In this document: one piece after another, positions 1 through 64,000 of the stretch
How positions within the stretch are numbered: the first letter of the stretch is position 1
Layout of the letters: every line of letters starts with the position of its first letter
Assembly (NCBI GenBank): GCA_048887225.1
Contig: JBHLJY010000011.1
Location: forward strand, 13,326-77,325
From: Candidatus Hodarchaeota archaeon
Lineage (GTDB): Archaea > Asgardarchaeota > Lokiarchaeia > Sigyniarchaeales > SOKP01
Direction: 5' to 3'
DNA: 64,000 nt
Program-made: the position numbers and the translations under genes
Notes under the pieces: model-generated
Seen by the model: only the letters and a program-made list of their open reading frames with translations
The model's database searches: none
What the model was told of the DNA's origin: nothing

Positions 1-2
1 AA

Positions 3-341
3 GTAGAGAAAGATGCGAAAATAAAGAAAGAAATATTAAGTAAAATTAATATCTTCTCGATACCTCAAAGAATTGACAACAAAATATTAGACAATTTAGA
101 CGAAAATCAAAGGAAAGGCCTTTCCAAGCTAAGAACTTATTTAGTTGATCATGAAAAAATAGAGGCTGACTCAATACAAAATAAGATATTTTCTATTGCT
201 AAAGAAGATTTGAATATTCCTCCTAAAAAATTATTTGAGGCAATATATCAAATTATATTAGGAAGAAAAAATGGTCCTAAATTGGGACCTTTCTTAAAAA
301 TATTAGATAAAGAATGGCTATTAAATAGATTAAATATTTGA
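3..341 (+). CDS. lysS: Class I lysyl-tRNA synthetase, C-terminal fragment (5' truncated by window edge)
   Basis: Frame 3 reads ...IQNKIFSIAKEDLNIPPKKLFEAIYQIILGRKNGPKLGPFLKILDKEWLLNRLNI* (TGA 339-341); Y..I.G...GP+LG.F is typical of the class I LysRS anticodon-binding domain. Not in the ORF track. Confidence 0.85.
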   Translation, partial: VEKDAKIKKEILSKINIFSIPQRIDNKILDNLDENQRKGLSKLRTYLVDHEKIEADSIQNKIFSIAKEDLNIPPKKLFEAIYQIILGRKNGPKLGPFLKILDKEWLLNRLNI

Positions 342-350
342 GTTTGAGTC

Positions 351-554
351 TTAATCTTTATTGCTGTTCTTTTGTTTTTCAGATTCTTTTTTCCTCTTAA
401 ATCTTTTTTTCTTCTTTTTTTCTTGTATTATTTTATAACATTCAGGACAATAAGTTAAAGATTCTTCAATCATTTGCCCACATTTTTGGCAATGCTTATG
501 CGGATATACATAATAAGAGTCTCCCTTTTTTTTATATCGTTCGAATTTACTCAA
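351..554 (-). CDS. DUF2116-like small Zn-ribbon protein
   Basis: PHKHCQKCG...YCPEC (two CxxC) followed by a basic tail; TTG start. Confidence 0.7.
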   Translation of the reverse strand: MSKFERYKKKGDSYYVYPHKHCQKCGQMIEESLTYCPECYKIIQEKKKKKRFKRKKESEKQKNSNKD

Positions 555-614
555 TATTTAATCTCCGTTTTTTTAATAAATATAAAAGTCTTTAATTGGT
601 TATAACTTTTTTAA

Positions 615-1889
615 CTATTCAAGATTTTTAAGAGTAGAAACTCCACTATGATTTATTTTAATTCGAAAAAATTCAGCGTTTTTAAGTTGTTTTCTTATTT
701 CTAAAGGATAAGATGGAAATTTGGAATTAAATAAACTATCGTTAATAATTATCTCATTCAAGTTTTTCTTCCAATCTTGCAATACCTTGTTAATTTTTTC
801 TGGATTTACTAAAGCAAAAACAGATCCTCCTCCTCCTGCACCGGTTAATTTCGCAGCATAAACATCGGGATGATCTTCTATTAATTTAATTAGAATATTA
901 TTTGCTAATCCTATTCCATACTCAAATCCGGCTTCACTCATAACTTGATTCATTATATTAGTGTTTTCTTTAAACAATTTTCCTAAAAGTCTCCAATCTT
1001 GCTTCATTAAAGCAAATCGAGATTTCCACGCTATTTTCGCAAGTTTTCTGTAATGATCTAGAATTTTAGGGTCCTCTAGTAAATATTTTTTTCTTAACGT
1101 ACTATGAACACCTCCACTTTCGTGAAAGAATCCAGAAAAACAAATGATTATTGGTAATTCAGATATATTATATGTGTTATCAATTCTATCGTAAACGGCC
1201 AATGGTTCCATGGAAATATCTTTATGAAATAATTTTCCATAGTAAGAACAAAAGCATAAGCCGCCCCTACTTATAACATAACGGTCTGAATAACCAGCAG
1301 TGATCTTAAGATCTTCATCTTCAATTTTAGTTGCCATTTCTGCAATTATATCTTTATTAATTGGAAAATCTGCTTCTTTAACATAAGAAAGACTTTTATA
1401 TAAATTGAAATAATTAGCAAATCCATAAAGGATAGATATTATTATTGCTGCACTACCACCTAGACCACTCTGTCGAGGAATGGTTGTGAGGAGTCCAATT
1501 TCAAAATTTTGCTCTAAAAATCTATCCCAAAAAATAGAATTTGTTTTGTGAAATCTATATATACAAGCATAAATTAATTTGAACTTTCCCGTAAATTTTT
1601 TTTTTATCTCTGTTAAATCCTTCTGTAATTCCTCTTCATATTCTATTTCAAAGTTATAATTTTCCCTACTTTTTTTTACTTTGTAAAATTTTATTCTATT
1701 TACACCAGTTACCTTTTTTATGTAGAAAAAAGCAGATAATGGATTCTCTCTACCATTAATAGCTACAGAAGGCATCCAGAAATCACCCTCAACAGCATCT
1801 AAAGGATTTATCAAATTAATTCTTGATGGGGCTTGAACGATAATCTCTGGATTTAGACTATGTAAAAATTTTATAATAGAATTTAACAA
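615..1889 (-). CDS. GHMP-family sugar kinase (glucuronokinase/heptose-kinase-like)
   Basis: APSRI N-terminal motif, IPRQSGLGGSAA ATP-binding loop, AKLTGAGGGG C-terminal motif. Confidence 0.8.
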   Translation of the reverse strand: MLNSIIKFLHSLNPEIIVQAPSRINLINPLDAVEGDFWMPSVAINGRENPLSAFFYIKKVTGVNRIKFYKVKKSRENYNFEIEYEEELQKDLTEIKKKFTGKFKLIYACIYRFHKTNSIFWDRFLEQNFEIGLLTTIPRQSGLGGSAAIIISILYGFANYFNLYKSLSYVKEADFPINKDIIAEMATKIEDEDLKITAGYSDRYVISRGGLCFCSYYGKLFHKDISMEPLAVYDRIDNTYNISELPIIICFSGFFHESGGVHSTLRKKYLLEDPKILDHYRKLAKIAWKSRFALMKQDWRLLGKLFKENTNIMNQVMSEAGFEYGIGLANNILIKLIEDHPDVYAAKLTGAGGGGSVFALVNPEKINKVLQDWKKNLNEIIINDSLFNSKFPSYPLEIRKQLKNAEFFRIKINHSGVSTLKNLE

Positions 1890-2001
1890 AACTCTTACTT
1901 ATAGCAACTTTTTTTAATTAAATAAAAATGCTAGGAATTTATAAGTTTTTTTCGAAATTATTAGCGTGTCAAGAACAAAAACTCAAAAAACAATAGAGTT
2001 T

Positions 2002-2265
2002 TTAAAAAACACCCAGATCAATAGAGATGTCTTGAGCAGAGTTGTCTGGATGTAATTTAACGAATGCCTTTTTCTCTCCTGTAGCTGTGATTAATGTATT
2101 AATTTTTATAACTTTTACTTTATGGAGTTTTTCAATTGCGCGTTTTATTTGGCTTTTATTTGCTAGTCTGTCAACAATAAACACTAATTTATTCTCATGT
2201 TCAATTAGATCAAATGTTTTTTCTGTAATTAATGGTCTTTTAATTATTTTGTAATATGACTCCAA
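2002..2265 (-). CDS. rpl23: 50S ribosomal protein uL23
   Basis: [35 protein letters not shown]; TTG start 1 nt after the rpl4 stop. Confidence 0.97.
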
Positions 2266-2266
2266 T

Positions 2267-3058
2267 TTAAATTACCGCCTTGAATTTATTCTTTAACTCA
2301 TTAATGGCTGATTGAGTCCAAATGATTAATCTTCCTGCAATCCCTCCTGGGGCTAATTTATCAATCGACAAATTGTCCACATTAATAACTTCAGTTCCAG
2401 GAATGTTTCTTGAAGATTTTACTATTCCATAATCGTCTTTTATGACAATTAGAATTCCTTTTTTTCGTTTATATTTGCGCCCTCTTCTCTTTCCTTTCCC
2501 AGCTCTAATTTTTTTACTTTCTTTCACTTTTATCAATTCCTCTTTAAATCCTAAAGCATTTAAAATTGAGTAAATTTGTTCAGTTTTTTTAATTGTTTGA
2601 ATTTTATCATCTACGACTAGAGGAATCTCAGTGATATGTTGAATTTTATGCCCTCTTTTATGAACCCATGAGGCGGTTCCAGAAGCAGATATAGCAGATA
2701 TTATTGAAAGTTCACGAGTTTTTTTATTCATTTTTTTAGTTATATTTTTTTCGTTTTTTATAGGATGAGTTCTTCTACCTCCTTTAGCAAAAGGTACTCT
2801 ACCGACATTTCTTGCTGTAGCATATCCTGAGCCTTTAAGTCTGGGTGCTCTTGACATTCCATGTCCAGTTCCCCAGCTCTCTGCAGTATTTCTTAAACCA
2901 GCTCTTTTGTCTCTCCCTTGAATTTGTTTCTTATTACTTTGAATGATTTCAATAGCTTTCTGAATAATATCTTTTCTCGGTTTGAAATTAAATATCTCGG
3001 GTTTTTCAATTAGACCTTTTTTCTTCCCATCCAAACCGTAAACATTTATTTTTTCCAT
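2267..3058 (-). CDS. rpl4: 50S ribosomal protein uL4
   Basis: [44 protein letters not shown]. Confidence 0.97.
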
Positions 3059-3068
3059 AATATCAGAA

Positions 3069-4088
3069 TTATTTTCTCTGTTGGCTTTCTCTATTTATAA
3101 AAGTAATTTCTGGAGATTTAACTTCAAATGATTTTAATGGCCGAATGGTTTTTCTTAATCTGATTAATCTTTTTTTTGGTCCGGGCACAGATCCTAAAAT
3201 TAAAAGATAATCTCCTTTAATTCTTCCATAATTGATTAATCCCCCCTTAGGATTAATTTCTTCCTCATTTTCACCAATTTGCATAATTCTTTTATGATAT
3301 TCCGTTCTTTGATGAAATCCTAATTGCCCTGGGCGCGGTACAGTATAAAGGACTCTGGCAGGATGCCAAGGTCCTATACACGCTACAGCTCGTTTAATTT
3401 TATTGTTTTTTCTGGTTAAAATCTTTATCCCAAATCTTTTAACAGGACCTTGAAATCCTTTCCCTTTCGTTACAGCAATTACATCAATTAAATCTCCTTC
3501 AGTTAAAACGTCTCGAGCTCTTATTTCTTTTCCTAGGTGTGCTAGAGCAAACTTGAATTCTTCGACTGAGTTTTTTATTAAATTTACTTTGATTTCAATT
3601 ATATCTGGTTTTTTTCTAGGTAATGATGTTTTGTAGGGTTGAGTTTGAAAAATTCCTCTAATTTCTGTCGATTGATTTATTTTATTCATTAAATCTTCCT
3701 TGATTTCGTTAAAATTATAACTTTCCAAATTTGGAATATTAATTTTACGAGGTAAATAATTACTAATTTCTTTTGTGAAAATTTCTCCTAAAACATATTT
3801 CCCATAATCATCTCTACTATATAGTCTCACACCAATTAAGAGGAGAGGAGGAACTTCAATTATAGAGACTGGTTTCATTAATTCTTTTCCATAATAAGGA
3901 CTATTTTTTTGATCTTCAATATACATAATATGGGTCATACCGGCTTTAAAACCAGCAAATCCAAGAAAATTAATTTCATCCGAGGTATCACACCAATGTC
4001 TAATGCGTCCTTTAATTGATTTTGCTCTTTTTCTTGGAAGGAATGCTAATGATCCATGTCTCGGTGCATGTTTTTTCCGATGACCCAT
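3069..4088 (-). CDS. rpl3: 50S ribosomal protein uL3
   Basis: PRHGSLAFLPRKR, GFKAGMTH, TKGKGFQGPVKRFG, CIGPWHP, GQLGFHQRTE. Confidence 0.98.
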   Translation of the reverse strand: MGHRKKHAPRHGSLAFLPRKRAKSIKGRIRHWCDTSDEINFLGFAGFKAGMTHIMYIEDQKNSPYYGKELMKPVSIIEVPPLLLIGVRLYSRDDYGKYVLGEIFTKEISNYLPRKINIPNLESYNFNEIKEDLMNKINQSTEIRGIFQTQPYKTSLPRKKPDIIEIKVNLIKNSVEEFKFALAHLGKEIRARDVLTEGDLIDVIAVTKGKGFQGPVKRFGIKILTRKNNKIKRAVACIGPWHPARVLYTVPRPGQLGFHQRTEYHKRIMQIGENEEEINPKGGLINYGRIKGDYLLILGSVPGPKKRLIRLRKTIRPLKSFEVKSPEITFINRESQQRK

Positions 4089-4260
4089 AACTAATCACTT
4101 AGACTTTAAAAATAAGAATTTTTCAAGATAATTAAATTTTTTGAAAATCTTAATGATAGATTGCTTAATCTGATTGAATCTTAGCAAGATTTCATTTTAA
4201 ATGAATATGTGTGTTGGATGAAATCATCTTAGCTAGAAAAGATTAAATAATAAAAAATTA

Positions 4261-4761
4261 ATGATTATAATTATGAGAACCTTAAAATTAAAAGGTTTAA
4301 AATATAATAAGGGTAAGTTTGAATTATTTAATAATCGTTTTGTTTTCTTTCCCCCCCAATTAATTGATATTTTATCATCAATTTACGGTGAAGGTGTAAA
4401 GTCATTATTGGTATGGTTAGGAAAAAAAGCAGGTTGGACCTTAATACAACAATGGGAAGAAAATCTAAAACCAAAAACTTTAGATGATTTAGTTAATCAC
4501 TTTTGTAATATAATAAGTAATCAAGGGTGGGGTCGTTTTGTTCCCAAAAAAATATCAGAAGATTTAATAGCTATAGAACTTCATCATAATATTTCTTCTA
4601 CGTTAGAAAATAAATCAAAATCTTTTTGTTATTTCATTAATGGTTTATTATCTGGTTTCGGGGAGTTTGCTTTGTATAGAGTATCTGTGTTAGAACCATA
4701 TTGTTGTCTTGAAAATTCTAACTTAAAAATTTGTGAATATCAAATCAAGAAAATAAGTTAA
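4261..4761 (+). CDS. V4R-domain (Bet3/TRAPP-related fold) protein
   Basis: G...L...R N-terminus, LGKKAG, QGWG, CYFINGLLSG, E..C......C pattern of V4R. Confidence 0.75.
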   Translation: MIIIMRTLKLKGLKYNKGKFELFNNRFVFFPPQLIDILSSIYGEGVKSLLVWLGKKAGWTLIQQWEENLKPKTLDDLVNHFCNIISNQGWGRFVPKKISEDLIAIELHHNISSTLENKSKSFCYFINGLLSGFGEFALYRVSVLEPYCCLENSNLKICEYQIKKIS

Positions 4762-4771
4762 ATGGTTCTAG

Positions 4772-5155
4772 TTACCAAGGATCCCATTCTTCTGGATTTA
4801 ATTCATCCTTCTCGTCTTCCTTAATTGAATCTTCTGACTTTATTTGATAATCCTCGTCTTCTCTTTCTGAGTATTCTTGAACTTCTTGCGAGTTATCTTC
4901 AATTATATTTAACTCACTTTCTAGTAATATAGACTCTTCTCCAATAACCACGTCTTTAAATGCAGATATTAGAGAAAGAAATTTGAGAAACTCTTCTTTC
5001 TTCATCTCAACTTTAACAGATTTATCATCATTAATTAGGCCAAGCTTAATTAATTTGACTTCACCACTAATTTCTACGGAAGTTATTTCTATGGAGTCTT
5101 CTGTTTCTTTTAATTGAATTTTCCACGAAGTCTCTCTTTTTTTTTCAATCTCCAT
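4772..5155 (-). CDS. Hypothetical protein with acidic C-terminal tail
   Basis: 127-aa ORF; beta-rich N-half, then a helix, then a D/E-rich tail ending EEWDPW. Confidence 0.7.
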   Translation of the reverse strand: MEIEKKRETSWKIQLKETEDSIEITSVEISGEVKLIKLGLINDDKSVKVEMKKEEFLKFLSLISAFKDVVIGEESILLESELNIIEDNSQEVQEYSEREDEDYQIKSEDSIKEDEKDELNPEEWDPW

Positions 5156-5256
5156 TTTTTCACATTATAGAATTGTTAAAGTTCATTAATAAAATAAAAA
5201 TTCTTAAATTTAAAATTTTACATGTTTGAGATTAAATTTTTAGTTTTTTTTTAAAT

Positions 5257-5550
5257 TTAATAATTATTTTCCCAGATTTCTATGAATTTTTTTAAAATCT
5301 TTGCTTTAAGATTTTCTGTTTTATATCTATAAATTTTAATTCGTCCAAATTTCTTTTCTTGGATTAAATTGAATGATTTTAAAAGATTTAAATGCTTATT
5401 GACATTAGAATGGTTTAATTTCGTTTTAGAAATAATTAACGATATATTCAATTCGTCATTTAATGCTAGAGTTTTTAGAATTTTAATTCTAGCTTTTGAT
5501 CCTAATAAATCTTCGATGATATATTTTTTACTTTTTTCATTGATGATCAT
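5257..5550 (-). CDS. ArsR-like winged-helix transcription regulator
   Basis: LGSKARIKILK.L, LNIS.I...T.LNHS.V..HL..L....LI.EKKFGR..IY. Confidence 0.85.
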   Translation of the reverse strand: MIINEKSKKYIIEDLLGSKARIKILKTLALNDELNISLIISKTKLNHSNVNKHLNLLKSFNLIQEKKFGRIKIYRYKTENLKAKILKKFIEIWENNY

Positions 5551-5913
5551 ATCTTTATCCCTTTAGAATTAGAAATACTTATGATTTTGTATAATTGTGA
5601 AACGGAACATTTTTAAGAAAATACGGAGTAATAATTTTTCATTACATTTTTTTTGTTTTTTCCCCCTTACTGTGATAGATTAGGAAGAAATTTTTTTTAT
5701 TTAAAAATGACTGTACCAAGTTTTTAAAACCGATAGAGTAGTTCATTAAAAGAAGATCCAAATGGCAAAAAGATTGAACTCTATTGGATCCTAATACCAT
5801 ATAGAAACCAAGACTCTCAATAAGATCACTGGACAGATTTCTGGATTGAAAATTATGATTAATTAATTGATTGTGGTGAAAATCTTGCTTTTTTATCGTA
5901 GAAATTAGGTTTT

Positions 5914-5990
5914 TGGTGCGGAGAGGGGGCTTCGAACCCCCGACCTCACGGTTATCAGCCGTGCGCTATACCAGGCTAAGCCACCTCCGC
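5914..5990 (-). tRNA. tRNA-Ile(GAT), CCA encoded, no intron
   Basis: Reverse complement GCGGAGG-TGGCTTAGCCTGGTATAGCG-CACGG CTGATAA CCGTG-AGGTC-GGGGGTTCGAAGCCCC-CTCTCCGC-ACCA folds as a cloverleaf. Confidence 0.97.
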
Positions 5991-6191
5991 GTAACGTTGC
6001 CCCAAGATACATTAAAACATATCGTTTTAATTTAATTAAAATAAATATTAAATTAGGCTTAATGATCAATTCTAATAATAAATGGTTAAAAAAATTTTTG
6101 ACTATATTATAATTAAAAGGTTCTTTCGATAAATAAAACCATCCTTTAACCGTTATTTTTTTAATTAATTGGCTCTGTTAATTATTTATAA

Positions 6192-6785
6192 ATGAAAATA
6201 ATTATCCTCTCGGGAACTCCTGGATGCGGCAAGACATCAGTTTCAAAAAAAATTTCTGAAAAGATTAAAGCAAAAATTATATCATTAAACGAATTAGCAG
6301 TTTCAGAAAACTTAACACTTAAATATGATAAAAAGAGAGAAACTTATGTTGTTGATTTCAATAAATTAATCCCATATGTAGAAAATCTGATTGAATTACA
6401 TAAAAAAGAAAACACAGAATTTCTTTTAATCGAAGGACATTTTTCCGATGCAATCCCCGATAAATATATTGACTACGTCATTATTTTACGGTGTAATCCA
6501 GATGAGCTGTATAAAAGATTAGAAAAAAGAGGCTATAAGAAAGAGAAAATTAGAGAAAATGTACAAGCAGAGATTTTAGGTAATTGCACTAATTTTTTTA
6601 TTCATAAACAAATAAAATCACCTATGTATGAGATTGATACTACAGATTTATCAGAGGATTCTATAGCAAAAATTATAATAGATTTGATTATAAAAGAAGT
6701 TAAGGCAGAAAATTATATTCTTGGGAAAATAGATTGGCTTGAAATTTTAGCCCAAAATGACCGTATACATGAATTTTTTGACTAA
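6192..6785 (+). CDS. AK6/Fap7(hCINAP)-type adenylate kinase/ATPase
   Basis: GTPGCGKT P-loop, IEGH motif, LRC.P..L..RL..RGY..EK..EN..AE. Confidence 0.9.
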   Translation: MKIIILSGTPGCGKTSVSKKISEKIKAKIISLNELAVSENLTLKYDKKRETYVVDFNKLIPYVENLIELHKKENTEFLLIEGHFSDAIPDKYIDYVIILRCNPDELYKRLEKRGYKKEKIRENVQAEILGNCTNFFIHKQIKSPMYEIDTTDLSEDSIAKIIIDLIIKEVKAENYILGKIDWLEILAQNDRIHEFFD

Positions 6786-6817
6786 AAAGTTTTTGCATAG
6801 CTTTAGTTATCATAAAA

Positions 6818-8473
6818 ATGAATTATGAAATAATAGATATAGATGCCCTTGGCAGAATTGGAAAAATTAAGATTGGAAATAAGCATATAATTACTCCTAA
6901 CCTATTTCCCGTCGTCCATCCTTATAAAAATATATTGAAACCGCCAGAATTAAAAAGATTTGGTGCTCAAGGCATATTTACAAACGCTTATATCATTCAT
7001 CAAAATGATCAATTAAAAGAAGGTGTCTTGAAAAAGGGATTACATCGATATTTAGATTTTGATGGGCTAATCGCAACTGACTGTGGTGCATTTCAGCAAT
7101 ATATCTATAATACTGATATATTAGATATTGACCCAGAGACTATTGAAAAATTTCAGGAGATTATTGGATCAGATTTTCCGGTTATTTTAGATATACCTGT
7201 CCAACTAGACGATGATTATGAAACAGCTAAAACTAAAGTGCTCACAACATTAAATAGAGCAAAAGATAATATTAAAAGAAGGACTAATCAAAATTGTCAT
7301 TGGATTGGACCAATACACGGAGCAAAATATTTTGATTTACTAGAATTAAGTACAAATGAAATGAGCAAACTTAATTTTGGGATTTATGCAATTGGTGGAC
7401 TTGTAAAAGCATTACTGGATTATCGGTTTGATTTAACTCTTAAAATTTTATTAACTGTGAAAAAAAATCTTGTTTCTGACAAACCATTACATATGTTTGG
7501 ATTAGGATTACCTCAATTTTTTTCATTAGCCATCGCTTGCGGATGTGATTTAATGGATTCCGCAGCATATATCTTATTCGCTAAAGAAAATCGATATTTT
7601 ACATTATCAACAGGAACAAAAAAACTCGAGGAATTAGAAGAGTTTCCTTGCCATTGCCCTATTTGTTGCAGATATAATCCTAAAGAATTGAAATCTTTCG
7701 ATGAGAACTTAAGAACTGAACTGTTGGCAAAGCATAATTTATACCTCTCTTTTTCTGAGTTAAAAACGATAAGGCAAGCTATAAGAGATGGAAACTTATG
7801 GGAACTTGTAGAGCAGAGAATAAGAAATCATCCTGCTCTTAAAGAAGCTGCTAATATTATTAAAGAGTATAGCGAATATTTTGAAATTCATGAGAAGATT
7901 TACAAGAACCATGGGAGATTATTTGCTTCCAGTGAAAGTATTAATAGACCTATATTTCATAGATACGAGAAAAAGCTTAAAATTCATTATCGAGTCCCTA
8001 TTGAAGCAAAATATCTAGTTGTTTTGCCAGAATTGGACGTAAAGGGTGTAAACTCACCAACTATAAATAAGTGGTTGGATACTATAAACAATAATATCAT
8101 AATTCCAAGAGAATTTTTACATATTGTTTTTATAACTGAATTTTTTGGAATGATTCCCCTTGAATTATCCGAAACATTTCCATTGGGACAATATGAATCA
8201 ATTAGTAGTACTGGGAAAAATGATTTGATATACGAGAATTCATTAAAAAAGTCAGAAATCTTTTTCGACCTTTTTTCAAAATATTATGAAAAATGTGGTG
8301 TTTTAATCCCTGAAAAAATTTTTAATCAATTCGGAGATTATGTTGATTTTTCTATAAATAATCCAATTTTTGGATTAATCCCCATAATAAAATCTAAATT
8401 TAATTCAAATTTTGAAGTTTTTAATAATCTGAAAGAATTATTATATTATTTCAAAGATGATAATATTAAATGA
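6818..8473 (+). CDS. tgtA: Archaeosine tRNA-guanine(15) transglycosylase
   Basis: GRIGK, TP..FPV, TNAYI, DCGAFQ, HMFGLG.P, GCDLMDSAAY, CHCPIC Zn site, LWELVEQR.R.HP. Confidence 0.93.
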   Translation: MNYEIIDIDALGRIGKIKIGNKHIITPNLFPVVHPYKNILKPPELKRFGAQGIFTNAYIIHQNDQLKEGVLKKGLHRYLDFDGLIATDCGAFQQYIYNTDILDIDPETIEKFQEIIGSDFPVILDIPVQLDDDYETAKTKVLTTLNRAKDNIKRRTNQNCHWIGPIHGAKYFDLLELSTNEMSKLNFGIYAIGGLVKALLDYRFDLTLKILLTVKKNLVSDKPLHMFGLGLPQFFSLAIACGCDLMDSAAYILFAKENRYFTLSTGTKKLEELEEFPCHCPICCRYNPKELKSFDENLRTELLAKHNLYLSFSELKTIRQAIRDGNLWELVEQRIRNHPALKEAANIIKEYSEYFEIHEKIYKNHGRLFASSESINRPIFHRYEKKLKIHYRVPIEAKYLVVLPELDVKGVNSPTINKWLDTINNNIIIPREFLHIVFITEFFGMIPLELSETFPLGQYESISSTGKNDLIYENSLKKSEIFFDLFSKYYEKCGVLIPEKIFNQFGDYVDFSINNPIFGLIPIIKSKFNSNFEVFNNLKELLYYFKDDNIK

Positions 8474-8898
8474 CGATACTGGAAAAAATTTTTGCTTATG
8501 GACACGAAAATATACTCTGCACTCATACTACTACTATTGAATTAACGAAAGAAAGCCATATTACAAATAGAGGCAACTGTATTTTGGGGATTAATGCTTC
8601 AAAATCGTGTATAGATCTTAATCCTATTTTAAAAGAAAATATTAAAAATGAAAAAAAAATTCTGGTCTCTGTTAGAATTGAGAATCTAATTGATTCGTTT
8701 TATGGTTTTGGAAATAAATATTTAACTTTACTAGATAAACAAGATTTAGTTTTCCGAAAAAGCGATTATATCTGTGATAGAACTGTTTTAATTAATTGTA
8801 CAAAATCATCAAGCGATATAAATCGTAACTTGATTAAAAGACTAAAAAACTCTAAAACTAAATTTTCTATAATATTTGAAACAGACGATGACAACTAA
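8470..8898 (+). CDS. DUF371 family protein
   Basis: GHENI..TH.TT.E.TKE..IT.RG.CI.G and VFRKSDYICDRT. Confidence 0.88.
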   Translation: MTILEKIFAYGHENILCTHTTTIELTKESHITNRGNCILGINASKSCIDLNPILKENIKNEKKILVSVRIENLIDSFYGFGNKYLTLLDKQDLVFRKSDYICDRTVLINCTKSSSDINRNLIKRLKNSKTKFSIIFETDDDN

Positions 8899-10033
8899 AA
8901 CCAAAGACATTAATTATCTAAAAACAAAAAAGGAAAATGGGCAAGCTTTTATCAAGTTAATAAGTAGAAAGTTTAAAAACTACGAATTAATTGATGAAAA
9001 ATACAAAATCTTAAGAGAAAACGATTATATTTTATTCCCTTTAATAGATAATAATTATTTAATAGATAAGTTGACAGGATCCATTGGAAATACTTTTGGT
9101 TTTAAAATTATATCTAAAAAAGCTATACCAAATCCAAAATATATGTATAAATCTCTTGAAGAAGTTTTAAAAAATAAAATTCCAGAGAAATATTTTAATC
9201 TAGTTCCAAAATCATATGATATACTAGGAAATATAGCTATAATCGAGTTTGATAAATTTAAATCTTATGATGAAAAAAAAATTAATTTATTTAAAAGAGA
9301 AATAGGCGAAGCGATTACAATTACAAATAAAAAAGTTAAAACAGTATATGAAAAAACTAGCAAAATCAAAGGAAAATATAGATTAAGAGAATTAGGGCTC
9401 CTGTATGGTGAAAATAACTCTGAAACTATTTATAAAGAGAATAAGTGCCTTTTTAAACTAGATGTAAAATGCACTTTCTTTACACCAAGATTAATTTTTG
9501 AAAGGCGACGTATTGCTTCAAGTGATATTAAAAAGAATGAAATTATTGTTGATTTATTTGCTGGAATTGGACCTACTTCCATTCAGATTGCTAAAAAACA
9601 TAATGTCATTATACATGCTTTTGATATGAATCCAGATGCTTATAATTACCTTATGGAAAATATCAAATTGAATAAAATGAAAGGTAAGGTGATTCCCCAT
9701 AAATTAAATATAAAACAACTCCTTGATCCTTCAAATCAATTAGGGCTGTCATTAAAAAGTAAAGTAGATAGAATAATAATGAATTTACCCGAAAGATCTT
9801 TAGAATACATAGATATAGTATGCTTTTTAATGAAGAAATCTGGTGGAATTTTGCACAATTATCAGTTCTGTAAAAAACCTAATCAAATTAAAAAAGCAAT
9901 AAGAGATCTAAATCTAAAACTAAATAAATTAAACTGGTTTGTTGAAAAAGAGCTCAATGCCAAAATTGTTAAGTCTTATTCACCAAAATCGGATTTAGTT
10001 GGAGTAGATTTATATATAAAATCAAAGGTTTAA
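8876..10033 (+). CDS. trm5: Trm5-family (Met-10+) tRNA m1G37 methyltransferase
   Basis: SYDILGNIA, G.YRLR, T.YKEN, FFTPRL..ER.R, DLFAGIGP SAM motif, RIIMNLP. Confidence 0.9.
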   Translation: MKQTMTTKTKDINYLKTKKENGQAFIKLISRKFKNYELIDEKYKILRENDYILFPLIDNNYLIDKLTGSIGNTFGFKIISKKAIPNPKYMYKSLEEVLKNKIPEKYFNLVPKSYDILGNIAIIEFDKFKSYDEKKINLFKREIGEAITITNKKVKTVYEKTSKIKGKYRLRELGLLYGENNSETIYKENKCLFKLDVKCTFFTPRLIFERRRIASSDIKKNEIIVDLFAGIGPTSIQIAKKHNVIIHAFDMNPDAYNYLMENIKLNKMKGKVIPHKLNIKQLLDPSNQLGLSLKSKVDRIIMNLPERSLEYIDIVCFLMKKSGGILHNYQFCKKPNQIKKAIRDLNLKLNKLNWFVEKELNAKIVKSYSPKSDLVGVDLYIKSKV

Positions 10034-10093
10034 TAATAACTGTTAATCAAAATAATACCTAATCTTAAATAAAAAATAATGAATTCCTAAAAA

Positions 10094-11104
10094 TTAAATC
10101 CTTGTACCTCTTATAAAAGGCTCCATTATCGATGGATTTAATATTTCGATTATCTCTAAGATTTCTGAATAGATGCTTATTACTTTTGCACCACTAAAAA
10201 TTCCAATTAAGCATTTTGAAGAATCAATGTTTAATGCTATAATTTTCTTTTCAGAATAATCTGTGAATTTACAATAATTTTTTAATTCACTAATAAGAAT
10301 ATTGGTAGCTGGATCGTTAATTTTTGCAGCTATATTTAATCTTACTTTATTTGGCATTTCTTTTATAATATCTATTAATTCATATTTACTTAAATCTTGA
10401 ATATCAGGTAAAACTAACCTTATATTACTTTTCGCTTGAGGCAAAATTTTTTTCAAAAGCTCGAATATATCTTCCATATTCGATATTATCTTAGTGCTTC
10501 TTTCAGCAACTTTTTCGATTTCTTTTTTTTGTCCTTGATAAGATCTTTCCAATTCTTCTTCTAAATCCTTAATCTTCTCCTCAAATTCTCTTATTGTTTC
10601 TTTTTCTTGGACTTCCAGATTTTTGTCTTTTTTAACTAGCTTGTCAATTTGCATACTTTTACTAAGGAGCTCGGAACTTGATTTTTTAAACTTTTCTCTC
10701 AAATCCTCAATGATTTGATTATTATGCTGTATTTGCAGTTCTTTTTCTTTTATCTGTCCTAGAATATCGTGCTTACTTTCTAATATTACAGATTTTTCTT
10801 TAAGTAAATTCTCCTTATCTTGAAATAATTCATCAATTTTTTTCTCTTTTAATTCTAATTTGTCCTCAAAATTCTGCTTTTCATTTTCTAAGGAATCAAT
10901 TCTTTCGTTTAAATTTTTTATCTCTGCTTCCAGAATTTTAATTTCAGATTGAAGTTTTTGAATTTCTCCAGAAAATTCTGCTTCTTTATTCTTATACCTA
11001 TTTAATTTTGCCGTTAACTCCGAGATTTTCTCCCTTGATTTGTTAAGTTCTGATATTAATTCTGGTTTTTTTCTCTTTTCATATGTCAAGTTTAATAAAA
11101 ACAC
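10094..11104 (-). CDS. Coiled-coil protein with C-terminal alpha/beta (TrmB/PLD-like?) domain
   Basis: About 200 aa of E/K heptad coiled coil, then a globular domain (AKSNIRLVLP, IIALNIDSSKCLIG). Domain call tentative. Confidence 0.7.
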   Translation of the reverse strand: MFLLNLTYEKRKKPELISELNKSREKISELTAKLNRYKNKEAEFSGEIQKLQSEIKILEAEIKNLNERIDSLENEKQNFEDKLELKEKKIDELFQDKENLLKEKSVILESKHDILGQIKEKELQIQHNNQIIEDLREKFKKSSSELLSKSMQIDKLVKKDKNLEVQEKETIREFEEKIKDLEEELERSYQGQKKEIEKVAERSTKIISNMEDIFELLKKILPQAKSNIRLVLPDIQDLSKYELIDIIKEMPNKVRLNIAAKINDPATNILISELKNYCKFTDYSEKKIIALNIDSSKCLIGIFSGAKVISIYSEILEIIEILNPSIMEPFIRGTRI

Positions 11105-11341
11105 CTTAACTATTTAAAAACTCCTTCTAGCGATTAATATAAATTATTACTATTAAATAATTATTAGTCAATCCAAAATTATATTTTTACCTATTTTTCA
11201 TAATTACTACACTTATTAATATAAATATATGAAATCTAAAATGCTTGATCAAAAATATTGTATTATAATTGAAGATGTGTTTTAATACCAAAGAAAAAGA
11301 AATATTAACAATTGATTTATTAATTATTAAAAAAATTATAG

Positions 11342-11414
11342 CGACCCTGGCAGGATTCGAACCTGCGACCTTCGGATTAGAAGTCCGATGCCCTATCCAC
11401 TAGGCTACAGGGTC
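11342..11414 (-). tRNA. tRNA-Arg(TCT), no CCA, no intron
   Basis: Reverse complement GACCCTG-TAGCCTAGTGGATAGGGCA-TCGGA CTTCTAA TCCGA-AGGTC-GCAGGTTCGAATCCTGC-CAGGGTC-G. Confidence 0.97.
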
Positions 11415-11636
11415 TGATAAAAAATCTATACTAAAATCTTTATTGTATACTATATTTCCTTTGGATATTTCATTATATCCAATGAAATCTAAAAATATTT
11501 GTATGTCTAAAAGACTCTTAAAATTATTAATAATAAGGTTTTTTGTAATTTTATATTTTTAGTTAAGTAATAAATTATTAATATATCATTTTTATTACAT
11601 TAAAAATCTTAGATTAGTTTAAGGTTTAAATGGATT

Positions 11637-12377
11637 ATGATTAATGATCTCGAATCAATGCTAAAGCATCGTGATTTTTATCATCAAAGTATTAAATACA
11701 GTTTTAACTGGAATCTAAAAAATCATAAAGAAAAACTTAACCAATTGAGCTCTACTCAAGAAGAGATTAAAAAACTTGGAAGCTATCTTAAAAAAGTTTA
11801 TCAAGGTTCAATACCAAACATTCTATTTAATAGAAGAGATATTCCCAGAGTTTCTCAATTTAAGATAAGAGGGCTTAAGAATGTCTTCTTAAGAAGTATT
11901 AGTAAGAAATTAATTCGTACCGGGAAGATTATAAAGTTAGGCTCAAACACCAAATTGCCGAATTATACTCGAGAAGTGTACAAAACGTACCGCAAAAATC
12001 AATTTAATAAGACACCTGGCCATGTTCCTATTTTGAAAAACATCTTAATAAAGGATAAGGATTCTATAGCTATTGAGGTTCCAATTTGGATAACGAGTAA
12101 TAATATAAACATTACGGGTCATATAGATTTGATTCAAATCCAAAATGATATCATTAAGGTAATTGATTATAAACCTGAAGGAAATTTTATGTTTTCGCTT
12201 CCACAAGTCGCCATTTATGGACTCTTGATTAAAAAAAATCTTAAAATTAATCGTTTAAAATGCATTTCATTTAATAAATACGAAGGTTGGGAATACAAAC
12301 CAGAAATTTTATTAACAGATGTTAGGGATTATTTAAAATCCCATAAAACACCAAGAAATTGGGAGAATCTTATATAG
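11637..12377 (+). CDS. PD-(D/E)XK (RecB-like) nuclease family protein
   Basis: H...L, AIEVPIW, ITGHIDLIQ, VIDYKP, Q...Y motifs in the C-terminal half. Confidence 0.82.
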   Translation: MINDLESMLKHRDFYHQSIKYSFNWNLKNHKEKLNQLSSTQEEIKKLGSYLKKVYQGSIPNILFNRRDIPRVSQFKIRGLKNVFLRSISKKLIRTGKIIKLGSNTKLPNYTREVYKTYRKNQFNKTPGHVPILKNILIKDKDSIAIEVPIWITSNNINITGHIDLIQIQNDIIKVIDYKPEGNFMFSLPQVAIYGLLIKKNLKINRLKCISFNKYEGWEYKPEILLTDVRDYLKSHKTPRNWENLI

Positions 12378-12392
12378 ATTGAGTACAATTGT

Positions 12393-12653
12393 TTAACCTA
12401 ACTTCTTTTTTGGCTCAGGTATTTTAATTTCCTCTGTTTTTAAATATCTTTTAAAGATAAAATAGCACAAAATTAATGCTAGTAGTTCAACTAAAACACC
12501 AATACCAGATATAACAGTTCCATTATATCCAAAATGTCTTAATAATAAAGCACATCCTAAACCAGAGAACGCAAGTGAAAATAAAATGAATCCTTGAATA
12601 ATCTGCCATAAAGAATCTATTAAATACTGGATTTGCTTTTTAATCCACGACAT
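12393..12653 (-). CDS. Small two-TM membrane protein
   Basis: Two hydrophobic stretches and a basic C-tail. Confidence 0.7.
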   Translation of the reverse strand: MSWIKKQIQYLIDSLWQIIQGFILFSLAFSGLGCALLLRHFGYNGTVISGIGVLVELLALILCYFIFKRYLKTEEIKIPEPKKKLG

Positions 12654-12793
12654 CTAATATAGCTCGTTGAGTGAAAAATTGCTTTAATTTGTAAATAAAT
12701 TAAGTTTGGATGATTTTAATATCTTTGTTATTTTTTTAATTTAAAATAAATTTTCCCTAAAAAGAAGGTGAGTTTTTAATAAATCTACACAAT

Positions 12794-15211
12794 CTATTTT
12801 CCCTTTCTTCTAAATTTGGAATATAAAGCTTTATCTAAGATCTTCCCTATTCTTTTCGCAATTTGCTTAGCGATCTCAAACCTTTCACCTTCAAGCATAT
12901 TTTCTATTTCTCGAGAGGAGGGCGCACGACCTAATCTCTTCTCTAATGTTTTTTCTGTAATCTCAATAATTATATTATATAATTTCTCCTGATTTGGTAA
13001 TTTCATGTCTTTTGCATGTGATTTAATTTTTTCAATAGCAAAATGAAAATATTCAGTAAATAAATCAAGAACATTTCCTTTTAATTCGCTATGAAGTTTA
13101 ATATTACCAATAGCCGTTTTTGTATCTTTTTCTTGCCAATATAATTGATTTGGATTAATCCCTGGACTAGTTATTCTCATAAGCGAAGAAGTAATTCTTC
13201 TTTCTATCCAATTCAGAGTACTAATTTCTTGATGTTTTCTAATTTCTTTCCTTTTCTCTTCTTTTTCTTTTTCTTTAGATTCTATGGTCTGTATAACTTT
13301 TAACTTACGTTTTTCTTCAAATTGTTCAAATTTTTTAATTAAATCATATGCTATACAGTAAGAAATCGGAGAGATTCTTTCTGCTTTTAACATTAATGGC
13401 TTAATATTTTCATAAATTAGACTCGGTTTGTCTTTAAATTCACTTATCCCTTCATTTAAAGGAGTATTTGTTAATCTAGCAAAAATAAATCCATTAACTA
13501 GAAATGGTTGATTTAAAGCATTAAAAATTACAACTAATTCTTTTTGCATTTTTATTATTCGATCTATAATAAGCTCTTCTAATTTTATCCAAATCCATTT
13601 TTCTGAATCTGTAGTTCCGTACATTTTTTTTAAAGCGAGAAGAAACAATGTTTTTTCGTTAGTAATTCTTAAATATACTTCAATAATTCTGCTAATTTGT
13701 CTCACGATTTTTGAAAAGATATAAAAAAAAATTTGCTTTGCTATATTAATTATTATTTCTTCGAAATTCAAAAGTGTTAGAATCTGCGAATAGGAGCTTA
13801 ATTTTAAATCTCGAATGAAAACTCTATCAATTATTTCTTTTTTTCGAACAAATTCGCGAAAATCATCAATAGAGTAGCCAATTTTTTCTTCTAAAATTTT
13901 CCATAATTCTTGAAGTTCTATATCATCTTTATATAACAATTCCAAAATACTGAATTCATTTAGATCTTCGAATCCTTTTATCATCTTGTTGAGAATTGGA
14001 ACACCTAATTCACAAATAGTTTTTTTAGCCATAAAAATTAAATTTTTTTTTTCTTTGTTTAAGTTCATTATATCAAATTTGTCGATGTTATACCTAATCA
14101 TATTTTGTTTTATTTTTTGTGCTAGATCATTATCTGTATTAATTAAATGTAAAAGATTATAGATTCCGTATTTATTTAGCATATAAATTGTTTCTTGAAA
14201 ACTATTTTCATTTAAATTTTGTAAAAAGTATATAAAATCATTCGGATTTGTTCTAAGTTGTTTGATTATTTCCGACTTTAAAAACGATAATACAACTTCT
14301 TCAAATTGATCGTAATTAATTTTCTCTTTAAGGGCACTACTGATTTTTTCTATTAATTGCTTTTTTATATTATTTGCCCTTAAAAAGGTATTTAATCCAG
14401 GAATAGATATTGGAAAACGATTGAAGTTATAATCAATCACTTTACGTTTAATCATTCTGACAGACATAGCTAACATTTGTAACTCTTTATAAGATTTAAA
14501 CTCAAAATCATCCTGAACTTTATTAATAAGCCTATTCAGAGTAGATAATTCAATCACTTTATCTTCTTTCTCTTCCCGTTTCAATTTTTTTTCTATCTCA
14601 ACAGATAAGTCTTTAAAAGCAGAACTTTCCTCTAATATCTCAAATTTGATCTTATTAGTAAGACCAACCAAATCACCAATTAAATCGTAAAAATAAAATG
14701 GAGGGTATTTCAATACAATTTCAATTAAGTCTTGTTCAATATGATCTTCTATTTCTTCTATCAAACTTTTTTTCTGAAGTTCTTTTAGGTTTGATTTCCT
14801 TTCCTCAATTAAAAAAGAAATAATTTTATTCTCCAAATAAATTAATCTATAAAGCAGATCGATTTCTAAATTTAAGGAATCTTTTAGAATTAAAGCAATT
14901 TCGTCAAATAAAATCTTTTTTTCCAAAAGTTCTAAATTTTGGGTTGACTTAATAGTCATTTGGTCCATCTCTAAACTATCTTCAACCCGAATCCCTAAAT
15001 TATGGTATAGATGAATAGAAGCCGTAGCAATTAATAGATCATAAAGTGTGGGGTCTTTATTGATTGAATTCATTAATTCAAATATTTTCTGTTTGTCAGC
15101 CTCTCTTTTATAATGATTAATTATCAAGTCTACAGTTTGAAAAAATCTAAAGGAACTTTCAATAGCTGAAGCTTTTCTTTTTATCCCACTAATCATATCT
15201 CTTTCACCCAT
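12794..15211 (-). CDS. Large helical hypothetical protein (805 aa)
   Basis: Long ORF overlapping the upstream gene by 19 nt; no recognisable motif. Confidence 0.85.
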   Translation of the reverse strand: MGERDMISGIKRKASAIESSFRFFQTVDLIINHYKREADKQKIFELMNSINKDPTLYDLLIATASIHLYHNLGIRVEDSLEMDQMTIKSTQNLELLEKKILFDEIALILKDSLNLEIDLLYRLIYLENKIISFLIEERKSNLKELQKKSLIEEIEDHIEQDLIEIVLKYPPFYFYDLIGDLVGLTNKIKFEILEESSAFKDLSVEIEKKLKREEKEDKVIELSTLNRLINKVQDDFEFKSYKELQMLAMSVRMIKRKVIDYNFNRFPISIPGLNTFLRANNIKKQLIEKISSALKEKINYDQFEEVVLSFLKSEIIKQLRTNPNDFIYFLQNLNENSFQETIYMLNKYGIYNLLHLINTDNDLAQKIKQNMIRYNIDKFDIMNLNKEKKNLIFMAKKTICELGVPILNKMIKGFEDLNEFSILELLYKDDIELQELWKILEEKIGYSIDDFREFVRKKEIIDRVFIRDLKLSSYSQILTLLNFEEIIINIAKQIFFYIFSKIVRQISRIIEVYLRITNEKTLFLLALKKMYGTTDSEKWIWIKLEELIIDRIIKMQKELVVIFNALNQPFLVNGFIFARLTNTPLNEGISEFKDKPSLIYENIKPLMLKAERISPISYCIAYDLIKKFEQFEEKRKLKVIQTIESKEKEKEEKRKEIRKHQEISTLNWIERRITSSLMRITSPGINPNQLYWQEKDTKTAIGNIKLHSELKGNVLDLFTEYFHFAIEKIKSHAKDMKLPNQEKLYNIIIEITEKTLEKRLGRAPSSREIENMLEGERFEIAKQIAKRIGKILDKALYSKFRRKGK

Positions 15212-17502
15212 TCACGATAGACTTCTTTAAAATTATCAGCTAAATCTATTTTAATATTATTTTTACCCCAAAAACGAAAATTAAAGACATGAAAGAAATC
15301 AGCATTAAACAATTCTATTTCTTCGTTAGTCAAATTATGTTTTAAAATTAAAGTTACTGGTTGAGGGATAAGTTTTGAAAAATATTTTAATTCCCTCTCC
15401 TTTAAATAGTTATAAAACGTATCGTTTTCATCAATACTAAAAAATTTATAAGGAATTAATAAATCTTCTTGTAAATTTAATGAGTTTATCTTATTTTCTA
15501 TTTTATTTTTTATATATTTAGGAAATTCTGATTTACTTTGAATGCAAAAATCGTATTGTTTTAAGAAATCTAATAAGTGCTTTTTTTCTATTTCATCTGA
15601 TATTTTTACGATATACCCATCTAAAAACTCTAAAAACTTCTCTATTTTTTGTTCTTTTAATTTCCTCTCTTCTAAATACTTAATAAAATCGTTGTAATTT
15701 TTTTTTAAGTTCCAATCTTTTTGTTCTTCCATTTTAAAAAATTTTTTTGAATAATCTATTATCCATTCAAGTATAAGAGTTTTCCAATCTAAATCGATTC
15801 CACCTATACGCTTTTCTAAAAAACGGTGAAATTTATTAGCAAAAGTTACAGGATCCGATATTTCCTCATCGGGTTCCTCTTTTAAATAGCGGTTAATCGT
15901 AGAGTACCTCAAGATATAACCTAAAAGAAAATCTAATTCGCCAGAATATTTCTTAAATTTGTCAATATGTTTTTTAATAATATTTGAGTCCTTCTCCATC
16001 AAAATTTCAGCAAACGAAACTAAATCGCTGATCTTTAAATCAATTGTATCAAAAAAAATTTGATAATTTTCTTTTATTAAATTAATAACTTCTTTTATTA
16101 AATCTTCCTCATTAAATTTAAATCCTTTTAACGATATTAAGGGATTTATTTCAATTTGATTAAGAAGATATGTATAAAATTTTTCTAAATATTTATGACC
16201 TAAGATTTTCACGGGTTTCTGTTCTTTATCAAACTCTTCCTTCATATCTTTTATAAAAACTATAATTGAAGTTTTTAACCTTCTCCGAGATAAATATTTT
16301 GGTAATGCTTGTTTAATTAATGATATACTATTTCTGAATAGTTCTGAAAAATAGTATGATACTGATTCTAATTCTATTGCTCTTAAAGTCTCTATCTGAA
16401 TAATTGATTGCTTTATAGATTTAATTGCTAAATTACAAATATCCTCAAAATTTTCATGTTCTAATTTTCCTTTTTCCATAATAAACTGCTTATATTTATC
16501 TAAGAGTTCAGTTAAAGTACCTATTTCTCCAGTATTGAGAAAATTTTTAGAATATTCGAAAAATTTATTAAAATAACTCTCTAAATCACCTAAATGTTTT
16601 CCTATTTCTATAATAACTCTTTTAGTTGAACACTGTTCTTCAATATTTCTAATTTTTTCTTCAAGACAACTAATTAGATAAGAGATTATCTCGTCTTGGG
16701 ATTCATCAATCGTACCTGTATTTGCCAAATCTATAAGATCTGTCCCAAGTTTAAGGGTGTTTTCGATAACAAAATTAGCGCTCGGTTCTGAAATTGAAAA
16801 TTTGAGATGATCGATTGCGGTTTGCCCTTTAAATGGTGTTTTTACTTTTTCAAATTGAGAACCTGAAGTTATCATCTCATATGGTCGTTTATACAACAAT
16901 ATTTCTATTTTAGATTTTATTGAAGCAAATGTATTTAACATCTCTTTTTCTGTTGGAAGCCACGTGCTTAATCCTACTAATTTCTTATTCCATTTATCTT
17001 CAATTAATTTCCCATAAAGTTTCATGCTAAAACGAGAGGCAAATAGGTCAATTACGTGTTTTCTTTCTTGGTATTCTAATTCAGGACGATCAGTAAACTC
17101 TTCAACTTCAAAAAATAAACGACTTATTTCAGTTAATTCTTTTCTTGATTTATGAGTATTTAAAACACCTGTTTCTGGTTTTAAAGCAAGCAATAAACTT
17201 TCACAATCTTTATATTTACTAGGAATAAAAATCATTGATTTAGGATATATTTTCATCTGAGAGCTCTTATCTAAGTTAAGAAGTGAAAATTCGATACTAA
17301 ACACCTCAGATCCAGTATAATCTCTTAACATAGCGTTGTACATTCTTAAAAATTTCATGACTTCGACTGAAAGCTCGTTTACTTTCTCTCGCGCCAATTT
17401 ACGTGGGCCGATGACATCTCCAACAATCAAATCTTCATTTGGAGAGGAATATCCAAATATTAGTGAAAATTGATAATTAATAGATTCTCTTGTAGTAATC
17501 AT
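15193..17502 (-). CDS. Large hypothetical protein (769 aa), possible N-terminal longin-like domain
   Basis: Long ORF; first ~165 aa alternate beta/alpha, remainder helical. Confidence 0.85.
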   Translation of the reverse strand: MITTRESINYQFSLIFGYSSPNEDLIVGDVIGPRKLAREKVNELSVEVMKFLRMYNAMLRDYTGSEVFSIEFSLLNLDKSSQMKIYPKSMIFIPSKYKDCESLLLALKPETGVLNTHKSRKELTEISRLFFEVEEFTDRPELEYQERKHVIDLFASRFSMKLYGKLIEDKWNKKLVGLSTWLPTEKEMLNTFASIKSKIEILLYKRPYEMITSGSQFEKVKTPFKGQTAIDHLKFSISEPSANFVIENTLKLGTDLIDLANTGTIDESQDEIISYLISCLEEKIRNIEEQCSTKRVIIEIGKHLGDLESYFNKFFEYSKNFLNTGEIGTLTELLDKYKQFIMEKGKLEHENFEDICNLAIKSIKQSIIQIETLRAIELESVSYYFSELFRNSISLIKQALPKYLSRRRLKTSIIVFIKDMKEEFDKEQKPVKILGHKYLEKFYTYLLNQIEINPLISLKGFKFNEEDLIKEVINLIKENYQIFFDTIDLKISDLVSFAEILMEKDSNIIKKHIDKFKKYSGELDFLLGYILRYSTINRYLKEEPDEEISDPVTFANKFHRFLEKRIGGIDLDWKTLILEWIIDYSKKFFKMEEQKDWNLKKNYNDFIKYLEERKLKEQKIEKFLEFLDGYIVKISDEIEKKHLLDFLKQYDFCIQSKSEFPKYIKNKIENKINSLNLQEDLLIPYKFFSIDENDTFYNYLKERELKYFSKLIPQPVTLILKHNLTNEEIELFNADFFHVFNFRFWGKNNIKIDLADNFKEVYREWVKEI

Positions 17503-17854
17503 TATCTAATAAGTCATCTAATTTTAGTGTTTAATTTAATTATCCAACAATCAAAAAATCTAATCCACACTAATACAACTTTTTAAAAGGTAGATTTTGA
17601 ACCTTTTTTGAATCTAATATAATTTAAATTTATATAATTTTAATGTGTTTTTAGTTGTTTTAAATTTTTTTACACTATTAGAATTAAAATTATTATAAAA
17701 ATCAGTTAAAAAATTTATATATATTATTTATTTTAACTTAAATTCATTCAACTTATATATATAATATTTTTATTAGTAAAATTCATAATAATAATAACAA
17801 TTTATAACTTAATTTTTCGTTAATAAAAAAAACTCGAGGAAATTAACCAATAAG

Positions 17855-18268
17855 GTGATTATGATACAATTTGGAACCGATCTTGGAATTACCAACGACG
17901 ACATAGAGAAGATAAGCCCTCAAATTACGTTTATTACCTCAAATGCAGATATAGAAGCTATTGCTCTTGTGTCTCAAGAGGGCTACCAAATTGCCTTTTC
18001 TGCTCTGCCACAATATCACGTTGATGGAGATCAATTTTGTGGTCTTGCCAGCGCTCTTTTGATGACAGGAAGATCAACGATTCAAACACTATTTCAAGAA
18101 GATTTAAGTGAAGTTATCGTAAGGGCTGAAGATGGATATATTGTTATAACAAATGCAGGGCGCTTAGTAATTGTCTGTGCTGGAACTGTCATCGACACTT
18201 TAATGAAAACTGTAAAAGTTACAAGAATTGCAGCTAAAAATCTTGCCAAAATCTTCGAAGGGAGATAA
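17855..18268 (+). CDS. Roadblock/LC7 (MglB-like) domain protein
   Basis: IEAIALVSQEG.QIA, ASALL..G, EVIVRAEDGYIVI..AG; start GTG 17855 or ATG 17861. Confidence 0.9.
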   Translation: MIMIQFGTDLGITNDDIEKISPQITFITSNADIEAIALVSQEGYQIAFSALPQYHVDGDQFCGLASALLMTGRSTIQTLFQEDLSEVIVRAEDGYIVITNAGRLVIVCAGTVIDTLMKTVKVTRIAAKNLAKIFEGR

Positions 18269-18413
18269 ATCCATTAAATTGGATTAATTTTCTATTAATT
18301 TATAAACTAATTTGTTTAAAGCGATTTACTATTAACGCCTCTTTCATTGGATTAGATCATATCAAATCGATCTCATTTCTAATACTTTTTTAATTTGTAT
18401 AAACTATTAAATT

Positions 18414-18478
18414 CACATTACTATGTGTGTTAATAATTATTGATCCCCAATAATATAATAATACACATTTAAAATGTG
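18414..18478. promoter_or_regulatory. Two CACAT-N4/5-ATGTG inverted repeats flanking a TATA-like box upstream of trpB2
   Basis: CACATTACTATGTG (18414-18427) and CACATTTAAAATGTG (18464-18478), with TATATAAA at ~18454-18461 between them. Confidence 0.4.
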
Positions 18479-18494
18479 GAAATAAACAAAATAA

Positions 18495-19907
18495 ATGGTA
18501 ATTACAATGGTGGATTATTTTAACTCTAGAATTTTATTGCAACCAAGCGAAGTACCTAAAGAATGGATTAATATATTACCTGATTTGCCCTCCCCTATGA
18601 CGCCTTTAGTCAATCCTATGGATGGAAGACCAGCACCACCAGAGATGGCTTTTGCAATCTTTCCTAAAGAATGTGTGCTCCAAGAAGTATCTCAAGAACC
18701 TGTCATTCCCATCCCAAATGAATTAAGGGAGATATTTGCAAAAACATATAGGCCTTCTCCACTCCATCGTGCTTTAGGCTTAGAAAAAGCATTAGGAATA
18801 GAAGGAGACGATATAAAAATTTTCTATAAAAATGAATCTTACTCACCTACAGGCTCACATAAGCCAAATACAGCTATAGCACAAGCTTACTATGCTAAAA
18901 AAGATGGACTCAAAGAATTGGTAACAGAAACAGGCGCTGGACAATGGGGTTCTGGACTTTCTTACGGATGTAATTTATTTGGAATTAAATGTACTGTTTA
19001 TATGGTTCGAGCAAGTTTTTTACAAAAACCAGGCAGGAAAATTTTAATGAGGTCTTATAATGCTGAAGTTCACGCGAGTCCTTCGAAATTTACTGAATCT
19101 GGAAGTGTTTTTCTAGAAAAAGACCCAGAACACCCTGGTAGTTTAGGAATCGCCATATCTGAAGCAGTAGAACACAGTTTAAGAAGTGATACTATAAGAT
19201 ATTCTCTTGGAAGCGTTGTAAACTTTGTTTTATTGCACCAAACAATTGTAGGTCAAGAGGCAAAGATGCAACTTAACAAAATTGGAGTGAAGCCTGATGT
19301 TGTAATTGGATGTATGGGAGGCGGTTCTAATTTCTCAGGTTTAATGATTCCTTTTGCCAGAGACAAATTATATGGAACACTCCCGGATGTAGAAATAATA
19401 GGTGTGGAACCACGGGCATGTCCAAGTGTTTGTAAAGGAGAATATAGATGGGATTTTGGAGATACTTCTATGAAAGGACCCATAGTAAAAATGCACACGT
19501 TGGGACATACATTTATTCCAAGTCCAATTCACGCAGGAGGATTAAGATATCATGGAATAGCCCCTATTGTTTCAATTTTACATAACAATAAGGTGATTTC
19601 ATCAACTATGCATCATCAAACTGAAGTAATAGAGGCAGGGCTTCAGTTTACAAGAACTGAAGGAATCCTTCCAGCACCTGAAACAGCCCATGCTGTAAAA
19701 GAGGCAATTGATCAAGCATTAAAAGCTAAAGAAAACAACGAAAAAAAAGTTATATTATTTAACTTCAGCGGTCATGGCTTTTTTGATTTATTGGCTTATA
19801 AGGAATATATGACTGGCGATTTGCGAGACTATGAATTGCCGACAATGGAAATTCAGAAAGCTTTAACATCTCCCGAAATGCCAAATATCGATGAATCTCA
19901 ATTTTAA
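18495..19907 (+). CDS. trpB2: TrpB2 (tryptophan synthase beta-like PLP enzyme)
   Basis: RPSPL.RA..LE, SPTGSHKPNTA, TETGAGQWG, GSLGIAISEA, GGGSNF, IHAGGLRYHG, SGHG; no trpA nearby. Confidence 0.95.
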   Translation: MVITMVDYFNSRILLQPSEVPKEWINILPDLPSPMTPLVNPMDGRPAPPEMAFAIFPKECVLQEVSQEPVIPIPNELREIFAKTYRPSPLHRALGLEKALGIEGDDIKIFYKNESYSPTGSHKPNTAIAQAYYAKKDGLKELVTETGAGQWGSGLSYGCNLFGIKCTVYMVRASFLQKPGRKILMRSYNAEVHASPSKFTESGSVFLEKDPEHPGSLGIAISEAVEHSLRSDTIRYSLGSVVNFVLLHQTIVGQEAKMQLNKIGVKPDVVIGCMGGGSNFSGLMIPFARDKLYGTLPDVEIIGVEPRACPSVCKGEYRWDFGDTSMKGPIVKMHTLGHTFIPSPIHAGGLRYHGIAPIVSILHNNKVISSTMHHQTEVIEAGLQFTRTEGILPAPETAHAVKEAIDQALKAKENNEKKVILFNFSGHGFFDLLAYKEYMTGDLRDYELPTMEIQKALTSPEMPNIDESQF

Positions 19908-20014
19908 ATTTTTTTTTTTATTTATTTTTATAAAATCTTTGTTTTTATTAAATCAAAATTTTAAAATTAGAGAGTAAATTTAATTTATTATTAATATTAA
20001 GAGTTTGGTAATTA

Positions 20015-21109
20015 TTGAACATATTCTCTTTTATTATTGTCTGCTTTTTATATTTTTACGCATCAATTATGCTATATATCACCTTTTTGGCTAAAAAAAA
20101 GGGTGAAAAAGAAGCTTTTATCGATGATTTGGCCAACTCTTTAGTTTTGATTAGCTCAATATCAATTAATTTATTAATAGTAAGCAATATAAGGCACCTT
20201 ACGATTGATTTTATTGTTTTTCCCTTTGATATATTAATGTTAAGTTATATCATTATGTTTTTACCTATATTTTATATTTTAATCCTCCGTGAAAAGAGAA
20301 AAATTAAAAAAGGAAAAGAAATCTTTAAAAATTTTGAACAAGAGTCATCAAAAGAATTACCACTAAAATATGATATTTATAGAAAATTAACACATCTAGT
20401 AGTATTAGCAATAATTTTGTTTTATTTTACGCTTGGTTTCATAGTACAAAATTTTTTTGTATACCTTTTAAATTTTGGACCAGAATTTATATCAGACATC
20501 TTTTTTTCAATATATAACATTGAAAAAGACAAAATGATCTTCACACAGTATCTGGTTGTGTTCCTTGTAGGAATTTCATTAATCGGATTACTAACAGCTG
20601 ATTTTGTGAGAATTCTAAAACCAGAGCAATATCCTTTAAAACCCGTTAATCAGATATTAAAAGAAAAAGAGCGTTATCATATGAGATTAGGTCCTCAAAT
20701 ATCTATGGCGGTCGGATGTTTTTCAATAATAATATTGTTTGGATTATTCCAACCAATTGGACCTTTGATAATATGTACTTCAATGACGATGGCTATTTTT
20801 GGGGATATTGCTTCTAATTTAATTGGAAGAACAATAGGAACTAAATATAAAAATATTCGGGACACAAATAAAACTTATATTGGATTATTTGCTGGGATTA
20901 TCATATCTTATTTTTCAGGAATTCTCTTTCTTATCATACTAAGTGGATTTTTTATTTTAAGCCTTTTATTTTTTTTTTTAATACCCTTAATTGGAGCATT
21001 TACTATTGGCCTATTGGACTACTTAGATTTAGAAATAGATGATAATTTAAGTTTTAATTTTCTAGTCACTACTGTTTTATTTATTATAGCAATCCTTATT
21101 GGGGAGTAA
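20015..21109 (+). CDS. CTP-dependent polyprenol/dolichol/diacylglycerol kinase family membrane protein
   Basis: RKLTHL, GD.AS..IG...G, KT..G, IDDNL motifs; multiple TM helices. Confidence 0.8.
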   Translation: MNIFSFIIVCFLYFYASIMLYITFLAKKKGEKEAFIDDLANSLVLISSISINLLIVSNIRHLTIDFIVFPFDILMLSYIIMFLPIFYILILREKRKIKKGKEIFKNFEQESSKELPLKYDIYRKLTHLVVLAIILFYFTLGFIVQNFFVYLLNFGPEFISDIFFSIYNIEKDKMIFTQYLVVFLVGISLIGLLTADFVRILKPEQYPLKPVNQILKEKERYHMRLGPQISMAVGCFSIIILFGLFQPIGPLIICTSMTMAIFGDIASNLIGRTIGTKYKNIRDTNKTYIGLFAGIIISYFSGILFLIILSGFFILSLLFFFLIPLIGAFTIGLLDYLDLEIDDNLSFNFLVTTVLFIIAILIGE

Positions 21110-21149
21110 AATTTTTTTGAAATAAATACAATAATTTTTATGATTAGAA

Positions 21150-21656
21150 ATGTTTGAAGACAAATTAAAAATCGAAAAAATACGAAAGGGAACAGTTATT
21201 GACCATATTGACTCTGGATATGCTTTAACTATTTTAGATCTCACAGGATTAGCAGAATCACCAGACCTAATGACAATAGGAATAAATGTTCCTTCGAAAA
21301 AGTTCCCTAAAAAGGATCTAATTAAAATTGAGAATATTTTTCTTAATGAAATTCAGATGCAACAAATTTCTATTCTATCACCAAACGCAACGATCTCTTT
21401 AATAGAAGATTATAAGGTCATTGAAAAGAAAAAAGTAAAAATTCCAGAAGTAATAAAAAAATTAATTGTCTGTCAAAATATAACCTGTATTACAAATTCA
21501 CAAAAAGAACCTATCGATGCTGAATTCATCGTATTAGAAGAAAAACCCCTCAAAATTCAGTGTATCTATTGTGATAGGATTTACAAATTAGATGAGATAA
21601 TCTTTACCACACGAGAGAAAATAGAAAAAAGAGTAAGACAAAAAATACAATTATAG
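21150..21656 (+). CDS. pyrI: Aspartate carbamoyltransferase regulatory subunit
   Basis: GTVIDHI, KKDLIKIE, P.ATI, C.N..CIT, C.YC Zn ligands. Confidence 0.95.
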   Translation: MFEDKLKIEKIRKGTVIDHIDSGYALTILDLTGLAESPDLMTIGINVPSKKFPKKDLIKIENIFLNEIQMQQISILSPNATISLIEDYKVIEKKKVKIPEVIKKLIVCQNITCITNSQKEPIDAEFIVLEEKPLKIQCIYCDRIYKLDEIIFTTREKIEKRVRQKIQL

Positions 21657-21921
21657 AAGCACGTTTTTAACATTGAGAAATATTAAAACCACAATCGAAA
21701 AATTTAACGACATCATTTCAAAATAATCATAAAGAGACTCTTTAAATTTATTCATTATTCTAAAATTGCGTTAATAATATATAAATCAAGACTCCGTCAA
21801 GAAAAGTTGAATTATTCAGTATTGAACATTGGATATTAAAAAGAAATTTTATTAGATTATTTTCATTTCTAAAGAAAAAATTGAAAAAAAAGTAAAGCAA
21901 AGAATTCAATTATAATATCAA

Positions 21922-22359
21922 TTATACTATTACTTGTAATGTATGAATCAGTATTGCAAATATCATAAACAAAAAGAAGTAAATCCCTATACCTGGCTTG
22001 ATTATATTTTTCCAATCCCATTCCTCTTTATCATATTCATATCTTAAAATGAAAAAGCTCACCAAAAAAGGAAAACCGAACCAAAAGCTTAACATCCAAA
22101 TAAAAAGCCACCAACTTTTTAGACCTATTAATGTTCCTATTAATGCACTCAATGCACCTGTCGCTGCCCTGATCCAATACAATTTTGTCTCTTTTGCCAA
22201 TCTAATCTCCAATTTTTCTTCTTTTTCTGTTTTAAATTTCTTTTTTATTTCCCTTTCTTCTCGCTCTACTTTTGGTTGCTTTTTTTCTCTCTCTTTTAAT
22301 ATCTTTGCTCGTTTTTTACGAACATCGAACTTTTTAGCGCGCTTTTTCTTGGACGCCAT
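21922..22359 (-). CDS. RAB5IF(OPTI)/EMC6-like three-TM membrane protein
   Basis: Charged N-terminal helix, then LYWIR...G..S..IG..IG, TM2, acidic loop DKEEW, IIK.GIG.YFFLFM...ILIHT. Confidence 0.7.
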   Translation of the reverse strand: MASKKKRAKKFDVRKKRAKILKEREKKQPKVEREEREIKKKFKTEKEEKLEIRLAKETKLYWIRAATGALSALIGTLIGLKSWWLFIWMLSFWFGFPFLVSFFILRYEYDKEEWDWKNIIKPGIGIYFFLFMIFAILIHTLQVIV

Positions 22360-22407
22360 GATGATTATTATTATAAATAATTATTATTATAAAAATCATT
22401 ATACAAC

Positions 22408-24480
22408 TTGGAATTAAAAAAAAGACCGAAAATAATGAGATTATTTACAAATGTCGATGTATTCGCAATAACGAAAGAACTTGACCAAATGCTAAATAAT
22501 TCCACAATTTCCAACGTGTATGAGATTGAAGATTTACTTATACTAAAACTAAATACATATGAAGGAAAAAAGAATTTAATAATTAAAAGCGACGCTAGGA
22601 TAAATTTAACGGAATATGATTACCCCATTCCTAAATATCCTTCCCAATATATAATATCTTTAAGGAAATTGTTAAAAAATAGACGAATTATAAAAATTTT
22701 TCAACATAATTTTGATAGAATTGTAATTTTTGAATTATATAATACTAATACGGAGCCTTGGAAACTCATAATAGAACTATTTAATAAAGGAAATTTCATT
22801 CTTGTTGATGAAAAAAGCATAATAAAAGTAGCAAAAAAATATAAAAAATTTAAGGATAGAGATATCTTAGCTGGAAAGGTATATCTTTTTCCTAAGTCTA
22901 AAGGTAAAGATTTTTTGACATTAAATAAAAACGAGTTTAAAGAACTAATTAAAGGCACCGATGTTGAAGTTGTTAAAAATTTGGCAAGAAATATAAATAT
23001 TGCAGGATTATACGGTGAAGAAATATGTTATAAAGCTGAAATTGATAAAAATTTAAATGGAAAAGATTTAAATGATACAGACATTGATAAATTATTCAAA
23101 TCATTTAAAGCTTTAAGAAATCAGTTACTTTTTGGTAATATTAAAGCCCATATCGTCATAGATGATGTTGGAAAAGAGCATTATGTTTTCCCTTTTGAAT
23201 TAGAAATGTTTAATGAATTTAATAAGCGTGAATTTGATTCATTTAATAACGCTGTTGATAACTTCTATTCGAAAATAGACTCTGAAATTATAAAGAAACC
23301 AAGCAACGAAAAAATTAAAGAAAAAATTAAAACACAGGAAAAAATTTTAAAAAATCAACTAGAATACTTGGAAGAACTTAAACTAAAGAAGAAAAAATAT
23401 TATGAACGTGGTGATTTTATTTATACCCATTTCAAACCTTTAGAAAAGCTAATAAATGTTATTAAAACTGCTAAGTCAAAGGGGTATAAATGGGAGGAAA
23501 TTAATGATAAATTACAAAAAGCTAAGCTCGAAAAATTAGGTGGAACAGAATTTTTTAAAAAAATAATTCCATCTACTAAGCTGGTTGTTATAAAAATTAA
23601 CGATGATGAGATATATTTAGATTTAAACAGAAGCATTGGAGAAAATGCGAATGTAATTTATGAGAAAGGAAAAAAAGCAGAAAAAAAAATTAGGGGTACA
23701 GTTCCCGCAATTGAAAAAACAAAACTAAACATTGAGAAGTTAAAACTAGAAAAGGATTCAGTAGAAACTGAAATTGATTTTTTAATTAAGAAGCCAAAAA
23801 AAAAATGGTTTGAGAAATTCAGATGGTTTAAATCTTCAAACGAATTTCTAGTAATAGGGGGCAGAGATGCTAGCTCTAATGAACTTATATTTAAGAGATA
23901 TTTGGATCAAAATGATTTAGTATTTCATACAGATTTCCCAGGTTCCCCTTTAATAGTTATAAAAAATCCTGAAAATGAAACAATTCCAGAAGGTACCATT
24001 CTAGAAGCGGCAGATTTCGTAGCAAGTTTTTCTCGCGCGTGGAAAGAGAACTGGGGGGTGGTTGATGTATTTTATGTTTTACCATCACAAATCTCTAGAA
24101 GTCCACCTTCTGGTGAGTATTTACCAAAGGGATCATTTATAATAACTGGCAAGAAAAAATTTATAAAAAACGCTAAAACTGAATTAGCAATAGGCTTAGA
24201 ATTATTTGAGATGGAAATTAATTCAGACGATAGCATAAAAAAATATTATCCGAAAATATTATCTGGCCCAAAAAATGCTATTATGGAGCAATCAGACAAC
24301 ATTATTATTATAAAACCATCAAAAACTGGATTGACAAAAGGTAAATTAGCTAAAGAAATTAGAACCTATTTTCTTAAAAACTCTGATAAGAGCATGAAAA
24401 AATGGATAAAATTATTATCTATTGATGAGATTATTCTGAGCCTTCCAACAGGCTCATCGATAATCGAATCAAAAGATTAA
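22408..24480 (+). CDS. rqcH: NFACT/NEMF (Rqc2/RqcH) ribosome quality-control protein
   Basis: LRK.L, FDRIV, ELF..GN, coiled coil, WFEKFRWF.SS...VIGGRDA..NE, FH....GSP, PPSGEYLPKGSF; start may be ATG 22435. Confidence 0.93.
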   Translation: MELKKRPKIMRLFTNVDVFAITKELDQMLNNSTISNVYEIEDLLILKLNTYEGKKNLIIKSDARINLTEYDYPIPKYPSQYIISLRKLLKNRRIIKIFQHNFDRIVIFELYNTNTEPWKLIIELFNKGNFILVDEKSIIKVAKKYKKFKDRDILAGKVYLFPKSKGKDFLTLNKNEFKELIKGTDVEVVKNLARNINIAGLYGEEICYKAEIDKNLNGKDLNDTDIDKLFKSFKALRNQLLFGNIKAHIVIDDVGKEHYVFPFELEMFNEFNKREFDSFNNAVDNFYSKIDSEIIKKPSNEKIKEKIKTQEKILKNQLEYLEELKLKKKKYYERGDFIYTHFKPLEKLINVIKTAKSKGYKWEEINDKLQKAKLEKLGGTEFFKKIIPSTKLVVIKINDDEIYLDLNRSIGENANVIYEKGKKAEKKIRGTVPAIEKTKLNIEKLKLEKDSVETEIDFLIKKPKKKWFEKFRWFKSSNEFLVIGGRDASSNELIFKRYLDQNDLVFHTDFPGSPLIVIKNPENETIPEGTILEAADFVASFSRAWKENWGVVDVFYVLPSQISRSPPSGEYLPKGSFIITGKKKFIKNAKTELAIGLELFEMEINSDDSIKKYYPKILSGPKNAIMEQSDNIIIIKPSKTGLTKGKLAKEIRTYFLKNSDKSMKKWIKLLSIDEIILSLPTGSSIIESKD

Positions 24481-25217
24481 TATTCTTCCAACCATTGCTT
24501 AATTATAGGGATATTTTTATAATCATCGAAGAGAATTCCATTAATCCCCTGTTTTATTAAAGATTTAATCTTATCAACGGGTTTATCGTAGCGAAAGAAA
24601 TCCCATGATAAAGATAAAATATTGTTTTTTTTACAGATTTCTATAAATTTATTAGATACCAAGGTTGATCTCAGACCAATCATATCAATTTTAAAAGGGA
24701 TTTTTTTTTGACCATATGTTATAAATTCTTGAATTGTTAAATCCTTTCCCTTGGTAATATTATAGCATATATTGCATCTCGGAAATTTATTTTTAATTAA
24801 TTTTAAATTTTTTAGATTTCTTCCGCTAATTACACAATCTTGTAATAAATCTCTTTCATTCACCGATTTAAGTACTTGTTCGCATATATTATCCTCTTTT
24901 AAATCAATCATAAACTTAGTATTACCTTTAAATTTATCAAGAACTGCTATTAAAAGTGGAATCTGCTCTTTATTAGTTTTTGTCTTAAATTTCTTTATTT
25001 CATCGTAATAAAAATCCTTTATTAATCCTGAACCTGTTGTAGTTCTATTTAGAGAAGGATCGTGCATTATTATTAATTTTTTATCTTTTGTTTCTCGTAC
25101 ATCAAATTCTATATAATCTGCTCCATTTTTTATAGCTTTATCGAAAGCTTGTAAAGTATTTTCGTCAAAATTAATTCTCGTCCCACGGTGCCCAATGCAA
25201 ATAAGATCCGTTTTCAT
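24477..25217 (-). CDS. Glycerophosphodiester phosphodiesterase
   Basis: GHRG, ENT..AF, IEFDV..TKD, HD..L.RTT, IP.L, IDLK. Confidence 0.92.
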   Translation of the reverse strand: MKTDLICIGHRGTRINFDENTLQAFDKAIKNGADYIEFDVRETKDKKLIIMHDPSLNRTTTGSGLIKDFYYDEIKKFKTKTNKEQIPLLIAVLDKFKGNTKFMIDLKEDNICEQVLKSVNERDLLQDCVISGRNLKNLKLIKNKFPRCNICYNITKGKDLTIQEFITYGQKKIPFKIDMIGLRSTLVSNKFIEICKKNNILSLSWDFFRYDKPVDKIKSLIKQGINGILFDDYKNIPIIKQWLEEY

Positions 25218-25260
25218 GATTAAGGGATTTAAGAATTATTAAAAAATATTTTATTTGTCT

Positions 25261-25689
25261 TTAACTCTCTTGAATTAAATATAAATAAAATAGAATCGCA
25301 AACACTCCAATTGAAGTAAGAATAAAAACAACAAGACTACGAATTGTTTGGATCAAGGATAGTCCTAATAAAAATAAAATTTCTTTTAATTTAACTGGTT
25401 TTCCTGTTAGTTCTTTATAATTTCCTAGGCTAATCATCATAAAAAAGAATTCCAAAACAATTACGCTCGTTTTGATTGAGTGGTCTAATATTTCCCAATA
25501 TATCTCTTTTTTTACATATTTTATAATTATTCCTTCAAAAAACCACTCCGTTCCATTAAAGAACAGCGATAAGACTAAAAAAACTCCCGCAAGAATAGCT
25601 GAGATTTTTACAGACTTTAATATTAATTTATCATCAGGTATCCTTTTTGATTTTGATTCTTTTTTTCGCTCTTTTTTAAATTTTGGCAT
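25261..25689 (-). CDS. Hypothetical membrane protein (~4 TM)
   Basis: Basic N-terminus followed by hydrophobic segments. Confidence 0.7.
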   Translation of the reverse strand: MPKFKKERKKESKSKRIPDDKLILKSVKISAILAGVFLVLSLFFNGTEWFFEGIIIKYVKKEIYWEILDHSIKTSVIVLEFFFMMISLGNYKELTGKPVKLKEILFLLGLSLIQTIRSLVVFILTSIGVFAILFYLYLIQES

Positions 25690-25690
25690 A

Positions 25691-26506
25691 TTATTCCGTT
25701 ACCCTTCTAATTTTCTTCTTTATTACAATTATTTTATAGAGATACAAAGCAAAAAGCCCTCCAAGACCAATAAAAATAATTATACATAGAATATTGTGCA
25801 CTAAAATCCATGGATTTTCTTCACCTTTAGGGAGGTATTCTATATCAATCAAAACAATGTTACTTTTTTTAAAGCTAGTAGGATAATTAGGATTTTCACC
25901 ATAAACGATTTTAAAAGCATAAGTTTCTCCAAAATCTAAAAATACATCATTAATGTCATCATCTGAATTATTAACAGGTATTCTGAATTCATAGATGATT
26001 TCTTTTCCATCTAATTTGGCAGCAGCCTCCCCATTAGATTCTCTATCTTTGTAGAATATATTGTTTAAAATGTAATAATCTAAGTATTCATCTTTTTCGT
26101 TTATCCCTCCTAAATCATTAAATTGAAGGATTTTTGCATCTACAAAAGATTCGTTACTTGTAGCCTCACTATCAGAAATTAAAATTCCTATAAATTCTTG
26201 AGATTCATGTTTTTCGAGCTCAAATTGAATAGAAATATAAAGATTTGATTTATTTTGCATTACCCATAACTTAATTGGTATTCCCTTATCAGTAGGGGTT
26301 AAACTTGTTAGACTAATTTCTTCTTTCGTGGCATTAATCCATTCTTTCTTAGATCTATCAATATCACCGTCTATTTCTGGAGCGTATCCAAAATCAGGTT
26401 CAATATCTATAATAATGGCATAACTGTTATTTGTAAGAAAACATACAGTAAAAAACATGTGAATTATAAGCAAACAAAAAAAGATTTTAGTTGTTGATTT
26501 TTTCAA
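25691..26506 (-). CDS. Exported membrane-anchored protein with CBM9/DOMON-like domain
   Basis: Signal peptide, APEIDG....EW, N.YI..., YEFRIP, C-terminal TM plus basic tail. Confidence 0.7.
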   Translation of the reverse strand: MKKSTTKIFFCLLIIHMFFTVCFLTNNSYAIIIDIEPDFGYAPEIDGDIDRSKKEWINATKEEISLTSLTPTDKGIPIKLWVMQNKSNLYISIQFELEKHESQEFIGILISDSEATSNESFVDAKILQFNDLGGINEKDEYLDYYILNNIFYKDRESNGEAAAKLDGKEIIYEFRIPVNNSDDDINDVFLDFGETYAFKIVYGENPNYPTSFKKSNIVLIDIEYLPKGEENPWILVHNILCIIIFIGLGGLFALYLYKIIVIKKKIRRVTE

Positions 26507-26701
26507 GATTAATAAATCACTTATTTTTAAATTGTTTAATTTTCCTTATATTTCACGTTAAAAGTGATAATTTAATTTGAATATTAAATTTTTACAAATT
26601 TATACTCATGTATTTATTTAATTTAGGATAATTTGAACTAGTTATCATTAGCTTCGAAATTGGAGCTTTATTAAATAAGTCTAGTATTCTTTAACACAAA
26701 T

Positions 26702-27163
26702 TTATCGTAGAAAATTAGGGAGTAAGATTAAACATTGAAATTTATTTAAATATGCAATAATATAGTTTATAAGTCGTTTTATCTCGCGTCTCGCATCGGA
26801 ATTGTTCTGTTTATTGGTATATTCAGCATAGGGTTTTGGACCAATTGCTACTAATGAACCAGAGAGGTCTTTTTCCCTCTTTACAAATAGCCAAAAGGGC
26901 TTATTTTTTTCTGTATCTTTTACTATGAAAAGCATCCATGGGTTGAATGTCCAATCTTCGTCGTTTTCTGGTCCAATAACCTTTTCAATCGCTCTACTTG
27001 TTGAATATTTTTTTGTTATCTTAATTATTTTAGCTAGCTCATTAAAATAACTTCTCTTTATTTTTAAATATCCTCCAAAATAAGATTTAGCATCGAATAA
27101 TTCAAGCTCTTTCTTAAGATCTATGCCATTCGGAAATTTGAGGATAATTCTCCAAAGCTTCAT
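26702..27163 (-). CDS. Hypothetical protein
   Basis: 153-aa ORF, co-oriented in the RNase P gene run. Confidence 0.7.
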   Translation of the reverse strand: MKLWRIILKFPNGIDLKKELELFDAKSYFGGYLKIKRSYFNELAKIIKITKKYSTSRAIEKVIGPENDEDWTFNPWMLFIVKDTEKNKPFWLFVKREKDLSGSLVAIGPKPYAEYTNKQNNSDARREIKRLINYIIAYLNKFQCLILLPNFLR

Positions 27164-27182
27164 AGAAATATCTGTTATTTTT

Positions 27183-27614
27183 TTATTTTAAACAAATCTC
27201 TTTAATTGATATATCTCTAAATATATTTTTAATCTTATTTAAAGCGACTTTTAAAACTTCAGTTTTAACATCAGATAAACTTAAATTAAGATAACATTCA
27301 TAATGTAATTCATTTCCTTTTATTATTAAACCAGAGGTATGGATTATATCAAATTCTTGGAATATTTTGGATAAGCTTAAATATGAGGTAGTTTTATCTG
27401 ACGTTTTTAAACCAAATAAACTTACTTTAATTAGATTTTTTACTTTAACGGGGTAAATTGCTAATCTTGCACGATTTTCTTGATTCGTTTGGATAACTAA
27501 TAAATATGGATTATCTTTTAAATATCTTTTATCCGATATTGATATATTTAAATTAATATTAGTAGGATCGTCAATACTCTGAATATATGCCCTTGTTAAG
27601 CTTATACCTTTCAT
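27183..27614 (-). CDS. Hypothetical protein, possible C-terminal ACT-like domain
   Basis: C-half has a beta-alpha-beta-beta-alpha-beta hydrophobicity pattern (IIHTSG...YECY). Confidence 0.6.
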   Translation of the reverse strand: MKGISLTRAYIQSIDDPTNINLNISISDKRYLKDNPYLLVIQTNQENRARLAIYPVKVKNLIKVSLFGLKTSDKTTSYLSLSKIFQEFDIIHTSGLIIKGNELHYECYLNLSLSDVKTEVLKVALNKIKNIFRDISIKEICLK

Positions 27615-27649
27615 TACTATTGAAAGTTTATTTTTTACAATTAATTTAT

Positions 27650-27973
27650 TTAATTTTTAATGTTTTTTAACCCTCTAATTGTTCCTGAAGTCTTTATTGG
27701 AGATAAAATTATTCTTTTTCCATTGATCTCTCTTATAAATGTCAATGCTGAAATCATTTCCTCTTTTGTTTCGTTTGAACACCTTATTATTCCGATTTCT
27801 CTCTTTAAATCTAGCTTATATAGCCATAACCCGGTTTTATTTGCCCCTTTTATACCAAAGTATCTCCATACAGAGCGCCAAATTAATCGAAGTATATCTT
27901 GTTTATCGAAAAATGTATCGGTTTCCTTTATTATTTTAAACAAAACATATCTCTGCTTTTCTATTTTGACCAA
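27650..27973 (-). CDS. rnp2: RNase P protein Pop5/Rpp14
   Basis: EKQRY..F, .FG..G, GIIRC, TSGTI. Confidence 0.92.
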   Translation of the reverse strand: MVKIEKQRYVLFKIIKETDTFFDKQDILRLIWRSVWRYFGIKGANKTGLWLYKLDLKREIGIIRCSNETKEEMISALTFIREINGKRIILSPIKTSGTIRGLKNIKN

Positions 27974-27975
27974 TT

Positions 27976-28716
27976 CTATTCAACTCTCTTAATTAATCTT
28001 ACTCCTTCTTCAATGAAACCTTTATCTCTTCTTTTTTGAACTCTTTGTAATAAAATAAGGGGATTTTCTTTAAATCCTTTTTTTGCCTCGCTTAATGGAA
28101 TTTCTAATAATGAATTACATATACTTATCAAAGCTCTTGGATGTCTAAAATCATATAAATCTTCAAAATTTCCATTTATGATATAATTTGCTTTTAAATT
28201 TCTAATTAATCTTAAAAAACGATACAAGTTTCTGAAATTTTTTGATTGAATTGACTTATTTGTTAGCATGATTGGTGATAAAGAAAATTCTATAAACGTT
28301 TTATTTTGTTTTGCTAAAGAAATTACTCCTGGAGTTAATGTTTTTATTATCTTTTGATCTGAAAAAGAGATAAGATCCACTCTAGAATCCCTTGCAGCAT
28401 AAAGTTGAGTTTCTTTATCTGGTGTTTCAATAGAAAGAAGATCTGTAAAATTGTTATATTCCTTAATTATGTTCTTAAGTTCATTTAAACCTGAAGGTTT
28501 TAAAGTAATACGATAATATAAATTAATTTTCGTTAAATTCTCAATTTTCTTTTTTAAATCTAATGATATTCTTCTAATATCATTTTTTGGTTCTAAAATC
28601 AAATTTTTAACTCCTAATCTCTCATAAAAATCCAATTTTTTTTTAACTTCGTTGATATTGTCGAAATTTACTCTTAACCTAGATTCAAAATAAGACAAAA
28701 AATTGGAGACCTCCAA
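27976..28716 (-). CDS. rnp3: RNase P protein Rpp30
   Basis: A.RD.RVDLI, LA......IEF, R.PR.L; adjacent to Pop5. Confidence 0.85.
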   Translation of the reverse strand: MEVSNFLSYFESRLRVNFDNINEVKKKLDFYERLGVKNLILEPKNDIRRISLDLKKKIENLTKINLYYRITLKPSGLNELKNIIKEYNNFTDLLSIETPDKETQLYAARDSRVDLISFSDQKIIKTLTPGVISLAKQNKTFIEFSLSPIMLTNKSIQSKNFRNLYRFLRLIRNLKANYIINGNFEDLYDFRHPRALISICNSLLEIPLSEAKKGFKENPLILLQRVQKRRDKGFIEEGVRLIKRVE

Positions 28717-28825
28717 TAAAATGCATGTTCTTTAATCTAATTCTTTAAGATTTGTAAGTATAAATATTATAAAAAAATTTTAGTATAATTAAATATTTAG
28801 AATGATATTATTTTGTAAAAATTGA

Positions 28826-30124
28826 GTGTTTTTTGTGGCAAAGAAAAGAACATTATCAGAAATAAATGAAAAAATTAAGAAAGGTACTGCGATTATATTA
28901 ACTGTTCAAGACTTAATAGATCATATAAATGATGGTGAAAAAGTTCATTTTGATGATGTTGATGTTGTTACAACTGCTACTAAAGGACTTATGAGTGGAA
29001 TTATGGGAATCTTCTCATTCCGACTATCGCCACCAAAAACATTAAGAAAATTCACTGAAGTAAGTATAAATGGAATTCCGACATTTCCTGGACCGTGCCC
29101 AAATGAATATTTGGGCATAGTAGATTTAATAATCTATGGAACTGCGCAAAGTAAAACAAGAAAAAATTATTGTGGTGGTTCTCTTTTTAGAGATTTTGTA
29201 GAAGGAAAGCCTATAGAAATCTCTGCTGAAAGTAGTGAAGGCGAAAATATTATTAAAAACTTGACTTTAGACGATATGCAATTTGCTAAATTAATGGGAA
29301 CAAGACAAGCTATTAAAAATTACAATGCAATGATTAATTGTGAATCTTATAAGGTCGATACTATCTTCTCTTGCCTCCCTTTTGAAGCAAATAAGACTGA
29401 AATCACCTTTTCGGGATGTGGTGCGTTGAACCCTTTCCAAAATGATCCAGAATTCTTAACTTATGGTGTTGGGTCCCCTATCTTAGTAAACGGAAGTATA
29501 GGATATTTAATTGGCCCTGGAACCCGTAATTACATAGTTAAACCCAATATGATGACGATTGCTCCGATGAGTGAAATGAAACCAGAATATATGGGCGCTT
29601 TTAAGACATCTTACGGACTAGAACCGATTTGTAGTTTAGCAATCCCAATTCCAATTTTAAATGAAAATATCTTTGATAATATAGTTAAATCAGATAAAGA
29701 TGTGCCTTTAACTATTTTAAGTCTAGTAGGTCGCGAAAAAGTAGGGGAGGCCACTTATGCTGATGTTTGGGATAAAAATTTTTATATGCAGTTTAATCCT
29801 GAGGAATGTAAAAGTTGTATTAAGTGCGATATTATTGACATATGCCCAACAAACGCTTTCATAATAAAAGAGAATTGGATAACAGCAATAGATCGCTCAC
29901 GATGTTTTAATTGCGGGAATTGCACAAATTTATGTCCGAAAGCATTTAAACTTGATTTAAAGACCATTAATTTTGAAGGACATGAAATTCCTGTTGTATT
30001 ACGACAGTCAGACAGATATGGAGCAATTAAATTGGCAGAAGAATTAAAATCTTTAATTGTAAAAGGAGTTTTTCCTTTAATTAAACCAACAGGCAAGTTA
30101 GATTTCGCACAAATAGTTAAATAA
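28826..30124 (+). CDS. Methanogenesis marker 16 metalloprotein (homocysteine-biosynthesis sulfurtransferase family with ferredoxin insert)
   Basis: EINEKI..G.A, VDVVTTAT...MSG, GPCPNE.LG, SGCG..NP.QNDP, CxxCxxC...CP and CxxCxxCxxxCP, RQSDR. Confidence 0.85.
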   Translation: MFFVAKKRTLSEINEKIKKGTAIILTVQDLIDHINDGEKVHFDDVDVVTTATKGLMSGIMGIFSFRLSPPKTLRKFTEVSINGIPTFPGPCPNEYLGIVDLIIYGTAQSKTRKNYCGGSLFRDFVEGKPIEISAESSEGENIIKNLTLDDMQFAKLMGTRQAIKNYNAMINCESYKVDTIFSCLPFEANKTEITFSGCGALNPFQNDPEFLTYGVGSPILVNGSIGYLIGPGTRNYIVKPNMMTIAPMSEMKPEYMGAFKTSYGLEPICSLAIPIPILNENIFDNIVKSDKDVPLTILSLVGREKVGEATYADVWDKNFYMQFNPEECKSCIKCDIIDICPTNAFIIKENWITAIDRSRCFNCGNCTNLCPKAFKLDLKTINFEGHEIPVVLRQSDRYGAIKLAEELKSLIVKGVFPLIKPTGKLDFAQIVK

Positions 30125-30142
30125 TAAACTCCCTGATTTACT

Positions 30143-30586
30143 ATGTCAGAAATAAAATTAGAAAAATTTGATCAGATTGGCATCGTAGTGAGAGATATTG
30201 ATAAATCAAAAAAAATGCTAGAGACTTTTTTAGATTTTAAAAAAAACTTAAATATAGTGGAACAAAGTTCGACAGTAATATACCACGATAAAGAAGTAAC
30301 GTTTAAAATGAAGAAGATTATGCAAACTTTTGGAGGTAAACAATTTGAGATATGTCAGGTAATAGAATCCACAGGAGATCATCTATATTTAGAATTCCTT
30401 AAAGAAGGAAAAGAAGGATTGCATCACTTGGGGATTTATACGAAAGATGCAGATAAATTAATAGAACATTATAAAAAAGAATATTATATAGATGTAATAC
30501 AAACCGGCACAGTTGGGAAGGTTAATTTTTATTATCTTGATACAAAAGATTCTCTAGGATTTTATATCGAATTAATTGCTTTTTAA
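30143..30586 (+). CDS. VOC/methylmalonyl-CoA epimerase-like protein
   Basis: QIGIVVRD, FE, EGLHHLG, YLDT....G..IEL. Confidence 0.85.
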   Translation: MSEIKLEKFDQIGIVVRDIDKSKKMLETFLDFKKNLNIVEQSSTVIYHDKEVTFKMKKIMQTFGGKQFEICQVIESTGDHLYLEFLKEGKEGLHHLGIYTKDADKLIEHYKKEYYIDVIQTGTVGKVNFYYLDTKDSLGFYIELIAF

Positions 30587-30673
30587 TATGATACCAATTC
30601 ATCTCATTGATTATTCTTGTTATTATTTCTCATAGTGAAAAAGTTTATTTTTAAATTTTTATAAATCTTTTAT

Positions 30674-32407
30674 ATGGCTGAAGAAACTTTAGATGGTGGA
30701 GATTTATTAGTTAAATGCCTTTTAAAAGAGGGCGTTAAAAAAATTTTCGGAATTGTTGGTGGCGAATTATTAAGAATTTACGATGCTATAGAAAGATATG
30801 GTCGCAAAGAAGGGATCGATACCGTAATGGTGCGACATGAACAAGCAGCAGGTCACGCAGCTGATGCATGGGCTCGAGCAACTGGCGAAATTGGGGTCTG
30901 TATGGGAACAGCAGGTCCAGGAGTCACGCATTTAGTTCCGGCAATTGCTGCAGCTAACGCAGATTCCATTCCTATGTTGGTTATAGGCGCACAAATAGCT
31001 AGAATGTTTGATGATACTGGTATACTTCAAGGAGGTTTAGATCAGCTAAAATTAATGGAACCTATAACGAAATTACAAGTTTCTGTAGAAGATCCTTATG
31101 AGATTCCTCATGCTGTTCAGAGATCAATTAAAACTGCGATGTCTGGAAGACAAGGGCCTGTATTTCTTGAATTGAGGGAAACTGCTTTAGTAAGAAAAGC
31201 AAAAAATGAAGATATTAAAAAGATTTTAGAACCTGAAAAATACAGACCAGTTTATAGACCTATAGGTAATCCCAATGTAATAAAAGCTGCTGTCGAGATT
31301 TTAAAAACTTCACTAAAACCTTTAATTGTTGCCGGTGGTGGCGTGAATGCATCAGGAGCTTTTGAAGAATTGAAAAGAATATCAGGAACTTATAATATTC
31401 CAGCTGGAACAACTTTTAACGGTATAGGAGGAATTACAACAAATAAAACTTTTGTAGGAGCAAAATTGACTGCTAATGCTTACAGAAGGGCAGCAATTGA
31501 AGCAGACGTTGTCATATCAGTCGGTTGTAAATGGGATTATACAATACTTTATGGAGCATCTCCATTGTGGAATCAAGATCAAAAAATTATTCAAATTGAT
31601 ATTGATCCTAAAGAAATTGGTAAAAATAGACCTGTAGAGGTTGGAATTACTGGTGATGCAAAAGCGGTGATTAATCAACTCTTAATTGAAATGGAGAAGA
31701 ACCTTCCTAAAGAAAAAATAACTGAGTGGTCTGAATGGAACAATTATTTACAAGATATTAGAAAAAATGATAGAGATTTTATAGATAAAGTATTAAAATA
31801 TGACAAATTACCTATGAAACCTCATAGACTAGCATATGAAGTACTAGACTTTATACCTGATGATGCTCAATTAGTTCTTGATGGCGGGGATATATTTGTT
31901 TTTACAATGGACTTAGTTAGCCTTAAGCCTCGTGCACCAAGAAGTACTTTTTATCCGGTTTCAATGGGACATTTAGGAACCGGAATACCTCACGCAATTG
32001 GAGTCCAAATGGCAAAACCAGATAAAAAAGTTATTTGTATTACGGGGGATGGAAGTTTTATGTTTAATGTACAAGAATTAGAAACAGCCGTAAGGCTTAA
32101 TCTACCTATTATTATCATAATTGGGAATAATTGCGCTTGGGGTATGATTAAAAGTAATCAAAAAAATAATTTTGAAAAAAGATATTGCGATGTTGATTTT
32201 CCTCCGATTAATTATGCTGAAATTGCAAAAGGTTTTGGATGTTTTGCAGAAAAAATTGAACGACCTGAAGATATTAAACCCGCTCTTAAACAAGCTTTTG
32301 GATCCGATAAACCAGCAGTCATTGATGTAGACATTGCATTTGAAACACCTCCAGCAATGAAGTTAATTGGTTTATATAAAAAAAGTAAAGGCCTTTTTGG
32401 AAAATAA
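30674..32407 (+). CDS. ThDP-dependent enzyme (acetolactate synthase-like / 2-hydroxyacyl-CoA lyase-like)
   Basis: RHEQAA, TAGPG, DGGD, GDGSF...ELETA...NN..WG ThDP-binding motif. Confidence 0.88.
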   Translation: MAEETLDGGDLLVKCLLKEGVKKIFGIVGGELLRIYDAIERYGRKEGIDTVMVRHEQAAGHAADAWARATGEIGVCMGTAGPGVTHLVPAIAAANADSIPMLVIGAQIARMFDDTGILQGGLDQLKLMEPITKLQVSVEDPYEIPHAVQRSIKTAMSGRQGPVFLELRETALVRKAKNEDIKKILEPEKYRPVYRPIGNPNVIKAAVEILKTSLKPLIVAGGGVNASGAFEELKRISGTYNIPAGTTFNGIGGITTNKTFVGAKLTANAYRRAAIEADVVISVGCKWDYTILYGASPLWNQDQKIIQIDIDPKEIGKNRPVEVGITGDAKAVINQLLIEMEKNLPKEKITEWSEWNNYLQDIRKNDRDFIDKVLKYDKLPMKPHRLAYEVLDFIPDDAQLVLDGGDIFVFTMDLVSLKPRAPRSTFYPVSMGHLGTGIPHAIGVQMAKPDKKVICITGDGSFMFNVQELETAVRLNLPIIIIIGNNCAWGMIKSNQKNNFEKRYCDVDFPPINYAEIAKGFGCFAEKIERPEDIKPALKQAFGSDKPAVIDVDIAFETPPAMKLIGLYKKSKGLFGK

Positions 32408-32460
32408 ATAATAAAAAATTAATTTAATTTTTTAACTTAAATTTTGTTAATAGGATAAAT

Positions 32461-33264
32461 ATGATAGATAACAAATTTTTAGAAGGAAAAGTAGCTTTAA
32501 TTACTGGAGCTGGAAGTGGTTTCGGACGAGAAATGGCAAAAACATTCGCTAAAAGAGGTGCAAATTTGGTAATAAATGATATTAATATTGATGGTTTAGA
32601 ACAAACCCGTGATATTATTCTGAAAGATCATAAAATTGAAATTCTTTTAGCTAAAGCAGATATTTCTAATTCAAATGAAGTAAATAACATGGCTAAAAAA
32701 GTTTCTGATAAATTTGATAATATATTTTTATTAGTAAATAATGCGGGAATAGATGGAGGATTATATGCCTCTTTGAAAGCTAAGGAACAAATATATGATA
32801 AAGTTATGGCAGTAAATGTAAAAGGCGCGTGGAATGTCACAAAAGCATTTTTCAGACAGATGAAAAGACAAAGGCAATTCGAACCAATCAGAGGAAAGAT
32901 TATAAATATAGCATCATGTGCAGGAACGAATAACGGTATTAATCCTTATATTGGTGTTTATAGTGCAAGCAAGGCCGCTCTCATTGCTTTCACAAAATTA
33001 TGGGCCCTAGAGCTAGGACCAAGCAATATTACAGTGAATGCTATATCTCCAGGTGTATTTTTGACTCCAATATATAAAAATGATCGAAAACTTATTAGAC
33101 AATTTTTAGATACAAGAGGTGTTAAACTTCCTATAAACAAGATAGGGGAAGCAAAATGGGTTGCTGATTTAGCATTATTCCTTGCTTCACCTGCTGCAAA
33201 TTACATTACTGGTCAAAATTTGATTTTGGACGGAGGTATGACAATTTCTATAAATAAACTCTAA
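32461..33264 (+). CDS. Short-chain dehydrogenase/reductase
   Basis: TGAGSGFG, NNAG, YSASK, VNAI.PG, ITGQ...DGG. Confidence 0.93.
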   Translation: MIDNKFLEGKVALITGAGSGFGREMAKTFAKRGANLVINDINIDGLEQTRDIILKDHKIEILLAKADISNSNEVNNMAKKVSDKFDNIFLLVNNAGIDGGLYASLKAKEQIYDKVMAVNVKGAWNVTKAFFRQMKRQRQFEPIRGKIINIASCAGTNNGINPYIGVYSASKAALIAFTKLWALELGPSNITVNAISPGVFLTPIYKNDRKLIRQFLDTRGVKLPINKIGEAKWVADLALFLASPAANYITGQNLILDGGMTISINKL

Positions 33265-33316
33265 AAAAATTTTTTTTAATATATTAAATACTTCTTTTAA
33301 AACTCAACTTTAAAAT

Positions 33317-34765
33317 CTATTCCTTGTTCACATTATTTAATGAGGCTTTCAGCACGCTTTCGAATTTATCACAGATATAATCTGCATCTTCCTCTGTTAT
33401 ATTAAGTGGAGGTTTTATTTTGATTAAATTTCGCATTAATAATTTTCCAGTTCCGCTTAAATATGGCATACTAGGTCCAAAAAATATGTTTTGTTTAACG
33501 CCTTCCAAGAGCATATCTTCCATCAGTTCAGTAAAGGGCTCTCTTGATTTTTGATCTTTTACCAACTCAATTCCAATAAACAATCCTGGACCCCGTATAT
33601 CACCCATAACTTCGTATTTTTCTTGAAGCTCTAGTAGTCTATTTGTTATTTGTTTGCCCTTGATTTCGCATTTTTCTCCTATTTTTGCCCTTTCGATAAC
33701 TTTAAAAGTAGCAAGTCCAGCTGTACAACCTATTGGCGTGCTAGAGAATGTTGTGTGATCCTCTGCTGGAGTAAATCTTTTTTTGATTTTTGTAGTAGCA
33801 ACCATTGCCCCTAACGGGAAGCCTCCTCCAACGGCTTTCGTGAAACACATCATATCAGGAGATACATCTATTCCCAATTCTTTCTCATATTTTTCTGTAA
33901 GAGTGAAATACTTTCCAGTTCTCCACACCGCTGTTTGAGATTCGTCATATATAACGAAAATTTTTTCTTGCTCGCAGATCTCTCTTAATTTTATAAGGAA
34001 CTTGGGTGGAAAAGGAATATGCCCCCCCGCAGCCTGCCAAGGTTCTAAAATCACTCCAGCAAGTTGTCTCGAGGTTAAACCCATTAAATATTTCTCAACT
34101 AAATCGAAACACTCCAAATTACATTGAGGATCCTTTTTACCATATAAACCATTTTTATACTTCCATAAGCATCGATAACAATAAGGTTGTGGGACCCTTG
34201 TAAAAAAATCAATCCCAAATGTTCTAAACCTCGTTATACTATGAATAGGGTGACTAGCGGATAAGGTTGATAATGTGTTTCCATGGTATCCTCCCCTAAA
34301 TACTAAAAAATGATCCCCGCCTTTCGATGCAATCATTGCAAGCTTTATAGCAGCTTCAATTGCCAAACTGCCGCCTTCATTATTAATATGAACTCTCCCT
34401 CCTTTCAATCTACCGGGGGATAATTCAGCTATTTTATTAACAAATTTAGCGCGAGCAGGAGATATAACACTGGATTTTGTGTGAGTCAGTCTTTTCATTT
34501 GTTCAGCAACAGCATAGTTTACATCAGAATTGGCAAAACCTAGGGCTAAAGTCCAATTCTGTGAGGTGCAATCTAAAATTTCGGTTTTTTCTCCAGTTTT
34601 AAAATCTTTTGCAATAACCCATGCAGATCCCGGTTCTTTAGCTTCAATTAAAACCTTGGGTTCATAATAGACATTTAAACAATGATTCTCAAACAATAAC
34701 AGTTCTTCTGAATTTATATCTGCTGAAATTCTGCTCAATTCATCTTTTAACTCAAAATCAGCCAT
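33317..34765 (-). CDS. Class III PLP aminotransferase
   Basis: GS.A.EAAIKLA, YHG.T, EP.Q, DESQT...RTG, TKAVGGG (PLP Lys), IRG.GL..G.E. Confidence 0.92.
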   Translation of the reverse strand: MADFELKDELSRISADINSEELLLFENHCLNVYYEPKVLIEAKEPGSAWVIAKDFKTGEKTEILDCTSQNWTLALGFANSDVNYAVAEQMKRLTHTKSSVISPARAKFVNKIAELSPGRLKGGRVHINNEGGSLAIEAAIKLAMIASKGGDHFLVFRGGYHGNTLSTLSASHPIHSITRFRTFGIDFFTRVPQPYCYRCLWKYKNGLYGKKDPQCNLECFDLVEKYLMGLTSRQLAGVILEPWQAAGGHIPFPPKFLIKLREICEQEKIFVIYDESQTAVWRTGKYFTLTEKYEKELGIDVSPDMMCFTKAVGGGFPLGAMVATTKIKKRFTPAEDHTTFSSTPIGCTAGLATFKVIERAKIGEKCEIKGKQITNRLLELQEKYEVMGDIRGPGLFIGIELVKDQKSREPFTELMEDMLLEGVKQNIFFGPSMPYLSGTGKLLMRNLIKIKPPLNITEEDADYICDKFESVLKASLNNVNKE

Positions 34766-34850
34766 TTTAATTTCCCATATAAAATTTTTACATTAACTTA
34801 ATATTAGATAGATTTTATTCTTTGATATTTATTTAAACCATTTATTTTAA

Positions 34851-35357
34851 CTAGAATTCCATTAAATTACTGTAATATCTTTCATTTTCATGACTAACCT
34901 CCTTTAATGTAATGAAACCATTAGCAATCCAGAAGTAATGTGCCGTTAAATTTTTAATTAGTGAATTTGCCATGATGGAAGAATGCGTTCCTTGTTCTTT
35001 GCAGAAACCTATTATAAAATCTAACAGACTTTTACCATGCCCAAGACGTCTAAATTTAGATTTGATATAAAATTCTGCAATGCTATAATATTTTTCCCTT
35101 GCTCTCAGTAAACAAAATCCAATCAACTCATTGTTAATATATGCTACAAAAGGAAACCTATCTGATTCAGTCCAATAATGATCAAAGTATTTATCTGATG
35201 TTATTTCTCCCGTTTGATTTTCTTGAAATTGCTCAAGTTCTTTAGAATATATTAATAATGCTTTATAAATTTCATTTTTGTCTTCGATCGAAGCCGAAAG
35301 AATTTTCAGAGACATTTTATATTCAAGATTTATGCCCTTTTTTAATTCTAATAACAT
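34851..35357 (-). CDS. GNAT acetyltransferase
   Basis: IAEFYI..KFRRLGHG, N..A..FW; start may be ATG 35315. Confidence 0.85.
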   Translation of the reverse strand: MLLELKKGINLEYKMSLKILSASIEDKNEIYKALLIYSKELEQFQENQTGEITSDKYFDHYWTESDRFPFVAYINNELIGFCLLRAREKYYSIAEFYIKSKFRRLGHGKSLLDFIIGFCKEQGTHSSIMANSLIKNLTAHYFWIANGFITLKEVSHENERYYSNLMEF

Positions 35358-35497
35358 TTAAACTGTTTATATTAAATAAATATTTGATAAATTTTATTCT
35401 CTAATATTTATTAGAAATACTCTAAATTATAATAACCATGAATGAAAAATTTAGCATTAATACCAAGCTATTTAGGGAAATAATGTAAAAATTAGAT

Positions 35498-36082
35498 TTA
35501 TTTTCTATGACTTTTTTTTGCGCGAATGCTGGGGCGTGTTTTTTCAGAACCCCATCCTTTCTTTCTTAAACCCCTTGCTCTCTTTCCCGCAGATGTTAAG
35601 CCTCTAGTTACTCTCTTTTTATGAGCAGATTCACAAATCCAATTTATTTTAGGATCTGATTTAATTACAGGGTGGCTTGGATCAACTAAAATTACCTCAT
35701 AATACCAATTTTTTCCGTCTGAATATATTTTATAGGAATTTAATACTTGCATATTTGGATATTTTCTCTGGACTCGCTCTTCTGCAACCCATTGCAAGTT
35801 TTTACCTGTAGTATATTTTGAAACTCCCATTGCTCGTGGTTTTCTCCCACGTTTTGGTCTTGTTTTATGCATTCCACCTTTTCTAATCCTTGCTCTTACA
35901 ATAACATATCCTTGTTTTGCTTTATATCCCAATGAACGTGCTCGATGAATTTTTGTTGGCTTATCAATTCTTTGAATAGATTTACCTCTTCGATATTCAA
36001 TTCCTCGATACCAATGGGGTGTCTGAAAGCCTTTCTCATGTTTTTCAAATGTTTCTTTTACATGATTATATCCAGACTTCAA
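35498..36082 (-). CDS. rpl15e: 50S ribosomal protein eL15
   Basis: [44 protein letters not shown]. Confidence 0.97.
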
Positions 36083-36159
36083 TTTATATTAGCACACTCG
36101 TGAATTTATATTAATTAAAAATAAGCATATATTATTATTTTTATTATTATTGAGACAGA

Positions 36160-37083
36160 TTATAACTCCTTAAAATAATTAATAATTTTATATGAGATCA
36201 TTACACTCGCTAGCAATTGAGTCTCCTCAGTTTGACTTCCAATATGGGGAGTAAGTATTAAATTTTCTTTACACTTCCATAATTTCTCGTCCCTTAATGG
36301 CTCCTCTCTGTAAACATCGAGGGCCGCGCCACCAATATCTTTATTCTTTAGTGCCCTAATTAAGGCTTCTTCATCAATTAGATTTCCTCTAGCAGTATTT
36401 ATTATTAATGTGTTTTTATTCATCAATTTTAACCTTCTCTCATCAATAGTATTTTCTGTTTCTACTGTCGCAGGGATATGCAATGAGACGATTTGGGCAT
36501 TTTGTATTAATTCGTCTACAGAATGATACACTACGTATCCTAAGTCTTGAGCTTTTTTCTTAGCATTCTGATCGACATCATAGATCCCAATTTCCATTTC
36601 AAATCCAGAACATCTTTTAGCAACCGCTTGGCCAATATTGCCGAATCCTATTAATCCTATTTTTTTTCCTTTTAATATATTACCCATATAACTACTTTTT
36701 AACCATTCGCCACGATGCATACTTTCGTCCGCTTTTGAAATGTATCTAATTAGATTTAATAATAGTCCTATTGTAAGTTCCGCTACAGAAATAGAAGGAG
36801 CTTCTGGTGTATTTAATATTTTAATGTTTAATTCTTTTGCTTTTTTTAGGTTAATATTGTCAAGACCAACACCAGCTCTTCCAATTACTTTTAAATTTTT
36901 TGCGTTTTCTAAAACATCCGCCGTTAATTTTGTTCTTGAACGTATAACTATGGCATCATAGTTCTCAATTTCTTTTATCAAATCTTCGTGACTAATAGAA
37001 AAATTCTTTACAACTTCAAACCCGCTATCTTGAAATATTTTAATCCCTTCCTCGTGAAGCCGATCTGAAATTAATACCTTCAT
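36160..37083 (-). CDS. D-isomer 2-hydroxyacid dehydrogenase (short SerA-like)
   Basis: RAGVGLDN, SVAEL, GFGNIG, INTARG, ALDV, TPHIG; no ACT domain. Confidence 0.9.
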   Translation of the reverse strand: MKVLISDRLHEEGIKIFQDSGFEVVKNFSISHEDLIKEIENYDAIVIRSRTKLTADVLENAKNLKVIGRAGVGLDNINLKKAKELNIKILNTPEAPSISVAELTIGLLLNLIRYISKADESMHRGEWLKSSYMGNILKGKKIGLIGFGNIGQAVAKRCSGFEMEIGIYDVDQNAKKKAQDLGYVVYHSVDELIQNAQIVSLHIPATVETENTIDERRLKLMNKNTLIINTARGNLIDEEALIRALKNKDIGGAALDVYREEPLRDEKLWKCKENLILTPHIGSQTEETQLLASVMISYKIINYFKEL

Positions 37084-37176
37084 TTAATCCAATAAGAAAT
37101 AATTTTATAATTGTAATTAAATTATTTAAATCTGTAAATTAATTTAAAGATTTATTTGCTATTTGATGTTTAATTA

Positions 37177-37635
37177 TTGATGAAAAATAATAAAAAGGAT
37201 AAAATTCCTTCCGGAAAAGATGAAATTGAAGACAAAGAAGGATTAAATGTCTGTTACGATAAAAAAGAACTTAATGAATTTTTACCTCATTTAATGACAG
37301 AAATCTCTAACAAAAAGCAATCAATGAAAATTAATTCAATTAGTAATGATAATGAGGAAAAAATCCAAAATCAATATGAGTGTCTTCCAAATGAGTTAAT
37401 TAATCCTGGAGCAATTGATTTTATTAGAAGATGTACTAAGAATGAAGAGGCTTTCGAAATATTAGATTATTTATTGGAAAGAAATGAGTTAACTCGTGAA
37501 GAGTATAATTTATATAAAAAACAAATTATGAAGAAGGGGGGTTTAAAAACCCTTATTAAAGAGAGTGGTGGTCTAAAGCGTCCGGGATATTATTTAAATA
37601 AATATTATAAAAAAGATAGTAAAAATCAAAATTAA
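37177..37635 (+). CDS. DUF2095 family protein
   Basis: PHL..EI, P..IDFIRRC...EA.EI.DYL....E, K.PGYY. Confidence 0.8.
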   Translation: MMKNNKKDKIPSGKDEIEDKEGLNVCYDKKELNEFLPHLMTEISNKKQSMKINSISNDNEEKIQNQYECLPNELINPGAIDFIRRCTKNEEAFEILDYLLERNELTREEYNLYKKQIMKKGGLKTLIKESGGLKRPGYYLNKYYKKDSKNQN

Positions 37636-37662
37636 AAAGCAACAAATACTAATTTAAATTAG

Positions 37663-37746
37663 ATTTATATTGATGATGAACTCTATGACAAATAGAGCTG
37701 CTCGCTCGGCAGCGAGGAACCTGTCGCCCCAATCTGAAATATAAAT
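37663..37746 (+). ncRNA. Box C/D guide sRNA, predicted to target LSU rRNA Gm2251 (E. coli numbering)
   Basis: Box C ATGATGA (37673-79), box D CTGA (37734-37), perfect 9-bp terminal stem ATTTATATT/AATATAAAT with a 3-nt K-turn bulge, guide TGTCGCCCCAA complementary to the P-loop UGGGGCG; GC-rich island in AT-rich DNA. Confidence 0.8.
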
Positions 37747-37763
37747 TTCTTTCTAATTAACAG

Positions 37764-38033
37764 TCACGTTTTATTTTCTATTTCTTTTTTAAAATTTAAT
37801 CCTCTTTCTGTTAGAAAATATTCGTTATTATTTTTATAAATTAAATTTAAATCAAGTAATACAGGGATCCTTCCTTTAATACACGATAACGAACACCCTG
37901 TAAATAGTTTTATAATTTTAAAATTCTTTGCACCTCGATCAATTGCCAGCAGAATCTCAATTCCCATATCTCCTAATAAATATTTCAAATCGTCTACAGA
38001 TTCATTCTCAAAAAATTTATCGTCTTTAGGCAT
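37764..38033 (-). CDS. Small winged-helix protein
   Basis: EILLAI..G, I...TG.S...I..RI..L..L.LI, Y.LT.RG. Confidence 0.75.
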   Translation of the reverse strand: MPKDDKFFENESVDDLKYLLGDMGIEILLAIDRGAKNFKIIKLFTGCSLSCIKGRIPVLLDLNLIYKNNNEYFLTERGLNFKKEIENKT

Positions 38034-38074
38034 TGCAAATCAAAAATTTAAAATCAGTTATCATTTTTTTTCAG

Positions 38075-39334
38075 TTATTTTTTTGAAGAATCTTTTTTTT
38101 CTCCCGAAGATGATAATTCTTCCAGGAACCTATTTATTTTTGCAATTCGTGTTTTTTGTGGTTCTCTATCTTTAACATCTCTAAAGATTTCAGCCAGCCT
38201 TGGACTATATTTATTTGCAATAACTGGTTCGACCTCTTTAGGCAATAACTTTCGTAAATATTCCGGAAAAGAGGTGGTTATCTGTATATTTGTCTTTAAA
38301 ACAATATATCTCTCATCCTCGAATTTCAATTCTTCAATAATATCAACCTCCTCTAAATAATCAATTATTTCAATTAAAGAATCGAGAGTTTTTTTTGAAA
38401 CTATTTTTGATAACTGATCTCTACGGATCAAGCCATCTCTTAATTCTGAAAGAATATTGTATTTTTTACTATCTGAAATTATTTGAAAGAGAGTAAAAGC
38501 GTCTTCTTTAAGCTCCGCTCTGCTTTTATTTTCAAAACTACTAAAAAAATCTTGAACTTTTGGAAGTAATAAATCAATTAGTTCAGGGGTTTCATCGATG
38601 TATTCAATTACACTATCAGGAGGTATTCTCTCAGCATTTACCTCTTTTAATAAAAGCACGTACTTTTCTACTAAACCGATTTGATTTATAAATATAAATT
38701 GTTTTTCAATTAAAGTGTCGACCATCTCATTAAAATCTATTTCTGGATAATTTTCAATAAACCATTCTTCTAAATCTTCTAAAGTGATTGGTCCTTTTGA
38801 TAATTTTTCTAGCGTCAAAAATATATGTTTTTTATTTAATAAATACGCAATTTTCTCTTCCTCCGTCCTCTCGCGAGTTTCTTCCACTGTTGCCCAATAT
38901 AATTCTTTAACCAATAGCTTTATTAAAGAATCATTCTTGATAATGCTCCCTCTATCAGTTTCATCAAAATTGTTTAGGTCGTTTATATAAAAAGCCGTAA
39001 AAATTTCATCGTTTGCTTGTAATCTTTTGGAAAAATCCTTAGATAACGTTGATACAATTTGTTCCATCTCGGGGGAGCTTTGTTGATCAAATATTATCGA
39101 GATCATTAGCATTTCTTTATTACCGCGAGCCCAATCTGAGTGTATTTCGAAATAATAATTCATACTATTTAAATTTTCAAAAGAATGAGTAAAAAAACCT
39201 TCATTAAATGTCTGGTCCATTATATTTGCTATTCGAACGCTTAATTCTTCATCTAATACTCCTTCAGGATACGAATAGAACACGAGAGGTCCTATTTTAC
39301 GATGAAAATAGCTTAAAGAAACAATAGTAGTCAA
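38075..39334 (-). CDS. uDENN/longin (FLCN/SMCR8/NPRL2-like) domain protein with C-terminal winged-helix-like repeats
   Basis: LSYFHRKIGP....YP at the N-terminus and F.I.S..ARG...M..I motif. Confidence 0.65.
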   Translation of the reverse strand: MTTIVSLSYFHRKIGPLVFYSYPEGVLDEELSVRIANIMDQTFNEGFFTHSFENLNSMNYYFEIHSDWARGNKEMLMISIIFDQQSSPEMEQIVSTLSKDFSKRLQANDEIFTAFYINDLNNFDETDRGSIIKNDSLIKLLVKELYWATVEETRERTEEEKIAYLLNKKHIFLTLEKLSKGPITLEDLEEWFIENYPEIDFNEMVDTLIEKQFIFINQIGLVEKYVLLLKEVNAERIPPDSVIEYIDETPELIDLLLPKVQDFFSSFENKSRAELKEDAFTLFQIISDSKKYNILSELRDGLIRRDQLSKIVSKKTLDSLIEIIDYLEEVDIIEELKFEDERYIVLKTNIQITTSFPEYLRKLLPKEVEPVIANKYSPRLAEIFRDVKDREPQKTRIAKINRFLEELSSSGEKKDSSKK

Positions 39335-39539
39335 TTAATGATTCTCCTTAAATTTTTACTTATAACTGATTAAAATCTTTTTAAGATGTATATGGTTATT
39401 CTAAATTAATATTGAAGATTATATGTTTTTACAAATAAATAAATTTATCTTATCAAAATGTCTATTAACGTTTGTAATTATACCAATCAAATTGCATTAT
39501 TTATTTAATTTCTTTTTAAAAACCAATTTTCTTATAAAA

Positions 39540-40310
39540 ATGAGCCATAAAATAAAACTAGTAGGATTTGATTTGGATGACTGTCTTTTTGATTCTACTG
39601 GCTTATCTGAAAGAGCTAGAATTAAAGGTATAGAGTCTATGATTAAATTAGGATTGAAGATTGACCAAGGAAAAGCAATAAAAATTATTCAAGAAATTGT
39701 GAAGGAATACGGTTCAAATAGCTCAAAACATTATAATTATTTCATTCGAAGATATAATCGACTTGAAGATGTAGGAGAACCAATCTCATACTCTAATCAA
39801 TTTAAATTTATATCTGCTGCGGTAATGGCTTATCACGCTGAAAAAATTAATTCTATTAAATTGTATGATGATGTAGAACCATGTTTAAAAAAGCTACGAG
39901 ATCTATCTATTAAAACAGCAATTATAACTGATGGTCGGCCACTTAAACAATATGAAAAAATTTTAAGATTGGGAATAGATAATTTAATAGATCTAACCGT
40001 AATTTCGGATGAGATTGGAATAAGAAAGCCTAATCCCAAACTTTTTGATCATTGTTTAAAAAAATTTGGAGTAAAAGGACCAGAATGTATCTATGTTGGC
40101 GATCGAATTGATAAGGATATTATTCCTGCGTTATTAAACAATATTCATAGTGTGTATATTCATCGAGGAGGAAAGTACGACTCATATAAAACTGGTGTTA
40201 AAATTCCTCAAGAAACTAAACCCGATTATGAAATTTCAAATTTAGATGAACTTTTTGTTATAATAGATGAAATCAATAAAAAATTACTCCTTAATGACAA
40301 ATTAGAATGA
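39540..40310 (+). CDS. HAD-superfamily hydrolase
   Basis: FDLDDCL, IITDG, KP.P..F, YVGDR..KDI; likely start ATG 39540 rather than 39423. Confidence 0.9.
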   Translation: MSHKIKLVGFDLDDCLFDSTGLSERARIKGIESMIKLGLKIDQGKAIKIIQEIVKEYGSNSSKHYNYFIRRYNRLEDVGEPISYSNQFKFISAAVMAYHAEKINSIKLYDDVEPCLKKLRDLSIKTAIITDGRPLKQYEKILRLGIDNLIDLTVISDEIGIRKPNPKLFDHCLKKFGVKGPECIYVGDRIDKDIIPALLNNIHSVYIHRGGKYDSYKTGVKIPQETKPDYEISNLDELFVIIDEINKKLLLNDKLE

Positions 40311-41125
40311 AAATTGCTTGTATCCAACCAAAAATCCATCAAAATATAAATAATTGCTATTCTGAGATAGAAAATTTATTAAAGAGATTAATAGATATAG
40401 TCTCCAAAATTGATATTATATGTTTACCAGAAAGATGGATTCCTCTTTTAAATGATGTTTCTCAAAATATTCAAAAAGAAAGAGGTGAAAGTTATGAATT
40501 TGTTAAAAATTTAGCAGGTGAGTATCAAACAAATATTATTTCAGGAGGTATTTGGGAGAAAAGAAAAAATTCAAGAAAACCATATATTAGTTCTTATTTC
40601 TTTAACGAAGATGGTGAAGAGATTGGTCGACAAGATAAAATTCATCTCTATAGCTACGAGAAAGAACAATTCGAACCGGGAAATGAACTCAATTTATTTG
40701 TTTTAAATGACTTTTTTTTTGCAATATTAATTTGTTTTGATATGGCTTTTTTTGAAACTCCTCGACTTGCTGTCGAGCATGGCGCTGATGTTTTATTTTC
40801 ACCTACTCAAATAAGGGAAGAAGGAATGTATAACTGGAATGTATATTTACAGGCCCGTGCCCTCGAAAATAGGATTCCTGTTGTAGCTTGTAATTCTGTT
40901 GGAAATTTATTTAAAAGAAAATTTCTTGGAAATAGTAAAATTATTTCATTTGTTAAAGATTTCATCTCTCCATCAAAATTAAAAGTAGTGGAAGGCCCAA
41001 AGGATAGTGGTTTTGTTTTTGACGATATAGATTTAATCTATCCAAGAAAACTAAGAAAAATCCGCTTAAATGAAAGAATAGAAAAAAATAAAATTAATGT
41101 TAAAGTACATAATAAAAAAAATTAG
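40307..41125 (+). CDS. Carbon-nitrogen hydrolase (nitrilase superfamily)
   Basis: E-K-C triad: LPE, DKIHL, ICFD; ARA.EN; overlaps the HAD stop (ATGA). Confidence 0.92.
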   Translation: MKIACIQPKIHQNINNCYSEIENLLKRLIDIVSKIDIICLPERWIPLLNDVSQNIQKERGESYEFVKNLAGEYQTNIISGGIWEKRKNSRKPYISSYFFNEDGEEIGRQDKIHLYSYEKEQFEPGNELNLFVLNDFFFAILICFDMAFFETPRLAVEHGADVLFSPTQIREEGMYNWNVYLQARALENRIPVVACNSVGNLFKRKFLGNSKIISFVKDFISPSKLKVVEGPKDSGFVFDDIDLIYPRKLRKIRLNERIEKNKINVKVHNKKN

Positions 41126-41318
41126 AAATAGAAGCAGAACAGTTATTTTTGCAGATTTTATTTTTGAGAAAACACAATTCCATTTTAATTTTTTTTTATA
41201 ATTAGGTTAAAAATCGCTTAATTCGAAGGATTTGAAAAAATATTTTAAGTGTAAAATTACTCTTTATTTTTGATAACATACTAAATATATAATTAAGTTT
41301 CAGAGAAAAAGAAATTTT

Positions 41319-43679
41319 TTAACTTAAAGGTTGGAATACCTTTTTCTTAACTAGTTTAAGGATTATTTCTGCTTTTTTAGCATTAAATTCCCTTTCAGGC
41401 ATTAAAGATGCGACGTAGAAATGATTAGTATTCTTTTGTTTCATAATATCTAATACTTCTTTTACAAGGATTCTTTCTTGAATATCAAGTTTAATATCTT
41501 CCGACCTAACTGCTTTTAAAGGGTAGACTAAAGATGTGTTTAAATGATCTTCGATTAAATCCCTTATACCTTCAAATTGAGTTATTTCACCGTCAAAATC
41601 TCCAAGCGATTTACCGTAATATCTATCAATATCATAAGATAATGGGTTAAGTGCATTATAAAAGTCGCTTGATGGATTTTCTTTCATAATATTAATTATC
41701 CTGAAATTTTTAAATTCTGACATTAAAATCTTCATATTCTGATATTCTAATTTTATCGTTTGAGAATATTCATCGGAGCCTGAAAGCTCTAATCCAAAGT
41801 TGCGAATTGCTTCTAAAAATCCTGAGACTAATGTCACCTCAACTTTTTTGCCTGCTAGAACTTGTTCATATACATTTATTCCAGATTTTTTTTCAGCAAT
41901 AATAATATAATCAAGATTTAAAACATCATTATATTTGTTAAAAATTCTCTGTCTATATTCCGCTTTACTCCTCTTAATCTTCCTAACCACTTGATAGGAA
42001 GTTAGACCAGCAATTGAACTTAGTATTATAATAAGAACTATTACAAATATTAATTGTGGATCAATACCAGTAACAACAGTATCACTATCATCATTATCAT
42101 TATCTGAAGATTTAATAATTATAATCTCTTGAGTTTGAATTCCAGTGTCAGTTTCATTATTCCAGCAAACATAGGCAATCCATGTACCTGTATGCGGATT
42201 TGATGAAATCATATACGAGAAAATATTTTGATATGGAGGTGTTTCTGCTGTATCATTATATTCTTCATAACCTAATGCATCGATTAAGACGTATGTAAGA
42301 TTGCCGGTCAAACCAGGAGTGTTAACAGTAAATATTAAATTTTGGTTTGCTTCAAAGGTAGTCTTAGGAACTTCTAAAGTAAAACCTACATTTGGAGAAT
42401 TAGCAGTAATTTTCCATATAGAATTTAGTGAAATACAATTGTTAAGTATATATAATGTATTTCCAATATCCTTGATATCAGGATCTGATGTAATATTTAC
42501 ATTATCTCTCCATACTGTCAGATTATACCAACTTTTTGGATATCCAAATTTAACAGAATTATTAATAAAATGTGCTTTAATGTCAGGAGTTAGAGTCCAT
42601 GAATTATTTAAGTTTTCTTTAATTAAGACAAATCCATCCGAAGACATGAAATTTCTCAAGTAAATATGATAGCTTAGGTTTACTAATAATTCGATGGATT
42701 GGTTGTGTTTTATTGGTATATGCAAAATTTCATTATTTGGAGAAAAATCAAGATCTTGTATGCTCACATTTCCTGTGTAAGGCTTTAATCCATTGCTAAC
42801 TGTATAATTGTTACTGTCAATTTCCACAGCCATATTTATCTCTACTGGATTATAGGACTTATTTACTCTTTGAACTAATTTATATAGATGAGTTTTTTCA
42901 ATCCCCTCGTCAGACCATGATGAGCCATCATGTTGTGCTATACGTAAATTTGGATTTAACCATCCATGAGCACTCTTTTCATTGTTCCACCAATAATAAA
43001 CTGTATTATCAAATTCAGTTAAAGCTGATCCATTAATTACTAATGAATAATATCCTTTTGAAAGATTTACTGGATTCGAAAATGTTTGAAGATGCCACAT
43101 TTCAGTTGTATTCATATTTATTATTTCAGATGCATACACAGTTTCATTTGGAATATTGTCAGGAATTTCATCATAACCTCTTAATTGGAATAGAACTTTA
43201 TTGGTTGGATCATTTTCTCTATTGCCATAAATATACGCCCCAAAAATAGTTATTGGTTCTGTAATATTAACTTGTACGCTTAGAGCTTTTTGCTCGTCCC
43301 AGCCTACTAATTTTCTACGGTCCGGGTAATCTTCAATTGTTATTATTTGCCGACCTAATTTCACACTAGTAAAATTCAACTCTATATCTGTAATATTCCA
43401 AGTAGATGATGGTAGATTTATGTTAAACGAACCAACATTCTTTTGAATGCCAATATCATCTGAAGATTCTAACATTTGAAAGCTTGATGATATATTTAAA
43501 GATTCATCAATATATTGAGGAGCAGAAAGCTTAAGTGCTTGGTCTTTAAAACGAGATTGAGAAGGAGAATTAATTGTATTTTGAGATTGAATTGGGGAAA
43601 AAATAAATGAATTTAATAACACCAAAAGGAAACTTGATAAAATTAATATACATGTTATATAAATTCCTTTTTTTCTCAC
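41319..43679 (-). CDS. Receptor-like membrane protein: beta-rich ectodomain, TM, cytoplasmic longin-like domain
   Basis: N-terminal signal/TM; ~500 aa N/S/T-rich with many NxS/T; TM IFVIVLIIILSSIAGL; then IIIAEKKSGIN.Y...LVSGFL.AI.NFG.E. Confidence 0.75.
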   Translation of the reverse strand: MRKKGIYITCILILSSFLLVLLNSFIFSPIQSQNTINSPSQSRFKDQALKLSAPQYIDESLNISSSFQMLESSDDIGIQKNVGSFNINLPSSTWNITDIELNFTSVKLGRQIITIEDYPDRRKLVGWDEQKALSVQVNITEPITIFGAYIYGNRENDPTNKVLFQLRGYDEIPDNIPNETVYASEIINMNTTEMWHLQTFSNPVNLSKGYYSLVINGSALTEFDNTVYYWWNNEKSAHGWLNPNLRIAQHDGSSWSDEGIEKTHLYKLVQRVNKSYNPVEINMAVEIDSNNYTVSNGLKPYTGNVSIQDLDFSPNNEILHIPIKHNQSIELLVNLSYHIYLRNFMSSDGFVLIKENLNNSWTLTPDIKAHFINNSVKFGYPKSWYNLTVWRDNVNITSDPDIKDIGNTLYILNNCISLNSIWKITANSPNVGFTLEVPKTTFEANQNLIFTVNTPGLTGNLTYVLIDALGYEEYNDTAETPPYQNIFSYMISSNPHTGTWIAYVCWNNETDTGIQTQEIIIIKSSDNDNDDSDTVVTGIDPQLIFVIVLIIILSSIAGLTSYQVVRKIKRSKAEYRQRIFNKYNDVLNLDYIIIAEKKSGINVYEQVLAGKKVEVTLVSGFLEAIRNFGLELSGSDEYSQTIKLEYQNMKILMSEFKNFRIINIMKENPSSDFYNALNPLSYDIDRYYGKSLGDFDGEITQFEGIRDLIEDHLNTSLVYPLKAVRSEDIKLDIQERILVKEVLDIMKQKNTNHFYVASLMPEREFNAKKAEIILKLVKKKVFQPLS

Positions 43680-44017
43680 TTTTTACCTCAAATCCCCTTA
43701 CGTATTTATTTATATATTTAATAATATATTATCTACAAAATAGTAATTTTAATTCGGGTTTTTAAAATTTTAGCCTTCTTTATATTCAATAATTTTATAA
43801 AAAATGGTGTCTTATAAGTCTATAACAAATAATAATTGAAAGCTTATACACATTAAATTAATTAATTGCTCTGAATTATTATATTTATTATTCGGTTAAA
43901 ATTATTAAAAAATAGCTTAAAAACTCGATTTTCAAATAAAAAATATTTGAAAAAATAATGAATACATGTTAGATTTTTATTTTTGATAATGAATATAGTG
44001 GATAGGGAGAATTAAAT

Positions 44018-47000
44018 TTGACTTATATTAAAAAAATTAGCATGTCAGGTTTCAAATCCTTTGGAGATCGAACGGTAACAGTTAAGCTTTCAAGCGGCTT
44101 TACTTGTATTGTTGGGCCTAATGGTGCTGGAAAGTCTAATATCATTGATGCGTTATGCTTTGCATTAGGAAGATTAAGCAAGAAGACAATGAGAGCAAAA
44201 TCCCTAGAAGATCTTATTTTTGCGGGTTCAAAAGGTAAAAATCCTGCTAATAGGGCTATGGTTACTTTGCACTTTGATAACTCTGAAAGCGTATTTCCGG
44301 GTGGCGCAAACGGAGATTTTACTATTAGTCGAACTATAAAGAGAGGCGGGGGGGGTGGTTATAAAATGAATGGTAAAAAAGCCACTCGACAACAAATTCT
44401 TAATGCCCTAGCTACAGCTAATATAGATCCTGATGGAACTAACCAATTTGTCCTTCAAGGTAAGATAGTCGAATTAACTCATATGAACTCTGAGGATCGC
44501 AGAAGATTTATTGAAGAACTTATTGGGCTTCAAAAATACGATGAAATGAAAGATGCAACACTAAAGGAACTTGAAAAAGCAGAGCGAGATCTTGGCCAAT
44601 TTGAGGCAATCTTCAATGAAGTATCTGCTCAATTAAGAAAAGTTGAAAAGGAAAAAAATGACGCGCTTGCATGGCGTGAACTAGATGATCAAATAAGTCA
44701 TTATAACGCTCAATTAATCTCTTTGAAAATTTCAAAATTACAAAAAGAAGAAGAAGAATTAGATAAAAAAATCGAAGAATCTGGTAAAGTCATTGAAGAA
44801 TTACAAGAAAAAATAGTTAGACAAGAGGATATTCTGAAACAAGAAACCCTCGTTATGGAAAATATCCAAAAAACTATAACTGAAAAAGAAAAAGAAAGAG
44901 AAGAAATAAACGAAGGTATTACGCAATTAAAGACGCAGTTATCTTCTAATCAAACTACTTTAGATTTAGCTGAAAAATCAATTGAAAAATTAAGACTAGA
45001 AAAGGAAAATTTAGAAAACTTACTAATGACTCTTGAAGAGGGTCAGAATTTTGATTCTCAAATTAAAATTGTAACTATAGAAATCTCTGAAAAAGAAGCA
45101 CAAATAGAAAATGCAAAACAAGATATTGAAAAAAGGCAGCAAAACCAAGCTGAACTAGATATTAAAATTAATAATAGTGAAGATGAAAAATCTAATTTTA
45201 AATTAGAAATTTCGAAAGTTAAACAACAAATCTCATCAAACAAGGCACAAATTAAACTTCTTCGAGAAAATATAAAAAAAAATAAAGATAAGAAAAAGAA
45301 TTTAGAGGCAGAATTAAATAGATTAAAGGGAGAGGCTGAGAGTGTAGAAGATGCTGTTGAAGCGACAAGAAAAATTGAAAGCGAGATTAGAAAAAGAATT
45401 GAAGACTTAAAAAATAAAATTTCTGAAGAAAATAAGAGACAAATGAATTTAGAAAACTCAGTTAGTTCTACACTAAAAGTGAAAAGTGATTTAAATTCAA
45501 AATTATCTGGTTTACAAGCAACATTATCGTCTCTTAATACAGAAATTAAAATGAAAAAAGAGACTATTGCGGAGTTGAATACGAAAAAAGCAGACATTGG
45601 AAAAAAAATTAAAGAATTAAGTAAAGGTAAAGAAACGGAAGAAATTATAAAAGAACTCATAAAAGAAAAAGAAAATAATATTAAAAAAATTACTAACTTA
45701 AAGGCTAAATCCAAAAACGAGGATTCAATTTATCGCGAGAACGAACAAAATTTTGAATTATTAAAATTGAAACAAAACTCTATTGAAACTGAAATTATTG
45801 ATAATAAAGGAAAAATTTCAAACATCAATACCGAACTAAAAATATTTAAAAAAGAATTAATGAACTTAGAGCGTGAAAAACGAAATTTAGACTTAATTAT
45901 TAATGATTTGAACGCTAATATCTCAAAAACAGGAAAAGAAATAAAAAACTTCAATATAAAAAAAGAAAATATCCAAAGACGGCTAAATGAACTCTCTAAA
46001 GAGAAGGAAACTTTATTGAACAGGATTGAAAATACAGAAGAAGAATATGAGAAAAATAAAGAGGATATCACAGGAATTCTACAAATCCTAAATATGCTTA
46101 CTCAAAATATCGATGTGTCTGTAGAATCTATTAAGGGCTCTATACAACAATCAAATACCGAAGCGATTAATACATCTGCGGAAGATTTTAGAAAATTCGT
46201 ATTAGACATTGTTGATATAATGAAAACTCTAGAGAGCGTAGGTGGTGACGCAGATGAAATATCTGAAATGACAGATATGCTTAATTCTATAGTTCAAACA
46301 TTAGGGATTTTTACTGAAAATGCTGATGCTACAATTGAACAACTTATTAATAAAGTAAAGGACTCAGCTGATATTGCAGTACAAAGTTCTACATCAGATT
46401 TTGATAGTTTTGTTCAAGACTTAACATATATCCTTGAAAATGTACATTTGTCTTTAAGAAAATTAACTTTATCTAAAAGTCAAGAGCTTTATAAACAGTT
46501 AGAAGAAATTTCAAATAATATCAAATCTCAAGATGATGACTTAAATGATATTGAGAGAAAACTAACAATAGTGAGTAGTCAAAATAAACATGATTCAGAA
46601 AAACTCTCAGCATCAAAACGAAGGCTTGAGGAAGTTCACAAAAGAATGAAAGATTTAAACTTAAAAGAAGAAAAATATAAGAAAGAAATAGAGGAAAGGA
46701 ATAAGAAAATAAAAGAAAGACAAAGTAATTATGATGATTTAAATAATGAAATAAATAAATTAAAGGAAATAAAAGATAGATACTGGGATAATATTTCTGA
46801 AATTCAAAATGAGAGTGATAGAATCCAAATTGAATTAAACAATAATCAAGAAAAACTTCAAGAACTAGAAGGAATTCAAACTTTATTTGAAAATATAGCA
46901 GATATTGACAATATAATGCTTGAATTGAATAATACTATAGAAGAAAAGAAAAAACTAATAATCGATACTGGAACGAAAATTAATAAGGTACAACAAGAAG

Positions 47001-48475
47001 CAGAATCTTTACAGAAAAAGATAGAAACTTTAACCAGCGACAAAGAGAAATTTTGGGAAACAACTGAGGATATACAGATCAAAATAGATGAAGAAAATAA
47101 AAAATTAGAAGAAACAATAGATGTTCTAAGAGGTCTCGATAATATAATGAGAATTATCCATTCAATTGAAGAATTAAAAAAAGAAAACGTAGAAGCAAAT
47201 AAAAACATTGAACTAAGCAAAAAAAAGATGGATAACTATAATTCTGAAGTTGATAAAATCCAAAAAAATGTTGAAGATAAACAAAGAGTAATAGATACAT
47301 TAAGAGATGAAAAGGCTGCAGAATTAGAAGAGCAAAAGAAAGCTCAAAATAAATTAAATAAGTTAAATAAAAATTTACAGAAAACTCAAGCTAAATTAAA
47401 TGAATTATATAAAAATAAAGAAAGAGAACAACAAATAATCAAAATTGGAGAGAATATCAAAGAGACAGAAAAACAAACAGAAGTTTTAGTAAAAAAAATT
47501 GGAAAACTTGATGAAAATTTAGAAAACGAAATCAAGAAAAAAGATGCAAAACAGGCGGAAATAGATGAATTTATTAAAGAAAAAGATGAATCTTGGAAAA
47601 AGCAAAAACAATATCAAAATATAATTACTGATCTTAAGTCAGATCTTTCAATGGAGAATTCTAAAATAAACAATTTTGAATCTAAAAAATTTATTTGTAT
47701 TGATCAGATTGAAACTTTATATGAGAGATCAAAAGATTATGGTACTCTACCTCCAGTAACTGATGAGATCACGGAAGAGGGCCTACAATCGGATATTGAA
47801 ATTGCTACAAAAAAGAAAAAAGCACTTGAGCCCGTCAATTTAAAAGCTATTGAACAATACGATGTTGTTAAAGAAAGATTTGATGAAATAGATATGCGAA
47901 GACAAACAATTCAAAGAGAAAGAAAGGCAATTCTTGACTCAATTGATAAAATTGAATTAGAAAAAACACGTACCTTTATGAAAGCTTATCACGAAATTAA
48001 TCGTGAGTTTTCACGGATTTTCCAGAAACTTTCTCCTGGTGGTTCAGCAAAAATGATTCTGGATAGACCTGATAAACCCTTTGAAGGCGGAATTAGCATT
48101 GAGGCAAGACCAAGGGGTAAAAAGATTAGTTCCCTAGAAATTTTAAGTGGAGGTGAAAAAACATTAGTAGCATTATCATTTATTTTTGCTGTTCAAGAAT
48201 TTTATCCTGCTCCGTTTTACATTTTAGATGAGATTGATGCCGCATTAGACGGTCCAAATGTTCATCGCGTTAGTATGGTGCTCAAAGAATTCTCAAGCCA
48301 AGCTCAATTTTTAGTGATTAGCCATCGAGAAGAAAATATTGTTAATGCAGATAGAATTTATGGAGTTTCGATGCCGCAAAGCGGAATCACTGATATATTT
48401 AGTGTCGATTTAGAAGAAGAAGCAAAAAGACTTCTTGAACTTGAAGATGTCGTGCCTGAAGTTGGAGAGGGCTAA
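44018..48475 (+). CDS. smc: SMC chromosome segregation ATPase, atypical (long arms, no canonical hinge)
   Basis: GFKSF, GPNGAGKSN, Q-loop VLQG, PVNLKA, LSGGEK, YILDEIDAALD, ISH; TTG start with GGGAGA upstream. Confidence 0.93.
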   Translation: MTYIKKISMSGFKSFGDRTVTVKLSSGFTCIVGPNGAGKSNIIDALCFALGRLSKKTMRAKSLEDLIFAGSKGKNPANRAMVTLHFDNSESVFPGGANGDFTISRTIKRGGGGGYKMNGKKATRQQILNALATANIDPDGTNQFVLQGKIVELTHMNSEDRRRFIEELIGLQKYDEMKDATLKELEKAERDLGQFEAIFNEVSAQLRKVEKEKNDALAWRELDDQISHYNAQLISLKISKLQKEEEELDKKIEESGKVIEELQEKIVRQEDILKQETLVMENIQKTITEKEKEREEINEGITQLKTQLSSNQTTLDLAEKSIEKLRLEKENLENLLMTLEEGQNFDSQIKIVTIEISEKEAQIENAKQDIEKRQQNQAELDIKINNSEDEKSNFKLEISKVKQQISSNKAQIKLLRENIKKNKDKKKNLEAELNRLKGEAESVEDAVEATRKIESEIRKRIEDLKNKISEENKRQMNLENSVSSTLKVKSDLNSKLSGLQATLSSLNTEIKMKKETIAELNTKKADIGKKIKELSKGKETEEIIKELIKEKENNIKKITNLKAKSKNEDSIYRENEQNFELLKLKQNSIETEIIDNKGKISNINTELKIFKKELMNLEREKRNLDLIINDLNANISKTGKEIKNFNIKKENIQRRLNELSKEKETLLNRIENTEEEYEKNKEDITGILQILNMLTQNIDVSVESIKGSIQQSNTEAINTSAEDFRKFVLDIVDIMKTLESVGGDADEISEMTDMLNSIVQTLGIFTENADATIEQLINKVKDSADIAVQSSTSDFDSFVQDLTYILENVHLSLRKLTLSKSQELYKQLEEISNNIKSQDDDLNDIERKLTIVSSQNKHDSEKLSASKRRLEEVHKRMKDLNLKEEKYKKEIEERNKKIKERQSNYDDLNNEINKLKEIKDRYWDNISEIQNESDRIQIELNNNQEKLQELEGIQTLFENIADIDNIMLELNNTIEEKKKLIIDTGTKINKVQQEAESLQKKIETLTSDKEKFWETTEDIQIKIDEENKKLEETIDVLRGLDNIMRIIHSIEELKKENVEANKNIELSKKKMDNYNSEVDKIQKNVEDKQRVIDTLRDEKAAELEEQKKAQNKLNKLNKNLQKTQAKLNELYKNKEREQQIIKIGENIKETEKQTEVLVKKIGKLDENLENEIKKKDAKQAEIDEFIKEKDESWKKQKQYQNIITDLKSDLSMENSKINNFESKKFICIDQIETLYERSKDYGTLPPVTDEITEEGLQSDIEIATKKKKALEPVNLKAIEQYDVVKERFDEIDMRRQTIQRERKAILDSIDKIELEKTRTFMKAYHEINREFSRIFQKLSPGGSAKMILDRPDKPFEGGISIEARPRGKKISSLEILSGGEKTLVALSFIFAVQEFYPAPFYILDEIDAALDGPNVHRVSMVLKEFSSQAQFLVISHREENIVNADRIYGVSMPQSGITDIFSVDLEEEAKRLLELEDVVPEVGEG

Positions 48476-48493
48476 TATTAAATCTTCAAAGAG

Positions 48494-49498
48494 GTGTTAA
48501 TAATTTCAGATGAGAAAAGTTCTATGAAAGATATCGATTTTTACAAATGGACAGTAAAGGAATTAAAAGAATTTTGTAGTAAGAATAATATAAAAATACC
48601 CGCAAAGTCTAGAAAAAAAGATATCGTAGAACTTATTCAAAATATAGTATCACATCCTGATTTTATTGATAGATCACAAGAAGAAATGTTAGAAGAAGAA
48701 ATAGTTGCGGAATTTGTTGATGAAGATCTTGCGTTATTAAGAAAAGAGAAAATGGATTTAAAATTTTGGCAAAAACCTCCCTATTCTTCATTATTGGATC
48801 TTGAATTAGCTAAAGATTCTGAACTAGTATTTTATGATTTAGCTAACTTGATTGAAAAATTCTTTTCTAAAATGCTTCAAGAAGATTTAATTAATTATAA
48901 AATTTCAGGAATTGCACTAAAATCAGCAGCATCTTTACATCATTATAAAATTTCTAGCATAATAAAAGAAGAAGAACAGATTCAAAAAATGGAGGAACTA
49001 GAAAAATTAAGGGCTAGACATTCAAGAACGATTCCTAAATCATTACCGCAACCTACAAAACCTAAAATGCAATTAGCCACAAAAGAAGAATTATTTGATG
49101 CAATGAGAGCTGCAATCATTGAAACTATGCAAAACAAAGAAAAATTGAAACGTCGACGGTTGCACAGAGAAGAAGAAAAACAGAAAAGATTACAAATGAA
49201 GTCAAAAGCAAAATTACCTAAAGAACTCTTAAAACACATTAGCGGAAAAGAACAATCTATAGAAGAATTACATGAAAGCTGGTTTAATAGAATAAAAGGA
49301 ACAATTAATCTTAACAATGTGGATACGAGTTTTTTTGATCTTCTCAAGATAATAAAAAGCGACGAAAAAAGTCGCATTGGCAGGAAGTTTGCTCTTGTAA
49401 GATTGTTCTTAGCCCTAATGTTCTTGAGTACTAATAATAAAATTGAGTTATTTCAAGATGATGAATTTAAAGATGTTTCAATTAGTCTTAAAAAATAA
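48494..49498 (+). CDS. scpA: Kleisin ScpA with N-terminal HeH/SAP-like domain
   Basis: DL..LIEKF.......NY..SG.AL..AA.L..YK N-kleisin segment and FLAL.FL....I.L.Q...F.D C-terminal wHTH; lies between smc and scpB. Confidence 0.85.
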   Translation: MLIISDEKSSMKDIDFYKWTVKELKEFCSKNNIKIPAKSRKKDIVELIQNIVSHPDFIDRSQEEMLEEEIVAEFVDEDLALLRKEKMDLKFWQKPPYSSLLDLELAKDSELVFYDLANLIEKFFSKMLQEDLINYKISGIALKSAASLHHYKISSIIKEEEQIQKMEELEKLRARHSRTIPKSLPQPTKPKMQLATKEELFDAMRAAIIETMQNKEKLKRRRLHREEEKQKRLQMKSKAKLPKELLKHISGKEQSIEELHESWFNRIKGTINLNNVDTSFFDLLKIIKSDEKSRIGRKFALVRLFLALMFLSTNNKIELFQDDEFKDVSISLKK

Positions 49499-49531
49499 AA
49501 AATTTCAACTTAAAAATCTTGGAGATGTAAT

Positions 49532-50407
49532 TTGAATAATTTTAATGAAGATTTAGATGAGAATTCTAAAGAAGATAATGAAGATCATTTAGATCAGGAG
49601 TCAAAAGAAGAATCAAATGATCTTTCAAATGAAGAAATTGATGAAATTCCCAAGATTCAATCTCAAGGAAGCGCTACTAAAGGTACTAGTGAAGAAATTA
49701 TTGACGATATAATTTCAAAAAGCGAGATCGATGCTCAAATAGGATTTTCTTCGAAGTCTGATCTTTCTGAAGAAGATATGTTAGTAAGACAATTAAGGGA
49801 TTTTCATCGAAATCAAATTGAAGCTTCTCTTTATGTAGCAGGCAGACCATTGAGTATTGAAGAATTATCAACTAAACTCGAAATTAAAAAAAAAGAAGTT
49901 GAAGAATTAATCAATGAAATTGCTTTCGATTATTTAGATCGTTCAACTGCCCTGGTAATTGCTCAAATAGGAGATAGCTACCAAATGCAAATTAAACCTG
50001 AATATGCAGAAAAAGTCTCAAAATTAGCTAAAGGTGGTGCTATAGCAGAGAGGTACTTAAGAACATTAACTATTATCGCTTTGAAACAACCTATTTTGAA
50101 ATCTTTAGTTGTGAAAATAAGAGGAAGCGGAGCTTATGAGCATATCAAATATCTTCAGGATAACGGTCTAATCGCTGCGGTGAAAAAAGGAAGAACACAC
50201 GAGTTAACTACAACGGATAAATATTCTGAAATGTTTGGATTACCAAAAGATATAGAAGAACTGAAAAGAGTAATGATCTCGCAATTAGGTCTTGATGAAG
50301 TAGAATCTGGAGATGAAATTTCTTATGAAATTGAAGTACCTGCCGAAGATAATGTATTTTCTGAAGATGAAGAATCATCTGAAAATGAAGAAAATACTCA
50401 AGAATAA
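49532..50407 (+). CDS. scpB: KITE subunit ScpB with acidic N- and C-terminal extensions
   Basis: IEA.LY....PLS, Y.MQ.K.EY, TL.IIA.KQPI, IRG, TT..Y...FGL. Confidence 0.92.
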   Translation: MNNFNEDLDENSKEDNEDHLDQESKEESNDLSNEEIDEIPKIQSQGSATKGTSEEIIDDIISKSEIDAQIGFSSKSDLSEEDMLVRQLRDFHRNQIEASLYVAGRPLSIEELSTKLEIKKKEVEELINEIAFDYLDRSTALVIAQIGDSYQMQIKPEYAEKVSKLAKGGAIAERYLRTLTIIALKQPILKSLVVKIRGSGAYEHIKYLQDNGLIAAVKKGRTHELTTTDKYSEMFGLPKDIEELKRVMISQLGLDEVESGDEISYEIEVPAEDNVFSEDEESSENEENTQE

Positions 50408-50414
50408 TTTGGTC

Positions 50415-53021
50415 TTAATTAGGTGAGAAATAAAAAGTTATACCTAATCCTTCTATACGGTCTTTTGATTCTGGTTTTTCTTTAATTTTATCCTCTTGAG
50501 CTTTTTCAAGTATTTCCAAGCTTTTTATTCGAATTGTGTTTTGTATGTCTTTTTCCAAGGCTTTAAGAATCTTTTGTATGTTGTTCTCTGAGATTATAAC
50601 GACTCTTGAAACTTCTTGATTTAAAGGAATTTGAAGCATTGATTTATGATTCCTAAGAGCTTTAATTAATTCAATGACAATCTTTCCTTTTTCAGCTAAT
50701 TCCTCAGAGATGTTATCATATGGATTAGGCCAACGCTCTAAATGAATTGACTTGAATTTTTTGTATTTTCTGAAAAATAATGAATATATTTCTTCAGTAA
50801 TAAAAGGCATTATCACAGCAAAGATTTTTAATAGATTATAAAAAAGATTTAATGCATTTTTTAATGTGGTTTCTTTAATCTTTTGATCTTCTGAATAGAA
50901 TTTATATTTTATAGCTTCAATATAATTATCACAAATATCATTCCAGAAAAATGGTCTAAAAATTGTAAGTGCATCGTGCCAATTGTATCCATCAAAATAT
51001 TTGGAGATCATATCAAGTTTTTTATTAAATTCAAAATAAAAATAGCTATCAATAGCAGAAAGTTCATCTATATTAATTTCTATATCATGAACTTTAATGG
51101 TATTTAAACTTAGACCTAAAAACCTATAAGCATTCCAAATTTTAGTTATAAAACGCGATGCCCCAATTAACTGTTCAAATCTTCTACCATATTTTTTATT
51201 AAATTTCTCTTCAGTTAATTTCTCTTGCTCTTCTTTAATAGAGTCATCTGATATTGGTTGTTTTGTCTGAAGATTAAACCACGTATATTCTAATGGATAA
51301 TCATCTCCAAGGGATCCAAGTGCTGCCCATTGTCTAATCGCATCTGCTCCATAATCGGGCATAACTTCGTCTGGAGAAACTATATTACCAAAACTCTTTG
51401 ACATTTTCCTCCCATCAGGACCTGCGACCATTCCATTTATCATTATTTCATAAAAAGGGGCTTTTGCCGTTAATTTCTTACATCGAAATAATGTATAAAA
51501 AAGCCACGTTCGGATAATCTCATACCCTTGAGGGCGATGGACTTTAGCTTTCATGTATGTTTTATCAAAAAAATCGTCATCCTCTAACCATTTAGCAATA
51601 ACTAAAGGTGTAATACTCGAATCAATCCAACAATCGCAGACATCTTTTTCTCCTAATATATTTTTGCCTTTACACTTTGGACATTCGCTCACAGGGGGTG
51701 GTGTTATTACAGGATCTAATGGTAAATCCTCTGCCTTTGAAGGAATAATCTCTCCACAATCTTTACAATACCAAAATGGAATCGGAGTTCCAAAAACTCT
51801 TTGACGTGATATCACCCAATTCCAATCTAAACCTTCACACCAGTCTATTAATCTCTGTTTATGCTTTTCAGGATACCAATTCATGATTTCACCAGATTCA
51901 ATGATTTCATTTGTAAATTCCTTCACTTTTATAAACCACTGGTCAACTGGTAAGTATTCAATTGGTCTCCTACATGATGATCTTTCTGAATGGATAACAA
52001 TCCGATGATCGTAATCTTCAATCTTCCCTAACAAACCCATCTTGTCAAGATCCTTTAGAATTTGCTCCCGAGCTTCTAAAATTTTCATACCTTGATATTT
52101 TGAATTCTCGTTCATATGCCCATCTTCTGTAAATATTTGAATCTCTTCGAGCCCGTATTCGATTTTCCATTTTATATCTAACTCATCTCCATATGTACAG
52201 CAGTAAACTATTCCAGTACCAAAATTCATATCTGCATTTCTGTCCATATATACTCGGACATTTCTTTCAGTAAACGGAATCTCAACTTCGGCAGCAGAAA
52301 GATGATAAAATCTTTCATCATTTGGGTGAATAAAAATGCCAACACATGCCTCCATATATTCAGGACGAGTTGTAGCTATAGTTATGTACTCATTTTCTCT
52401 CCCAACTAACGGTAGTCTTAAATACCATAACTTTCCTGACTCTTCTTGATAAGCAACCTCTGCCTTTGCAACAGAAGTTTCGCAATTAACACAGAAATGT
52501 GTAGGAAATTTATCACGATATAACCATCCTTTCTCATAAAAGTATAACAAGGACCATTGAATTTTGTACTTATAATCATCGTTCATTGTTCGATAAGTAT
52601 AATCCCAATCGGTAGAATACCCTAACTCGTCATATTGTTTTGTCATGTTTCTAATGTTTTGATTAACCCATTCGATGCATTTTGCTAAGAAATTCTCTCG
52701 CTGATGTTTTGTTAATCCATATTCTTTCTCAACAGCAAGTTCCACAGGGAGTCCATGGCAATCATAGCCTTGAGGAAAATAAACATTATAAATACCTTTC
52801 ATTCTTTGATAACGTGCAACGAAATCTATCCATGCGTGGTTTAAAATATGCCCTAGATGTAGGGTACCACTAACAAAAGGCGGAGGTGTATCGATTGAAA
52901 ATATTTCACCTTGAGCAGTTATGTCGAATTTATATATTTCCTCGTTTCGCCAGTATTTAATCCATTTTTCTTGAACTTCGTTAAAATTAAATCGTTTTGG
53001 AATTGCCTTTTCTTGTGCCAT
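50415..53021 (-). CDS. valS: Valyl-tRNA synthetase (archaeal type)
   Basis: IDTPPP..SG.LHLGH, DCHGLP, ATTRPE, ISRQR.FG.P.P, RPQG.EIIRTW, KMSKS. Confidence 0.96.
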   Translation of the reverse strand: MAQEKAIPKRFNFNEVQEKWIKYWRNEEIYKFDITAQGEIFSIDTPPPFVSGTLHLGHILNHAWIDFVARYQRMKGIYNVYFPQGYDCHGLPVELAVEKEYGLTKHQRENFLAKCIEWVNQNIRNMTKQYDELGYSTDWDYTYRTMNDDYKYKIQWSLLYFYEKGWLYRDKFPTHFCVNCETSVAKAEVAYQEESGKLWYLRLPLVGRENEYITIATTRPEYMEACVGIFIHPNDERFYHLSAAEVEIPFTERNVRVYMDRNADMNFGTGIVYCCTYGDELDIKWKIEYGLEEIQIFTEDGHMNENSKYQGMKILEAREQILKDLDKMGLLGKIEDYDHRIVIHSERSSCRRPIEYLPVDQWFIKVKEFTNEIIESGEIMNWYPEKHKQRLIDWCEGLDWNWVISRQRVFGTPIPFWYCKDCGEIIPSKAEDLPLDPVITPPPVSECPKCKGKNILGEKDVCDCWIDSSITPLVIAKWLEDDDFFDKTYMKAKVHRPQGYEIIRTWLFYTLFRCKKLTAKAPFYEIMINGMVAGPDGRKMSKSFGNIVSPDEVMPDYGADAIRQWAALGSLGDDYPLEYTWFNLQTKQPISDDSIKEEQEKLTEEKFNKKYGRRFEQLIGASRFITKIWNAYRFLGLSLNTIKVHDIEINIDELSAIDSYFYFEFNKKLDMISKYFDGYNWHDALTIFRPFFWNDICDNYIEAIKYKFYSEDQKIKETTLKNALNLFYNLLKIFAVIMPFITEEIYSLFFRKYKKFKSIHLERWPNPYDNISEELAEKGKIVIELIKALRNHKSMLQIPLNQEVSRVVIISENNIQKILKALEKDIQNTIRIKSLEILEKAQEDKIKEKPESKDRIEGLGITFYFSPN

Positions 53022-53133
53022 TATAAATCCTATTAATATATATTTATAAGAATAATGATAGATGATTTTATAAACTTTATTTTAAAGATTTTACTTTTAA
53101 CTTATTTGAAGTTAAGACTTAACAGATATTAAA

Positions 53134-53205
53134 TGGACCTGACGGGAATTGAACCCGTGACCTCTTGGATGCGAACCAAGCGATCTTCCACTGATCTACA
53201 GGCCC
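53134..53205 (-). tRNA. tRNA-Ala(CGC), no CCA, no intron
   Basis: Reverse complement GGGCCTG-TAGATCAGTGGAAGATCG-CTTGG TTCGCAT CCAAG-AGGTC-ACGGGTTCAATTCCCGT-CAGGTCC-A; G3:U70 Ala identity pair present. Confidence 0.96.
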
Positions 53206-53336
53206 GTTTATATTACTTTTGCTATTATATATTAAAATTTGTGAAACTAAAAATAATTTGTGGTTTTAAATGTTTAATACAATAATTAAAACAGTCTAAT
53301 TAATTAAAAATGTAAAAAAAAAAGATTCTTTTAATT

Positions 53337-55715
53337 TTAATATTGTGTTCGAGCAATGATTTCATCTTGTGCTCCTTTAGATAACTCATTAAATAATACA
53401 GAATAGCCTGCAATTCTTACAACCAATCCTCGATACTGTTCTGGATTTTTCTGAGCGTCGCATAGTACATCTTTGCCAACAACATTAAATTGTATATGAT
53501 ACCCACCATTTGGTTGAAAAAACGTTCGTATTAGAGAAGGAAATAACTCTAACTTTAAAGTATTTGGGTGGAAAGATAAAATAAGTGAATTACCATTCGT
53601 CATTAATTCATTTTCAAGTTTCATAACTGAATTAAGAATAGCTGTAGGACCGTTTTTATCTCTGCTAGTAAAAGGTCCAACCCCATTTGAAAGAGGCTCT
53701 CTTGATTTTCTTCCATCCGCAGTTGCTGCCGTAAACACTCCAAATGCTAAATGAAATGTAGTAGAATAGATTCCTGGATTATATTTCCCACCTCGATAAT
53801 TTACATGTTTTACAATTTCATTACAAAATTGTTTTGCAACATCATGCGCAATTGAATCAACATAATCAACATCGTTACCAAATTTAGGAACTTTATTAAT
53901 AAAATATTCTCTCCATTCTGCCCCTTTTCTGCCTTGGTATGTACCTCTATAATTTTTCACTAACATCTGAACTAAATCTTCATAAGGAAGTAGTTTATCT
54001 TCAAATACAACCTTTTTTATAACAGCAAGACTATCTGCTACCGTTGCCAATCCAATTCCCTGTGTGGTTGTAAAGTCATAAAGAGCTCCTCCGCTGGTAA
54101 TATCAAGTCCGCGGTCAATACAATTGTCTATTGTTGCTGATAAAAATGGCTGAGGATTAAGTTCAGCGATAGATTTATCAAGATAACTCATGGTTTCAAC
54201 CATCGGCTCAATGAAATATTTAATTTGATTGACAAATTCGTCCCAAAGATCTTGGTAAGATGCGATTTCTTTACTATTTTCAATTCCGTATTTATTTCTA
54301 GTAAACATATCAACTCCATTATTAAGCGTTAATTCCAAACATTTTACAAGGTTGATTTGAGTTGCATTTGTACATCCAAGGGTTTTACACGGATGTGCTG
54401 GCTCAACACATCCTATAGGTGCATATTCACGAGCATCTTTGAGAGTATAGCCAAGATTAACGAGTCCTGATATCATGACGTCATCATTATATAAAGCAAT
54501 GCTTGCTCCCGCCTTAATGGATTCACCAGTTTTAACAATTAATTCTTCTGGAGTATTTTCATGAACTCTAACTGAAAAGGTTGGTTGGACTGTCTTAAGA
54601 TGATTGTAAGATTCTAAAAGCAAATAAGATAATTCATTTGTCGCATCGTCCCCTTCTCGGGTAACACCTCCAATCGTTAAATTCGCTGCGATCGGGGGAC
54701 CTTCTGCTGCAACTATTCCTTTATTAAGAACGTAATTCCATAAAGTTGATTGCTTTATATAAAAGCATTCAATAAGAAACTGAATTTCTTCGGCTGAAAT
54801 TGTTCCTTTCTCTATATCTTTTAAATAAAATGGGTATAAAACTTGATCTAAACGACCAATACTTATTGCAAAACCACCATCTTCTAAGCCACATACTACA
54901 TGAGTAAAATAGATTAGTTGTAGTGCTTCTTTAAAAGAGCTTGGGGGTTTTTCAGAGATATTACGACAGATCTGAGAAATTTCTTCTAGTTCTTTTTGTC
55001 GCTTTGGGTCTAAATCTTTTTCAGCCATTTTTTTAGCTAAATTTGAATATCTTTCAATATATTCTTTTACGGCATTGCAAACTATAATAACCGAATTCAA
55101 AAAACTCATTTTCTTGGAATCTTCAGAAAATTCCTTCAATCTTTCTTCTGTTTTTTCTATTAAACCATTTATCCCATCTTTTAAGACATTTTCATGACCT
55201 GGGAAGAAGTGCCCAATCCCATTTGTAATATCAGTATCAACAATATAAAGTAAATTTAGCATAAGTTCATTTAATTCAGAATTTAAATAACTTTCAAATC
55301 TCGCTCGAACAGTTTCGTCTTCATTTTTCCAATAAGGTATGATTTCTTCCCTTAATATTCGTCTATCCTCATCAGATAATAAAAATCGCTGAACCTCTCG
55401 GGAATCGTAAAGATTTAAATCTTGTTCAATTGTATCCACACGAACTTCAGGATATAAAGGAGTCCCAACTATCTTCGTTGTTCGATTACCAACTATAAAT
55501 TCATCATCCCAAATTTTTATTGTCATATTTGTTAATAAATAATCCATTGCCTTTGCGAATCGAATAATTGGAGACTCACCTTTTGTTTTTTTATAAGATT
55601 CGGTAAAAAACTTAGCTCTTTCAATACAAATTTCGTGTGGTGCTACAACAACCTTGTTTTTCATTCTTAACGTTCTTTCTTTATATTCTGAACGTAAAGC
55701 TTGCTCGAGTTGCAT
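53337..55715 (-). CDS. Glycyl radical enzyme (PFL2/dehydratase-like)
   Basis: E.IVGN, GRLDQ.LYP.Y, IGCVEP Cys loop, PKFGN, ATADGR, HIQFNV, LVVRIAGYS Gly-radical loop. Confidence 0.93.
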   Translation of the reverse strand: MQLEQALRSEYKERTLRMKNKVVVAPHEICIERAKFFTESYKKTKGESPIIRFAKAMDYLLTNMTIKIWDDEFIVGNRTTKIVGTPLYPEVRVDTIEQDLNLYDSREVQRFLLSDEDRRILREEIIPYWKNEDETVRARFESYLNSELNELMLNLLYIVDTDITNGIGHFFPGHENVLKDGINGLIEKTEERLKEFSEDSKKMSFLNSVIIVCNAVKEYIERYSNLAKKMAEKDLDPKRQKELEEISQICRNISEKPPSSFKEALQLIYFTHVVCGLEDGGFAISIGRLDQVLYPFYLKDIEKGTISAEEIQFLIECFYIKQSTLWNYVLNKGIVAAEGPPIAANLTIGGVTREGDDATNELSYLLLESYNHLKTVQPTFSVRVHENTPEELIVKTGESIKAGASIALYNDDVMISGLVNLGYTLKDAREYAPIGCVEPAHPCKTLGCTNATQINLVKCLELTLNNGVDMFTRNKYGIENSKEIASYQDLWDEFVNQIKYFIEPMVETMSYLDKSIAELNPQPFLSATIDNCIDRGLDITSGGALYDFTTTQGIGLATVADSLAVIKKVVFEDKLLPYEDLVQMLVKNYRGTYQGRKGAEWREYFINKVPKFGNDVDYVDSIAHDVAKQFCNEIVKHVNYRGGKYNPGIYSTTFHLAFGVFTAATADGRKSREPLSNGVGPFTSRDKNGPTAILNSVMKLENELMTNGNSLILSFHPNTLKLELFPSLIRTFFQPNGGYHIQFNVVGKDVLCDAQKNPEQYRGLVVRIAGYSVLFNELSKGAQDEIIARTQY

Positions 55716-55858
55716 TTAAATTCACTTTGTATTTTCTTATAAAAAACAAATAACTAATACATTTCTTCTTACAAATAATAAGTATTTGATAATTTAAAAC
55801 TTTAAAGTTAATAATTTAAAGTTATTATATTAAATTATAAACACCTCAATAATCTTTT

Positions 55859-56695
55859 ATGTTAGAACCTTACTTTCAAGAAAAAAATTTTATTTTGTAT
55901 CTTGGTGATGCTATAGAAATCTTAAATCAATTTCAAAGTGATAAATTTGATTTAATTTTTGCTGATCCTCCTTATTTTCTAAGTAATGATGGGATAACAT
56001 GTCAATCAGGTAAAATGGTATCGGTTAATAAGGGGATGTGGGACAAATCACAGGGCTTCGAAGATGATGTTATATTTACTGAGAATTGGTTAAAAGCATG
56101 TAGGACTGTTCTAAAGAAAAATGGCAGTATTTGGGTTTCAGGTACGCTACATGCTATTTATAAAGTTGGTTATCTCCTCCAAAAAAATGGTTATGATTTA
56201 ATTAACGATATTGTTTGGTACAAACCAAATGCCCCCCCTAATTTGTCTTGTAAATATTTCACACATTCTCACGAAATAATATTATGGGCAAGAAAATCAG
56301 ATAAATCTCGCCATGCTTTTCATTACGAAAAAATGAAGCTTTGGAATAATCCTAAGGATAAGCTAAAGAACAGAGATAAACAAATGAGGAGTGTTTGGTC
56401 GATTCCATTACTTCCTAAGACAGAAAAGAAATTTGGTAAACATCCTACTCAAAAACCAATAGAACTTTTAAATCGAATAATATCTTCTACTTCAAAAGAA
56501 GATGATTGGGTTCTGGATCCTTTTGTTGGTTCGGGAACAACTGGTCTTGTGTGTAGCGCTTTAAATCGTAAATTTATAGGAATAGATAATAATAGAGAAT
56601 ATTTAGATTTAACAATTAAAAGATTTAAAGATAAAGGAAAGGAAAAATTATTATTTTATCCGGAAAAACACAGTCAAATAACGAAATACATTTAA
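55859..56695 (+). CDS. Beta-class amino-DNA methyltransferase (DpnA/M2.DpnII-like)
   Basis: FADPPYFLSN.G.TC.SG.MVSVNKG.WD, W.K.N.PPNL.C, HPTQKP, LDPF.GSGTT. Confidence 0.9.
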   Translation: MLEPYFQEKNFILYLGDAIEILNQFQSDKFDLIFADPPYFLSNDGITCQSGKMVSVNKGMWDKSQGFEDDVIFTENWLKACRTVLKKNGSIWVSGTLHAIYKVGYLLQKNGYDLINDIVWYKPNAPPNLSCKYFTHSHEIILWARKSDKSRHAFHYEKMKLWNNPKDKLKNRDKQMRSVWSIPLLPKTEKKFGKHPTQKPIELLNRIISSTSKEDDWVLDPFVGSGTTGLVCSALNRKFIGIDNNREYLDLTIKRFKDKGKEKLLFYPEKHSQITKYI

Positions 56696-56846
56696 ACAAA
56701 CTTAGTTTAGTTGCTTGTGGGAACTTTCTGCATAGAATTATTTAAAACCATAATAGAAAATTTTATTATTCGATATAAAGATATTTAATTAAAGCTGAAA
56801 AGTATATTTTAAAAAAAACTAATTTAAGAAAAAATGAAATTTTAAA

Positions 56847-57785
56847 ATGATTAACAAGCAAGAATTTGAAGAATTATTTAATCAACATCTTATCAAGGAT
56901 TTATCTCAAGAGGAAATTGAAATTGTATTATCTGGCCAATATGGCAAATCTTTAGAATTACTTCGTGATGCAGAAGCAACAGGGCTTTTTCCAGCGTTAG
57001 TTGGTCCGCCAGGTGTCGGAAAAACAATTTTATGTAGATATTTTGCTAGCTTAAGAGCTAAAGAGAAGAAGTCAAAACATTTTTATTGGTTAACGATGGA
57101 CGAATCAATTAAGCCCTCACATTTCGTGGGGAGCTTCGATCCCGCGATTACGTTAAAAAAAGGCTTTGTTTTAGAAGCTTTTAATCCCGGTCCATTACTT
57201 AATGCAATGTTAGAAGGTGGGACATTTTTAGCAAATGAAATTAATAGAGCAACAGAATACTCTCAAAATACTTTGTTAGAACCTTTAGAAGAAGCATCTA
57301 TAGGTATTCCTCATTTAGGTCGAATAAAAGCGGATAAAGATTTCTTTTTTATATGTGCCATGAATCCAGAGGAACTTTCTGGAACCCATCGGTTATCTGA
57401 AGCTCTAAAAGATAGAATAAAAGTATGGATTAAATTGGACTATCCTCAAAAAGCCACAGAATTAGATATCATAAGAATTAATTTACCCGAACATTTTACA
57501 ATTGAAGAAGCGGAATTAGAATTAATTTATTCAATTATCGAGGAAACAAGAAAAAATAAAATTGATATTGAAATTCCGGCATCAATTAGAGCGGGAATTG
57601 CAATGGCTAAATTATTAGGGAGAAAAAGAGTTTTAGAAAAAGAAAAAAAAGTAAATGAAAAGGATTCGTATATCTATTTATCAGAAATAGCAAGAAATGT
57701 GTTATTAGGAAGTCTTAAGCCTAAACCCGGTATGAAAGTTGAGGATATTGTTGATGGTATAATTGCTAGAACCTTAGGAGGGTAA
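56847..57785 (+). CDS. MoxR-family AAA+ ATPase
   Basis: GPPGVGKT, F.PGPL..AM..G, NEINR, AMNP, LS.AL.DR, YP, S.RA lid. Confidence 0.9.
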   Translation: MINKQEFEELFNQHLIKDLSQEEIEIVLSGQYGKSLELLRDAEATGLFPALVGPPGVGKTILCRYFASLRAKEKKSKHFYWLTMDESIKPSHFVGSFDPAITLKKGFVLEAFNPGPLLNAMLEGGTFLANEINRATEYSQNTLLEPLEEASIGIPHLGRIKADKDFFFICAMNPEELSGTHRLSEALKDRIKVWIKLDYPQKATELDIIRINLPEHFTIEEAELELIYSIIEETRKNKIDIEIPASIRAGIAMAKLLGRKRVLEKEKKVNEKDSYIYLSEIARNVLLGSLKPKPGMKVEDIVDGIIARTLGG

Positions 57786-57794
57786 TAATATTTT

Positions 57795-60278
57795 ATGGGA
57801 GTTTTTCCTGAAAATCCGTGTGAATTTGCTGTTGAATTCATTCGAAGGATGAGGAAACATCCAGATATCGTTCAAATACCCTCATCAAGACAAGTATTAT
57901 CAATTCCAAAATTAATTCTTGCACGATATTATCGAAAAGGATCTGTTAATCCTAATGATTTTATTGAAATTAGCGCTATGACCTCTTTTCCTGATAATCA
58001 AAAACTAGCCAAAAGCCTTGCTTTTGAGATCCTTTTTCCAAATTATAAAAAAGACTTGATGCCATCTTTTTTCGATGATAAAGATCAGTATAGTGATGAC
58101 GAACTTGTTAGTCAAGAAGTAAAATCTGAACTAGATCAACTTCAAGATCTAATTGATGAAATAGAATTGACTAAATCAATAGATACAGATACGATTCAGC
58201 AAATGGAACAATTCCTTGAAGAATTGAACCAAAAAAGAAATCAACAACCTTATGAATCTGCCTTAAATTTCTTCAACGATGATTCTGAGTTATATAAAGA
58301 AGAAATTACATCTTTAGAAGAATTAATTGAAGAAGCAAAGAAACGAATGATGGAAAAGATAAACTCACTTTCCCCTAGTGATCTGAAAGCGGGGGCGAAT
58401 CTGAACTTAAATGATTTAATTCAAGAACAATCCAAACGAAGTTGGGAAAAAATTACGAGTAAAGCACTTAGTAATCAAGATATTACTAATGATTTAAATA
58501 ATTTAATAAACTCTGGAAATCTTGAAGATTTAATTCAATCACTGAAGTTTTTAAATGAAACTAATGCTATTTCTAAGGAGAAAATTCAACAAATGAAGAA
58601 TTCTCTCTCAAATCAAATTAAAAATTTAGATCAATTATTTCAAGCTGCAAGAAATTTAGGAGAAACTCCTAATTTCAACCAAGATAACATATTAAATAAT
58701 TCTTTACAAGAATCTTCTTTTGAACATAATTTTAATATTGCAAACTCACTGGATCAATATTTCGGAACTAATATAAGAGCGCAACTGCTCGATAAATTTA
58801 ATCAACAACAAGATCTCCAAATGAATCTCTCACTTGAAACTTTAACCAAAAGTGCATTTGCAAATAAATCATGGAATCAACTTCTTAACAAAGCTCTTGA
58901 AAACGCTATTCAAGATGCTTTGAATCAGAAGAAGAAATTTGAATCGTTTAAATCTTTATCTCACCAATTACAACAACTCGCAAATTCTTGTGCTAATATG
59001 CATTGTAGTCAAAAAATGAAACAACATTTACCCGAAATAATTCGAAAAACTATCGAATCATGTGAGAATTCTAACGAACTAAAAAATGCAGTTGAATTTC
59101 TCAGAAGTATAGGCTTAAATCCAGAATCAGAAGATATAAAAAGAGTTGGAAAAAATCTTGAAATGCCTGACGATGAGATCTTCGAATTAATAGAGCCAAA
59201 TTATCAACTATTGAAAAAGCTAATTGATAAAAATCTTGGAGATTTCGAAAGAATTAGTAATTTAATGAATCAAATAAAAGATCAAATTAATAGAGATCGA
59301 ATGAGAGAACTTCTATCAAGTGCCTTAGCATCTGAAAATAGAGATGCGTTAGGGGCACTTGGACATTTTGATTTAGGAGAAGCATTGAAAGGAGCTGGAC
59401 AAATTGGCGGGGAGGAAGGACAAGACATGCTGATCCAATGCCTTAGTGCTGGTAGTGGAGAAAATTTATTAAAACAGTGGTTTCTTCACCGTCAGTACTT
59501 ACCTGCTGATGCAAAAGAAAAGGTAAAAGAGTTGGCAAAAAAAATGCTTATTGAACTTGGTATATATTATTCTCGTGCACGTTTGGGTAGTTCTGTGTCA
59601 GGACCAATTCCCATCAATGTTGTAAGGCCATTTGCAATAGGCGATGATTTTGAAAATGTAGATTTAGAAGAAACTATTAATAACATAATGGAAAAAGGAA
59701 AAAAAATTGATCATATAAATTACGATGATTTTTTTGTCTTCGAAACAGCAAAGGGTCTAAGAAGCGCATGTTTTGAGCTTGATATTAGCGGGTCGATGTC
59801 TGGAGAGAAACTAGCCTATATGGCAATATGCGTGACAATGTTAGTCTATGGAATGCGAAAAGACGAGTTAGGTATAACTTTTTTTGAGTCAGATACTCAT
59901 GTTTTAAAAGAAATGACAGAGAAAATAGATTTAGAAAAATTAGCTGATGAATTACTTACAGTTAAAGCAAGAGGTGGTACAATGGTTCAAAAAGCCCTTG
60001 AATGGGCCAAACGTCAATTTAAAGAAAAATCTGCTACTCGTGAAAAGCTGAATGTTCTCTTTACAGACGCAGAGATCTATGATCTTAAGCAATCACTTAA
60101 TGAGTTAAGGATTTTTCGAAGCATGGGGATAGATTTTATTTTAGTTGTACCAGAAGCCTCGTTCAACCTTAAAGATGCAAAAAAAATCGTAAAAATTGCT
60201 GGCGGACAGCTACTAACGATAAAAGATTGGAATGAATTTCCTCAATTAATATCAGATATAATTAAATCGAAATTTTAA
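57795..60278 (+). CDS. VWA-domain protein (C-terminal MIDAS)
   Basis: D.E.T pre-VWA segment, DISGSM, GGT, TD MIDAS residues. Confidence 0.9.
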   Translation: MGVFPENPCEFAVEFIRRMRKHPDIVQIPSSRQVLSIPKLILARYYRKGSVNPNDFIEISAMTSFPDNQKLAKSLAFEILFPNYKKDLMPSFFDDKDQYSDDELVSQEVKSELDQLQDLIDEIELTKSIDTDTIQQMEQFLEELNQKRNQQPYESALNFFNDDSELYKEEITSLEELIEEAKKRMMEKINSLSPSDLKAGANLNLNDLIQEQSKRSWEKITSKALSNQDITNDLNNLINSGNLEDLIQSLKFLNETNAISKEKIQQMKNSLSNQIKNLDQLFQAARNLGETPNFNQDNILNNSLQESSFEHNFNIANSLDQYFGTNIRAQLLDKFNQQQDLQMNLSLETLTKSAFANKSWNQLLNKALENAIQDALNQKKKFESFKSLSHQLQQLANSCANMHCSQKMKQHLPEIIRKTIESCENSNELKNAVEFLRSIGLNPESEDIKRVGKNLEMPDDEIFELIEPNYQLLKKLIDKNLGDFERISNLMNQIKDQINRDRMRELLSSALASENRDALGALGHFDLGEALKGAGQIGGEEGQDMLIQCLSAGSGENLLKQWFLHRQYLPADAKEKVKELAKKMLIELGIYYSRARLGSSVSGPIPINVVRPFAIGDDFENVDLEETINNIMEKGKKIDHINYDDFFVFETAKGLRSACFELDISGSMSGEKLAYMAICVTMLVYGMRKDELGITFFESDTHVLKEMTEKIDLEKLADELLTVKARGGTMVQKALEWAKRQFKEKSATREKLNVLFTDAEIYDLKQSLNELRIFRSMGIDFILVVPEASFNLKDAKKIVKIAGGQLLTIKDWNEFPQLISDIIKSKF

Positions 60279-60286
60279 AGAACAGA

Positions 60287-62647
60287 ATGATTAGAAAAAC
60301 CTTCTCAGAACTCATAATAGGAGAATTTGGTGAAAAATTATTTCAAAAAGCACAAATTTTTCCTAATAATAAAATTAATCTCATTTATATTAGAGAAGAT
60401 CCAATTGAAATTAATTCAATAATTTTAGATAATGAACGTGAATTCCATCTAATTATTGATGAAGAGGAAGCAGAAATTTTTCATGATTGCCCGAGTTTTT
60501 TAATACATTCACAAAAAGAAAAAAAAATATGTGTCCATTTAATTAAAGTATTATTATTGATAAAAAAGAACCTTACATTAGAAATTTTAAGTAATTTTAA
60601 CAATTACAAATTAACTTCGGAAGATTTTGGTTCAAAAAAAAAAAGTAAAAATTATATATTACTCTCAAACACTTGTTTTGAAAGCAATAATTGTGTTGAA
60701 GGATTAAGCTATCTAAATAAAGCAATAATTAATCAAAGTGAATGCGAAAATATTATTGAAAATTATCTAGAAAAGGCCATTGAAAATAATTTATATGTTG
60801 AATTCTTCGAATTTTTAAAATCTTGTAGTGAAAATGAATTAATCGATCATCTTTTACAATTCAATCATCATATTGTAAAGGGTTTTGAAAACCTTTTAAA
60901 TTCCTTGGCTAACTATTCCTTCATTAATATACTCTTTATCATTGAATCCTTAAATATTATTTTAAATTTTATAGATCTTTCGTTATCCAAAGACATATTC
61001 AACAAATTTAAAAAAATGGTCTATAGCTCCAACCTAAATGAAAGATATTTTTCAATCTATTTTGTTATGAAAAATATTAATAAATTAACTAAGTTGAATC
61101 CATTATTTGAATCCTTAATTAAAAAGAAACATTTAGAAACTTCGAAAAACGAAATTTTAGAATATTTTTTTGATGAAATTGAGAATCTTGCTGTTTTAGA
61201 TAAATTAAGATTAATGAAAAAGCAATTTAAAGTATTCGGTATAACGAAAGATCGATTTTATAATGAATATAAGAGCTATAAAAATGAAATAAAGGAATTA
61301 GAAAAGAGAGTTTATTTAAAGAAATTCTCTTTTCTGAAGCTCTTAATGGAAAAATTCAAGATAAATAGATCTAAAGGAGAATTCAAAAAAAAAAGGAATA
61401 CATATATAGTTATACACGATCCAGAAAATTTAAAAAATCCTGTTTATCAATACATTATAAGGCGTCTCGGATTTTATGGTTTAAACGATCAAATAATTAA
61501 ATCTAATGATATTGGAGTAAATTATTTTATTATCAGAGAATTTTACTTAGATGATTTAAGCACTCATCCTGACATATTTTACTATAAAAAACAATTTTGG
61601 GGAGATAATGAGGAGAATTTAGAAATAAATTCTATTGAAGGATTTTCTTTATTTAGTGAAATTATAAATTATAATTATGATATTGACCAACAATATTCCA
61701 ATATTAACGATGTAATGATAATTGAGTGGGATTTGGCAAATAAACCACGGCAAGGTAGTATTGTAAATGCCTACGGGGCTCAAATAATTATTCCGGACCA
61801 AAATAATCCATTGTTTCACGATTTGAAACCTTTTGATATTTGTTATTGTCTTAAAAATCCAGTAAAAATTGAAGGAAATATCATAAAAACAATCAATGTT
61901 ATTTCAAAGTGCTCATTTAAAGACGCAATCAATAGTGTTTCTAAAGGAATGACTTTTATTGAGGGTTTTTATCCATTATCTCTTGTTAAAGCTGTATTGG
62001 AAAAGGAAATAAGTCCCTTTAAAGCTAATGAAATCGCAATAAATAATCCTAATAAAATCTTTATCCCCAAGTACAATCAGTTTATTAAGAATTTTAGAGA
62101 ATTTCTATTTGATTTTATTAACAAAGAAAAGGAATATATCTTTGAAGAAATAAAAGTTGACCCTGAAGAGAAAGCAAATCAAATTTTGATATTATTAAAT
62201 TTAACAAATGAACTTGCAGGATTGAATTTACTATATTCTAAAATTATAACCAATTTATTTACTCAAAATATAAATTTAACTGAATTTAAATCAAAATTTT
62301 TAAGTAAAATCCATTCTCTTATAAAAGAAGTTTTAAGTAAGCGTGAAATTGGTAGTACAATAATATTTAATTTAAAAAAAATGCGAAATACACAATTTTC
62401 TAAATATTCTAACGAAATTCTTAACATTAGGAAAGAAGAATTTGAATCTGGAAAAATTTACAGATATCGCGATGAAATGGATATACATTATGATATCTCA
62501 GAAGTTCAAAAAACATATTATGGGAAAAAATTTTTAAAAATTTTAAATTTAACAGAAAAAATTCATGTAAAACCAGATAAATTCAAAAACTTCATTGATT
62601 TCGCCTCGAAAATAAATTTAGAATTAAATATTGTAGAATCAAATTAA
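60287..62647 (+). CDS. SWIM-type Zn-finger protein (786 aa)
   Basis: N-terminal HDCP.F........C.H followed by a helical region. Confidence 0.7.
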   Translation: MIRKTFSELIIGEFGEKLFQKAQIFPNNKINLIYIREDPIEINSIILDNEREFHLIIDEEEAEIFHDCPSFLIHSQKEKKICVHLIKVLLLIKKNLTLEILSNFNNYKLTSEDFGSKKKSKNYILLSNTCFESNNCVEGLSYLNKAIINQSECENIIENYLEKAIENNLYVEFFEFLKSCSENELIDHLLQFNHHIVKGFENLLNSLANYSFINILFIIESLNIILNFIDLSLSKDIFNKFKKMVYSSNLNERYFSIYFVMKNINKLTKLNPLFESLIKKKHLETSKNEILEYFFDEIENLAVLDKLRLMKKQFKVFGITKDRFYNEYKSYKNEIKELEKRVYLKKFSFLKLLMEKFKINRSKGEFKKKRNTYIVIHDPENLKNPVYQYIIRRLGFYGLNDQIIKSNDIGVNYFIIREFYLDDLSTHPDIFYYKKQFWGDNEENLEINSIEGFSLFSEIINYNYDIDQQYSNINDVMIIEWDLANKPRQGSIVNAYGAQIIIPDQNNPLFHDLKPFDICYCLKNPVKIEGNIIKTINVISKCSFKDAINSVSKGMTFIEGFYPLSLVKAVLEKEISPFKANEIAINNPNKIFIPKYNQFIKNFREFLFDFINKEKEYIFEEIKVDPEEKANQILILLNLTNELAGLNLLYSKIITNLFTQNINLTEFKSKFLSKIHSLIKEVLSKREIGSTIIFNLKKMRNTQFSKYSNEILNIRKEEFESGKIYRYRDEMDIHYDISEVQKTYYGKKFLKILNLTEKIHVKPDKFKNFIDFASKINLELNIVESN

Positions 62648-62800
62648 GATTGATTCCCTTTGCGGATTATATTCAACTCTCTTTTTCTTATAATTAAACC
62701 TCATATAAACTTTTATCAAAAGCTTTTATGTAAGTCATGTAATAAATTTATATTTTTGATGCATTTTATATTACATATGGGTAATTAAAAGGTAAAAAAA

Positions 62801-63010
62801 ATGGTTGAAAAAAAACCCAGGGCAATAAGTATTGAAGAACAAATTAAACATTTAGAAGAACATATAAATTCTACAAGAAACATCATTTTTTCTCTTGACC
62901 AAAGATTCAGTTCTGGATTATTCAATCTTGAAGAATATTTAGAAAAAAAAAATTTTTTAATTAAAAAAATTGAGAATTTCAAAATTCAAATTGAAAATTT
63001 AAAAAAGTAA
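62801..63010 (+). CDS. Small coiled-coil/SHOCT-like protein
   Basis: L......G....EEY..KK..L motif; ATG start with AAGGT upstream. Confidence 0.55.
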   Translation: MVEKKPRAISIEEQIKHLEEHINSTRNIIFSLDQRFSSGLFNLEEYLEKKNFLIKKIENFKIQIENLKK

Positions 63011-63159
63011 ATTTGGGATGACTTAATTCAAATTAGAAATGATCTATAAATCATCTTAAATTAATTTAGTACTAATCTAACCAGAAAAGTTTTTAAAACG
63101 AAATAATTACTTTTTACATAGGATAACAATCAATAATTTTTTTAAATCGAATATAAGAT

Positions 63160-64000
63160 ATGTTTGATAACAGAAAGCATCCTAGCAAGGACATTTTAGA
63201 AAGTAAAGGAACTATTTTAAGAGGAAAAACCATATGCATGTGCTTAACTGGTTCTGTAGCTGTTATGTCTTCTCCTATTATCGCAAGAGAACTAATGCGG
63301 CTCGGTGCTGAGGTAATTTCTGTTATGTCTAAAGCCGCAACAGAATTAATCAGACCTTCTCTAATGCATTGGGCAACAGGAAATCCTGTTATCACAGAAT
63401 TAACTGGTGCTGTTGAGCATATTTATTTAGCAGGTGACCGCCCAATGGCTGTTAGACAAGCAGATTTAATTTTAGTTTGTCCTGCCACAGCCAACACGAT
63501 ATCTAAAATTGCTAACGGAATTGACGACACTCCTGTCACAACAGTAGTTTCTACAGCGTTCGGATCAGATACACCCATAGTAATTGTGCCAGCTATGCAT
63601 GAGAGCATGTATAGACATCCTATTTTAATAGAAAATGAAAAAAAACTGAGAAAGTGCGGTATTGATATACTAGGACCAAGAATCTCAGAAGGAAAAGCAA
63701 AAATCGCTAAAATAGATGATATAATAGATAGAGTGATTGATCTTTTAGTTGCTAAAAAAGATCTCGAGGGCATGAAAGTTCTCGTTACTGCTGGACCAAC
63801 ACGAGAATATATTGACGAAATAAGATTTGTTTCAAATGATTCTTCAGGAAGAATGGGTATCGAAATAGCAAAAGAAGCGGCAGCAAGAGGAGCTGAGGTC
63901 CTTCTAGTTAATGGAAAAAGTTCAGTTAAAGTTCCTGATTATTTAAATGTACTTAATGTTGTTTCCACGGAAGATTTCATAAAAGCAATAAAATATGAAT
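63160..64000 (+). CDS. coaBC: Bifunctional phosphopantothenoylcysteine decarboxylase/synthetase, 3' truncated
   Basis: Reads MFDNRKHPSKDI...LTGSVA...PATANTISKIA.GI.D...PAMH..M...VTAGPTREYID.IRF.SN.SSG.MG to the window end; not in the ORF track. Confidence 0.95.
   Translation, partial: MFDNRKHPSKDILESKGTILRGKTICMCLTGSVAVMSSPIIARELMRLGAEVISVMSKAATELIRPSLMHWATGNPVITELTGAVEHIYLAGDRPMAVRQADLILVCPATANTISKIANGIDDTPVTTVVSTAFGSDTPIVIVPAMHESMYRHPILIENEKKLRKCGIDILGPRISEGKAKIAKIDDIIDRVIDLLVAKKDLEGMKVLVTAGPTREYIDEIRFVSNDSSGRMGIEIAKEAAARGAEVLLVNGKSSVKVPDYLNVLNVVSTEDFIKAIKYE

Follow-up and report, generated by a model that had tools for sequence, protein, structure and literature searches.

The window, a 64,000-nucleotide stretch of DNA on contig C11 of a 3.27-Mb assembly (30.5% G+C, 98% complete), carries what is probably (about three chances in four) a gene for a box C/D sRNA of approximately 84–88 nt from a Lokiarchaeial (Asgard) archaeon, whose D guide would direct formation of Gm2251 in the P-loop of 23S rRNA and whose second spacer would pair with helix 89. 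The elements of the locus, in window coordinates, are as follows.

37177–37635, plus strand: DUF2095 gene, the upstream neighbour (Pfam E 8e-11), syntenic in most of family f1
37663–37746, plus strand: predicted box C/D sRNA gene, as read from the sequence
37663–37671, plus strand: 5′ strand of the terminal stem (C-stem of the C/D K-turn), AUUUAUAUU (DNA ATTTATATT), from sequence and covariation
37672–37679, plus strand: K-turn bulge GAU (37672–37674) and box C AUGAUGA (37673–37679), box C being invariant in the alignment
37680–37692, plus strand: spacer 1, the predicted D′ guide, ACUCUAUGACAAA (13 nt), with the motif UGACAA at 37686–37691, from conservation in the alignment
37693–37696, plus strand: degenerate D′ box UAGA with a conserved GA, an NNGA directly 5′ of the covarying hairpin
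37697–37713, plus strand: K-turn-capping hairpin, with GCUGC (37697–37701), loop UCGCUCG and GCAGC (37709–37713), from covariation
37714–37721, plus strand: C′ box, with bulge GAG (37714–37716), sheared GA (37717–37718) and ACC, aligned to NAUGAUGN of the homologues
37722–37733, plus strand: predicted D guide UGUCGCCCCAAU (12 nt), N+5 base C37729, near-invariant across the order
37734–37737, plus strand: box D CUGA, invariant in the alignment
37738–37746, plus strand: 3′ strand of the terminal stem, AAUAUAAAU (DNA AATATAAAT), from sequence and covariation
37747–37754, plus strand: T-rich tract TTCTTTCT directly 3′ of the stem, a possible archaeal terminator
37764–38033, minus strand: winged-helix (HTH_45-like) gene of 89 aa, convergent, a neighbour kept across the whole order

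The two ends of the RNA define a C/D motif with the exact sequence geometry of a K-turn, composed of a canonical 9-bp stem, a 3-nt bulge, predicted tandem sheared G-A and A-G pairs, for which box C provides G37675 and A37676, and a predicted U-U pair. The stem can be extended to 11 bp via G37662–U37747 and A37661–U37748. The 9-bp stem, the 3-nt bulge, box C (ATGATGA in the DNA) and box D (CTGA) are thus all as the original prediction had described them. When the 3.27-Mb genome was scanned strictly for box C and box D with a stem of at least 6 bp, two sites came up, the present locus being the better, and the reversed control gave one.

Homologues were found by BLAST in 14 related genomes. Aligned with MAFFT, 15 sequences show no variation in box C, box D, the UGACAA motif and a pair of internal GA dinucleotides, nor in most of the D guide. 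All nine pairs of the terminal stem show changes on both sides, in this alignment and again in 55 distinct homologues, with variants such as CCAGU/ACUGG, UGGCA/UGCCA and UUUCAUU/AAUGAAA. The internal hairpin, GCUGC/GCAGC in the window copy, has four of its five pairs changed on both sides and 95% of cells paired in the 15 sequences, and five of five and 98% in the 55. For the whole structure, 91% of cells pair across the 55 sequences and 14 of 14 pairs have changed on both sides, compared with 34–45% of cells paired in slid controls; the 55-sequence alignment was fitted to a covariance model and leans towards the modelled structure, and the independent MAFFT result agrees.

That covariance model, built on the 15-sequence MAFFT alignment, detected exactly one copy in 125 of the 151 genomes of the Lokiarchaeial order, distributed as 112 of 131 in family f1, 11 of 14 in f2, the single genome of f3 and none of the four of f4. 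The UGACAA motif is near-invariant across the order. Comparative evidence of this kind confirms a real, conserved and structured RNA gene. Searches with the model outside the order gave no matches, which is not to be read as absence, because a pattern search turned up C/D RNAs of compact form (56 nt) in two other Asgard families, with a P-loop guide of the GCCGCCCCAGU type.

The central part of the RNA was originally taken to be devoid of C′ and D′ boxes. The alignment instead reveals the degenerate D′ box UAGA and a C′ box, GAG-GA-ACC, on either side of the covarying hairpin. The GA of C′ and the middle A of its bulge are invariant, and most homologues read NAU-GA-UGN at this place. The succession of NNGA, hairpin, bulge and GA has K-turn geometry, so that the C′/D′ motif would be closed by a stem, where family f2 has the usual short K-loop (8 nt). 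An internal C′/D′ motif is therefore recognizable in the alignment, in degenerate form in the window copy. The spacers of this copy measure 13 nt between C and D′ and 12 nt between C′ and D; among the homologues the D spacer is 12–13 nt in nearly all, and the D′ spacer ranges from 11 to 20 nt.

Because the alignment shows a D′ box, a hairpin-capped K-turn, a C′ box and spacers of 13 and 12 nt, the sRNA family is assigned to the archaeal dual-guide layout. The eukaryote-like, single-guide layout put forward in the original prediction does not describe a family with a C′/D′ K-turn, 12–13-nt spacers and a second guide that covaries with helix 89. The D′ half is weakened only in the window copy and its three closest relatives.

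The two hairpins once thought to replace the second guide, CTCTAT/ATAGAG and CTCGCT/AGCGAG, are both present as letter strings, but the second is limited to the four closest sequences and the helix common to the family is GCUGC/GCAGC. Pairing of CUCUAU with AUAGAG is not established, with 75–81% of cells paired and almost no covariation, and CUCGCU/AGCGAG was rejected as a family helix, its four sequences showing one compensatory change, from C-G to U-A. As naked RNA, the CUCGCU/AGCGAG fold has a free energy of −16.3 kcal/mol and the GCUGC/GCAGC fold one of −10.6 kcal/mol; with its lower energy the former may be an alternative, protein-free fold. UGACAA (37686–37691) is also complementary to the start of the RNA’s own D guide, UGUCG or UUGUCG (37722–37727), over 5–6 bp. 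Intramolecular pairing of UGACAA with UUGUCG (6 bp possible) was rejected as a conserved element, not being kept in two homologues (G037 and G039). Such complementarity might serve to hide the guide, or might simply follow from the likeness of the helix 89 sequence.

Pairing of the D guide was judged on large-subunit (LSU) rRNAs of the same genus and order because the 23S rRNA of the host was not found in its 98%-complete assembly. Counted on E. coli rrlH, the P-loop sequence UGGGGCG spans positions 2249–2255, and with A37731 on U2249 the fifth base 5′ of box D, C37729, lies opposite G2251. In the 23S rRNAs of two genomes of the same genus (G003 and G006), positions 2246–2258 read GGCUGGGGCGGCU, to which the guide, 3′-UAACCCCGCUGU-5′, pairs through its positions 3–11, forming 9 bp with one G-U and with C-G at N+5. 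The original prediction had asked for at least 9 bp with the cognate 23S rRNA; the duplex just reaches this length, with the G-U pair counted and on a same-genus rather than cognate sequence.

Across the order the D guide is nearly invariant. Of 10 sRNA–LSU pairs, 9 have the P-loop as their best contiguous LSU site over N+5, and N+5 faces G2251 in 10 of the 11 pairs aligned at the P-loop. In one genome of the genus (G006), the guide carries a C-to-U change and two other LSU sites score slightly higher. The guide also co-varies with its target between families. The helix 80 pair is C2248–G2256 in f1 and f3 and G2248–C2256 in f2; all 12 f2 guides have C at position 2, pairing with G2248, where f1 and f3 have A or G. 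A G at this position in four f1 genomes of three genera would bring the duplex to 10 bp, and a 10-bp duplex is seen in G013 with its own LSU. Retention of U at guide position 10 in f2, opposite C2256, counts against this reading. Two f2 genera have a G there that would match an f2-type C2256, their own LSUs not being assembled. The placement of C37729 on G2251 has thus held up, with N+5 on the equivalent nucleotide, near-invariance of the guide and co-variation of guide and target between families. The D guide most likely directs 2′-O-methylation of the P-loop nucleotide equivalent to G2251.

Two homologues diverge in this region. In G017 (L078) an AU insertion and an extra A in the D guide shift N+5 to G2250 and leave approximately 7 bp; in G078 (L081) the D guide reads GUCACUAUAAU, the P-loop complementarity is lost and Ns hide part of the hairpin. 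Such copies may have acquired a new target or be in decay.

The conserved core of spacer 1, UGACAA, is complementary to UUGUCA/G in the 5′ strand of helix 89 (E. coli 2457–2462), and same-genus LSUs read GUUGUCAC at positions 2455–2467. Here too the guide follows the rRNA. In f3, the rRNA changes U2458C and A2462G are matched by guide changes A-to-G and U-to-C, and an additional guide C pairs with G2456; in f2, AGG at rRNA positions 2464–2466 is matched by CCU in the guide. In part of the window’s genus GUGACAAA makes nine contiguous pairs with helix 89, whereas the D′ guide of the window copy makes only 6 bp. Judged by this co-variation across the family, spacer 1 is a second guide on the 5′ strand of helix 89. 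Its N+5 position falls on U2460 in 9 of 11 sRNA–LSU pairs and on C2461 in the other two, and D′ spacers reach 16–20 nt in several genera. Because spacing and N+5 vary in this way, pairing with helix 89 is better supported than one fixed methylation site, and a fixed second site predicted from the D′ guide is not secure. The helix 70/71 strand (E. coli 1943–1950, UUGUCGUA), which scores well as a D′ target in f2, was rejected, since it reads UUGUCUGG in f1 and UUGCCGG in f3 and the guide follows helix 89. In the homologue of G013 (L077, C50:21171-21325) UGACAA is tandemly duplicated (C-UGACAA-UGACAA-U) and the D′ spacer is approximately 17 nt long.

The protein components are encoded in the host genome. 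Genes for Nop5 and fibrillarin lie adjacent to each other on contig C13, and two genes belong to the L7Ae family. The sole SpoU-family methyltransferase is a TrmJ/YjtD-type protein of 280 aa (G000:C9:53787-54278; L145:1423-2265), scoring 165.9 bits, just below the TIGR00050 cut-off of 167.15. An RlmB-type SpoU_sub_bind domain was not found in the genome.

These components suggest how the RNA might work. L7Ae would bind two K-turns, that of the C/D motif with its long terminal stem and that of the internal C′/D′ motif closed by the 5-bp hairpin, and Nop5 and fibrillarin would then assemble on the sRNA. The D guide, UGUCGCCCCAAU, would base-pair with the helix 80 P-loop of 23S rRNA, where fibrillarin would 2′-O-methylate the G opposite C37729, equivalent to E. 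coli G2251. The second spacer would pair, via UGACAA, with the 5′ strand of helix 89 (E. coli 2456–2466, N+5 mostly on U2460). With one guide on helix 80 and another on helix 89, a single RNA would therefore contact two strands of the peptidyl-transferase centre approximately 210 nt apart. In the window copy the D′ half may only pair with rRNA, or only contribute structure. The D-guide reading is supported by covariation of the structure, near-invariance of the guide, co-variation of guide and target, the presence of Nop5, fibrillarin and L7Ae genes and the fact that an RlmB-type enzyme was not found; transcription, RNP assembly and both methylations are what we infer from these sequence data.

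The C/D K-turn RNP might instead serve mainly as an rRNA folding chaperone, holding the strands of helices 80 and 89 while the peptidyl-transferase centre assembles, with methylation absent or secondary. Its two conserved spacers do match two strands of the peptidyl-transferase centre, UGACAA is invariant even though it lies anywhere from 0 to 7 nt away from D′, a pattern more in keeping with pairing than with site-specific methylation, and double guides have been proposed to act as chaperones (PMC4644070). As the main function this is nonetheless unlikely. The D guide keeps its exact 12-nt spacing and a Watson–Crick C-G at N+5 in nearly all homologues, and its target is a universally 2′-O-methylated G for which an alternative methylase was not found in the genome. 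Chaperone and methylation roles are, moreover, not exclusive.

It is also rather improbable, on present evidence, that one RNA clamps the P-loop and helix 89 together as an assembly chaperone while the window’s subclade is in transition from an archaeal dual guide to a eukaryote-like single guide, in which case it could share ancestry with snR67/U31. The long terminal stem and the replacement of the C′/D′ half by hairpins in this subclade are the features on which the idea of a dual-to-single transition draws.

Another RNA (a tRNA, an mRNA or a different rRNA site) would be the true target of the D guide if the P-loop match were coincidental. Taken by itself the match is not statistically significant, as 26% of shuffled guides reach its score somewhere in the approximately 5 kb of rRNA; further LSU sites score within 1–1.5 units, and many archaeal guides are without an rRNA target (PMC4644070). 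The P-loop is, however, the only site conserved in all LSUs examined, and the flanks of the guide co-vary with it. Among the 18 tRNAs parsed, which did not cover intron-bearing tRNAs, the best match was 7 bp, and tRNA was rejected as the target; in the genome no longer complement to the guide was found besides the antisense strand of the gene itself and one 11-mer. A different target is, on this balance, very improbable. Outside the window, G000:C4:87581-87592 (plus strand) carries 12 nt, GTCGCCCCAATC, identical to D-guide sequence together with the opening base of box D; approximately 0.03 chance matches of this type are expected, and box C and box D were not found beside it.

The stem begins 27 nt after the end of the DUF2095 ORF (37635), close to the 30 nt originally estimated. 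Most f1 genomes have DUF2095 followed by the sRNA, facing a convergent HTH_45 gene, whereas genus g8 and family f2 have the sRNA downstream of HTH_45 on the same strand. The HTH_45 gene always adjoins the sRNA, with its relative orientation inverted between most of f1 and g8 plus f2 (L013, L098–L100 and L109–L116 versus L041). The gene upstream of the sRNA is a different one in two lineages besides that of the window. Because the upstream gene and the orientation of HTH_45 change between lineages, no single mRNA is a constant partner, and an independent sRNA gene would fit the changed upstream gene at least as well as processing from the DUF2095 transcript. Many homologues have T-rich tracts 3′ of the stem, and TATA-like, A-T-rich words occur approximately 25–30 nt 5′ of it; both say little because the DNA is 70% A+T. 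The position just past a stop codon, between convergent genes and ahead of a T-rich tract, would suit a cis-acting, L7Ae-binding K-turn or terminator in the 3′ untranslated region of the DUF2095 or HTH_45 mRNA, with no trans-acting guide, but this is extremely improbable given that conservation is highest in the unpaired spacers, that the full set of C, D, C′ and D′ boxes is kept together with the 12-nt spacing, and that the neighbouring genes rearrange as described.

Archaeal box C/D sRNAs have been predicted to act on the G2251 equivalent (G2520 in the published alignment) in three species (PMC4644070); examples are an sR7 that places its D′ guide on G2520 and its D guide on U2544, and an sRNA of Methanopyrus that pairs at G2490/G2520 (Dennis et al. 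2015, PMC4644070). The present sRNA has in common with these the type of RNP, the target nucleotide, dual guides and the N+5 rule. They are compact (approximately 55–60 nt), come mostly from thermophiles and have their second target within approximately 30 nt, whereas the present sRNA is approximately 84 nt long, with a terminal stem of 9–11 bp, a hairpin-capped C′/D′ motif and a second guide directed approximately 210 nt away, to helix 89. The likeness is one of type and target, sequence homology not having been shown. For the hairpin cap there is a counterpart in sR102 of Methanococcus maripaludis, the sequence of which is given in an Additional file (PMC4644070). In this C/D sRNA of a mesophilic archaeon, a stem-loop, AUUAAAC/GUUUAAU, stands between D′ (CUGA) and C′, so that a K-turn takes the place of a K-loop, and the terminal stem is 5 bp long; the likeness is read from the published sequence and not from a structural analysis. 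The guides of the two RNAs differ, and they are not homologous.

Human SNORD31 (U31) is a box C/D guide for the same universal Gm. Both it and yeast snR67 act on the Gm predicted as the target of the present sRNA, and all three have a terminal stem adjoining boxes C and D. The product of snR67 is Gm2619, equivalent to E. coli Gm2251 (PMC11121408). Its second target is Um2724, whereas that of the present sRNA would be helix 89, and the present sRNA keeps the archaeal 12-nt spacing. An Rfam search at the locus gave no ncRNA match at gathering score, and the sub-threshold C/D matches were only SNORD43, snR60, TBR7 and sR5 (E 0.8–7), with SNORD31 and snR67 not among them.

Gm2251 is in contact with C75 of the P-site tRNA. 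Bacteria make it with the protein RlmB and mitochondria with Mrm1-Pet56, both protein-only SPOUT enzymes; the product is the same as that predicted here, in a genome in which no RlmB-type gene was found. An RNA-guided route to the P-loop across the Lokiarchaeia order, together with this null result, would amount to an RNA solution in a lineage close to the eukaryotic stem. The literature searched yielded no published description of Asgard C/D sRNAs. The RNA is of an ordinary kind and somewhat unusual build, and the gain is one of annotation and no surprise, because there are precedents for RNAs of this kind, for the target and for a C′/D′ motif capped by a hairpin. Some genomes of the order that carry a homologue are closed, single-contig assemblies, which makes the prediction testable in any such strain that is in culture.

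Two further observations concern the rRNA and other loci. The 23S rRNAs of the window’s genus are 3494 and 3517 nt long (L026 in G003 and L030 in G006), that of a sister genus is 3352 nt (L025 in G013) and that of f2 is approximately 3105–3183 nt (L023 in G032); the extra 300–400 nt or so presumably lie in expansion segments. A looser genome scan, for box C, box D and a stem of at least 4 bp, returned 30 sites and four in the reversed control. Among C/D-like candidates are G000:C6:~19881 (minus strand), with terminal stem GAACC/GGUUC, and G000:C1:~100722 (plus strand), with terminal stem UUAACU/AGUUAA; these have stems of 5–7 bp and span 65–68 nt from box C through box D.

Follow-up and report, generated by a model that had tools for sequence, protein, structure and literature searches.

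Can a chromosome-organising SMC complex do without its hinge? To our knowledge, the hinge is regarded as a defining and universal part of true SMC proteins, and dimerisation of the distal ends is general across the characterised SMC and Rad50 families. There is active debate on what the hinge does in DNA loading, loop extrusion and obstacle bypass. The question is raised by an operon located in a 64,000-nucleotide stretch of a Candidatus Hodarchaeota genome from the Lokiarchaeia (hereinafter the window), in which the SMC protein has, where a hinge was expected, a tip made of helices only, borne on arms that are about 1.5 times as long as usual. A preliminary description made from the sequence alone had portrayed this locus as an intact operon encoding a remodelled condensin, all three subunits of which deviate from the canonical complex.

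The operon and its three subunits

The features discussed here are listed in Table 1. All three ORFs are on the same strand, with gaps of 18 nt between the SMC and ScpA genes and 33 nt between the ScpA and ScpB genes. The TTG start of the SMC gene yields the canonical M-x-YIK N-terminus; for ScpA, most homologues agree better with a start at M11 (window position 48524) than with the GTG. The genes follow one another in the order of the canonical Asgard operon, which encodes an SMC of about 1190 aa, a ScpA of about 235 aa and a ScpB of about 185 aa, and by comparison with this operon all three subunits indeed deviate. The operon is also intact, as claimed, tightly spaced and conserved under strong constraint: it is kept in 17 of the 20 sampled genomes, complete ones among them.

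Table 1. Features of the long SMC operon (window coordinates; residues are those of the respective protein)
Feature	Coordinates	Strand	Details
Long hinge-less SMC gene	44018..48475	+	1485 aa, P0001
N-terminal half of ABC ATPase head	44018..44527	+	aa 1-170; Walker A GPNGAGKS 33-40, Q-loop Q147
N-arm tandem repeats	44735..45907	+	four ~97-98-aa coiled-coil units, about aa 240-630
Apex module in place of hinge	46067..46462	+	aa 684-815; two similar helices, 684-744 and 755-815
C-arm tandem repeats	46595..47677	+	four 90-aa coiled-coil units, about aa 860-1220
C-terminal half of ATPase head	47888..48475	+	aa 1291-1485; LSGGE signature 1376, Walker B FYILDE 1400, D-loop, H-loop ISH 1434
Kleisin ScpA gene	48494..49498	+	334 aa counted from GTG
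HeH/SAP-like helix-extended loop-helix module	48542..48649	+	aa 17-52, then acidic disordered linker aa ~60-90
Kleisin C-terminal winged-helix domain (predicted)	49259..49489	+	aa 256-332; of the type that binds the SMC head cap
ScpB kite gene	49532..50407	+	291 aa

Judging by its sequence, the SMC protein has complete heads of the canonical archaeal type. The Walker A, Q-loop, signature, Walker B, D-loop and H-loop motifs (the earlier account had stated that all ATPase motifs are present) were located and are invariant across 105 homologues. The SMC_N domain (PF02463) gives a split match over residues 3-1458 (E = 2.5e-45), and in a phmmer search of the PDB the best match is the Pyrococcus Smc (5xei, 401 bits), compared with about 150-190 bits for SMC2, SMC1, SMC3 and SMC4 and about 32-42 bits for SMC5/6 chains. 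Among the NCBIfam models, the score is 584 bits for TIGR02168 (cut-off 567, exceeded) and 614 bits for TIGR02169, the archaeal Smc equivalog (cut-off 729, not reached). The survey of Asgard SMC lengths proposed in the preliminary description puts the hinged proteins at 1180-1228 aa (n = 23), so that the window SMC is about 290 aa longer, close to the excess of about 300 aa originally stated. More than 160 homologues of the long SMC exist, with lengths of 1464-1497 aa, 65-75% identity and hardly any indels.

Apart from its N-terminal extension, the kleisin is a normal one. The SMC_ScpA match (PF02616) in the window protein is weak (residues 214-332, E = 5e-4), and this model matches 25 of the 63 family members; a Foldseek search with the AlphaFold2 (AF2) model returned as top matches the C-terminal domains of ScpA, Scc1 and Rad21 bound to SMC heads (best 4i99_C, TM 0.84, rmsd 2.2), and the predicted winged helix is of the type that binds the SMC cap. 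The N-terminal helical domain of the kleisin is retained as well. The putative HeH domain noticed earlier at the very N-terminus holds up when the whole family is considered. In the window ScpA, the Pfam matches to Ish1, HeH and SAP at residues 17-50 are below threshold (Ish1, 23.5 bits with a cut-off of 26.6); across the family (n = 63), Ish1 matches 57 members (best E = 2.7e-11), Rho_N 42, HeH 37 and SAP 14, and AF2 predicts a helix at 21-30, a loop and a helix at 41-52 with pLDDT of about 80. Lineages differ in this extension: it can be an HeH module or a Cys/His motif, and in the kleisin of the MK-D1 family it is a Lys-rich tail. The preliminary description had proposed that the HeH domain may make up for lost hinge-DNA contacts. 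That sister lineages carry a Lys-rich tail or a Cys/His motif instead of HeH would fit a requirement for some DNA-binding appendage, although it is no proof of one.

ScpB retains its core (SMC_ScpB, PF04079, aa 95-246, E = 3e-36; TIGR00281, 99.7 bits with a cut-off of 89.2) that is flanked by the long acidic tails described previously, namely an N-tail of 92 aa (aa 1-92, 30% D/E) and a C-tail of 43 aa (aa 249-291, 40% D/E, no K/R). The acidic tail is kept in families f1-f3 of the carrier order and is missing in f4. In the phylogenetic tree, the window ScpB clusters with the canonical Asgard ScpB (83/92), apart from the kite protein that accompanies the hinged paralogue.

The tip and the arms of the long SMC

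So what occupies the middle of the protein, where the hinge belongs? The SMC_hinge model (PF06470), which the preliminary description had proposed as the check on its claim that the hinge is lacking, has no Pfam match in residues 560-960 even at E<=10. A search of PDB sequences with the window SMC matched zero hinge-only chains; in the positive control, the other SMC of the same genome does match such chains (4rsj, 3nwc, 1gxl). Comparison of the apex profile with the hinge profile using hhalign gave a probability of 4.7%, and the profile search of PDB sequences with the middle region retrieved coiled coils only. In the AF2 model, residues 631-879 form nothing but a helical hairpin (helices 631-744 and 749-879); there are no beta strands, and pLDDT at the tip is only 52-72. 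A Foldseek search of the PDB with the apex model found nothing significant and helical hairpins only, the best among the weak rows being chemoreceptor hairpins and Smc coiled-coil fragments; the ESM Atlas feature search with residues 660-840 returned only unnamed fragments. Thus, the hinge is replaced, not just diverged, and the original observation that it is lacking stands.

The replacement is a region of 132 aa made of two mutually resembling helices, which are diverged copies of one another and form the best-conserved stretch of the rod: conservation reaches 95% at residues 691-720, compared with about 60-78% in the arms. The turn between the helices (GGDAD) is variable among homologues. 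The apex is acidic (22 D/E versus 8 K/R) and has a hydrophobic content of 42%, versus 30-31% in the arms; the three cysteines of the entire protein are at positions 30, 47 and 1227, none of them in the apex. Prediction of an apex homodimer (residues 630-880 in duplicate, alignment supplied, no controls) gave a score of 0.00, which speaks neither for nor against dimerisation. An apex-like module is seen also in head-less coiled-coil proteins.

The additional length resides in the arms, which without the apex comprise 513 and 475 aa. Profile self-comparison yields peaks at offsets 97/98 and 195 for the N-arm and at 90 and 180 for the C-arm; hinged Asgard SMCs, used as the negative control in the same comparison, give no such peaks. 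Each arm has grown by tandem amplification of a single coiled-coil unit, of 97 aa in the N strand and 90 aa in the C strand. A relative with three units per arm (1296-1299 aa, apex at 536-780), which is basal, shows that units have been gained or lost in pairs, one per strand. The precomputed Pfam labels on homologues, PF24161 and PF23649, denote generic coiled-coil families (CCDC39 and FKBP15) and have no match in the source genome.

Distribution and paralogues

The long operon is present in 133 of the 400 Asgard genomes, in one order of Lokiarchaeia (families f1-f4), and is essentially absent elsewhere, so that the proposal of a distinct Asgard SMC class was too broad. The carriers include the cultured Promethearchaeum syntrophicum, and the long SMC is encoded also on complete, single-contig genomes. 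Following another suggestion of the earlier account, a second, hinge-containing SMC was sought in the source genome and found on contig C15 (1193 aa, SMC_hinge E = 3e-33), together with a divergent kite protein; no kleisin adjoins this SMC gene, and across the source genome the only match to PF02616 is the window ScpA. Most genera in the family encode a long SMC and no strong-hinge SMC, with only a weak-hinge SMC of about 1150 aa besides, and in many genomes the long SMC is the sole SMC of the canonical type. The ~1150-aa SMC of these relatives is flanked by small genes, among which there are no matches to kleisin or kite families. In the MK-D1 family, both the long and the hinged types are retained. 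Since the source genome and the MK-D1 family keep a hinged SMC of canonical type, their main condensin is not necessarily the long SMC.

The head-domain phylogeny, also proposed at the outset, gives 99/99 support to each of two clades, one of long SMCs and one of the hinged type B, and a 100/100 branch splits the window SMC from the ~1150-aa weak-hinge SMC, but the backbone support is 40-64 and the tree does not single out the orthologue of the canonical Asgard Smc between the paralogues. The stem of the long clade is long, at about 1.0 changes per site, and evolution after it has been very slow.

Known systems, competing explanations and implications

The closest known system is Smc-ScpAB of Pyrococcus and Bacillus subtilis (5xei, 4i99, 5xg3; TIGR02168/TIGR02169; PF02463 with PF06470, PF02616, PF04079). 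The lokiarchaeal operon shares with it the sequence of the ABC head with all ATPase motifs, the smc-scpA-scpB order, the N-terminal helical domain and C-terminal winged helix of the kleisin, the ScpB core and the long antiparallel coiled-coil arms. It differs by the duplicated helical hairpin where the hinge belongs, by arms that, the apex not counted, measure about 513/475 aa and have four tandem units per strand, as against about 340 aa in the known system, and by the HeH/SAP-like N-module with its acidic linker in the kleisin and the acidic tails of ScpB. A B. subtilis Smc in which the zinc hook of Pyrococcus Rad50 takes the place of the hinge, Smc(Zh), is functional, and the arms of natural Smc proteins fall into length groups of 238, 341 and 515 aa, spaced by steps of about 100 aa (Burmann et al. 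2017, PMC5344682). Like Smc(Zh), the lokiarchaeal protein has an unrelated tip module instead of the hinge, and its arms vary in steps of similar size; unlike Smc(Zh), it is natural and conserved, and its tip has no CxxC. Rad50/SbcC and RecN are hinge-less SMC-like ATPases in which, too, the heads are borne on a coiled coil with a small apex at its end, but their head similarity to the window SMC is weak (Rad50 about 30 bits in the PDB search; recN 28 bits with a cut-off of 408), and the lokiarchaeal protein has neither a zinc hook nor an Mre11/SbcD neighbour, its partners being a kleisin and a kite. Membership in Rad50/SbcC was accordingly rejected, with no CxxC in the apex, ScpA and ScpB as neighbours and the Rad50 models far under their cut-offs. 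Multiple SMC complexes, including SMC5/6-related ones, are known in TACK and Asgard archaea (PMC8665677; 10.1101/2024.01.07.573240), and the long operon adds to this multiplicity; relatives of the source genome carry an SMC5/6-related protein of this kind, the SMC of about 1150 aa. Assignment of the window SMC to this group would call for a head nearer to SMC5/6 than to SMC1-4, a Nse4-like kleisin and Nse1/3-like kites, whereas the window heads are of the SMC1-4/canonical type and the partners ScpA/ScpB-like; the PDB scores cited above and the full-support split from the ~1150-aa SMC led us to reject this assignment as well. The SMC-kleisin-kite region of P. syntrophicum (genes 808-810) has been named condensin/cohesin-related, with hinge and length unremarked (10.1101/2024.01.07.573240, Document S1); this region is probably the orthologue of the long operon because, in the data analysed, only the long operon has the SMC-kleisin-kite order. 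In the literature searched, where subscription journals are thinly covered, the architecture of hinge-less or long Asgard SMCs is not described, in line with the initial suggestion of an undescribed system.

Taken together, we consider it likely that the long operon encodes a lineage-specific archaeal Smc-ScpAB complex that organises the chromosome in the lokiarchaeal order of P. syntrophicum. Such a complex would still be an ATP-driven SMC-kleisin DNA motor: ATP would engage the two heads, the kleisin would link one SMC, at its neck, to the second, at its cap, with ScpB dimers seated on the kleisin. The arms would extend to about 75-85 nm, compared with the usual ~50 nm or so, and the far ends of the two SMCs would be joined, in place of a hinge, by the hydrophobic, acidic apex hairpins packing into a helical bundle, of which the conservation and hydrophobicity of the apex are suggestive. 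Because it is acidic, the apex is probably not a DNA binder; the DNA-binding-type appendage at the kleisin N-terminus (HeH here) may provide a DNA anchor, which the conserved acidic ScpB tail may regulate, or else this tail may compete with DNA.

Could the long SMC rather be an accessory paralogue, engaged in DNA tethering or repair, in replication-linked cohesion or in a structural role in large, protrusion-forming cells, with chromosome organisation left to the hinged type B or the ~1150-aa type C? The hinged SMC and kite encoded on C15, the retention of both types in the MK-D1 family, the presence of the apex-like module in head-less proteins and the long stem followed by slow change, a pattern known after a shift of function, are all compatible with this scenario. 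However, it is the long SMC that occupies the canonical operon position, with a ScpA and a ScpB nearest to the canonical Asgard ones, while the hinged SMC has no adjoining kleisin and the single ScpA-family match in the genome is the window gene; moreover, most genera in the family have the long SMC yet lack a strong-hinge one. We therefore regard an accessory role as unlikely. A similarly low probability attaches to the possibility that the apex joins no SMC pair, the complex being held by head engagement and the kleisin alone, as open, tweezer-like or single folded rods that would entrap no DNA topologically. The self-contained hairpin of the AF2 monomer, the variable turn and the presence of neither a Cys hook nor a hinge would fit a free tip, but no part of the rod is better conserved than the helices on either side of the turn, which are also more hydrophobic than the arms; this is unexpected for such a tip, and both the hinge and the Rad50 hook serve for dimerisation (PMC5344682).

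The remaining alternatives carry far less weight. That the middle region is a highly diverged hinge escaping sequence methods is suggested by its position midway along the chain, as for a hinge, and is nevertheless very improbable in view of the exclusively helical AF2 model, the negligible hhalign probability, the coiled coils and helical hairpins that alone were retrieved by the PDB profile and Foldseek searches, and the composition of the region from two look-alike helices. We found no point in favour of the gene being in decay, or an artefact of assembly or annotation, and consider the probability vanishingly small: the homologues, more than 160 of near-full length with hardly any indels, some on complete single-contig genomes, and the invariant catalytic motifs rule out chance or an assembly artefact.

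If the long operon encodes a lineage-specific chromosome-organising Smc-ScpAB, what would follow? We put forward, tentatively and as a conjecture for which the odds are somewhat less than even, that the principal condensin-type motor of the order of P. syntrophicum works hinge-free, with arms of about 80 nm closed by a helical-bundle apex almost unique in sequence space, and with an auxiliary DNA contact moved to the kleisin, where the DNA-binding module would have been exchanged at least three times. If true, SMC proteins in nature could function without the hinge fold, and arms would grow in evolution through coiled-coil units added in pairs, one to each strand. The modular arms, in which each strand has three or four units (97 and 90 aa), are a natural counterpart of the engineered finding that only steps of about 100 residues are allowed in the length of Smc arms. 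The swaps of the kleisin module and the acidic ScpB tail may point to regulatory parts missing from canonical prokaryotic condensins. A conserved, natural hinge-less Smc-ScpAB would turn the debate on the role of the hinge into a direct experiment, and its carriers include cultured relatives of the eukaryotic ancestor.

An all-helical apex at the hinge position

As judged from sequence, the heads of the long SMC are canonical. In keeping with the preliminary description, which had noted all ATPase motifs, the Walker A, Q-loop, signature, Walker B, D-loop and H-loop motifs are present in the window protein and invariant among 105 full-length homologues; the Pfam SMC_N match is split across residues 3-1458, the NCBIfam model TIGR02168 is matched with 584 bits, exceeding its cut-off, and in the PDB sequence search Pyrococcus Smc heads rank first (5xei at 401 bits) and SMC2/1/3/4 next, with SMC5/6 and Rad50 chains reaching only ~30-40 bits.

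Could the hinge, which that description considered missing, be hidden in the middle region in a highly diverged form? This possibility has to be rejected. SMC_hinge is unmatched on residues 560-960 even at E<=10; the PDB sequence search with the long SMC matched none of the hinge-only chains, many of which are matched by the genome's other SMC as a positive control; a PDB search with a middle-region profile yields nothing but coiled coils; and hhalign comparison of this profile with that of 23 Asgard hinges gives a probability of 4.7%. Furthermore, the AF2 model (70 homologues) is all-helical, with two long helices at residues 631-744 and 749-879 and a GGDAD turn between them (pLDDT exceeds 90 along the flanks and falls to 52-72 towards the tip). 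We conclude that the hinge is replaced rather than hidden.

In a profile self-comparison, the two turn-flanking helices (684-744 and 755-815) are similar to one another at an offset of 71; they are the most conserved segment of the rod (95% at 691-720), the turn itself being variable. The apex is acidic (8 K/R vs 22 D/E), devoid of cysteine and more hydrophobic than the arms (42% vs 30-31%). A search with the apex core (A4) against 1.84 billion representative proteins matches no more than 41 clusters, which consist of long SMCs and one family of head-less coiled-coil proteins; the latter may have donated the apex, derive from it or act as a partner. Two such proteins (see table), neither with a Pfam match, carry at least one copy of the apex module near the N-terminus and end in a basic, Lys/Ser/Thr-rich tail that resembles the tail of the kleisin in the family of Promethearchaeum syntrophicum MK-D1.

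Coordinates of the long operon, its neighbours and related loci
Feature	Location	Strand	Length (aa)	Remarks
SMC	44018-50407 region, first gene	+	1485	Pfam, NCBIfam
ScpA	second gene, 18 nt after SMC	+	334	Pfam
ScpB	third gene, 33 nt after ScpA	+	291	Pfam
Upstream ORF	41319-43679	-	786	Directly upstream of the operon; no Pfam family at E<=0.001
Downstream neighbour	50415-53021	-		Ordinary; class I aminoacyl-tRNA synthetase
Downstream neighbour	53337-55715	-		Ordinary; pyruvate formate-lyase-like glycyl-radical enzyme
Hinged SMC and kite, contig C15	L014:5990-10124	-	1193 and 188	14-nt overlap
Weak-hinge SMC, genome G170	L053:3583-9497		~1146	Same genus
Head-less protein, P. syntrophicum	L055:3981-6746	-	921	DSAG12_01461
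Second head-less protein	L054:5688-9044	+	1118	

Kleisin, kite and arms

The canonical Asgard operon outside the order, which encodes a hinged SMC of 1180-1228 aa, a ScpA of 224-265 aa (one of 311) and a ScpB of 169-198 aa, has the same gene order as the long operon, and in the latter this order is intact in 17 of 20 sampled genomes. The PFW..PPW motif lies within the first ~20 residues of canonical ScpA but at residue 71-149 of long-operon ScpA, where it is preceded by a module of a DNA-binding type, by sequence, and an acidic linker. In most of the window's family this module is HeH/SAP-like; in one genus (L035 of genome G149 and L036 of G147, two sequences only) the HeH is replaced by a CPYCGKIFQRLSQHKC motif (CPYC...HKC) that looks like a C2HC zinc knuckle; and in most of the MK-D1 family the kleisin has a tail with 30-46% K/R and about 30% S/T. 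The HeH domain proposed earlier for the window ScpA is borne out by two HeH helices in the AF2 model and by Ish1/HeH/SAP matches at residues 17-50, all sub-threshold. The rest of the model comprises a disordered linker, kleisin helices and a C-terminal winged helix whose best structural matches are the C-domains of ScpA, Scc1 and Rad21 bound to SMC heads; the Pfam ScpA match, in the C-terminal part, is weak (E 5e-4). The core of ScpB is clearly matched (residues 95-246, E 3e-36), and its acidic tails, likewise described before, recur as N-tails of 60-170 aa with 27-46% D/E in the sampled genomes of f1 (the window's family), f2 and f3; the tail of a relative from family f4 is Pro/Ala-rich (17% D/E), and canonical ScpB has none.

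When the 105-sequence profile is compared with itself, the N arm (~residues 240-630) shows sharp peaks at offsets 97/98 and 195, and the C arm (~860-1220) shows peaks at 90 and 180, corresponding to four units per strand; the 23 hinged Asgard SMCs, analyzed in the same way as a control, give heptad peaks only. In the basal relative G281, the apex lies ~97 residues earlier and the C part is ~88 residues shorter; this type (1296-aa representative, labelled Sigynarchaeota at NCBI) thus has three units per strand, so gain or loss of units is paired. The arms, counted without the apex, are 513 and 475 aa long, near the 515-aa mode of natural Smc arms, which change in ~100-aa steps (Burmann et al., PMC5344682), and the rod would measure ~75-85 nm if the helices are continuous.

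Paralogues, descent and distribution

The window's genome (3.27 Mb, 98% complete; the window is on contig C11) also encodes the second, hinge-containing SMC whose existence had been raised as a question. Located on contig C15, this canonical SMC has a strong hinge match (E 3e-33) and is followed by a divergent ScpB-like kite, and no adjoining kleisin was found; the window gene is the genome's sole ScpA-family match, and the hinged SMC may share its product. Such hinged paralogues (type B) turn up in f4 and the MK-D1 family as well as in a few genera of the window's own family. In most genera of the latter, the only other SMC is a ~1150-aa protein with weak hinge and SMC_N matches (type C), probably of an SMC5/6-related type, which is absent from the window's genome. 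The weak-hinge SMC of G170 (hinge at 35 bits) has flanking ORFs of 421, 215 and 172 aa, none of which matches a kleisin or kite family; the 215-aa ORF alone gives a match, below threshold, to DUF3531.

In the head tree, which has type C as the outgroup (100/100) and an unresolved backbone, the long SMCs and type B form distinct clades, each supported at 99/99, within the canonical group. In the ScpB tree, long-operon proteins cluster with canonical Asgard ScpB (83/92), and type-B kites fall outside on long branches. This grouping and the common gene order favour the long operon as the direct descendant of the smc-scpA-scpB operon of canonical Asgard type.

A search of 400 genomes of the phylum with a profile of residues 630-880 detects the long SMC in 133, including 113 of the 134 that belong to the window's family, 1/1 in f2, 14/14 in f3 and 2/4 in f4, all families of the same order. 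In MK-D1 itself (G143), the orthologue has 1493 aa and precedes ScpA and ScpB. The nearest database proteins carry Promethearchaeota or Lokiarchaeia MAG labels. There are only two matches outside the order, one of which (genome G039; three fragments, E ~1e-130) we suspect to reflect mis-binning. Long SMCs with 62-92% identity in the apex region also occur on L078, L088, L096, L097, L114 and L138 under the submitter labels Thorarchaeota, Hodarchaeota, Hermodarchaeota, Odinarchaeota and even Nanopelagicaceae bacterium, probably because Lokiarchaeia contigs were mislabelled or mis-binned.

A candidate DNA motor

Asgard archaea have been described as possessing two or three SMC complexes (PMC8665677; 10.1101/2024.01.07.573240), and one of these studies lists an SMC-kleisin-kite region of P. 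syntrophicum as related to condensin/cohesin. Hinge loss and long arms are mentioned in neither, and further literature searches on long hinge-less Asgard SMCs found nothing. Because the catalytic and partner-binding parts are retained and purifying selection is strong, we regard the long complex as a working DNA motor of the Smc-ScpAB type. An experimental precedent for an Smc-ScpAB with a non-hinge tip is the functional Smc(Zn-hook) chimera (PMC5344682). Given its conservation and hydrophobicity, the apex would close the ring or rod of the long SMC; more speculatively, and in keeping with the pattern of module swapping, the kleisin appendage might anchor DNA and the acidic ScpB tail might regulate this anchor.

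Follow-up and report, generated by a model that had tools for sequence, protein, structure and literature searches.

The gene, its heads and its neighbours

The window (the whole stretch of DNA that was analysed, 64,000 nucleotides) carries at 44018..48475 the gene of a hinge-less SMC paralogue of 1485 aa with a TTG start, defined from the translated open reading frame and Pfam; this and all other features given below lie on the + strand. Residues 3-1458 of the protein match Pfam SMC_N (PF02463, E 2.5e-45), and Walker A (GPNGAGKS), the signature motif (LSGGEKT), the Walker B/D-loop (FYILDEIDAALD) and ISHR are readable in the translation, the protein having the split ABC-type head, with an N- and a C-terminal half, of the SMC family. 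The nearest heads in the PDB are those of Pyrococcus Smc (5xei, E 9.5e-119). An SMC5/6-type affiliation (the archaeal SMC of Yoshinaga and Inagaki 2021) was rejected on PDB head matches, the SMC5/6 heads being matched at only E 3e-10 to 3e-7 versus 1e-119 for Pyrococcus Smc. The family is essentially confined to one Lokiarchaeia order plus two stray genomes, and one of its members carries the name of Ca. Lokiarchaeum ossiferum, a cultured archaeon. According to published papers, Asgard archaea are the closest prokaryotic relatives of eukaryotes.

The SMC gene is followed by a kleisin-like gene (48494..49498, 334 aa), weakly SAP/HeH-like at its N-terminus in Pfam, whose product matches SMC_ScpA at E 5.5e-4 (20.4 bits, under the curated cut-off of 24.6) and Ish1 at E 7.3e-5, and then by a gene for the kite protein ScpB (49532..50407, 291 aa; Pfam SMC_ScpB, E 3.1e-36). 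The kleisin-like protein shares 35% identity (E 8e-40) with the product of the gene that follows the SMC of a sister clade with shorter arms, termed below the three-module clade, in L059, and the order SMC, kleisin-like, ScpB is kept in the loci of both clades. A canonical Smc paralogue coexists in the same genome on contig C15, with a PF06470 hinge at E 3e-33. It is proposed that a second Smc-kleisin-ScpB complex, specific to this lineage, has the 1485-aa SMC as its ATPase.

The tip of the molecule sets it apart from this paralogue. The SMC hinge PF06470 was not found in the whole protein at E <= 0.01 or in aa 660-880 at E <= 0.1; the AF2 model has at this place an all-helical apex domain (aa ~690-820, 46085..46477) that turns at aa 741-748 (GGDADE) and matched no Pfam family. 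In the model aa 540-950 are entirely helical, the apex being of low confidence (pLDDT 43-64). A profile search with the apex retrieved only 40 clusters among 1.84 billion protein representatives, and apex-query matches in one family of 925-1289 aa (f3) turned out to be something other than SMCs, being headless and without an SMC Pfam match. We propose that in this Lokiarchaeia paralogue a helical apex, as modelled, replaces the SMC hinge.

Several known systems resemble this architecture in part. With Rad50/SbcC, RecN and MukB the protein shares a head, a long coil, predicted here to be antiparallel, and at its end a compact apex that is not a canonical hinge. It differs from Rad50 and MukB in that there is no CxxC zinc hook (the whole protein has three Cys, none of them in the apex), no Mre11 and no MukEF, and in that its heads match Smc at 1e-119 as against 1.8e-7 for Rad50; a Rad50/SbcC identity was rejected on the cysteine-free apex, this head score and the kleisin-like and ScpB neighbours. 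The 'hinge-less' SMC of marine Actinobacteria, also from metagenomes, likewise joins an SMC head and a coiled coil without a hinge, but it belongs to another domain of life and, going by its description, to another clade (PMC12153180); that paper reports no arm repeats, module-number variants or co-occurring canonical paralogue. A further comparison is with Smc-ScpAB of Bacillus and Pyrococcus, with which the Lokiarchaeial locus shares Smc-type heads, an operon of kleisin-like and ScpB genes and a long antiparallel coil, predicted here, and from which it differs by the lack of a hinge, by ~569 aa per side versus ~350, and by recognisable repeats in the arms.

Repeats in the two arms

A heptad pattern runs throughout both arms of the 1485-aa protein. 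The initial annotation had read a longer period from recurring motifs, and these lie exactly where it had placed them: LSSN (aa 308-311), ISSN (405-408), LSSL (503-506) and ISNI (600-603) in the N arm, with their first Ser at aa 309, 406, 504 and 601, and KDRYW, KEKFW, KAAEL and KDESW in the C arm, ending at aa 923, 1013, 1103 and 1193. Its Gly-containing breaks were also located, at LEEG (339-342), LKG (436-438) and SKG (535-537). Comparison of unit profiles by hhalign divides the N arm into N1 (aa 240-336, 44735..45025), N2 (aa 337-434, 98 aa, 45026..45319), N3 (aa 435-531, 45320..45610) and the apex-proximal N4 (aa 532-628, 45611..45901), with E 1.6e-8 for N1-N2, 1.4e-10 for N1-N3, 3.5e-16 (score 86) for N2-N3 and 2.8e-11 for N3-N4. 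The C arm is made up of the apex-proximal C1 (aa 845-934, 46550..46819), C2 (aa 935-1024, 46820..47089), C3 (aa 1025-1114, 47090..47359; also placed by heptad tracking) and the head-proximal C4 (aa 1115-1204, 47360..47629), with E 8.1e-10 for C1-C2, 4.4e-11 for C2-C3 and 1.7e-8 for C3-C4. N2, N3 and N4 each open with a loop where AF2 breaks the helix, at aa 336-344 (LEEGQNF), 437-442 (KGEAES) and 536-539 (KGKE, G537 being invariant), and the heptad frame shifts by -1 at ~aa 340 and ~aa 540. On the C strand, C2 has an AF2 break at aa 951-952 (EG) and a -1 shift at ~aa 955, and the same shift occurs in C3 at ~aa 1042 and in C4 at ~aa 1131.

Within an arm, each of the 12 pairs of unit profiles aligns in register over 65-95 columns, with scores of 30-86 and E between 2e-5 and 3.5e-16. 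The 16 pairs between arms, at scores of 17-36, align out of register and represent the background; compared as possible homologues, N and C units score only slightly above the canonical-arm control, with offsets set by heptad phase, and no specific similarity of the units to canonical Smc arms was found (E 8e-5 or worse). Among the flanking arm segments, N0, C0 and C5 score <=15.6 against the units, and the apex-proximal N flank N5 (aa 629-700) scores 31, out of register and within the cross-arm background. Since the four flank segments reach only background and reveal no fifth unit in either arm, the claim of four units per arm holds.

The same periods appear in the BLOSUM autocorrelation, with z 8.9 at lag 90 in the C arm and z 6.9 at lag 195 in the N arm. 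Against shuffles that preserve the heptad register of each residue (n=1000), the C-arm lag 90 keeps z 5.4 in the single sequence and 6.9 in the profile, and the N-arm profile lags 195, 97 and 98 keep z 5.4, 5.0 and 4.1; none of the 1000 shuffles attains the observed profile maximum in either arm, so that the signal survives the comparison with shuffled coiled coil on which the initial annotation had staked it. Lag 90 and lag 195 are also recovered in each of ten orthologues taken separately, at 33-36% identity. A chance origin, in which heptads rich in Glu, Lys, Ile and Leu would match one another as a low-complexity artefact, can draw on the single sequences: most unit pairs fall within the canonical-arm background by Smith-Waterman (only C2-C3 at 102, N1-N2 at 90 and N2-N3 at 89 reach the q99 of 85-96), and the ungapped N arm is not significant on its own (88 of 1000 shuffles). 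This last result follows from the alternation of the N-arm lag between 97 and 98, and it is because of the Smith-Waterman background that profiles were used. The artefact is barely credible given the shuffles, the independent recurrence of the lags in ten divergent orthologues and the hhalign controls, where cross-arm, canonical-arm and three of four flank comparisons behave unlike the within-arm ones and N5 reaches its 31 out of register, and it was rejected. The units are in register and stand above both the register-preserving null and natural coiled-coil controls, as tandem repeats in a coiled coil should. The within-arm repeats are real, the C strand repeating every 90 aa and the N strand every 97/98 aa.

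Repetition of this kind might also have arisen by convergence and not by duplication, if coiled-coil geometry (partner-facing residues at each superhelical turn) or a periodic partner imposed the 90/97-aa likeness. Such convergence would explain why orthologues at 33-36% identity have a signal just as strong, a sign that selection maintains it, why the repeated columns with the highest conservation are specific positions (core 'a' with Lys/Arg, 'e' with Trp and Gln, 'b' with Ser), and why the period is near the superhelical pitch. However, the in-register profile alignments span up to 95 of 97 columns, with E down to 3.5e-16, and not a few positions; the signal is lost in register-preserving shuffles; and the genome's canonical Smc paralogue, with the same geometry, has heptad lags only and no lag at ~90/97. 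Together with the whole-unit difference and the hybrid unit described below, which look like products of recombination between homologous repeats, these observations make convergence unlikely. In unit trees the units group by position, with support of 92-100 for six of the eight (N3 and C2 are not recovered as clades), indicating that the duplications predate the order. Arm length is essentially fixed within each of the two length classes described below, and across the order, in families at 33-36% identity, the arms show a single indel, the loss of 2 aa at aa 913 in one sequence.

Proposed strand pairing and a three-module sister clade

According to AF2 secondary structure, the N side (aa 172-740) measures 569 aa and the C side (aa 749-1318) 570 aa, so the arm length of ~510 aa given by the initial annotation stands as an approximation only, the distance from head to apex turn being ~569 aa per side. 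Each N period consists of a helix of 92-93 aa and a loop of 4-9 aa. When helical residues are counted from the apex, the N loops come to lie opposite the C break at aa 951-952 and the -1 shifts at ~aa 1042 and ~aa 1131 within about one heptad, the C-strand discontinuities being 2-8 residues off the positions predicted from the N loops. This pairing rests on AF2 secondary-structure summaries and arithmetic, from models with a pTM of only 0.31-0.32 built on shallow alignments of 30 and 9 sequences. Cross-correlation of conservation between the strands was set aside as a guide to the pairing register, its peak (r 0.5 versus a background of 0.19 +/- 0.20) being too broad to use. The modelled geometry nevertheless supports module boundaries that coincide on both strands, with a short N loop opposite a C discontinuity.

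The natural variation of the family offers a second view of these modules. The 149 complete members fall into two length classes with no intermediates. The sister clade, of 1290-1304 aa, is without exactly 97 aa of the N arm (aa 483-579) and 90 aa of the C arm, the latter in two stretches of 77 aa (aa 852-928) and 13 aa (aa 951-963); it comprises nine protein clusters and, in the genome set, two genomes of one genus. The ~187-aa step anticipated in orthologue lengths is thus present as a 97 + 90 aa difference between clades, and the idea that the two strands of the coil are adjusted in coordination is borne out, the three-module clade being one unit shorter on each. That a deletion of 97 + 90 aa predicted from the repeats is found in nature also speaks against chance matches as their source. 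The shorter proteins carry their own lags of 90/180 and 97/99 and two discontinuities per arm, with sides of 478 and 483 aa. Their units can be equated with those of the four-module proteins as a1=N1, a2=N2, c3=C4 and c2=C3 (E 4.7e-18 for N1 and 1.8e-16 for C4 against the three-module orthologue), while the apex-proximal unit is a hybrid whose N strand resembles N3/N4 and whose C strand resembles C1/C2.

It is conceivable that the repeats are real and that each unit folds back locally into spectrin-like or helical-bundle beads, the match with a superhelical period being coincidental. Gly-containing loops separate the N units, the pTM of the models is low, and the length of a spectrin repeat is close to the 90-98 aa of the units. 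On the C strand of the four-module protein, however, AF2 predicts continuous helices of 130 and 289 residues that cross the unit boundaries without loops, an objection qualified by the three-module model, where one module boundary is a low-confidence non-helical stretch of 33 residues (aa 841-873). In both length classes the N side is as long as the C side, both strands change by one unit together, and the best Foldseek matches of the arm model are arms of the SMC family (MukB, condensin, Smc5/6, JetC and Rad50). Beads are very unlikely on these grounds.

Whether the arm was extended or shortened is a different matter. In the head tree the three-module and four-module clades are sister groups, giving no polarity for module number, and the hybrid apex-proximal unit is no less compatible with loss by unequal crossing-over than with gain. 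Inside the four-module clade no stepwise length variation was found, complete frames in the order's genomes measuring ~1480-1535 aa, and with length fixed there only one step is seen. The proposal that the arms record extension by whole-period duplication is thus upheld as to the repeats and the whole-period step, and not as to extension over loss.

A probable modular arm and the control of SMC length

These data point to a segmented antiparallel arm of four tandem modules that came from duplications on both strands, changes in whole modules and ends in a helical apex instead of a hinge, a reading that we hold to be probable. One module would consist of an N helix of 92-93 residues plus a short loop, paired with a C segment of 90 residues bearing one -1 heptad shift, and would be ~13 nm long, roughly one superhelical turn of the coiled coil; N unit k would face C unit 5-k in space. 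The modules would stem from tandem duplications that affected both strands before the order arose, and their number may since have shifted in whole units and on both strands together, with four in most lineages and three in one sister clade. Unequal recombination between repeats may have altered module number, and the canonical Smc paralogue could have buffered a mismatched intermediate; as no repeats at 270 or 291 nt were found in the DNA beyond A-rich chance matches, recombination between units is something that we infer. The low identity between units, 16-26% in pairs, also counts against the modular reading.

The period itself has an experimental precedent. Burmann et al. 2017 demonstrated that engineered Bacillus Smc works only at arm lengths ~91 aa apart, reporting for its arms a functional period of 91 aa and a superhelical period of ~99 aa, and natural arm-length modes of 238, 341 and 515 aa, in steps of ~100 aa (PMC5344682). 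The appeal of the initial annotation to this rule is well founded, the observed 97/90-aa step per strand being comparable with both the 91-aa period and the ~100-aa mode steps, and the repeat periods of 90 and 97/98 aa agreeing with the functional 91 aa and the superhelical ~99 aa (PMC5344682). The Lokiarchaeial arms do not fall exactly on these modes because their hinge-less apex has no comparable boundary. If the period equals the superhelical pitch, apex and heads would stay in rotational register whatever the number of modules, following Burmann's rule. Long-range periods over the heptad repeat also occur in tropomyosin and the myosin II rod, which differ in being parallel dimers whose period fits an external lattice (actin or the thick filament), and tropomyosin is cited in PMC5344682 as tolerating deletions of whole periods but not of fractions of one; compared with tropomyosin, the Lokiarchaeial coil is intramolecular and, by prediction, antiparallel, with no periodic partner known. 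Long-range sequence periodicity was not known in Smc arms as of Burmann et al. 2017 (PMC5344682), and our search found no literature on this Lokiarchaeial hinge-less SMC or on SMC-arm repeats.

We lean, with some reserve, towards a broader conclusion: that in evolution SMC arms can be built from, and change their size by, quantised modules, each one superhelical turn long and made of a matched N/C pair jointed on both strands, and that this family is the first natural record of it legible in sequence. Its Smc-kleisin-kite complex would be of a new type, having a helical apex and occurring in cultured Asgard archaea. A sister clade exactly one module shorter on both strands indicates that natural arm length changes in whole periods, as in the Bacillus engineering, of which the family is a natural counterpart: the period is legible in the arm sequence and orthologues differ by one period per strand, in arms whose length otherwise varies by hardly a residue throughout an archaeal order. 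The pair of three-module and four-module proteins lends itself to testing how the ATPase heads are coupled to a hinge-free apex through the length and rotational phase of the arm, and the family raises the question of how two distant segments of one gene are resized in step. If the modular reading is true, the 91-aa rule derived from Bacillus Smc would be a general design principle.

The hinge-less SMC and its apex domain

The hinge-less SMC gene of the window (44018-48475, plus strand, TTG start) encodes a protein of 1485 aa with a split SMC_N head (Pfam, E 2.5e-45), in which no SMC hinge was found with Pfam. The place of the hinge is taken by an all-helical apex domain (window 46085-46477, aa ~690-820) with a GGDADE turn at aa 741-748, which matches no Pfam family, lacks a Cys hook and is modelled by AlphaFold2 (AF2) with low confidence. 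Downstream lie a kleisin-like gene (48494-49498; SMC_ScpA E 5.5e-4, below the cut-off), whose product carries a weak SAP/Ish1-like motif at its N-terminus (aa 17-49), and then a gene for ScpB (Pfam, E 3.1e-36). The orthologues of the SMC are proteins of 1473-1487 aa from Lokiarchaeia/Promethearchaeota MAGs, and a protein of 1505 aa annotated as Smc (P0186) in the cultured Ca. Lokiarchaeum ossiferum also belongs to the family. When used as a query, the apex marks this SMC family in 134 of 400 Asgard genomes, nearly all of which belong to a single order, and its profile recovers only 40 clusters from 1.84 billion representative proteins. Apex-like regions were also observed near the N-terminus (residues ~67-236) of proteins of ~920-1290 aa that have no SMC head, comprising eight loci in genomes of family f3 (L050-L057) and the proteins P0133, P0134, P0138, P0142, P0144, P0146 and P0155. 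The last of these contains up to eight stretches matching the apex domain, and the product of L051 has a hydrophobic N-terminus. Such proteins may be the source, or a relative, of the apex repeat.

The same genome encodes a canonical Smc of 1193 aa on the minus strand (G000:C15:45989-50138; L058:7990-12124) with a clear hinge (PF06470, E 3e-33). Its gene is directly followed by one for a 190-aa ScpB, and no ScpA gene is present between the two or immediately downstream. Against Pyrococcus Smc the heads of both paralogues score about equally well (E 1e-119 and 1e-113), and they are distant from SMC5/6 and Rad50, which on sequence grounds identifies the hinge-less SMC as a lineage-specific paralogue of the canonical Smc. 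An assignment to the SMC5/6-related archaeal SMC type described previously (PMC8665677; bioRxiv 10.1101/2024.01.07.573240) is ruled out by this head similarity. Family f3 genomes also contain a third SMC-like frame (1187 aa), whose hinge match is marginal (E 5e-6 to 1.5e-4), at L070 (G143:C1:4297800-4303200) and L071 (G138:C1:2913500-2918900), one of these genomes being a single contig of 6.04 Mb; the window's own genome gave no such hit at E <= 0.001.

Four repeat units in each arm

The initial annotation had proposed that each arm is built from four repeats, on the basis of recurring motifs (LSSN/ISSN/LSSL/ISNI in the N arm, KDRYW/KEKFW/KAAEL/KDESW in the C arm) whose positions are all exact. 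In BLOSUM autocorrelation the C arm scores above the heptad lags at lags 90 (z 8.9) and 180, and the N arm does so at lag 195 (z 6.9); the canonical Smc paralogue shows heptad lags alone. Shuffled coiled-coil controls had been named as the test that could refute the repeats, and the profile signal of both arms stands against them, being reached by none of 1000 shuffles in which residues were permuted only inside their own heptad-register class. Against these shuffles, lag 90 of the C arm scores z 5.4 as a single sequence and 6.9 as a profile of 35 sequences, and the N-arm profile gives z 5.4 at lag 195, 5.0 at lag 97 and 4.1 at lag 98. As a single ungapped sequence the N arm is not significant alone (88/1000 shuffles) because its lag switches between 97 and 98.

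The units occupy aa 240-336, 337-434, 435-531 and 532-628 in the N arm (N1-N4, numbered from the head) and aa 845-934, 935-1024, 1025-1114 and 1115-1204 in the C arm (C1-C4, numbered from the apex). In hhalign comparisons each of the twelve pairs formed within an arm aligns in register, over 65-95 columns and with scores between 30 and 86; N2-N3 (E 3.5e-16) and C2-C3 (E 4.4e-11) are the best. N versus C comparisons reach 17-36, out of register. Of the four arm segments that flank the units, three score at most 15.6, and the apex-proximal N flank, at 31 and out of register, is no better than this cross-arm background. There are therefore exactly four units per arm, as had been claimed. Unit profiles match canonical Smc arms at E 8e-5 or worse. 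Weak hhalign matches between N and C units were also seen within the protein (aa 240-628 versus 845-1204, best E 2.8e-6), slightly better than those to canonical arms and with a constant 20-column offset common to 6 of the 16 pairs; the N and C units may or may not share a common ancestor.

Pairwise identity between units is 16-26% and no repeat between them exists at the DNA level, so the duplications are old. Complete reading frames of ~1480-1535 aa persist across the order even at 26-39% identity, and each of ten divergent orthologues taken alone (33-36% identical over the arms) has lags of both 90 (z 5.7-8.7) and 195 (z 6.1-8.1). Across close and divergent orthologues the arms are nearly free of indels; a single sequence, with two residues deleted at aa 913, is the sole exception. 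In unit trees the copies sort according to their place in the arm rather than their source organism, and six of the eight units form clades with support of 92-100, the exceptions being N3 and C2. Together, these sequence comparisons show that the four-fold structure, held almost to the residue, is older than the radiation of the order. The conserved periodic residues are Lys/Arg at 'a', Trp/Gln at 'e' and the SS motif.

Anatomy of a module

Profile tracking of the heptad frame places shifts of -1 in the C arm at ~aa 955, 1042 and 1131, with one shift to each 90-aa period, which is one residue short of 13 heptads. In the N arm the shifts lie at ~aa 340 and 540, and 195 aa is one residue short of 28 heptads. 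The AF2 model of aa 170-1320 (pLDDT 76, pTM 0.31; read from its secondary-structure summary) is helical throughout, apart from N-arm breaks at 336-344, 437-442 and 536-539, the turn of the apex at 741-748, and four other breaks (818-820, 951-952, 1242-1252 and 1271-1276). The three N-arm breaks coincide with the Gly-containing interruptions LEEG, LKG and SKG noted earlier from the sequence. In the model the N side (172-740, 569 residues) and the C side (749-1318, 570 residues) are equal, as expected of a symmetric hairpin. Helices between the N loops are 92 and 93 residues long, in line with the C period of 90, and the surplus of 5-8 residues in the N period corresponds to the loops. Counted from the apex, the N loop at 536-539 would lie opposite the C break at 951-952 (201 versus 198-202 helical residues), and the other two loops (437-442 and 336-344) come to within about a heptad of the C shifts at ~1042 and ~1131. 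On this pairing both strands would have a joint at every module boundary, the arm would form a rod with four coiled-coil segments of ~13 nm each, and one module may equal one superhelical turn. The best Foldseek matches of the arm model are the arms of MukB, condensin Smc2/4, Smc5/6, JetC, cohesin and Rad50.

A three-module sister form and the one-period step

A length step of ~187 aa had been expected among orthologues, and it was found as 97 aa in the N arm plus 90 aa in the C arm. In the apex-profile search, complete family members measure 1464-1497 aa with the apex at ~669-850, except for P0149, a protein of 1296 aa with its apex at 575-746 and heads intact at both ends. In the family alignment 97 residues of the N arm (aa 483-579) are missing from this protein, as are 77 + 13 = 90 residues of the C arm (aa 852-928 and 951-963). 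Its clade comprises nine clusters of 1290-1304 aa and is present in the genome set in another family of the same order, with one copy per genome (G280, G281). The locus there keeps the order SMC, kleisin-like gene and ScpB of the window, and the kleisin-like protein, of 404 aa, is conserved in its core (35% identity). Among 149 complete family members, Walker A and the D-loop are separated by 1177-1179 aa in nine and by 1365-1374 aa in the other 140, and no intermediate spacing occurs. The shorter form shows its own lags over three units (90/180 and 97/99) and two discontinuities per arm, and its AF2 model (pLDDT 78.8) has two N loops (337-345 and 435-445) and equal sides (478 versus 483 aa).

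Orthology of the head-proximal units (a for the N arm and c for the C arm of the shorter form) is clear, a1 corresponding to N1 (E 5e-18), a2 to N2 (4e-16), c3 to C4 (2e-16) and c2 to C3 (4e-18). A hybrid make-up is seen in the apex-proximal unit: on the N strand its first half resembles N3 and its last quarter N4, and on the C strand a C1-like start gives way to C2-like sequence. Judged from these alignments, the two forms therefore differ by one whole apex-proximal module, on stretches that would pair. When the heads are placed in a tree with canonical Asgard Smc as the root, the two clades come out as sister groups, so that gain and loss of the module are indistinguishable; thus, of the proposed arm extension by whole periods, the one-module step on both strands holds and its direction as an extension does not follow. 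A hybrid unit is what would be left by unequal crossing-over (N3 x N4, C1 x C2) after a loss, and divergence after a gain could mimic it. The two resized segments lie ~1 kb apart within the gene. We infer that two successive unequal recombination events might have produced the change, the mismatched intermediate perhaps being tolerated owing to the presence of the canonical Smc paralogue.

Natural Smc arms are known to show length modes of 238, 341 and 515 aa, resized Bacillus Smc is viable with a period of 91 aa, and the theoretical superhelical period is ~99 aa; according to the same study, neither a long-range sequence periodicity nor a periodic partner of Smc arms was known (Burmann et al. 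2017, PMC5344682). The hinge-less Lokiarchaeial SMC carries a long-range periodicity in its sequence, and the natural one-period step of the family averages 93.5 aa per arm. Hinge-less SMC variants have also been reported in marine Actinobacteria, but without arm repeats (PMC12153180). Nothing was found in the literature on this Lokiarchaeial protein or on repeats in SMC arms. The modular arms of the Lokiarchaeial SMC matter to research on SMC proteins and lead to predictions that can be tested directly.

Follow-up and report, generated by a model that had tools for sequence, protein, structure and literature searches.

The window, a 64,000-nucleotide stretch of DNA from a Candidatus Hodarchaeota archaeon, carries on its forward strand genes for a long SMC protein, a putative kleisin and the kite protein ScpB (Table 1). 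The long SMC is matched over aa 3–1458 by the profile PF02463 (E 2.5e-45) and scores 584 bits with TIGR02168 (cut-off 567). Its match to TIGR02169 is broken into five stretches and reaches 614 bits, compared with a cut-off of 729 and with 792 bits for the hinge-bearing paralogue. The protein has a split ABC ATPase head of the Smc-ScpAB type, with halves at both termini, and the ATPase motifs are complete in the translation: Walker A GPNGAGKS, signature LSGGEK, Walker B FYILDEID and H-loop ISHR. Among solved structures, the heads of Pyrococcus Smc come closest (401 bits). Column conservation in the head is 0.88–0.91 in the N-terminal half and 0.92–0.96 in the C-terminal half. An assembly artefact or pseudogene is ruled out by intact orthologues of 1464–1497 aa in more than 100 genomes.

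Table 1 Features of the long SMC and of the genes downstream of it; positions are those of the window
Feature	Position	Strand	Basis
Long hinge-less SMC, 1485 aa, TTG start	44018..48475	+	ORF and translation
ATPase head, N-terminal half, aa ~1–184	44018..44569	+	Aligned to Pyrococcus SMC N-head chain 1xew_X, aa 2–184
Outgoing coiled-coil arm, aa ~185–678	44570..46051	+	Boundaries from head and hinge matches
Apex unit 1, aa 679–739, helix runs on from outgoing arm	46052..46234	+	Unit profile, 100.9 bits
Tip loop, aa 740–749, GGDAD at 742–746, acidic, variable in sequence and length	46235..46264	+	Non-helical at aa 742–747/748 in both models
Apex unit 2, aa 750–810, returning helix kinked at N768	46265..46447	+	Unit profile, 34.6 bits
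Start of returning arm, aa 811–830, strongly conserved	46448..46507	+	Mean conservation 0.92, polar and hydrophobic columns alike
Returning coiled-coil arm, aa ~831–1312	46508..47953	+	Helix 820–899 at pLDDT 91–95
ATPase head, C-terminal half, aa ~1313–1485	47954..48475	+	Pyrococcus Smc head chains aligned, aa 1313–1474
Putative kleisin (ScpA-like), 334 aa, N-terminal HeH/SAP/Ish1-like domain	48494..49498	+	PF02616, E 5.5e-4, aa 214–332, below curated cut-off
ScpB (kite), 291 aa, N-terminal extension of about 90 aa	49532..50407	+	PF04079, E 3.1e-36, aa 95–246

The outgoing arm is about 494 aa long, compared with about 325–330 aa in the canonical paralogue, and the arms of the long SMC are about 1.5 times the canonical length. 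Arms of about 500 residues would measure an estimated 75–80 nm, assuming about 0.15 nm per residue. The modelled part of the outgoing arm (aa 601–678) is a single unbroken helix with a pLDDT of about 95. The AlphaFold2 hairpin of aa 600–900 matches the Smc arm fragments 5nnv and 5xg2, which supports an intramolecular antiparallel coiled-coil arm. Column conservation is 0.58–0.75 in the outgoing arm and 0.56–0.85 in the returning arm, with local peaks at aa 1021–1050 and 1111–1140.

ScpB exceeds the cut-off of TIGR00281 (99.6 bits, cut-off 89.2). The genome has no ScpA-like match other than the 334-aa protein. When its family profile was compared with solved structures, four of the six top matches were C-terminal winged helices of kleisins (Scc1, ScpA), each of them weak (E 0.04–0.31), and a search of solved structures with the single sequence gave no match. 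Matches of the HeH/Ish1/Rho_N type occur in up to 13 of its 16 orthologues. The kleisin matches, sub-threshold and weak in sequence terms, and the synteny together suggest that the protein is a kleisin. The gene order smc, kleisin, scpB is kept in 40 of the 51 related loci with enough downstream DNA, and this conserved operon encodes no candidate partner of the SMC apex besides the kleisin and ScpB. Judged from the encoded proteins, the intact ATPase motifs, the presence of ScpB and the conserved operon support the assignment of the long SMC to a genuine SMC complex.

The apex of the long SMC

The segment at positions 46061–46490, which corresponds to aa 682–824 of the ORF 44018–48475, had been described in the earlier note as an acidic, tandemly duplicated helical unit in place of the hinge, without the GX6GX3GG motif, a CxxC hook or beta-strands. 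All of these absences were borne out. The hinge profile PF06470 has no match at E≤0.01 in the whole long SMC and none even at E≤10 in aa 560–960, compared with a match of E 3e-33 in the other SMC of the same genome. The motif G-x(5-7)-G-x(2-4)-GG is present in none of the 16 long SMCs and in 14 of 21 canonical Asgard SMCs, and the 16 family members do not contain CxxC anywhere in their sequences. The comparison of the apex profile with a canonical-hinge profile by hhalign gave a probability of 0.2%. DSSP assigns only helix and no beta-strand to the apex in two AlphaFold2 models.

The tandem duplication was detected both within the protein and in its family. BLASTP of aa 670–745 against aa 746–830 aligned aa 684–736 with aa 755–807 without gaps and with 16 of 53 identities (E 2e-8 in a single comparison), and profile–profile alignment of aa 679–739 with aa 750–810 in the family covered 61 ungapped columns with a probability of 98.5% (hhalign, E 1.5e-15). 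On the strength of these two E-values, the duplication is real and family-wide. The units, of 61 aa each, are slightly longer than the segments aa 684–735 and 755–806 delimited previously, and the GGDAD linker between them is read directly in the sequence. The arithmetic midpoint of the sequence between the head halves falls in the tip loop. This loop is the least conserved stretch of the region, with a mean column conservation of 0.37, and the indels of the family alignment are located in it. One family member has a two-residue insertion at the kink of unit 2 (aa 768). The acidic character noted earlier is evident from a net charge of −15 and a pI of 4.2 (family mean charge −15.6 ± 2.4), compared with a net charge of +14 for the hinge of the second, canonical SMC of this genome.

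The location of the apex at the midpoint of the protein, where a hinge would sit, is what could be expected if aa ~680–820 were a canonical hinge that has diverged past recognition. However, this reading is barely conceivable given the hhalign probability, the lack of a PF06470 match and the lack of beta-strands in both models. The internal duplication of a helical unit is an architecture unrelated to that of the hinge, and the charge of the apex is opposite in sign to that of the hinge of the paralogue. The replacement of the hinge of the long SMC by a helical module is well supported.

In two independent AlphaFold2 runs, the apex forms a helical hairpin that turns at aa 742–748, and in both models a helix break is located at model residue 169/101, equivalent to aa 768. 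The apex of these monomer models is of moderate confidence (pLDDT 76–81; pTM of the models 0.40–0.47). In the 301-aa model, pLDDT drops from about 95 in the arms to 77–81 at the apex, which is one of the signs that the apex does more than turn the chain. The helical bundle suggested in the earlier note is not seen: both models are two-helix hairpins with one kink at N768 rather than compact bundles. Neither model superimposes on a canonical hinge, so that the outcome named in the earlier note as refuting its reading did not occur. Foldseek and VIA-align return long helical hairpins only, and entries that contain a hinge are aligned in the coiled coil alone. Foldseek of the 301-aa model against the PDB identified only generic long coiled coils, and VIA-align against 48,161 chains likewise only long helical hairpins or coiled coils; Foldseek of the apex-only model gave no match below E 0.38. 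The top structural analogue is the cytoplasmic domain of a chemoreceptor, 2ch7 (Z 15.1, 296 aligned residues, rmsd 7.6 Å). In a feature search of the ESM Atlas with aa 668–832, the best matches were unnamed clusters (0.89), and the named clusters, with Rad50_zn_hook in 23% and SMC_hinge in 55% of members, scored 0.77–0.78, which is within chance. An uncontrolled homodimer prediction for two copies of aa 600–900 from an 84-row alignment scored 0.04 and gave no answer; it is evidence neither of binding nor of its absence.

The apex is an island of conservation, with column values of 0.92 (aa 691–720) and 0.84 (aa 781–840) versus 0.58–0.75 in the arms. Polar, presumably exposed columns are conserved at 0.86 (unit 1) and 0.76 in the apex versus 0.66–0.68 in the arms. 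The conserved residues of the apex include Q710, S720, D730, T761, N768 and D801. Part of the conservation signal reflects shared ancestry, since most sequences of the set are 60–75% identical over the apex region. The hydrophobic fraction is 0.40 in the apex versus 0.29 in the arms, with doublets spaced by three to four residues, and the charged fraction is 0.26 versus 0.41. Such a composition would suit helices that have more than one buried face.

Distribution of the long SMC and re-use of its apex module

In the phylum sample, the long hinge-less SMC is present in 67 of the 75 genomes of one order of Promethearchaeota/Lokiarchaeia, in which it is found in two families (60 of 68 and 7 of 7 genomes), and is almost absent outside the order. 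In the tree of head domains, the long SMCs form one clade (support 100/100) inside the canonical archaeal (Asgard) SMCs. The divergent SMCs of the phylum, ~1120–1190 aa in length, are separated from this clade by a branch with 100/100 support, and possibly correspond to the “SMC5/6-related aSMC” of the literature. The repertoire of three SMC paralogues in one Asgard order goes beyond the published two-complex scenarios. Among the sampled Asgard families the long SMC is almost confined to one order, and it therefore has little direct bearing on the ancestor of the eukaryotic SMCs.

The genome from which the window is taken also encodes a canonical, hinge-bearing SMC, beside which the long SMC is a paralogue. 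In most genomes of the taxonomic family to which the window belongs, no SMC but the long one has a canonical-type head; four such genomes are 100% complete in three cases and 92% in one.

The apex module is not restricted to SMC proteins. It occurs twice in an unrelated family of ~1000-aa proteins with an H1-like basic tail, encoded in genomes of the sister family (the two copies in P0164 match with E 1e-46 and 1e-10), and by this sequence relationship it appears to be an autonomous module that is re-used outside SMC proteins. HMMs of the apex and of the single unit, run on every ORF of 60 aa or more in the genome of the window, did not identify a second copy. The module is compact, helical and new, and is not represented in Pfam. 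The entries PF24161 (CCDC39) and PF23649 (FKBP15), which are listed for homologues, reflect unspecific coiled-coil similarity and say nothing about the apex.

Possible functions of the apex

Long-armed SMC-like ATPases are, as a general rule, joined at the apex. Together with the composition of the module and its conservation on all faces, this rule makes dimerisation through the apex plausible. The best explanation of the data, which we consider moderately likely, is that the long SMC, a paralogue of the canonical archaeal SMC specific to its lineage, acts together with a kleisin and a ScpB of its own, and that a helical module of ~145 aa has taken the place of its hinge and probably joins the two arms. 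The alpha/beta hinge has given way to an all-helical module in which two homologous units of 61 aa follow each other in tandem. In the predicted fold, unit 1 extends the helix of the outgoing arm, the short, acidic GGDAD loop reverses the chain, and unit 2 returns antiparallel to unit 1. The arms of about 500 residues thus end in a helical hairpin with pseudo-symmetry. The two SMC arms would most likely be joined by a lateral protein–protein interface on the conserved flanks of the hairpin, and two hairpins may form a four-helix bundle. A side-by-side interface is preferred to a tip-to-tip one because the tip loop is variable.

The module may have taken on the dimerisation role of the hinge and, because it is strongly acidic, not its role in DNA binding. 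Contact with DNA would be left to the heads and possibly also to the HeH/SAP-like domain of the kleisin, a division of labour between apex and kleisin that we infer.

Conserved flanks on a two-helix hairpin would be explained just as well by the docking of another protein or of a different part of the complex. According to this alternative, which we regard as unlikely, the apex serves for docking instead of homodimerisation: the acidic, conserved flanks would bind another protein or, once the arms have folded at an elbow, a basic element of their own complex (the heads, the joint or the middle part of the kleisin, which is basic) in a regulatory or autoinhibitory contact. The conservation on all faces, the net charge of −15 and the conservation peaks of the returning arm are consistent with docking, and the hairpin of the chemoreceptor, the nearest structural analogue, binds partners by its conserved tip region. 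The two-module protein with the H1-like tail could bind the SMC apex, module to module, in the sister family; however, a partner of this kind cannot be general, because the genome of the window lacks a second protein with the module, and the conserved operon offers only the kleisin and ScpB as candidates. Docking is also compatible with dimerisation, and both could hold.

It is distinctly improbable that the apex does no more than cap the end of the coiled coil in a truly open hinge-less SMC, the subunits of which are joined only by the ATP-engaged heads and the kleisin. The self-contained hairpins of the monomer models would agree with such a cap, as would the hinge-less SMC homologues of marine Actinobacteria, which were reported to have no obvious apex domain (PMC12153180). 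However, a cap does not need 145 residues that are conserved on all faces at a level similar to that of the heads, nor a composition unlike that of the arms, and conservation is lowest at the turn itself, in the loop. The re-use of the module in another protein would also be left unexplained.

The dimerisation reading can be taken further. A novel self-associating apex domain may fully replace the hinge in a working Smc-kleisin-ScpB motor, and in the sister family the H1-tailed two-module protein may tether the SMC apex to chromatin; this extension is possible, if rather doubtful. It has long been asked what the SMC hinge does besides holding the two arms together, and the proposals include DNA binding, a DNA gate, and swinging of the hinge onto the heads in loop extrusion. 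A natural, order-wide Smc-kleisin-kite complex with an acidic helical hairpin instead of a hinge provides a test of what the hinge is needed for. If the apex self-associates in a protein that, for most members of one family, is the principal or sole SMC of the canonical type, then neither the hinge fold nor the binding of DNA by the hinge would be needed for SMC function.

Comparison with known systems

The long SMC shares with canonical Smc-ScpAB of Pyrococcus and Bacillus subtilis the split ABC head with all motifs, the antiparallel arms, and the kleisin and ScpB genes directly downstream. It differs in the lack of a hinge and of the glycine motif, in arms about 1.5 times as long, and in an apex that is helical and acidic (−15), where canonical SMCs have an alpha/beta hinge, which in the paralogue is basic (+14). 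The putative kleisin also differs from those of the canonical complexes in bearing an N-terminal HeH/SAP-like domain.

Rad50/SbcC and RecN have a long antiparallel coiled coil and a helical apex without a globular hinge, as does the long SMC, and their apex is the dimerisation site. The Rad50 coiled-coil and hook entries 7zr1 and 7zqy are among the structural hairpin matches of the apex model. In contrast to Rad50/SbcC, the long SMC does not have a zinc hook, and its partners are a putative kleisin and ScpB instead of Mre11. An identity as Rad50/SbcC is rejected by the lack of CxxC in the 16 members and by scores of at most 89 bits versus cut-offs of 700–1087, and an identity as RecN by 28 bits versus a cut-off of 408 (TIGR00634).

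The chemoreceptor 2ch7 shares the long antiparallel helical hairpin. Its sequence is 5% identical, with no sequence relationship, and at Z 15.1 a match between long helices indicates a common arrangement only. In methyl-accepting chemoreceptors, the conserved tip region mediates both the dimer, a four-helix bundle, and the contacts with partners.

Natural “hinge-less” SMC homologues without a CxxC hook have been described in marine Actinobacteria (PMC12153180). These proteins are bacterial, and a regular SMC alongside, a duplicated apex module and longer arms are not described there. As compared by their published description only, they are likely to be independent in origin from the hinge-less SMC of Lokiarchaeia, since the latter family arises inside the canonical Asgard SMCs.

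The Smc(Zh) chimera of B. subtilis, in which the hinge was exchanged for the zinc hook of Pyrococcus Rad50, is called functional, and the hinge fold is therefore not strictly required (PMC5344682). Both Smc(Zh) and the long SMC combine Smc-ScpAB with a small helical-hairpin apex in place of the hinge. The chimera is man-made and dimerises by a CxxC zinc site at the tip, whereas the apex described here, free of cysteine, variable at the tip and conserved on its flanks, provides a natural counterpart to the engineered exchange.

Predicted structure of the apex of the long SMC

An earlier note had described the midpoint of the long SMC as a tandemly duplicated, acidic helical unit that replaces the hinge, and its sequence observations were reproduced. 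The hinge domain PF06470 is not detected in aa 560–960 even at E ≤ 10, and is recognized in the other SMC of the genome with E 3e-33. The hinge glycine motif and the CxxC hook are each absent from all long SMCs compared (0/16); the glycine motif is present in 14 of 21 canonical Asgard SMCs. Profile-profile comparison of the apex with canonical hinges gives a probability of 0.2%. The duplicated units, aa 684–736 and 755–807, align free of gaps with 16/53 identities (E 2e-8), and family profiles lengthen the repeat to 61 columns (aa 679–739 and 750–810; probability 98.5%, E 1.5e-15). The GGDAD linker is formed by aa 742–746. The apex has a net charge of -15 and pI of 4.2 (family mean charge -15.6 ± 2.4), and the hinge of the canonical paralogue a net charge of +14 and pI of 9.85.

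The AlphaFold2 model of aa 600–900, calculated from 84 sequences (mean pLDDT 84.8), contains helices only, in agreement with the claimed lack of beta-strands. The pLDDT drops from about 95 in the arm part to 77–81 in the apex and 58 in the loop; the models have moderate confidence in the apex. A second prediction, of aa 668–832, has the same hairpin with the kink at N768. Foldseek and VIA-align searches identified long helical hairpins only, including chemoreceptor 2ch7 (Z 15.1), PrgA, the dynein stalk, Smc arm fragments, and the MukB elbow. Superposition on the canonical hinge, which would have spoken against the proposal of the note, was not found; hinge entries matched by way of their coiled coils alone. 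As modeled, the apex is a helical hairpin formed by a duplicated unit, and not a hinge.

Alignment to solved heads places the end of the N-terminal head half at about aa 184 and the resumption of the C-terminal half at about aa 1313. The midpoint of the arms is therefore at about aa 745, in the loop. With lengths of ~494 and 502 residues, the arms exceed those of the canonical paralogue (~325–357). The family member P0141 (1296 aa, labeled Sigynarchaeota) has the same apex at aa 581–719. Both its arms are ~90–95 residues shorter, with 577 residues beyond the apex compared to 665, which fits one arm module gained or lost jointly on each strand.

Coordinates of features of the long SMC, its operon, and related proteins. 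L-numbers denote contigs and P-numbers proteins.
Feature	Location	Strand	Remarks
Long SMC, 1485 aa	window 44018-48475	+	ORF; window 46061-46490 = aa 682-824
AlphaFold2 model segments	aa 600-900		helix 601-741; loop 742-747; helices 748-767, 769-817, 820-899
Returning-arm conservation peaks	window 47078-47167; 47348-47437		aa 1021-1050; aa 1111-1140
Kleisin N-terminal domain	window 48494-48660
ScpB N-terminal extension	window 49532-49810
Canonical SMC, 1193 aa	L011:8543-12124	-	strong PF06470 hinge; TIGR02169 792 bits
Short ScpB-like gene, 188 aa	L011:7990-8556		after canonical SMC
Third, divergent SMC, ~1120-1190 aa	L121:1196-4660	-	relatives L117-L126
P0164, ~1000 aa	L095:4997-8122	-	no Pfam match; closed sister-family genome; relatives P0142-P0159

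The SMC operon and the module outside SMC

The long SMC matches PF02463 across aa 3–1458 (E 2.5e-45), and scores 584 bits with TIGR02168, above the cut-off of 567, and 614 bits with TIGR02169, below the cut-off of 729. The Walker A, signature, Walker B, and H-loop motifs are intact, and the nearest solved relatives are Pyrococcus Smc heads (401 bits). Directly 3' of the gene is that of a 334-aa putative kleisin with a sub-threshold match to the ScpA C-terminus (E 5.5e-4), followed by a 291-aa ScpB (E 3.1e-36). The order smc, kleisin, scpB is found in 40 of 51 related loci with sufficient downstream DNA. The apex belongs to a complete Smc-kleisin-ScpB operon.

Unlike canonical ScpA, the kleisin begins with a helix-extension-helix domain resembling HeH/LEM, SAP, Ish1, or Rho_N, for which as many as 13 of 16 orthologues have matches (best E 6.9e-7). 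The ScpB has an extension of ~90 aa ahead of its PF04079 region (match from aa 95), weakly matching NF001106, the model of the "ScpB long form".

A second match to the apex profile is present in five of seven sister-family genomes, and the one examined, in the closed genome, is P0164. Two complete apex modules are present in this protein, at aa 66–208 (E 1e-46) and aa 332–460 (E 1e-10). Its middle has much non-helical sequence, and it also contains a coiled coil and a basic Lys/Thr-rich tail resembling histone H1 or HC2. In the genome of the window, the module was found in the SMC only, and no P0164-type protein was detected. Judged from these matches, the apex module is autonomous.

Distribution and origin of the hinge-less SMC

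By the names given to near-identical homologues, the organism belongs to the Asgard archaea (Promethearchaeota/Lokiarchaeia). An exhaustive HMMER search with aa 640–870 against 1.84 billion representatives retrieved only 38 proteins; the full-length matches are SMCs of 1296–1497 aa with identities down to 21%. Among 301 sampled genomes of the phylum, matches to the apex profile (threshold 1e-5) occurred in 60 of the 68 from the window's family and in all seven from the sister family in the same order. Outside the two families there are two further strong matches, one of them in a bin of 72% completeness that has three separate hits and probably includes mis-binned contigs, and three matches in other families barely past the threshold. 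Contig L048 (DATKTW010000114.1) and protein P0162 represent contigs that carry this Lokiarchaeial SMC at ~62% identity and were deposited in bins labeled Nanopelagicaceae bacterium and Chloroflexi bacterium, and several copies of 60–66% identity are labeled Thor-, Odin-, Hod-, Heimdall-, or Hermodarchaeota. These discordant labels are probably binning or labeling errors.

Of 69 genomes in the window's family, that of the window included, only 9 have a strong canonical hinge (E < 1e-30), and most genomes of the family lack the canonical paralogue. Within the order, the canonical paralogue and its orthologues lie on a long branch and lack the usual G-x6-G-x3-GG hinge motif. In the genome of the window, its gene is on another contig, L011, with no detectable kleisin beside it. 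Four genomes of the family that were checked closely (three 100% complete, one 92%) have only two SMC-type genes each: the long hinge-less SMC and a divergent SMC of 1151–1167 aa with a weak hinge match. The closed sister-family genome has all three types. The divergent SMC is widespread across the phylum. None was detected in the genome of the window. Its hinge matches range from E 1e-4 to 1e-14, and its Walker A variant in the window's family is GPNWSGKT. It may correspond to the archaeal SMC published as "SMC5/6-related"; pairwise searches gave no SMC5/6 identification.

In a maximum-likelihood tree of SMC head domains (44 sequences, all from Asgard archaea; 418 columns), the long SMCs group in a single clade (support 100/100), separated from the divergent clade by a 100/100 branch. 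The clade is nested in the canonical Asgard SMC radiation, in which the tree singles out no exact sister group. This position indicates that the hinge-less SMC is a paralogue derived from the canonical SMC, and that it originated in the ancestor of the order or earlier.

Conservation and possible function of the apex

Column conservation among 112 full-length family members is 0.9–0.98 in the heads and 0.56–0.85, mostly below 0.75, in the arms. It reaches 0.92 in aa 691–720 and 0.84 in aa 781–840. Polar columns have conservation of 0.86 and 0.76 in the two apex units compared to 0.66–0.68 in the arms, and aa 811–830 reach 0.92. Conservation is lowest in the tip loop (0.37). The apex is more than a passive turn, with strong constraint on its flanks, and it is improbable that it serves as a passive cap.

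Hydrophobic residues make up 40% of the apex and 29% of the arms, and in the apex form doublets spaced 3–4 residues; charged residues account for 26% and 41%, respectively. The constraint on all helical faces, the broad hydrophobic surface, and the free tip are more consistent with a lateral protein-protein interface than with a two-stranded coiled coil. We favor, with modest confidence, a function of the apex in dimerization, in which two hairpins would pack laterally and join the SMC arms. That the apex is instead a docking platform, for a partner or for itself, appears rather unlikely. The returning arm, otherwise variable, has local conservation peaks of 0.77 and 0.84, which may mark an elbow, a joint, or a site where the apex docks.

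As a dimerization element, the apex would take over this role of the hinge and not its DNA binding, because the charge is reversed. The N-terminal domain of the kleisin is a candidate that may supply a compensating DNA contact.

Two SMC complexes are described for TACK and Asgard archaea in two evolutionary studies (PMC8665677; bioRxiv 10.1101/2024.01.07.573240), whose passages on "hinge" and "Asgard" mention neither a hinge-less Asgard SMC nor a repertoire of three paralogues. Nothing further on hinge-less archaeal SMCs was found in the full text of open-access papers and preprints. Hinge-less SMC homologues were reported from marine Actinobacteria (PMC12153180); unlike for the long SMC, no apex module is described for them. 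An engineered B. subtilis Smc in which the Rad50 zinc hook replaces the hinge was reported to be functional (PMC5344682), and therefore a small dimerizing apex can suffice.
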